Source of the DNA: a virus
Lineage: Duplodnaviria; Heunggongvirae; Uroviricota; Caudoviricetes
DNA: 7,262 nt
IMG/VR virus record: IMGVR_UViG_2734482562_000003
Reading direction: 5' to 3' (one strand)
Notes under the pieces: model-generated
Seen by the model: the letters and a program-made list of their open reading frames with translations, nothing else
Database searches by the model: none
Told to the model about the DNA's origin: nothing
Position numbers and translations under genes: made by a program
Shown here: positions 1 to 7,262 of the stretch, in pieces
Numbering within the stretch: the first letter of the stretch is position 1
Layout of the letters: each line of letters begins with the position of its first letter

Positions 1-2
1 TT

Positions 3-380
3 ACCTACAAAGAGCAGCGCGACAAAAACGCAAGAGAACTGAAGCTGGCGAACGCAACCATTACTGACATGCAGCAGCGCCAGCGTGATGCTGATGCACT
101 CGATGCTAAATACACGAAGGAGTTAGCTGATGCGAAAGCTGAAAATGATGCTCTTCGGCGCAAGCTTGATAATGGTGGTCGGGTGCTCGTCAAAGGAAAA
201 TGCCCTGTGCCATCCTCAGCCGAAACCTCCAGCGCCTCCGGCATGGGCAATGATGCCACCGTCGAACTCTCTCCAGTTGCTGGACGAAACGTTCTCGGTA
301 TCCGGGACGGAATCATCAGCGACCAGACAGCATTGAGAATGCTTCAGGAGTACATCAGGATCCAATGCCTTGGGGGGTAG
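3..380 (+). CDS. Rz: Rz-like i-spanin (inner-membrane spanin subunit), 5' end cut by window edge
   Basis: Frame 3 is open from the window start to TAG at 378-380. The translation ([52 protein letters not shown]...) closely matches my recollection of phage lambda Rz (coiled-coil periplasmic region), and two Cys residues (KGKC and IQCLGG) sit where lambda Rz has its cysteines. The true start lies upstream of the window. Confidence 0.85.
130..336 (+). CDS. Rz1: Rz1-like o-spanin (outer-membrane lipoprotein), embedded in the +1 frame of Rz
   Basis: The ORF lies wholly inside Rz in a different frame. A strong RBS AAGGAG (117-122) sits 7 nt before the ATG. The N-terminus [21 protein letters not shown] is a lipoprotein signal peptide with lipobox-like VVGC, followed by a Pro-rich segment ([11 protein letters not shown]), as in lambda Rz1. 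Confidence 0.8.
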
Positions 381-468
381 CGGTAATTTTACTCATTATC
401 CTTCAAATCAGATTCTGTTGTCAGAGGAATGGGGGAAGCTGGATTCGCAAGAGCTTTTTATGGGCAGT

Positions 469-978
469 TTAGCTAAAAAAAGGCAACACGAAGCTAAAAC
501 TACCAACATAAAGTGCTGACCAGCTAGCAGCTGAAATCAGACTCACTGTATACACTTTCACTGGATGAAGTTGCAACATTCCTGCCACCAAAGGAGCAAT
601 ATAACGCAGCACGGCGATAAAGCGCGAAGTGAAAAGTATTGACACAGAGTTATTTTGCAACTGAAGGCGAACCCGTTCTATTGTATTGGAACGGCTTGAT
701 ATTATACATGCAAGTTGAGGGATATGCCCAATTATTATACCAAGATGGTAATTAACGATAGTACCGCACCATGCGCCACTCATGACCGTGATTCCAGCTT
801 CCCATGGTGAAAGAGTCGTCTTGCTGACTGTAATTACAGTGGCCATCATAATTGATGCTGGTGGCAATATCGCCGAAATGAGTAAAGTGGATTTTGTGAA
901 CGCTATTATAAAAAGAAGCCCCCATAGGCGATATGGATGAAGTACAAAATAGTTCATCAAAGCATTTATCCACTCCAT
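469..978 (-). CDS. YqaA/DedA-family polytopic inner-membrane protein (moron; function unknown)
   Basis: A 169-170 codon ORF on the minus strand with ATG at 978-976 (the ORF track starts one codon earlier at TTG 981-979) and TAA stop at 471-469. It is very hydrophobic with several predicted TM segments. The segments ILPPASIMMATVITVSKTTLSPWEAG and RFIAVLRYIAPLVAGM resemble the LLPGNSEVVLVAMLL...HPW and MPVVGDLLCLLAGW regions of E. coli YqaA as I recall it. An AAGGA-like RBS lies about 9 nt upstream on the minus strand. The region is visibly more AT-rich than the flanking phage genes. Confidence 0.65.
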   Translation of the reverse strand: MEWINALMNYFVLHPYRLWGLLFIIAFTKSTLLISAILPPASIMMATVITVSKTTLSPWEAGITVMSGAWCGTIVNYHLGIIIGHIPQLACIISSRSNTIERVRLQLQNNSVSILFTSRFIAVLRYIAPLVAGMLQLHPVKVYTVSLISAASWSALYVGSFSFVLPFFS

Positions 979-1162
979 CAATGTCTTTCCTTCTGTGAAT
1001 TTTTCTTTGCTATTTAACCGTGATACGACTTAATTTAGGCTTAAACACCTTACATTTACAAGGTACTCCTGTGGGGGGCCCTGCCACGGAGCGTCGCAGG
1101 AGTGAGTGATGAGGAAGAATTAAAGCAACCTATTGTGACAGGCAGCGATAACAGTAAATCAC

Positions 1163-1168
1163 AGGAAG
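1163..1168 (+). promoter_or_regulatory. Ribosome-binding site (AGGAAG) for the small terminase gene
   Basis: Purine-rich Shine-Dalgarno-like hexamer 7 nt upstream of the ATG at 1176. Confidence 0.5.
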
Positions 1169-1175
1169 CATAATC

Positions 1176-1940
1176 ATGGCAAAACCGGACTGGGAGGCCA
1201 TCGAATCGGCATACCGGGCCGGAGTCCTTAGCCTCCGTGATATAGGCGAGAAATACGGCGTTACAGAAGGGGCTATCAGGAAGAGGGCCAAAAAGCTTGG
1301 TTGGGCACGCAGTGGCGGTACGCAGGTTTGCAAAAATGGTACGCAAAAAAGGAAAGTGCGTACCAGCAGAAAGCCTGCCATTACTGGCCTTACACAAAAA
1401 AGTACGCAACTAAAAACAGAATCTACACCGGATACGAAACCGATACGCGGAATGCGTACCGATCCCCCGACTAACCCATTCCAACCCGGTAACCAGCAGG
1501 CATTAAAACACGGTGGTTATGCCCGTCGCCTTCTGCTCAAAGATGAGGTGATAGAGGACGCTAAAGCGTTGACGCTCGAGGACGAATTATTTCGCCTTCG
1601 TGCTAACAACCTTGTCGCTGCAGAGAATATTGGTCGGTGGTTGGTGTCGCTGGAAGATGCTAATGGGGACCAGGAAAGGAAGATGCTGATTGAAAATATC
1701 AGCGCCGCCGAGAAAGCAATGATGCGCAATACAGTTCGTATTGAGTCCATCGTTGGCACGCTTGCGACGGTAGGAAAAATATTTGCTGATACAGCCTACC
1801 GCAAGGCCGCCACTGATAAGGTGTCTCTGGAGGCTGATCGTCTTCGCCGTGATGCAGGTATTGATGATGGCAATGGAGAGCGTGACCTCAATGACTTCTA
1901 CTCTGACATCCAAACCGACGCTGAATCCGGCTTTACGTAG
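1176..1940 (+). CDS. terS: Terminase small subunit
   Basis: A 254-aa ORF directly upstream of, and overlapping, the large terminase. The N-terminus has a helix-turn-helix-like segment (LSLRDIGEKYGVTEGAIRKRAKKLGW), and the motif NPFQPGNQQALKHGGYA is typical of phage small terminases as I recall them. It follows a good RBS and ends with TAG at 1938-1940. Confidence 0.8.
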   Translation: MAKPDWEAIESAYRAGVLSLRDIGEKYGVTEGAIRKRAKKLGWARSGGTQVCKNGTQKRKVRTSRKPAITGLTQKSTQLKTESTPDTKPIRGMRTDPPTNPFQPGNQQALKHGGYARRLLLKDEVIEDAKALTLEDELFRLRANNLVAAENIGRWLVSLEDANGDQERKMLIENISAAEKAMMRNTVRIESIVGTLATVGKIFADTAYRKAATDKVSLEADRLRRDAGIDDGNGERDLNDFYSDIQTDAESGFT

Positions 1941-3294
1941 TTTCTGGACTATGCGGGCACGTAACAAAGTGCTTTATGGTGGTCGGTCATCGTCAAAATC
2001 ATGGGATGCCGCTGGCATTGCCATATTTCTGTCGAATAAATACACCCTGCGTTTTTGTTGTGCCCGTCAGATCCAGAATAAAATCGAAGAGTCGGTGTAT
2101 ACCCTGCTCAAAATTCAGATAGACAGGTTTGGTCTGCGGCACCGTTTCCGTATTCTGAACAACAAAATCATTAACCGGGTTACTGGCTCGGAATTTGTTT
2201 TTTATGGATTATGGCGCAACATCGAAGAAATTAAGTCACTGGAGGGGATCGATGTGTTGTGGCTGGAAGAAGCCCACGCACTGACGGAATACCAGTGGAA
2301 AATTCTGGAGCCAACGATCCGTAAAGAGGGTTCGGAATGCTGGTTCATATTCAACCCCGGACTTGTTACTGATTTCGTCTGGCGCAACTTCGTTGTTGAT
2401 CCGCCCGAAGGCACTCTCATCCGCAAAATTAACTATGACGAAAATCCGTTTCTGTCTGACACCATGCTTAAGGTTATCGACGCGGCGCGACGCCGTGATC
2501 CGGATGGTTTTAAACATGTGTATGAGGGCGTTCCGGAGTCTGATGATGATGCGGCAATCATCAAACTGTCTTGGATAGAAGCCGCAGTGGATGCGCACAA
2601 AACGTTAAATTTCGAACCCAGTGGAAGAAAGCGTATTGGCTTTGACGTGGCTGACAGTGGTACAGATAAGTGCGCTAACGTTTACCGTCACGGATCCGTT
2701 GTTTTCTGGGCCGACGAATGGAAGGCCAAAGAAGATGAATTACTGAAGAGCTGCCAGCGTACTTATCAGGCGGCGCTGGAGCGTGAAGCAGATATTGTTT
2801 ACGACTCTATCGGTGTTGGTGCGTCTGCCGGTGCTAAATTCTCTGAAATTAACGCTGACCGGAAGAGCGAGAACGCATACGCGCGACGTGTGAATTACCA
2901 GAGGTTTAACGCCGGTGCTGGTGTGCATGAGCCAGATGACGAGTACAACGGCATCCCCAACAAAGACTTTTTCGCAAATCTTAAGGCTCAGGCATGGTGG
3001 CTGGTGGCTGACCGTTTCAGAAATACGTTTAACGCCATTAACAACGGAGAACAGTATCCTGTGGATGAGCTGATCAGCATAGATTCTCGTTGTCCGTTGC
3101 TTGAAAAGCTGAAACTGGAACTGACAACACCTCATCGTGATTTCGACCGTAACGGACGTGTGATGGTCGAAAGTAAAAAAGACCTCGCAAAACGCGAGAT
3201 ACCGTCACCAAACGTTGCTGATGCATTCATTATGGCCTTCGCGCCAATCGATACATCGCTGGATATCTGGGAACAGCTGGGGAGACAGGCCTGA
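1891..3294 (+). CDS. terL: Terminase large subunit (ATPase plus nuclease)
   Basis: The long ORF is open from 1783, but the likely start is ATG 1891 (MTSTLTSKPTLNP...) with GGAGAG 10 nt upstream; alternative starts are 1864, 1873 and 1951. It contains a P-loop-like segment YGGRSSSKSW and a Walker-B-like IDVLWLEEAH. Overall it resembles, from memory, the Sf6-type large terminase (e.g. IKSLEGID, FVVDPP, and the C-terminal SPNVADAFIMA nuclease-region motif). Stop is TGA 3292-3294. Confidence 0.85.
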   Translation: MTSTLTSKPTLNPALRSFWTMRARNKVLYGGRSSSKSWDAAGIAIFLSNKYTLRFCCARQIQNKIEESVYTLLKIQIDRFGLRHRFRILNNKIINRVTGSEFVFYGLWRNIEEIKSLEGIDVLWLEEAHALTEYQWKILEPTIRKEGSECWFIFNPGLVTDFVWRNFVVDPPEGTLIRKINYDENPFLSDTMLKVIDAARRRDPDGFKHVYEGVPESDDDAAIIKLSWIEAAVDAHKTLNFEPSGRKRIGFDVADSGTDKCANVYRHGSVVFWADEWKAKEDELLKSCQRTYQAALEREADIVYDSIGVGASAGAKFSEINADRKSENAYARRVNYQRFNAGAGVHEPDDEYNGIPNKDFFANLKAQAWWLVADRFRNTFNAINNGEQYPVDELISIDSRCPLLEKLKLELTTPHRDFDRNGRVMVESKKDLAKREIPSPNVADAFIMAFAPIDTSLDIWEQLGRQA

Positions 3295-4760
3295 TGGCAC
3301 GAAACAAACAAGCCCTGCGGCGAACTGTGCAGGCCACAGCTGATGGTTATGAGAATTTTATTGCCCGCGTAGGGATGCAGACACCTAACCAGCACTCAGC
3401 ATCCACCTACCGGGCTAATTTCACCAGTCGTAACCGCATGCTGGTGGAATGGTCCTATCGTTCATCCTAGATCATCGGCGAAGCAGTCGATGCTATCCCG
3501 GATGATATGACCCGCAAAGGCATTCGCATCACTTCGGAAATTGATGCAAAAGATCGTGGCATTCTCGAATCACAACTGGATGAGTTGCAAATCTGGGATG
3601 CGCTGAATGACGTGCTGAAATGGTCGCGCCTCTACGGCGGCGCGGTGGGTTTCATCATGATTGAGGGGTAGGCACCAATGACCCCGCTGCGACCCGAAAC
3701 CATCGGTAAGGGCAAGTTTAAGGGGATTCTCCCGCTCGACCGCTGGATGGTCGACCCGGCACTGACCCGCCGCATTAAAGATATGGGGCCGGACCTGGGT
3801 AAACCTGAGTTTTACGATGTGGTGACCACAGCAACGGGAATTCCTGCCTGGCGCATTCATCACAGTCGCCTGATTCGCTTTGATGGCGTCACGTTGCCAT
3901 TTCAGCAGAAGATGACCGAGAACGAATGGGGAATGTCGGTTGTAGAGCGTATCTGGGATCGTCTTACCGCGTTCGACAGCGCTACTGTCGGCGCGGCGCA
4001 GCTGGTCTACAAGGCGCATTTGCGTACCTACAGCGTGGAGAAGCTACGCGAGCTTATCGCACTTGGTGGTCCTGCGTATGAAGCGTTGCTGAAGAATATC
4101 GACCTGATTCGACAGTTCCAGAGTAATGAAGGCATGACGCTCATGGACTCGCGGGATAAGTTTGAAACCCATCAGTACAGCTTCAGTGGTCTGGATGACA
4201 TCCTTTCGCAGTTTGTAGAACAGATTAGTGGCGCTGTTGGTATCCCACTGGTGCGGTTGTTCGGACAGTCCCCGAAAGGATTTTCTACCGGTGATGCAGA
4301 CCTTGCCAACTATTACGATCGCATCAGTTCGTTGCAGGAGAGGCGTTTACGTCTTCCGGTGCGGCGGATACTGGACATCATGCATCGTTCGGAACTTGGC
4401 AAGCCGCTGCCGGACGATTTCACGTTTGAGTTTAACCCGCTCTGGCAAATGTCTGATGTCGATCGCTCAACGGTGGCGTTAAACACCACCAACGCAATCA
4501 GTACGGCGCTGGGTGATGGTCTGATGACACTGAAAGCCGCTATGACTGATTTGCGAGAAAATTCTGACGTAACCGGCATCGGGGCATCCATTACCGACGA
4601 GGACATCGAGAATGCCGAAGATGAAGCGCCGCCCGGCATCGGCGAACCTGATGACGAACCGCAGGAGCCGTCAGGCGGAAATCCGGTATCGAACCAGCCT
4701 ACGCAGGATAGCGAGGGCGGTCGGAGACATCGTAAATGGTCGCTACGATGGTTCAAATGA
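3294..4760 (+). pseudogene. Portal protein gene interrupted by two in-frame amber (TAG) codons
   Basis: ATG at 3294-3296 overlaps the terL stop (TGATG), a classic translational-coupling junction. The same frame runs 488 codons to TGA 4758-4760, a typical portal size, at the portal position between terL and the head-morphogenesis gene. It is broken only by TAG at 3468-3470 (codon 59) and TAG at 3669-3671 (codon 126). The segments between the stops are protein-like, and the largest uninterrupted ORF (3678-4760, 360 aa) has its own GAGGGG RBS-like sequence. The portal assignment rests on size and synteny, not a recognised motif. Confidence 0.6.
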
Positions 4761-5430
4761 CAGTATCACGGAAATTATTGCGGCGCTGGAGCGTTACAGT
4801 GAAATCATCACCCCCTGGGCGACAAAGGTCGCGGAAAACTTTACTGCGGACCTAACCCGGCAGAACGAGAAAGTTTGGCGGCAACACAGCAAGAACATCA
4901 GTCGCGAGCTCCGCAATCTTGTGGAAAGCGCTCCTGTGGGCCAGGTGATGCAATCCATCATCGCCGAACAGGTCAAGTACATCAAATCTCTGCCTCTCGA
5001 GGCCGCAGACAGGGTGTACGACATCCAGAACAAAGCGATAGAGGCTGTTGTCACCGGTGGTCGGGCGGAGCAGTTTGCTAAAGAGATTGCATCTACCGGC
5101 GATGTTGCTAAGTCTAGGGCCGATCTGNNNNNNNNNNNNNNNNNNNNNNNNNNNNNNNNNNNNNNNNNNNNNNNNNNNNNNNNNNNNNNNNNNNNNNNNN
5201 NNNNNNNNNNNNNNNNNNNNNNNNNNNNNNNNNNNNNNNNNNNNNNNNNNNNNNNNNNNNNNNNNNNNNNNNNNNNNNNNNNNNNNNNNNNNNNNNNNNN
5301 NNNNNNNNNNNNNNNNNNNNNNNNNNNNNNNNNNNNNNNNNNNNNNNNNNNNNNNNNNNNNNNNNNNNNNNNNNNNNNNNNNNNNNNNNNNNNNNNNNNN
5401 NNNNNNNNNNNNATGAAAAGGGCAGCATAA
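4612..5430 (+). CDS. Putative head morphogenesis / minor head protein, interrupted by an assembly gap
   Basis: ORF with a GAGGA RBS 8 nt before ATG 4612. It overlaps the 3' end of the portal frame by 149 nt in another frame and sits between the portal and the scaffold-like gene. The central part is unknown (N run 5128-5412), so length and frame continuity across the gap cannot be verified. The function call is based mainly on synteny. Confidence 0.4.
   Translation: MPKMKRRPASANLMTNRRSRQAEIRYRTSLRRIARAVGDIVNGRYDGSNDSITEIIAALERYSEIITPWATKVAENFTADLTRQNEKVWRQHSKNISRELRNLVESAPVGQVMQSIIAEQVKYIKSLPLEAADRVYDIQNKAIEAVVTGGRAEQFAKEIASTGDVAKSRADLXXXXXXXXXXXXXXXXXXXXXXXXXXXXXXXXXXXXXXXXXXXXXXXXXXXXXXXXXXXXXXXXXXXXXXXXXXXXXXXXXXXXXXXXXXXXXXXMKRAA
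5128..5412. other. Run of 285 N (assembly gap or masked sequence)
   Basis: Directly visible in the sequence. True length and content are unknown. Confidence 0.99.
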
Positions 5431-5433
5431 CCC

Positions 5434-6654
5434 ATGAAATACTTTTTTGAGACCAGGCTCGGGGAAACCCGATACCGCCTGGCTGACGGCTCGTTGCTGT
5501 GCAAAGACGTGCCGATAGGACGAACAGGTAAGCAGCTCTATGGTGCTGATGACCTGCCAAAACTGAAACCCGATAAGTTCGGTGAAATAGTCGTCACGCG
5601 TTCTCCTGAGCAGGTATTCCATCCGGCCACGCTTGCCTCATTCGAAGGGATGAGCATCACGATCCTGCATCCTGAAGATGAAAACGGGAATGTGCGGCTG
5701 GTAAATCCCGAGAACTGGAAAGAGCTTGCTGTCGGGCACCTCCAGAATGTCCGGCGCGGGACGGGTGAGCAGTCTGATTTGATGCTGGCTGACCTTATCG
5801 TCAAAGACGAAAGCGCCATTCAGCTTATCGAAGATGGCCTGCGCGAAGTGTCGTGCGGCTATGACGCGGAGTACGAGCAGACCGAGCCAGGTAAAGCCGA
5901 GCAGGTCGATATTACCGGAAACCATGTGGCTCTTGTCCCTAAAGGCAGAGCCGGAAATCGTTGTGCAATTGGAGACAGAGACACAATGGCAAATCAAAAG
6001 AAAAACTGGTGGAACCGCATGCGTGCGGCCATCAAGACAGGAGATGCCGACACCATGAACGAACTGGTGGAGTCGGCTCCCGCATCGGTTACAGGAGATG
6101 AGGGGGATTTGCCGCAGGGCGTTAATCTCAACATCAACCTGTCCCCGCAGCAACCACTACCGGACAAAGCACCAGAGATGGGCGGAGATCCAACCGGCGA
6201 CAGTGATGATGACCTCAAAACATTACTGAAAGTCCTGCTGGCTAAGCTGGAAAGAAATGCCACGGGCGATAACGATAATAAGCCTGACGATAATCCGACC
6301 GGTGACGGCGAGGACGATGAAGAGGAAACCACGATTACTGGTGACTCAGCCTGGCGTGCCGAAGTTATCGTTCCGGGTATCGATCTGAGCCGTAAGATGA
6401 AACCGACCGCGTTCAAACGCGAGGTTCTGGCTTCTGCTGACAAAACGCTGGTTCGCCAGATAGTCGGTGATGCGGATATCCGCAAATTACCGAAACAATC
6501 GGTCGACATGGCGTTTAATGCCGTGTCTGAGGTTGCCAAAGGGCGAAACACCCGCGCCACCACCGGCGATGCACAGCGCCTAAACATGGGCATGACCAGT
6601 ATCGCTTCCCTGAACAAACAAAACGCTGAATTCTGGGCAAACCGTAAAGGGTAA
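5434..6654 (+). CDS. Putative capsid scaffolding / head maturation protein (DUF2213-like)
   Basis: A 406-aa ORF. The N-terminal region (RLADGSLLCKDVPIGRTGKQLY ... NHVALVPKGRAG) resembles what I recall of the DUF2213 phage head-protein family. It has a long acidic low-complexity central region with repeated TGD motifs, which is scaffold-like. It sits upstream of a small structural gene and the expected capsid gene. Confidence 0.55.
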   Translation: MKYFFETRLGETRYRLADGSLLCKDVPIGRTGKQLYGADDLPKLKPDKFGEIVVTRSPEQVFHPATLASFEGMSITILHPEDENGNVRLVNPENWKELAVGHLQNVRRGTGEQSDLMLADLIVKDESAIQLIEDGLREVSCGYDAEYEQTEPGKAEQVDITGNHVALVPKGRAGNRCAIGDRDTMANQKKNWWNRMRAAIKTGDADTMNELVESAPASVTGDEGDLPQGVNLNINLSPQQPLPDKAPEMGGDPTGDSDDDLKTLLKVLLAKLERNATGDNDNKPDDNPTGDGEDDEEETTITGDSAWRAEVIVPGIDLSRKMKPTAFKREVLASADKTLVRQIVGDADIRKLPKQSVDMAFNAVSEVAKGRNTRATTGDAQRLNMGMTSIASLNKQNAEFWANRKG

Positions 6655-6657
6655 AAA

Positions 6658-7164
6658 ATGAATAATGTATTTCTGTACCGGATGCCTGTTGGCATTGCCG
6701 GGGCTGTCTCTCGCCCGCAGGACTTAACCGTCGAACCGGTGGTCCTTAAATCCGATAACGCCTTCGCTGCCTATGGCCTGGCTGGTAAATACGATGATGA
6801 CGGTTTTTTCGTGCCGCTGGCAGATGGTGATACCGCAGACAAGGTGAAGGGGATCTACGTGCGCCCTTATCCGACCACGTCGCAGCCGGACATGGTTCGC
6901 CAGGTGGGAACAGGCAAGAACTTCCCGGGCGACGCCATGAAGCGTGGCTACGTGACCGTTAATCTCGGTTCTGATTTTGATGCCAGCACTATCAAAAAAG
7001 GCGATCCGGTATACGTTGTCGTCTCCACTGATGAATCCATCAAAGTGCCGCTGGGTGGATTCATGTCCACGTCAGTCAGTGGCAAAAACGTGGTGCTGAC
7101 CAACGCTGAATTCACAGGTGCCGGTGATGCTGACGGCAATGCAGAAATTTCCTGGAAGATTTAA
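6658..7164 (+). CDS. Putative head structural protein (decoration/cement-like), 168 aa
   Basis: ATG 6658 follows the upstream stop by 3 nt with an AAGGG RBS. The protein is Gly/Val-rich and beta-like, in the position occupied by small cement or decoration proteins in DUF2213-type head modules. The function is inferred from synteny only. Confidence 0.45.
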   Translation: MNNVFLYRMPVGIAGAVSRPQDLTVEPVVLKSDNAFAAYGLAGKYDDDGFFVPLADGDTADKVKGIYVRPYPTTSQPDMVRQVGTGKNFPGDAMKRGYVTVNLGSDFDASTIKKGDPVYVVVSTDESIKVPLGGFMSTSVSGKNVVLTNAEFTGAGDADGNAEISWKI

Positions 7165-7175
7165 GGAACAGACGA

Positions 7176-7179
7176 ATGA
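7176..7179 (+). pseudogene. Remnant 5' end (ATG plus 1 nt) of the next head gene, possibly major capsid, truncated by IS1
   Basis: An AAGGA RBS (7163-7167, overlapping the upstream stop) lies 8 nt before ATG 7176-7178. The IS1 terminal inverted repeat begins at 7180, so any gene starting here is disrupted after 4 nt. Confidence 0.35.
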
Positions 7180-7202
7180 GGTGATGCTGCCAACTTACTG
7201 AT
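7180..7202 (+). repeat. IS1 left terminal inverted repeat (IRL)
   Basis: GGTGATGCTGCCAACTTACTGAT, the canonical roughly 23-bp IS1 end. Confidence 0.85.
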
Positions 7203-7234
7203 TTAGTGTATGATGGTGTTTTTGAGGTGCTCCA

Positions 7235-7262
7235 GTGGCTTCTGTTTCTATCAGCTGTCCCT
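7235..7262 (+). CDS. insA: insA (IS1 transposition regulator / N-terminal transposase part), 5' fragment
   Basis: GTG start followed by codons for ASVSISCP, matching the InsA N-terminus MASVSISCPSC... The gene runs off the window end. Confidence 0.8.

Follow-up and report, generated by a model that had tools for sequence, protein, structure and literature searches.

Why would a prophage of E. coli and Shigella carry, between its lysis and DNA-packaging genes, a lone gene that opposes both and appears to encode a membrane protein, and what might this gene do for the bacterium that carries it? The slot between Rz/Rz1 and the terminase is a moron site in lambdoid phages, occupied by bor in lambda. 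The DedA superfamily, to which a first-pass annotation had assigned the product, has been connected with resistance to colistin, the recycling of undecaprenyl-phosphate and the homeostasis of the membrane, but how its proteins work is still unsettled and none has a solved structure. We analysed the stretch of prophage DNA on which this locus lies (7,262 nucleotides, hereafter the window). The features of the slot and of its flanks are as follows.

69–380, plus strand: Rz i-spanin, the left flank (PF03245, 7e-22; phrog_13, 1e-43)
130–336, embedded in Rz: Rz1 o-spanin (PF06085, 4e-21)
371–1168 (798 bp): inserted cargo segment, absent in otherwise homologous prophages, GC 42.6%
459–1053 (595 bp), minus strand: mobile module, made up of the ORF with 10 bp downstream and 72 bp upstream
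469–978, minus strand: coding sequence of a short DedA/VTT-domain inner-membrane protein, 169 aa (MEW...) from the ATG at 978–976, stop at 469–471
985–994, minus strand: Shine-Dalgarno-like AGAAGGAAAG, read from the sequence
1176–1940, plus strand: TerS, small terminase subunit, the right flank (phrog_370, 7.5e-95)
1891–3294, after TerS: TerL, PBSX-type large terminase subunit (Terminase_3, 4.5e-38; RefSeq annotation of the identical prophage L001)

The profile matches to Rz, Rz1, TerS and TerL confirm the position that had been proposed for the gene, as a single opposite-strand ORF between lysis and terminase genes. The 5' part of Rz lies before the first in-frame start in the window. The cargo segment was acquired separately from the phage genes around it, as the first-pass annotation had suspected: the same Rz and TerS are found in at least 28 E. 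coli prophages that have 57 bp in place of the 798-bp insert. Two of these (L021 and L022) align with window positions 4–370 and 1169–2000 at 84–91% identity, with the 57 bp between the two blocks. The interval of 381–1175 originally given for the locus is the intergenic gap, and the inserted DNA itself runs from 371 to 1168. Its left junction (370/371) falls within the final codons of Rz, which is why the C-terminal residues of Rz differ from those of the empty-slot phages. The estimate by eye of about 40% GC against about 50% for the neighbouring genes was close to the measured values, which are 41.7% for the gene (38.6% at third codon positions) and 52.1% for the window outside the insert; the lowest GC found outside the insert, among 208 windows of 513 bp, is 46.4% and hence still above that of the gene. 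A search for direct or inverted repeats flanking the insert, as possible marks of transposition or integration, gave none that were convincing, and an Rfam scan of positions 300–1300 gave nothing credible.

The part of the insert that recurs elsewhere is the 595-bp module. It is 82% identical at the nucleotide level to a stretch of a lambda-like prophage of Citrobacter youngae (L002) and 77% identical to the chromosome of C. meridianamericanus (L005), and the ORF is 66% identical to its counterpart in C. amalonaticus. The C. youngae prophage is unrelated and has a GpA terminase, yet the same module lies in the same slot, on the opposite strand. Homology of the module stops 6 nt beyond the candidate promoter box described below. 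Taken with the empty-slot prophages and the shift in GC, its presence in an unrelated Citrobacter prophage suggests that the gene is a phage moron, that is, cargo for lysogenic conversion. It resembles bor and other lambdoid morons of the Rz–terminase slot as a single inserted gene of deviant GC that runs against late transcription, has a promoter-like element of its own and is missing from related phages. It differs from bor in that the product would be a polytopic DedA-type membrane protein and not a lipoprotein, in that the candidate promoter of the cargo is homologous to those of chromosomal orthologues, and in that no terminator was found.

The ORF matches the VTT domain (Pfam VTT_dom, PF09335) with an E-value of 9.3e-14 and 52.4 bits, above the cut-off of 33.9, with residues 42–162 covering profile positions 3–121 of 123; this bears out the assignment to the DedA superfamily. 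The closer resemblance to YqaA that had been proposed did not hold up. When the protein was compared with all eight E. coli K-12 DedA paralogues by BLASTP (E≤10) and phmmer, YqaA gave no match, whereas YabI, DedA, YqjA, YohD and YghB did, the nearest being YabI (24.6% identity, E 8e-12), DedA and YqjA at 23–25% identity. Membership in the NCBIfam equivalogs for UptA (NF052604 and NF052605; 19.5 bits where 250 would be required, and 16.0 where 300 would be) and in the YqjA-type equivalogs (score 30.7, cut-off 236) was likewise rejected; the UptA profile matches weakly over residues 42–159 (E 8e-4). The product had been given as 170 aa, which holds for translation from a TTG at 981–979 (469–981, the RefSeq choice), but the ATG that begins MEW is common to all homologues and yields 169 aa. 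The predicted ribosome-binding site is in place upstream of both. With a dN/dS of 0.15–0.24, even between the two phage-borne copies, sequence comparison shows the ORF to be a functional gene under purifying selection.

Judged by its sequence relatives, the protein is a member of a small, distinct and sharply bounded DedA subfamily of the Enterobacterales. Only 12 representatives are found at E≤1e-30 among 1.84e9 proteins, and scores at the edge of the subfamily drop from 145 to 81 bits. Chromosomal orthologues occur in Enterobacter, Kosakonia, Citrobacter, Hafnia, Morganella and Arsenophonus, often beside mgtE: the two genes are direct neighbours, in divergent orientation, in about 28 Enterobacter species, Lelliottia and Huaxiibacter, and co-directional in several Arsenophonus. 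The gene is also kept in the 0.85–0.93-Mb genomes of Arsenophonus that are obligate insect symbionts. There is no adjacent mgtE in Kosakonia, Citrobacter, Morganella or the two prophages. The identical protein is present on at least 1000 contigs, from Shigella flexneri; in E. coli the gene is rare, being carried by 6 of 5426 complete genomes. None of the sequenced phage genomes carries the gene, the tblastn matches there (at most 30% identity) being generic DedA genes in contig-like records. In agreement with the first-pass annotation, the literature and phage databases searched held no described phage function for such a gene and nothing relevant on DedA genes of phages or prophages.

What the protein might do can be approached through the residues that it shares with better-studied relatives. 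An AF2 model built on a 59-sequence alignment (pLDDT 77, pTM 0.72; a model from 13 sequences was too poor, with pLDDT 54) has a helix-break-helix at residues 32–52 and another at 111–134, each followed by a long helix. Neither sequence searches nor Foldseek against the PDB found a relative of solved structure, and the BFVD library of viral structures gave only insignificant matches, to 'SNARE associated' proteins of giant viruses. Work on YqjA has located residues E39, D51, R130 and R136 at a proposed lipid site; substitution of E39 or D51, both required for function, inactivates the protein, and the hairpins that carry these two residues have been proposed as the dimer interface (bioRxiv 10.64898/2026.09.20.752871). 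The phage protein retains the arginine pair (R119 and R125, equivalent to R130 and R136), which is invariant or nearly so across the subfamily and its relatives, as well as the serine corresponding to S52. At the positions of E39 and D51 it has K29 and A41. Lysine occupies position 29 in 20 of 20 subfamily sequences, against glutamate in about 130 of the 150 best relatives, and is restricted to this subfamily among the relatives compared; no acidic residue is invariant within the subfamily. A non-acidic residue at the D51 position is shared with many YabI-like DedA proteins. Since E39 and D51 are both needed in YqjA, the Lys/Ala variant may not transport in the manner of canonical DedA proteins.

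The phage protein is best described as an atypical DedA protein. With YabI, DedA, YqjA and YghB it shares the VTT match, two predicted re-entrant hairpins, the arginine pair and the serine. It departs from them in having lysine for a near-universal glutamate and alanine for D51, in changes to the Asp/Cys and Arg of the G-D-x3-Y-x2-G-R motif, and in lacking about 45 C-terminal residues including the last transmembrane helix (169 aa compared with 192–254 aa). The UptA-type undecaprenyl-phosphate transporters have the superfamily and the arginine pair in common with it but keep the glutamate that it lacks.

We then consider how the gene might be expressed. The upstream end of the module contains the following elements.

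1031–1047, minus strand: direct-repeat box TGTTTA-AGCCT-AAATTA, matching the PhoP-box consensus at 9/12 positions
1029–1045, minus strand, overlapping the PhoP-like box: PmrA-box pattern YTTAAK-N5-YTTAAK, with 1 mismatch
1012–1017, minus strand: -10-like hexamer TTAAAT, separated by 13 nt from the box upstream of it, with no -35 hexamer
about 1003–1006, minus strand: predicted transcription start

The PhoP box was taken as a direct repeat, (T/G)GTTTA-N5-(T/G)GTTTA, lying 11–13 nt before the -10, with box consensus definitions from published work (PMC3335776, PMC5775216, PMC10570014); the usual search threshold is no more than 2 mismatches, and 9/12 matches to this consensus are common in AT-rich DNA. 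In the same scan the K-12 phoP and mgtA promoters, as positive controls, scored 12/12 at 12 nt. The box in the window is the sole such site on the minus strand of the window, and its position matches that of the proximal box of the Enterobacter and Citrobacter orthologues. The C. youngae phage box scores 10/12 with 12-nt spacing, and the Enterobacter orthologues combine a proximal box of 9–10/12 at 12 nt with a distal box of 12/12. The window, the loci of Citrobacter and most of those of Enterobacter all have TTAAAT, at a distance of 12 nt from the box; in the window the distance is 13 nt, owing to one inserted nucleotide that the Citrobacter copies lack. Box and hexamer are thus shared by clades whose proteins have diverged to about 50% identity. 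The box is absent from the Kosakonia, Arsenophonus and Morganella orthologues. A scan for consensus sigma-70 promoters gave no site in the right place, and the search for a terminator downstream found none, the RNA fold there being no better than that of shuffled sequences (z = 0.53). The PmrA-box reading was demoted to a secondary one, as the Citrobacter and Enterobacter copies have TTGAG for TTAAG, which alters the AA contacted by PmrA.

These observations make the upstream stretch a conserved candidate promoter of PhoP-box type. It resembles the PhoP promoters of architectures I and II (mgtA, phoP, virK, ybjX; Zwir et al. 2012, PMC3335776) in that a direct repeat of period 11 replaces the -35, 12–13 nt before the -10, and the Enterobacter orthologues add, as in architecture II, a perfect second box upstream. 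The window copy departs from both architectures by its 3 mismatches and 1-nt insertion. Expression data from Enterobacter point in the same direction. In a colistin-resistant E. hormaechei isolate with an mgrB deletion, MgtE, a 'DedA family protein' and an SDR protein are up 19.6-, 23.1- and 3.1-fold (PMC10434160). The order of these three genes is that found in the E. hormaechei loci L036 and L046, so that the induced gene (N5F16_08430) is identified as the subfamily orthologue by synteny and not by sequence; the intergenic region between mgtE and the dedA gene in E. hormaechei holds an M-box riboswitch and a perfect PhoP box. Through this presumed Enterobacter orthologue, the gene is linked to the mgrB/PhoPQ response, the basis of colistin resistance in the clinic. 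In a phoPQ microarray of S. flexneri 301 (PMC5775216) no phage or DedA gene is among the 117 differentially expressed genes, a weak negative, since the locus tag of the gene is unmapped.

With a probability of roughly 55%, we favour the reading that this is a lysogenic-conversion gene, a captured module encoding an atypical DedA protein under its own activator-dependent promoter. A lambdoid prophage would have taken up the 0.6-kb module from a Citrobacter- or Kosakonia-like chromosome. Because the gene opposes late phage transcription, it would be expressed in the lysogen and not during lytic growth. The lack of a -35 and a PhoP-type box one helical turn before the -10 make PhoPQ the most likely trigger, with PmrAB as a possibility, and the signal would then be envelope stress from low Mg2+, cationic peptides or acid pH. 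The product is predicted to insert into the inner membrane with a DedA fold, its two re-entrant hairpins meeting mid-membrane, and to keep the arginine pair that DedA proteins use for anionic lipid head-groups. With lysine in place of the essential glutamate and no conserved carboxylate, it would most likely dispense with the usual proton coupling and bind or equilibrate an anionic lipid, either polyprenyl-phosphate or a phospholipid. A captured gene with a PhoPQ-type promoter may so alter the envelope of its host, and the consequence could be an accessory envelope or Mg2+-homeostasis function for E. coli and Shigella, which lack the subfamily; in Enterobacter the corresponding function would sit with mgtE and arn in the regulon of mgrB/PhoPQ. 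A more specific form of the proposal is offered tentatively, at odds well below even: that the phage spreads a PhoPQ/PmrAB-wired DedA protein, uncoupled by the Glu-to-Lys exchange and acting as flippase or anionic-lipid binder, through Shigella and some E. coli, and thereby measurably changes how the lysogen tolerates polymyxin or cationic peptides, modifies its lipid A or maintains Mg2+ homeostasis.

The neighbourhood of mgtE invites another reading, in which the protein natively works with the MgtE channel as an accessory of Mg2+ and divalent-cation homeostasis. Rather than flip lipid, it would adjust the uptake of Mg2+ or the membrane potential behind that uptake, and the phage copy would bring this activity to the lysogen. 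The adjacency in Enterobacter, Lelliottia, Huaxiibacter and several Arsenophonus and the joint induction in E. hormaechei are consistent with this, as is the finding that K. pneumoniae yqjA yghB mutants are rescued by Mg2+/Ca2+ and take up Ca2+ more slowly (PMC10846249). The module nevertheless travels without mgtE in Kosakonia, Citrobacter, Morganella and both prophages, and co-regulation by PhoP would explain the synteny without physical partnership. To our knowledge E. coli and Shigella have no mgtE, and we hold this reading to be unlikely. Lower still we place a role in superinfection exclusion or anti-phage defence, with the protein blocking DNA entry or membrane steps of incoming phages. 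Exclusion genes are typically small inner-membrane proteins expressed from prophages, and a slot near the lysis genes is typical of them; the opposite orientation and the promoter-like element would fit such a role. Against it, the close orthologues are stably kept on chromosomes in a conserved gene order, even in obligate insect symbionts with genomes below 1 Mb, PADLOC defence models gave no match, and the Enterobacter orthologue is induced alongside envelope-remodelling genes, so that the regulon points to envelope or Mg2+ stress more than to exclusion. The functional ideas of the first-pass annotation, among them undecaprenyl-phosphate recycling, antimicrobial tolerance and exclusion, are still speculative.

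The substitutions at the E39 and D51 positions, with the arginines retained, could also mean that the protein is catalytically dead and tunes transport in a dominant-negative or sequestering manner, either by heterodimerising with host DedA proteins or by binding substrate without turnover. The inactivation of YqjA by changes at these residues and the proposed dimerisation through their hairpins lend this some appeal. Lys29 is invariant, however, in a protein under purifying selection, retention in the highly reduced Arsenophonus genomes suggests an autonomous function, and the loss of the acidic residue at D51 is shared with many YabI-like proteins; we consider it a rather improbable account. 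That the segment is neutral DNA which hitch-hikes without serving either phage or host is the explanation to which we attach the least weight, as a very improbable one: its rarity in E. coli, its absence from sequenced phage isolates and the missing terminator would be expected of a neutral passenger, but the ORF is intact and identical on all of those contigs, the low dN/dS extends to the phage-borne copies, and two unrelated prophages keep the same module with its promoter box.

The locus is evidence that temperate phages move such a gene, with its putative stress-responsive promoter, into Shigella flexneri and some E. coli, which otherwise lack the subfamily. Should the more specific form of our proposal, of a stress-wired DedA protein working without the coupling glutamate, be correct, it would be a mobile accessory gene for envelope remodelling. 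An effect of the phage copy on cationic-peptide tolerance or on the handling of Mg2+ would make this a new class of lysogenic-conversion function; without any effect, the gene is one more ordinary moron with the annotation 'DedA family protein'. The protein would also serve as a natural mechanistic variant for dissecting DedA proteins, as a conserved lysine at a supposedly essential glutamate is a ready test of the proton-coupling model. The nearest outgroup provides a link to lipids. The best-scoring relatives outside the subfamily are VTT+PAP2+LssY_C fusions of 530–700 aa, whose N-terminal DedA core of about 160 aa stops, as the phage protein does, before the extra C-terminal helix, but which keep the glutamate and carry a lipid-phosphate phosphatase domain where the phage protein stands alone.

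The DedA-type cargo gene is flanked as claimed in the first-pass annotation, with Pfam and PHROG matches placing Rz/Rz1 on its left and the small and large terminase subunits (TerS, TerL) on its right:

69-380: Rz, left flank of the cargo gene
130-336: Rz1, embedded in Rz, left flank
469-981, minus strand: DedA-type ORF, TTG start, 170 aa
1176-1940: small terminase subunit (phrog_370, E 7.5e-95), right flank
Right of the small terminase: PBSX-type large terminase

An ATG one codon after the TTG (978-976) opens the sequence MEW... common to all homologues, which makes 169 aa the better-supported length. The proposed membership of the DedA superfamily was confirmed by profile search, the product matching Pfam VTT_dom (the DedA/'SNARE-associated' domain) with E 9.3e-14 and a score of 52.4 bits (gathering score 33.9). 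A near-identical prophage adjoins ybhA/modC in E. coli FDAARGOS_944, with the order integrase ... holin-lysozyme-Rz / DedA / TerS-TerL-portal ... baseplate, and its copy of the gene appears in RefSeq as 'DedA family protein' WP_011069285.1. The TerL start in RefSeq overlaps the TerS 3' end by 50 nt (window 1891-1940); the longest ORF would begin at 1783. Within the head-morphogenesis/DUF2213 region, 5127-5411 consists of N (masked or unsequenced), and ORFs spanning this stretch are artefacts.

The cargo gene was acquired separately, as had been suspected, and a survey of prophages shows this directly. At least 28 complete E. coli genomes have the same Rz and TerS with a far shorter spacer; in the empty-slot prophages L021 and L022, window 4-370 and 1169-2000 align with 57 bp between them, versus 798 bp (371-1168) in the window. 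The left insertion junction lies inside the final Rz codons (window 358-380 versus L021 655-700), where the C-terminus reads ...QCLGG in the window and ...CLK in the empty-slot phage, and a GC-rich hairpin (GAGCCAC...GTGGCTC) that follows Rz in the empty-slot prophages is lost. The AT-richness estimated earlier (about 40 vs 50% GC) also holds: GC is 41.7% (GC3 38.6%) in the gene vs 52.1% in the remainder of the window, and no 513-bp window outside the insert goes below 46.4% (208 windows).

The gene is mobile as a module. A 78% identical protein is carried in Citrobacter youngae by a different lambda-like prophage (L002), with a GpA/Nu1-type terminase, lambda-type portal and GH19 endolysin, where the gene sits in the same lysis/terminase slot and again on the opposite strand. 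Window 459-1053, comprising the ORF, 10 bp past its stop codon and 72 bp upstream, is 82% identical to the corresponding stretch of this prophage and 77% identical to that of the C. meridianamericanus chromosome. Kosakonia, C. amalonaticus, Enterobacter and Arsenophonus likewise have the gene on the chromosome. The slot gathers cargo in the C. youngae prophage, where three or four extra small ORFs (DUF6694, plus unknowns of 119 and 161-215 aa) separate the DedA gene from the Nu1-like terminase (slot at L002 8311-9818).

Within the superfamily, the earlier label of YqaA-like did not survive comparison with the full set of eight DedA paralogues of E. coli K-12: YqaA gave no match to the phage protein, though YabI (24.6% identity, E 8e-12), DedA (23%), YqjA (24%) and, more weakly, YohD and YghB did. 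The NCBIfam equivalogs of DedA/YqjA type (30.7 against a cut-off of 236) and UptA type (19.5 against 250) were rejected. A close-homologue profile retrieved only 12 representatives at E<=1e-30 from 1.84 billion cluster representatives, and in a word-indexed search scores fall from at least 145 to 81 bits at the subfamily edge. The hosts of this subfamily are Enterobacter (about 28 species), Lelliottia, Huaxiibacter, Kosakonia, Citrobacter, Hafnia, Morganella, Proteus myxofaciens and many Arsenophonus, including symbionts with 0.85-0.93 Mb genomes; in the smallest Arsenophonus genomes the product has shrunk to about 148 aa. Nearest to the subfamily are the ~160-aa DedA cores that form the N-terminus of VTT+PAP2+LssY_C fusion proteins (530-700 aa in length), and this fusion to PAP2 and LssY_C points towards lipid-phosphate substrates for this DedA branch. 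Such fusions are numerous among the representatives (e.g. P0041, P0042, P0044, P0047).

Residues were compared in alignments with the K-12 paralogues and across the top 150 relatives. At the position of YqjA E39, about 130 of these 150 have Glu, and 20/20 subfamily sequences have Lys (motif K-S-T); the D51 position holds Ala in the subfamily (motif P-P-A-S), but is less diagnostic because it is non-acidic in many YabI-like proteins too. YqjA R130, R136 and S52 have retained counterparts in R119, R125 and S42; the subfamily alignment contains no invariant acidic residue. YqjA E39/D51 and R130/R136 substitutions are reported to be non-functional, and these residues have been put at the centre of a dimer built by re-entrant hairpins, the proposed lipid site (bioRxiv 10.64898/2026.09.20.752871, preprint). 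Compared with YqjA/DedA, the subfamily C-terminus is about 45 residues shorter, and so the last TM helix is missing. An AlphaFold2 model of the phage protein (59 sequences, pLDDT 77, pTM 0.72) predicts helix-break-helix elements at 32-52 (break P39-P40) and 111-134, each followed by a long helix, a layout as expected for DedA topology. No matching solved structure was found for protein or model, nor any BFVD model matching the latter.

[quoted passage not shown]

N5F16_08425, MgtE: 19.6x and 7.7x
N5F16_08430, 'DedA family protein': 23.1x and 11.9x
N5F16_08435, SDR: 3.1x and 2.4x

The E. hormaechei loci L036 and L046 have the order mgtE - DedA-like - SDR, exactly as in N5F16_08425-08435, which by synteny makes N5F16_08430 the probable subfamily orthologue. 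Gene order and induction together place the Enterobacter orthologue, again by synteny, in the response controlled by mgrB/PhoPQ, to which arn, pagP and mgtA also belong. The mgtE leader of L036 contains an M-box Mg2+ riboswitch (RF00380, 113 bits; 7672-7841, minus strand), and between this riboswitch and the divergent DedA-like gene there is a perfect PhoP box (about 7897-7913), so that PhoP and the riboswitch would both control mgtE. The differentially expressed genes of an S. flexneri 301 phoPQ microarray study include no phage or DedA gene, a weak negative with the gene's locus tag unmapped.

A consensus scan of the window found no suitably placed sigma-70 promoter or terminator, and neither it nor folding of the downstream RNA gave a terminator for the cargo gene. 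Phylogenetic footprinting across clades with ~50% identical proteins identified a sole conserved block upstream of the ORF, a period-11 direct repeat followed by TTAAAT:

Window: GTGTTTAAGCCTAAATTAAGTCGTATCACGGTTAAAT
Citrobacter: GTGTTGAGGCCTGATTGAGTCGTATCAGGGTTAAAT
Enterobacter: GCGTTGAGGGTTTATTTAAGGTTATTCATTTTAAAT

Scored against the published PhoP box (T/G)GTTTA-N5-(T/G)GTTTA, the proximal box of Enterobacter and Citrobacter matches at 9-10 of 12 positions, with a distance of exactly 12 nt to the TTAAAT or TCTAAT downstream of it. That of the window (1031-1047), the one minus-strand site in the whole window by the same scan, lies 13 nt upstream of TTAAAT owing to a 1-nt insertion. Most Enterobacter species have a perfect 12/12 second box about 20 nt farther upstream, and the one-box and two-box layouts correspond to architectures I (a single direct box, 11-13 nt from the -10) and II (a further box upstream) of Zwir et al. 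(PMC3335776). The E. coli K-12 phoP and mgtA promoters, scanned as positive controls, gave 12/12 boxes at 12 nt; the upstream regions of Kosakonia, Arsenophonus and Morganella contain no box. With a 9/12 match, the window's own box would be a weak PhoP candidate. It is likewise the only site in the window to match the PmrA-box pattern, with one mismatch, and PmrA control of this copy may be considered a secondary possibility, since other clades have TTGAG where PmrA contacts AA. Homology with other contexts stops 6 nt past the box, so the upstream DNA retained is just the box and the -10.

A lysogenic-conversion module is the best-supported reading of the gene; its function in the lysogen, like every functional statement on the lysogen made here, is something we infer. 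The captured unit would be a chromosomal, stress-regulated, atypical DedA gene with its minimal activator-dependent promoter, set into a classic moron slot and oriented against late transcription. The retained arginine pair and the relatives fused to PAP2 phosphatases suggest that the protein probably still handles an anionic lipid head-group; the canonical carboxylate would not be usable, and an uncoupled or binding role therefore seems more likely than proton-driven transport.

Alternatively, the protein may be a partner in Mg2+ homeostasis: mgtE is the divergent neighbour of the gene in about 28 Enterobacter species, Lelliottia and Huaxiibacter, and lies directly downstream of it in several Arsenophonus. 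Other alternatives to the lysogenic-conversion module as set out here are superinfection exclusion, a dominant-negative subunit and a neutral passenger. The gene is under selection, with dN/dS of 0.15-0.24 for the window gene against Citrobacter/Kosakonia homologues and, within this range, 0.24 for a pair of phage-borne copies.

The gene is carried by 6 of 5426 complete E. coli genomes and by none of the sequenced phages of the INPHARED set; at least 1000 contigs, most of them Shigella flexneri, encode the exact protein, under generic names only. In the Shigella-type viral contigs L106 and L107, a gene with 99-100% identity lies between IS-element transposase ORFs (L106 6427-11315; L107 6598-7802 and 8672-9876). 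Those of L107 are inverted copies on both sides of the gene, which suggests IS-mediated rearrangement of the prophage in these contigs.

Follow-up and report, generated by a model that had tools for sequence, protein, structure and literature searches.

A portal pseudogene with two amber codons in a decaying prophage of Shigella sonnei

The window, i.e. the whole stretch of 7,262 nt that was analysed, opens on its plus strand with the 3' part of an Rz-type spanin gene (3..380), followed by an intact terminase small subunit gene (terS, 1176..1940; phrog_370, 319 bits), the extent of which equals that of the annotated CDS of relatives, and by an intact gene of PBSX/Terminase_3 type encoding a terminase large subunit of 467 residues (terL, 1891..3294; PF04466, 131 bits), which is annotated as such in relatives. 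Both the Rz and terS genes end in TAG. Beyond the frame considered below lies a Mu-F-like head morphogenesis gene (4651..5430; PF04233, matched with the copy in S. sonnei 53G, which is identical), the 3' part of which is under a run of 285 N at 5128-5412 in this draft assembly; in other assemblies the run corresponds to 249 bp, identical to the E. coli relative. It is followed by an intact gene for a DUF2213 protein of 406 residues (5434..6654; PF09979, 145 bits), which also matches phrog_1961, phrog_12864 and phrog_530, the last two labelled head maturation protease, and is likely a head maturation protease/scaffold, and by an intact gene for a capsid cement/minor capsid protein like E217 gp24 and XM1 gp53 (6658..7164; PF23982, 105 bits; PF22758, 77 bits). 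None of the terS, terL, Mu-F, DUF2213 and cement genes contains an in-frame TAG.

Between terL and the Mu-F-like gene, translation of 3294-4760 (plus strand) gives a single frame of 488 codons plus TGA, the ATG of which (3294-3296) overlaps the terL stop (TGA, 3292-3294). The frame has two internal stops, both TAG, at 3468-3470 and 3669-3671, exactly as the original prediction had described. The accompanying argument that a random sequence of this length would contain more stops also holds, in that 2000 mononucleotide shuffles of 3294-4760 had on average 20.9 in-frame stops, with a minimum of 8 and no case of two or fewer; in the remaining five frames of this segment there are 9-35 stops.

The two ambers divide the frame into three open reading frames. 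The first is an N-terminal stub of 58 residues (3294..3470), which gene callers list by itself in several assemblies of S. sonnei and which alone has no match in a Pfam search. The second, between the ambers (3507..3671), runs from Met72 to Gly125; its 54 residues match positions 24-76 of the PF06381 profile (40 bits) and are the exact counterpart of the 54-residue family phrog_28295. The third is a residual frame of 360 residues from the native Met129 (3678..4760), matching PF06381 positions 84-355 (274 bits), such that the 54- and 360-residue fragments cover consecutive parts of one model. The 360-residue frame, ahead of the ATG of which lies GAGGGG (3663-3668), is possibly a restart product that would lack the N-terminal 128 residues; an index of public assemblies has this exact protein in 2576 blocks.

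The intact relative of this frame matches PF06381 (Phage_portal_3/DUF1073) with 355 bits (cut-off 33.8), NCBIfam TIGR01555 (HI1409 family) with 255 bits (cut-off 196) and the portal family phrog_146 with 583 bits. Homology searches with it also found the structurally characterized portal of Pam3 (PDB 8hds), with E=2e-37 over residues 15-413, and E217 gp19 (PDB 8fvh), with E=1e-14. The PF06381 model begins aligning at residue 55 and the Pam3 portal at residue 15. The gene order, i.e. terS, terL, portal, Mu-F, DUF2213 and cement protein, places the frame directly after terL. Together with the fragment matches, these results identify 3294-4760, on sequence and profile evidence, as what was a genuine phage portal gene and is now a pseudogene. 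A label of the anti-CBASS Acb1 family, given by PGAP to one orthologue in a single E. coli record (H44), was considered and ruled out; TIGR01555 is the only NCBIfam match, and the structural and PHROG evidence is for a portal.

The closest intact counterpart is WP_000113499.1 ('DUF1073 domain-containing protein'), a 488-residue portal encoded in E. coli prophages, among them those of FDAARGOS_944, FDAARGOS_943 and VL40, whose gene has the same place after terL, the same ATG start and the same length of 488 codons as the frame in the window. The two DNA sequences are 99.8% identical, differing at 3 positions in 1467 nt, where the intact gene has TGG, CAG and GCA and the window has TAG, TAG and GTA. 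In the FDAARGOS_944 and VL40 prophages the intact portal gene still stands among capsid and tail genes. Over 5127 nt the window aligns colinearly with intact homologues, with no gaps or indels, in accord with the proposed lack of frameshifts and deletions. The homologues align across both TAG positions, carrying there the Trp and Gln that had been guessed, and they start at the equivalent of the ATG at 3294, not at that of 3678, as separate small genes upstream would have required.

Typing of further copies, by a degenerate pattern scan of IMG/VR together with fetched loci, gave 47 with TGG/CAG and 13 with TAG/TAG, the former including three complete E. coli genomes, one S. flexneri genome and 42 IMG/VR contigs; no copy with a single amber was found among the 60. 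The collection of species-representative genomes yielded wild-type portal copies only, one from S. flexneri SFBU1023 and one from E. coli ECMA0423. The invariance of the intact copies (47/47 at each site) indicates that the ancestral codons are TGG (Trp59) and CAG (Gln126), and that each TAG derives from its intact codon by a single G:C>A:T transition, namely G>A at 3469 and C>T at 3669. A third S. sonnei-specific portal change, C>T at 4216, converts the Ala308 codon GCA to the valine codon GTA and was seen only in copies having both ambers. Over 135-7179, the only differences between the window and the nearest intact copy (locus L035) are at 601, 697, 3469, 3669, 4216 and 6233. The suggestion that an essential morphogenesis gene had been inactivated by nonsense mutation is thus borne out by near-identical intact orthologues with sense codons at both sites.

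The double-amber allele occurs identically in 13 further assemblies (loci L006-L018), several being finished chromosomes produced by different laboratories from different S. sonnei lineages. An error of sequencing or assembly, whereby the TAGs would be absent from the real DNA, might be entertained for a draft with a 285-N gap; however, with both TAGs in those 13 assemblies and the 360-residue frame in the 2576 assembly blocks, this reading, which the original prediction had already thought less likely, is refuted and its residual probability is negligible. Since S. sonnei 53G (HE616528, lineage II) and 75/02 (CP019689, lineage IIIc) carry one allele, the ambers evidently appeared on the branch that led to S. 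sonnei, before lineages II and III split, which puts a date to what had been called a recent inactivation. Only four S. sonnei-specific substitutions are present in about 6.9 kb, and the otherwise pristine state of the frame is explained by the very little time that has elapsed.

That both stops are amber, and that they lie in a late structural gene, invites consideration of two readings in which a portal would still be made. In TAG-recoded phages the late genes carry in-frame TAGs. Recoding or programmed read-through of this kind is nevertheless about as improbable here as an assembly error, because only two TAGs occur, both in one gene, because closely related functional phages have sense codons at these positions, and because the Rz and terS genes terminate at TAG, at the very positions where their annotated counterparts in relatives stop; the last observation also excludes TAG reassignment, in line with the earlier view that it is unlikely. 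An Rfam search for read-through elements gave no match, and the RNA 3' of each TAG showed no more stable folding than shuffled controls did (z = -1.6 and +0.3). A search of the window and of the 21 kb around the 53G copy found no tRNA whose anticodon is CUA; more generally, the window and loci L008, L009 and L010 contain no tRNA genes, and L013 contains only a tRNA-Met(cat). The tRNA clusters of related prophages, which lie upstream of the lysis genes, comprise only Met/Ile, Arg, Thr and Gly/Val species, with no CUA anticodon. The locus does not, therefore, have the features by which recoded phages are recognized.

The second such reading is that of a phage dependent on hosts with an amber suppressor tRNA, in which the portal would be produced by suppression; a Gln-inserting (supE-type) suppressor would indeed restore the wild-type residue at codon 126. 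The termination of neighbouring genes at TAG and the tRNA results just described are against it, and so is the state of the prophage. Homology to intact relatives ends at 7179 (position 9944 of locus L001, where the relatives' DUF2184 CDS begins at 9941), leaving ATGA (7176..7179, plus strand) as the sole remaining bases of the major capsid gene. In place of the capsid and tail genes, the window continues with the left end of IS1 (7180..7262, plus strand), identified by IS1 family matches. Loci L008 and L013 have an IS1 of 768 bp flanked by GACGAATGA and AACAGGGGG, which do not constitute a target-site duplication, and beyond the element lie a truncated invertase-like ORF and then chromosomal pgl. 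The S. sonnei element has thus lost the gene for the major capsid protein together with every tail gene, and in complete S. sonnei genomes an IS3-family element interrupts the holin gene. Because the IS1-associated deletion has removed the capsid and tail genes and the holin is interrupted by an IS, the prophage is judged non-viable regardless of the portal stops, in keeping with the earlier description of it as decaying. A portal restored by suppression could not give a phage without major capsid and tail genes, so suppressor dependence, previously ranked as a less likely alternative, is now very improbable, if marginally less so than recoding.

The end of the window (7180-7262) was also considered as p15A/pACYC184 vector, which would have made the sequence an engineered construct with designed ambers; searches against plasmids and E. 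coli identify it as the IS1 left end. The resemblance is accounted for by the IS1 end that pACYC184 has from Tn9.

A further possibility is that the ambers were selected, i.e. that loss of the portal helped the host, for instance if the portal of a half-dead prophage were toxic or triggered a portal-sensing immune system, with the second stop being selected since translation had restarted past the first. In favour of this are the in-frame ATGs after both stops (3507 and 3678), the second of which is preceded by GAGGGG, the intactness of the terS, terL, Mu-F, DUF2213 and cement genes, and the distribution of substitutions. The portal gene, with 22.6% of the G+C sites, has taken three of the four S. 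sonnei-specific changes (binomial P about 0.04), and two of the four are nonsense, when stop-creating changes make up 4.9% of the G:C>A:T changes available here (P about 0.014), although both values rest on four events and were computed post hoc on a feature picked for looking unusual, so that they carry little weight. The clustering in the portal is slightly odd for pure drift. Against selection, inactivation of the portal leaves lysis running and brings no evident benefit, the 21-kb neighbourhood showed no defence gene, there is no single-amber intermediate among the 60 typed copies by which the events could be ordered, and the other genes would be expected to be intact anyway on so short a branch. 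We therefore regard selection for loss, including the toxicity and immunity variants, as improbable. The narrower proposal that the ambers were selected in the S. sonnei ancestor with the second removing a restart product, or that the truncated 360-residue protein has been retained in a new function, is slightly less probable again.

We are thus confident that the locus is the portal pseudogene of a decaying, lambdoid-type prophage with a Pam3/E217-like head module in S. sonnei, and that its ambers are ordinary, probably neutral decay. On this account two independent point mutations, TGG>TAG at Trp59 and CAG>TAG at Gln126, would have accumulated in the element; translation would end after 58 residues, no full-length portal would be made, and the mutations would have been neutral rather than selected.

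No specific description of this particular portal pseudogene emerged from a search of the literature, and the double-amber portal is an ordinary broken gene. The locus is a fixed pseudogene of an S. sonnei prophage remnant, not a case of recoding, a suppressor-dependent phage or an assembly error, and the three ORFs reported by gene callers (58, 54 and 360 residues) should be annotated as one pseudogene. The 54-residue family phrog_28295 is a small example of how broken genes may pollute protein-family databases. As the two lineages of S. sonnei that were checked have both ambers, and none of the 47 other copies typed has either, they could serve as an S. sonnei marker. Beyond such housekeeping of annotation, the importance of the finding is small.

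The Pam3 (8hds) and E217 (gp19, 8fvh) Pseudomonas phage portals are homologous to the intact relative over most of its length, and Pam3 has W and Q at the positions aligned with Trp59 and Gln126; the cement protein encoded nearby is likewise of the E217 gp24/Pam3 gp6 type. Both portals are distant in sequence and, unlike the frame in the window, come from functional virions and are without premature stops. The ambers resemble those of laboratory mutants of phage head genes, in that each results from one transition (TGG>TAG or CAG>TAG) within a gene essential to morphogenesis; in contrast to such mutants, the S. sonnei allele comes from clinical isolates of different lineages rather than from mutagenized phage, and, with its capsid and tail genes gone, the element is beyond rescue by a suppressor. 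Decay of Shigella genomes by pseudogenes and IS elements is general and well described, and the prophage follows this pattern, with point-mutation pseudogenes and insertions and deletions involving IS1/IS2/IS3-family elements affecting one element; related copies in S. flexneri SFBU1023, L035 and FDAARGOS_943 have interruptions of their own in terL. There is no difference in kind from that process, the one particularity here being that a very short branch has brought two nonsense changes to a single gene.

The frame that opens with the ATG at 3294 and closes with the TGA at 4758-4760 reads as 488 sense positions with two internal stop codons and no more, TAG at 3468-3470 (codon 59) and TAG at 3669-3671 (codon 126), just as the original prediction described. 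Its ATG overlaps the stop codon (TGA, 3292-3294) of the preceding gene. Shuffles of the same bases carry a mean of 20.9 in-frame stops (minimum 8) against the two in the portal frame, and the remaining five frames of this stretch hold 9-35 stops each; 3294-4760 is clearly the coding frame.

The nearest intact copies lie in the Escherichia coli chromosomes FDAARGOS_944, FDAARGOS_943 and VL40 (99.8% identity over 1601 nt), with no closer copy among the 5426 complete E. coli genomes searched. In these three, the exact equivalent of 3294-4760 is a 488-aa CDS (WP_000113499.1, 'DUF1073 domain-containing protein') directly downstream of a PBSX-family large terminase gene. Its matches to Pfam PF06381 (Phage_portal_3; 355 bits), PHROG 146 ('portal protein'; 583 bits) and NCBIfam TIGR01555 (255 bits), and to the solved portals of the Pseudomonas phages Pam3 (8hds; residues 15-413, E=2e-37) and E217 (8fvh; E=1e-14), place the gene in the PF06381 portal family. 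The fragments in the window fall consecutively on PF06381, i.e. residues 72-125 on profile positions 24-76 and the 360-aa ORF on positions 84-355. The possibility that homologues start at the equivalent of 3678 is not borne out, since both the fragments and the intact homologues match one portal model upstream of this point too, and the intact CDS spans the equivalent of 3294-4760. In one E. coli record, H44 (NZ_CP148474.1), the orthologue is annotated as 'anti-CBASS protein Acb1 family protein' where every other record has DUF1073; because the profile and structure-sequence evidence backs a portal only, an Acb1 identity was rejected and the label looks like an annotation artefact.

Profile and PHROG searches identified the neighbouring genes as those for the small terminase (terS, 1176-1940), the large terminase (terL, 1891-3294), a Mu-F-like head morphogenesis protein partly hidden by Ns (4651-5430), a DUF2213 protein, probably a protease/scaffold (5434-6654), and a cement protein of the E217 gp24 / XM1 gp53 type (6658-7164). 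With starts taken from the PGAP annotation of relatives, terL would begin 50 nt before the terS stop (1891-1940) and the Mu-F-like gene 110 nt before the portal stop (4651-4760). The N-run at 5128-5412 comprises 285 bases, whereas 13 otherwise identical assemblies have 249 bp of real sequence there, which matches the E. coli relative exactly and codes for the C-terminal portion of the Mu-F-like protein; given this size difference and ordinary content, the run is a scaffold gap of the wrong size or a mask, with nothing unusual beneath it in the other copies.

Over 1-5127 and 5413-7179 the window aligns without gaps to the three E. coli loci, all of which have G at 3469 (window A; TGG, Trp59) and C at 3669 (window T; CAG, Gln126), so that each stop is due to a single-base substitution. 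The same Trp and Gln, the residues that the original prediction had guessed, occur in one S. flexneri genome, another E. coli genome and 42 IMG/VR contigs (gathered with a degenerate pattern allowing all four codon combinations), and are the Pam3 portal residues aligned to the two amber positions. Among 60 typed copies, 47 are TGG/CAG and 13 TAG/TAG, with no single-amber intermediate.

The double amber is a genuine Shigella sonnei allele. Four IMG/VR contigs with both TAGs match the window at 100% identity over the portal, and an index of public assemblies lists the exact 360-aa product of 3678-4757 in 2576 blocks. Ten fetched chromosomes all have TAG at codon 59, and nine have it at codon 126, the tenth (L019) having small indels (5 gap openings relative to the window) that make codon 126 unreadable in frame. 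The ten include HE616528.1 and CP019689, assigned by a published comparison (PMC5447701) to S. sonnei 53G (lineage II) and 75/02 (lineage IIIc); as both share the ambers, the mutations are older than the split of lineages II and IIIc, and sequencing error, already ranked as less likely in the original prediction, is excluded by the recurrence of the allele in independent chromosomes of different lineages. Public S. sonnei assemblies already contain the locus, called there as separate ORFs of 58, 54 and 360 aa. The 54-aa ORF between the ambers (3507-3671; residues 72-125) corresponds exactly to phrog_28295, a 54-position family of 'unknown function' (137.6 bits), and phrog_12751 (283 positions) matches residues 203-488 only; broken portal gene fragments appear to have turned into database families of their own.

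The alternatives considered were recoding, programmed read-through and a suppressor carried by the phage. Rz (TAG 378-380) and terS (TAG 1938-1940) stop exactly where the annotated genes of relatives stop, which shows TAG to be a normal terminator here and agrees with the earlier view that reassignment is unlikely. No tRNA genes were found within the window or its IMG/VR copies; the 21 kb around the 53G copy hold tRNA-Met(cat) only, and the tRNA clusters of related prophages are Met/Ile, Arg, Thr and Gly/Val. The window has no Rfam family match, and the RNA 3' of each TAG is no more stably folded than shuffled controls. Given normal TAG use and these negative results, all three mechanisms are unsupported.

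Compared over 135-7179, the closest intact portal copy (L035) and the window differ only at 601, 697, 3469, 3669, 4216 and 6233. The C>T change at 6233, which gives Ala267Val in the DUF2213 protein, is found in the window's strain alone, with C in 13/13 other S. sonnei copies, and 601 is probably a change of L035 and the related copy L060, since it groups the two. Position 88 (Ala>Asp in Rz), which L035 does not cover, differs from the three E. coli relatives. Four substitutions are S. sonnei-specific, all G:C>A:T transitions: 697 (synonymous), W59-to-stop, Q126-to-stop and A308V. The first, the only one outside the portal gene, lies in a gene for a DedA-family/VTT-domain membrane protein (469-981, minus strand; 170 aa, WP_011069285.1), which lies moron-like, in reverse orientation, between the lysis cassette and terS and is kept in all relatives examined. 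That silencing of the portal was selected might be argued from the portal gene's share of these changes (3/4, against 22.6% of G+C sites; P about 0.04) and from the nonsense fraction (2/4, against 4.9% of such transitions in these genes; P about 0.014), although both values concern four events and were computed post hoc on a feature chosen for looking unusual. We consider selection improbable and treat this mildly unusual clustering as chance. An N-terminally truncated 360-aa product could arise by restart at 3678, where an in-frame ATG follows GAGGGG.

The window stays homologous to intact relatives up to 7179 and retains just four bases, ATGA, of the major capsid gene (DUF2184); from 7180 onward the sequence is the left end of an IS1 (768 bp in complete S. 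sonnei genomes; corresponding region 13458-14300 in the S. sonnei locus L013). The bases flanking this IS1, GACGAATGA to its left and AACAGGGGG to its right, do not form a target-site duplication. Beyond it, the complete genomes have a 43-codon ORF stub with a product starting MLIGYVRVSTNDQ, presumably resembling the N terminus of Pin/Gin-type DNA invertases, and then the chromosomal genes pgl, ybhD and ybhJ. From this arrangement it follows that an IS1-associated deletion removed the capsid gene together with the entire tail region, which in relatives continues for >3.6 kb past this point and contains a gene of the DUF3383 tail-sheath family. Upstream, in the same genomes, the holin gene is overlapped by an IS3-family transposase. 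The prophage would be dead independently of the portal stops, and host suppression could not rescue it because the capsid and tail genes are missing. The IMG/VR contig L008 continues differently beyond this IS1, owing either to a true rearrangement or to a short-read misjoin at the repeat. In another double-amber contig, L009, the region upstream of the lysozyme gene (7800-9300) is unlike complete S. sonnei chromosomes and has no IS; it holds a 90-aa ORF at the expected holin place and a 373-aa ORF, DNA methyltransferase-like by eye, and could reflect mosaicism or a second related prophage copy.

In relatives from other strains terL is independently interrupted, by IS2 at window ~2339-2344 in E. 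coli FDAARGOS_943 (L003 3809-5140) and by a 1331-bp insertion in L035 (5151-6481) with a 5-bp duplication at window 2554-2558; in the related copies L004, L057 and L060 the break falls there too. This prophage type has been disabled repeatedly, by different routes, in different hosts.

The sense codons in homologues, the IS lesions and the capsid/tail deletion together uphold the original reading of nonsense inactivation in a decaying prophage. Our literature search found no paper on this particular portal pseudogene. Prophage decay in Shigella by IS elements and point mutation has long been described; the lesion is of the classical amber type, its setting is such decay, and the finding is real and ordinary, with nothing at the locus departing from that pattern.

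Follow-up and report, generated by a model that had tools for sequence, protein, structure and literature searches.

Adjacent deletions promoted by IS1 were reportedly first described in the gal region of E. coli, by Reif and Saedler in 1975. The locus described here has three features in common with those deletions: an IS1 is kept at the junction, the DNA on one side of it has been removed, and a target duplication is lacking. It even happens to lie in the same chromosomal neighbourhood (gal-pgl-bio). It differs in being a fixed natural event in a prophage, for which we infer a transposase-dependent route. A second point of comparison is the group of SEN34-like and vB_EcoM-606R2-like temperate phages with their E. 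coli prophages, whose head genes follow the order terminase, portal (DUF1073/PF06381), Mu-F, DUF2213, cement and DUF2184 capsid; in Salmonella phage SEN34 itself, the gene after the cement gene is annotated as "major head protein". The prophage examined here has the same gene order. Compared with these phages, the Shigella version adds a DedA-family gene of non-phage type and the effector gene ipaHb, and the S. sonnei version is cut off at base 4 of the capsid gene. The third point of comparison is the degradation of Shigella genomes by insertion sequences: IS1 is the most abundant IS in all Shigella species, reference chromosomes carry 229-348 IS insertions each, and Shigella IS elements are known to interrupt genes and to cause deletions (Hawkey et al., 2020; PMC7373316). 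The prevalence of IS1, the interruption of genes and the deletions are all found again at this locus, which shows independent IS hits in different Shigella lineages. A description of this specific junction was not found in the literature searched, and the junction is present in published references such as 53G.

The stretch of DNA analysed (the window) is 7,262 nucleotides long and is the whole of a draft contig, CWZA01000181.1 of assembly GCA_001252415.1. It ends 83 bases into an IS1, a repeat that short reads could not be assembled across; in the Logan assembly of run ERR572917 (L014), a contig of 7,053 bases likewise stops shortly after entering IS1. The left end of the window, which corresponds to position 3380 of locus L005 from S. 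sonnei 53G, falls inside a phage lysis gene (Rz-like, PF03245) and not at an IS, likely because other prophages of the genome contain further copies of this lysis cassette. A DedA-family gene of 170 aa (VTT domain, PF09335) lies on the minus strand (469-981), after the lysis genes and before the terminase. It is absent from the sampled intact E. coli prophages (L004, L006, L007, L009 and L011) and present in all of the IS-rich loci recovered with it (L015-L024), so it appears to be an added non-phage gene that is specific to the Shigella version of the prophage.

From the terminase onward, the window holds a head module in the order large terminase (PF04466), portal (PF06381), Mu-F-like (PF04233), DUF2213 (PF09979) and cement (PF22758). 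The module is 98% identical to Escherichia phages vB_EcoM-606R2, -689R2, -611R5 and -683R1; for Salmonella phage SEN34 the identity is 83.5%. The portal gene (3294-4760, plus strand) is a pseudogene: translated alongside the intact 488-aa portals of related loci (L001 and L004), its reading frame contains two stop codons, W59* (3468-3470) and Q126* (3669-3671), so the portal nonsense codons pointed out in the earlier note are real. The Mu-F-like head morphogenesis gene is interrupted by a run of 285 N (5128-5412), where closed relatives have 249 real bases. The run is thus 36 bases longer than the real sequence and is a scaffold gap, not biology, which makes the listed 272-aa open reading frame across it (4612-5430) uninterpretable. 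The gap also accounts for the thousands of mismatches in an ungapped comparison of the window with closed genomes, so divergence was rejected as their cause; a tandem repeat, checked as a reason for the block left unaligned at the gap, was rejected as well. The DUF2213 gene follows (5434-6654, plus strand, 406 aa), and the last intact gene ahead of the junction is that of the 168-aa Gp24-like head cement or decoration protein (6658-7164, plus strand; Pfam PF22758 Phage_cement, "structural cement protein Gp24" in RefSeq), which ends in a TAA at 7162-7164.

The next gene of the module is present as a stump. A ribosome-binding site, AAGGA (7163-7167, plus strand), overlaps this TAA and lies 8 nt ahead of an ATG (7176-7178), which is followed by an A at 7179; the end of the window therefore reads ...TGGAAGATT TAA GGA ACAGACGA ATG A / GGTGATGCTGCCAACTTACTGAT..., where the slash marks the junction. 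The same AAGGA is found upstream of intact capsid genes. It had been proposed from this arrangement that the ATG at 7176 is where the major capsid gene or next head gene should begin, and 13 intact loci bear this out: in all of them the ATG starts a 313-aa major capsid gene of PF09950 (formerly DUF2184), annotated or called at 8777 in L001 and at 10519 in L004, L006, L007, L009 and L011. Intact relatives continue from the start as ATGATTACTTTT (MITFDQATVD...), also read as ATGATTACTTTTGATCAG (MITFDQ...), and the window switches to other sequence after ATGA, at the point where the remainder of the intact open reading frame begins TTACTTTTGATCAG... Because the intact relatives diverge from the window at exactly this point, the break can be placed unambiguously at 7179/7180, behind base 4 of the capsid gene. 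The remnant, ATGA (7176-7179, plus strand), runs on into the IS as ATG AGG TGA (7176-7184), that is, M-R-stop; with 4 nt left in the window it is the stump of a PF09950/DUF2184 gene and not a member of the family. The earlier description of the break as 4 nt after the start codon had the right site but was loosely worded, since the break is really one base past the ATG.

What follows is IS1. The element begins at 7180 with insA on the plus strand, and its left inverted repeat occupies 7180-7202, as had been read from the letters of the window. The 83 terminal bases (7180-7262, GGTGATGCTGCCAACTTACTGAT...) comprise the 23-bp inverted repeat, the bases after it and the first 28 bases of insA, and they match exactly the start of a 768-bp element at 10523-11290 of L005, of which only this first 83 bp fall within the window. 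The complete element in L005 is a typical IS1: it has terminal inverted repeats of about 23 bp (the left one begins GGTGATGCTGCCAACTTACTGAT and the right one, at 11268-11290, ends ...ATCAATAAGTTGGAGTCATTACC), its length is 768 bp, it codes for InsA (PF03811, PF12759) and InsB (PF03400) on the plus strand, as expected of an IS1 (InsA and InsB', the latter as InsAB' by frameshift), and its identity to a copy annotated as "IS1-like element IS1A family" is 99.7%. The GTG start of insA, converted from L005 position 10578, is at 7235-7237 of the window, on the same strand as the late operon, in agreement with the orientation first assigned to it. A query containing the IS1 piece gave 73,013 matches across 5,015 of 5,426 complete E. 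coli genomes; since the phage part of the query is found in only 335 records, most of these matches can only be to the IS1 part. The identification as IS1 (IS1A-like, with which the element shares the terminal inverted repeat, the length of 768 bp and insA/insB on the plus strand) is no chance match.

Protein look-ups with the cement and DedA-family sequences led to closed chromosomes with the same prophage, and the sequence beyond the IS1 is read from these near-identical genomes and not from the window's own strain. Eight of them (L002, L003, L005, L008, L010, L016, L021 and L022) have an identical left junction. Alignment to the window was made for five of the eight (L002, L003, L005, L008 and L010), which are 100% identical to it over positions 1-5127 and differ by 1-2 bases over 5413-7262; the single base that separates the window strain from the closed genomes is a T at 6233 in the DUF2213 gene, a private substitution. 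Two of the eight are identified as S. sonnei: L005 is from strain 53G (HE616528.1), of lineage II, and L010 is from strain 75/02 (CP019689), of lineage IIIc (PMC5447701). The phage-IS1 junction, queried as 38 bases, had no exact match in contigs of a one-genome-per-species collection, and neither it nor the junction of IS1 with the sequence on its right is in any of the 5,426 complete E. coli genomes. In the one-genome-per-species collection, Shigella is presumably merged into E. coli.

A fresh IS1 insertion is flanked by a target duplication of 8-10 bp (usually 9 bp), and the earlier note, which took the IS1 to have severed a structural gene at its second codon, suggested looking for this duplication and for an open reading frame of the capsid gene resuming after the right end of the element. 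Both searches were carried out on the closed genomes. All eight contain the full 768-bp IS1 and an identical right junction, at which the end of IS1 abuts AACAGGGGGATTTACC ATG CTT ATT GGC TAT GTA CGC GTA... The 9-bp flanks, GACGAATGA on the left and AACAGGGGG on the right, are unrelated in all eight, and the 8-bp and 10-bp alternatives do not match either. The sequence expected after a simple insertion (the end of IS1, then GACGAATGA, then TTAC...) is absent from all 24 loci recovered, and no capsid sequence follows the IS1 in the eight closed genomes. Instead, the right junction lies 16 nt upstream of a truncated pin-like invertase gene, a stump of 43 codons, the first 109 bases of which match pinE (a site-specific DNA recombinase) at about 87-91% identity. 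About 260 bp further to the right come pgl, ybhD, a second IS1, ybhJ, ybhC and a lambdoid integrase. The break in the capsid gene is thus real, but it is not a simple insertion with the remainder of the gene resuming on the other side. The missing duplication and the missing capsid remainder, each named in the earlier note as a result that would speak against its reading, mark the site as the junction of an IS1-bounded deletion. The lack of a duplication is expected after a deletion or after recombination between IS copies.

The undeleted arrangement can be seen in two genomes. The right flank occurs in only 2 of the 5,426 complete "E. coli" genomes, FDAARGOS_943 and FDAARGOS_944, and both also hold the head genes of the window at 99.9% identity. 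Both genomes are IS-rich and have ipaH; FDAARGOS_943, rich in IS1 in particular, is on these grounds Shigella- or EIEC-like. In this genome (NZ_CP065615.1) the two flanks, positions 5718-10522 and 11291-13246 of L005, map in the same order and orientation with 20,630 bp of contiguous prophage between them (2051425-2072054); in FDAARGOS_944 the separation is 19,075 bp. The right breakpoint falls, in the undeleted sequence, between ...GTCTTGTT and AACAGGGGG, and there is no IS1 at either breakpoint in FDAARGOS_943 or FDAARGOS_944. In other words, the flanks are collinear and in the same orientation, and the undeleted relative has extra DNA between them, which is the pattern of an IS-bounded deletion. 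The ancestral state is taken from a different lineage with IS insertions of its own (FDAARGOS_943 also has an IS2 in the terminase and an internal stop in the Mu-F gene), so the size of the deletion in S. sonnei is approximate.

According to the RefSeq annotation, the interval in FDAARGOS_943 contains the rest of the capsid gene, head-completion and neck proteins, a tail assembly chaperone, and baseplate, spike and tail-fibre genes. DUF3383 and DUF3277 proteins in it are sheath-like and tube-like, as read from the Pfam names of their homologues, and a 650-aa lytic transglycosylase is read as the tape measure from its size and position. Also within the interval are two IS1 copies of that strain's own and, between the tail-fibre genes and the pin stump, the type III secretion effector gene ipaHb (L012 17700-19526), so the IS1-bounded deletion also removed an ipaH copy. 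The prophage and its surroundings are not equally similar between the two lineages: the prophage head region of S. sonnei (L005) is 99.85% identical to that of FDAARGOS_943 (L001 and L012), and the chromosomal neighbours are less alike (98.4% for pgl-ybhD and 97.2% for ybhJ). Judging from these identities, the prophage and the backbone may have different histories.

The junctions are in place in all eight of these closed genomes, the duplication is absent, the flanks are collinear with those of the undeleted relative, and the arrangement is conserved across S. sonnei genomes. We are confident, on these grounds, that the IS1 at the junction is the scar of a deletion of about 19-21 kb in a decaying, SEN34-like, myovirus-type and ipaH-carrying S. 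sonnei prophage. The left end of the IS1 abuts base 4 of the capsid gene and, in the closed genomes of the same clone, its right end abuts the far end of the prophage, beside chromosomal pgl. Judged from the undeleted relatives, the DNA lost between them held what remained of the capsid gene, the genes for head completion, neck, sheath, tube, tape measure, baseplate and tail fibres, and ipaHb. One route to this product would be the adjacent deletion known for IS1: a resident copy transposes replicatively to a nearby target on its own molecule, the DNA in between would be lost as a circle, and the IS1 would be left between one old and one new sequence, and for that reason without a duplication.

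The other route that would lead to the same deletion is RecA-dependent homologous recombination between two directly oriented copies of IS1, a first one inserted at capsid base 4/5 and a second inserted 16 nt ahead of the pin stump. The hybrid IS1 left by the crossover would keep the left copy of the first insertion's duplication and the right copy of the second's. [quoted passage not shown] On the other hand, recombination of this kind needs two independent insertions in the same orientation followed by a crossover, against one insertion and one intramolecular event for an adjacent deletion. Neither of the two single insertions turned up in the 24 loci or in the 5,426 E. coli genomes, and the IS1 copies in FDAARGOS_943 sit at other positions and in opposite orientation. 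We regard recombination between two IS1 copies as a serious contender that falls somewhat short of an even chance. The two routes give an identical product, which sequence does not separate, and an intermediate with a single IS1 and its own duplication was found neither among the 24 loci nor among the 5,426 E. coli genomes. The choice between them is close to balanced, with a slight preference for the adjacent deletion because it needs fewer events.

The remaining explanations fare much worse. An inversion or translocation mediated by IS1, after which the block from capsid to tail would survive elsewhere beside another IS1, has some attraction in that Shigella genomes are heavily rearranged through IS elements (PMC8072062). 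It is nevertheless quite improbable: both flanks belong to the same prophage, in the order and orientation of the undeleted relative, which is the signature of a deletion, and an inversion would have reversed one flank, when neither is reversed. The simple insertion favoured in the earlier note, with IS1 in the second codon and the capsid gene resuming after a 9-bp duplication, is compatible with the left junction taken alone, and historically the first step may well have been such an insertion, though it need not have been. As a description of the present locus it is more doubtful still: it is refuted for the eight closed genomes by the flanks and the sequence to the right of the IS1, the arrangement it predicts is in none of the 24 loci, and no complete E. 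coli genome has the phage-IS1 junction. Finally, a chimeric contig end is a natural suspicion for a short-read draft contig that has an internal N gap and ends in a repeat, but with the identical junction in eight independently closed chromosomes and in the Logan assembly of ERR572917 an assembly artefact can practically be dismissed.

With the deletion as the preferred reading, two further observations concern the surroundings of the junction and the same prophage in other strains. The second IS1 to the right (L005 13888-14655, also in L002, L003, L008 and L010) is 2.6 kb from the junction IS1 and inverted relative to it. It too has no target duplication, with AATACCCTG on one side and CAAAAAAGG on the other. 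The element breaks ybhH off after 17 nt, its end is 26 nt from ybhJ, and it replaces 2,822 bp of FDAARGOS_943 sequence (ybhH' and ybhI). An IS1 that lacks a duplication and stands in place of about 2.8 kb shows that IS1-bounded deletions recur at this locus. The two copies bracket pin'-pgl-ybhD in the manner of a composite element, but transposition of such an inverted pair was rejected: with respect to ybhJ-ybhC the order of pgl-ybhD is native, and no duplication is common to the two outer flanks.

In six other genomes of 4.4-4.65 Mb (L015, L017, L018, L019, L023 and L024), the same DedA-carrying prophage decays differently. The capsid start is intact in all six, the 313-aa capsid gene is called in five (the exception being L019), and all six have the 488-aa portal. 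An IS3-family element is in the terminase region, and another truncates the prophage after the capsid gene and an 81-aa open reading frame. IS elements have here struck one prophage independently in different lineages. Genomes of other Shigella lineages were sampled for intermediates, but with an intact capsid start and other IS elements these do not reveal in which order the events took place in S. sonnei.

For the prophage, the consequence is clear. It had been argued that it cannot make capsids, and this holds, with the capsid gene reduced to 4 nt and two nonsense codons in the portal gene. The conclusion is in fact strengthened, as no tail genes remain either: the remnant can build neither heads nor tails and is a fixed cryptic prophage. 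The junction is common to lineages II (53G) and IIIc (75/02) and so predates their split, and it could serve as a stable marker of the species or clone. For the reading of draft genomes, a phage-IS1 junction at the end of a contig should not be taken for a simple gene disruption, since the one described here hides a deletion of about 20 kb in which the whole tail module and a copy of an ipaH effector gene are gone.

It is conceivable, as a long shot, that the loss was not neutral decay but was selected in the S. sonnei ancestor through ipaHb and the effector repertoire, or that the placement of the IS1 might alter the expression of pgl. If the first were true, the loss of ipaHb would contribute to the distinct effector repertoire of S. 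sonnei; if the second were true, the relevant feature would be an IS1 directly behind the ribosome-binding site of the late operon, with the pin stump starting 16 nt beyond it and pgl following. The type of event is already known and is ordinary IS1-driven decay of prophage and genome in Shigella. The importance of the finding beyond annotation is accordingly small, and it adds one more documented case of IS1-driven decay in Shigella.
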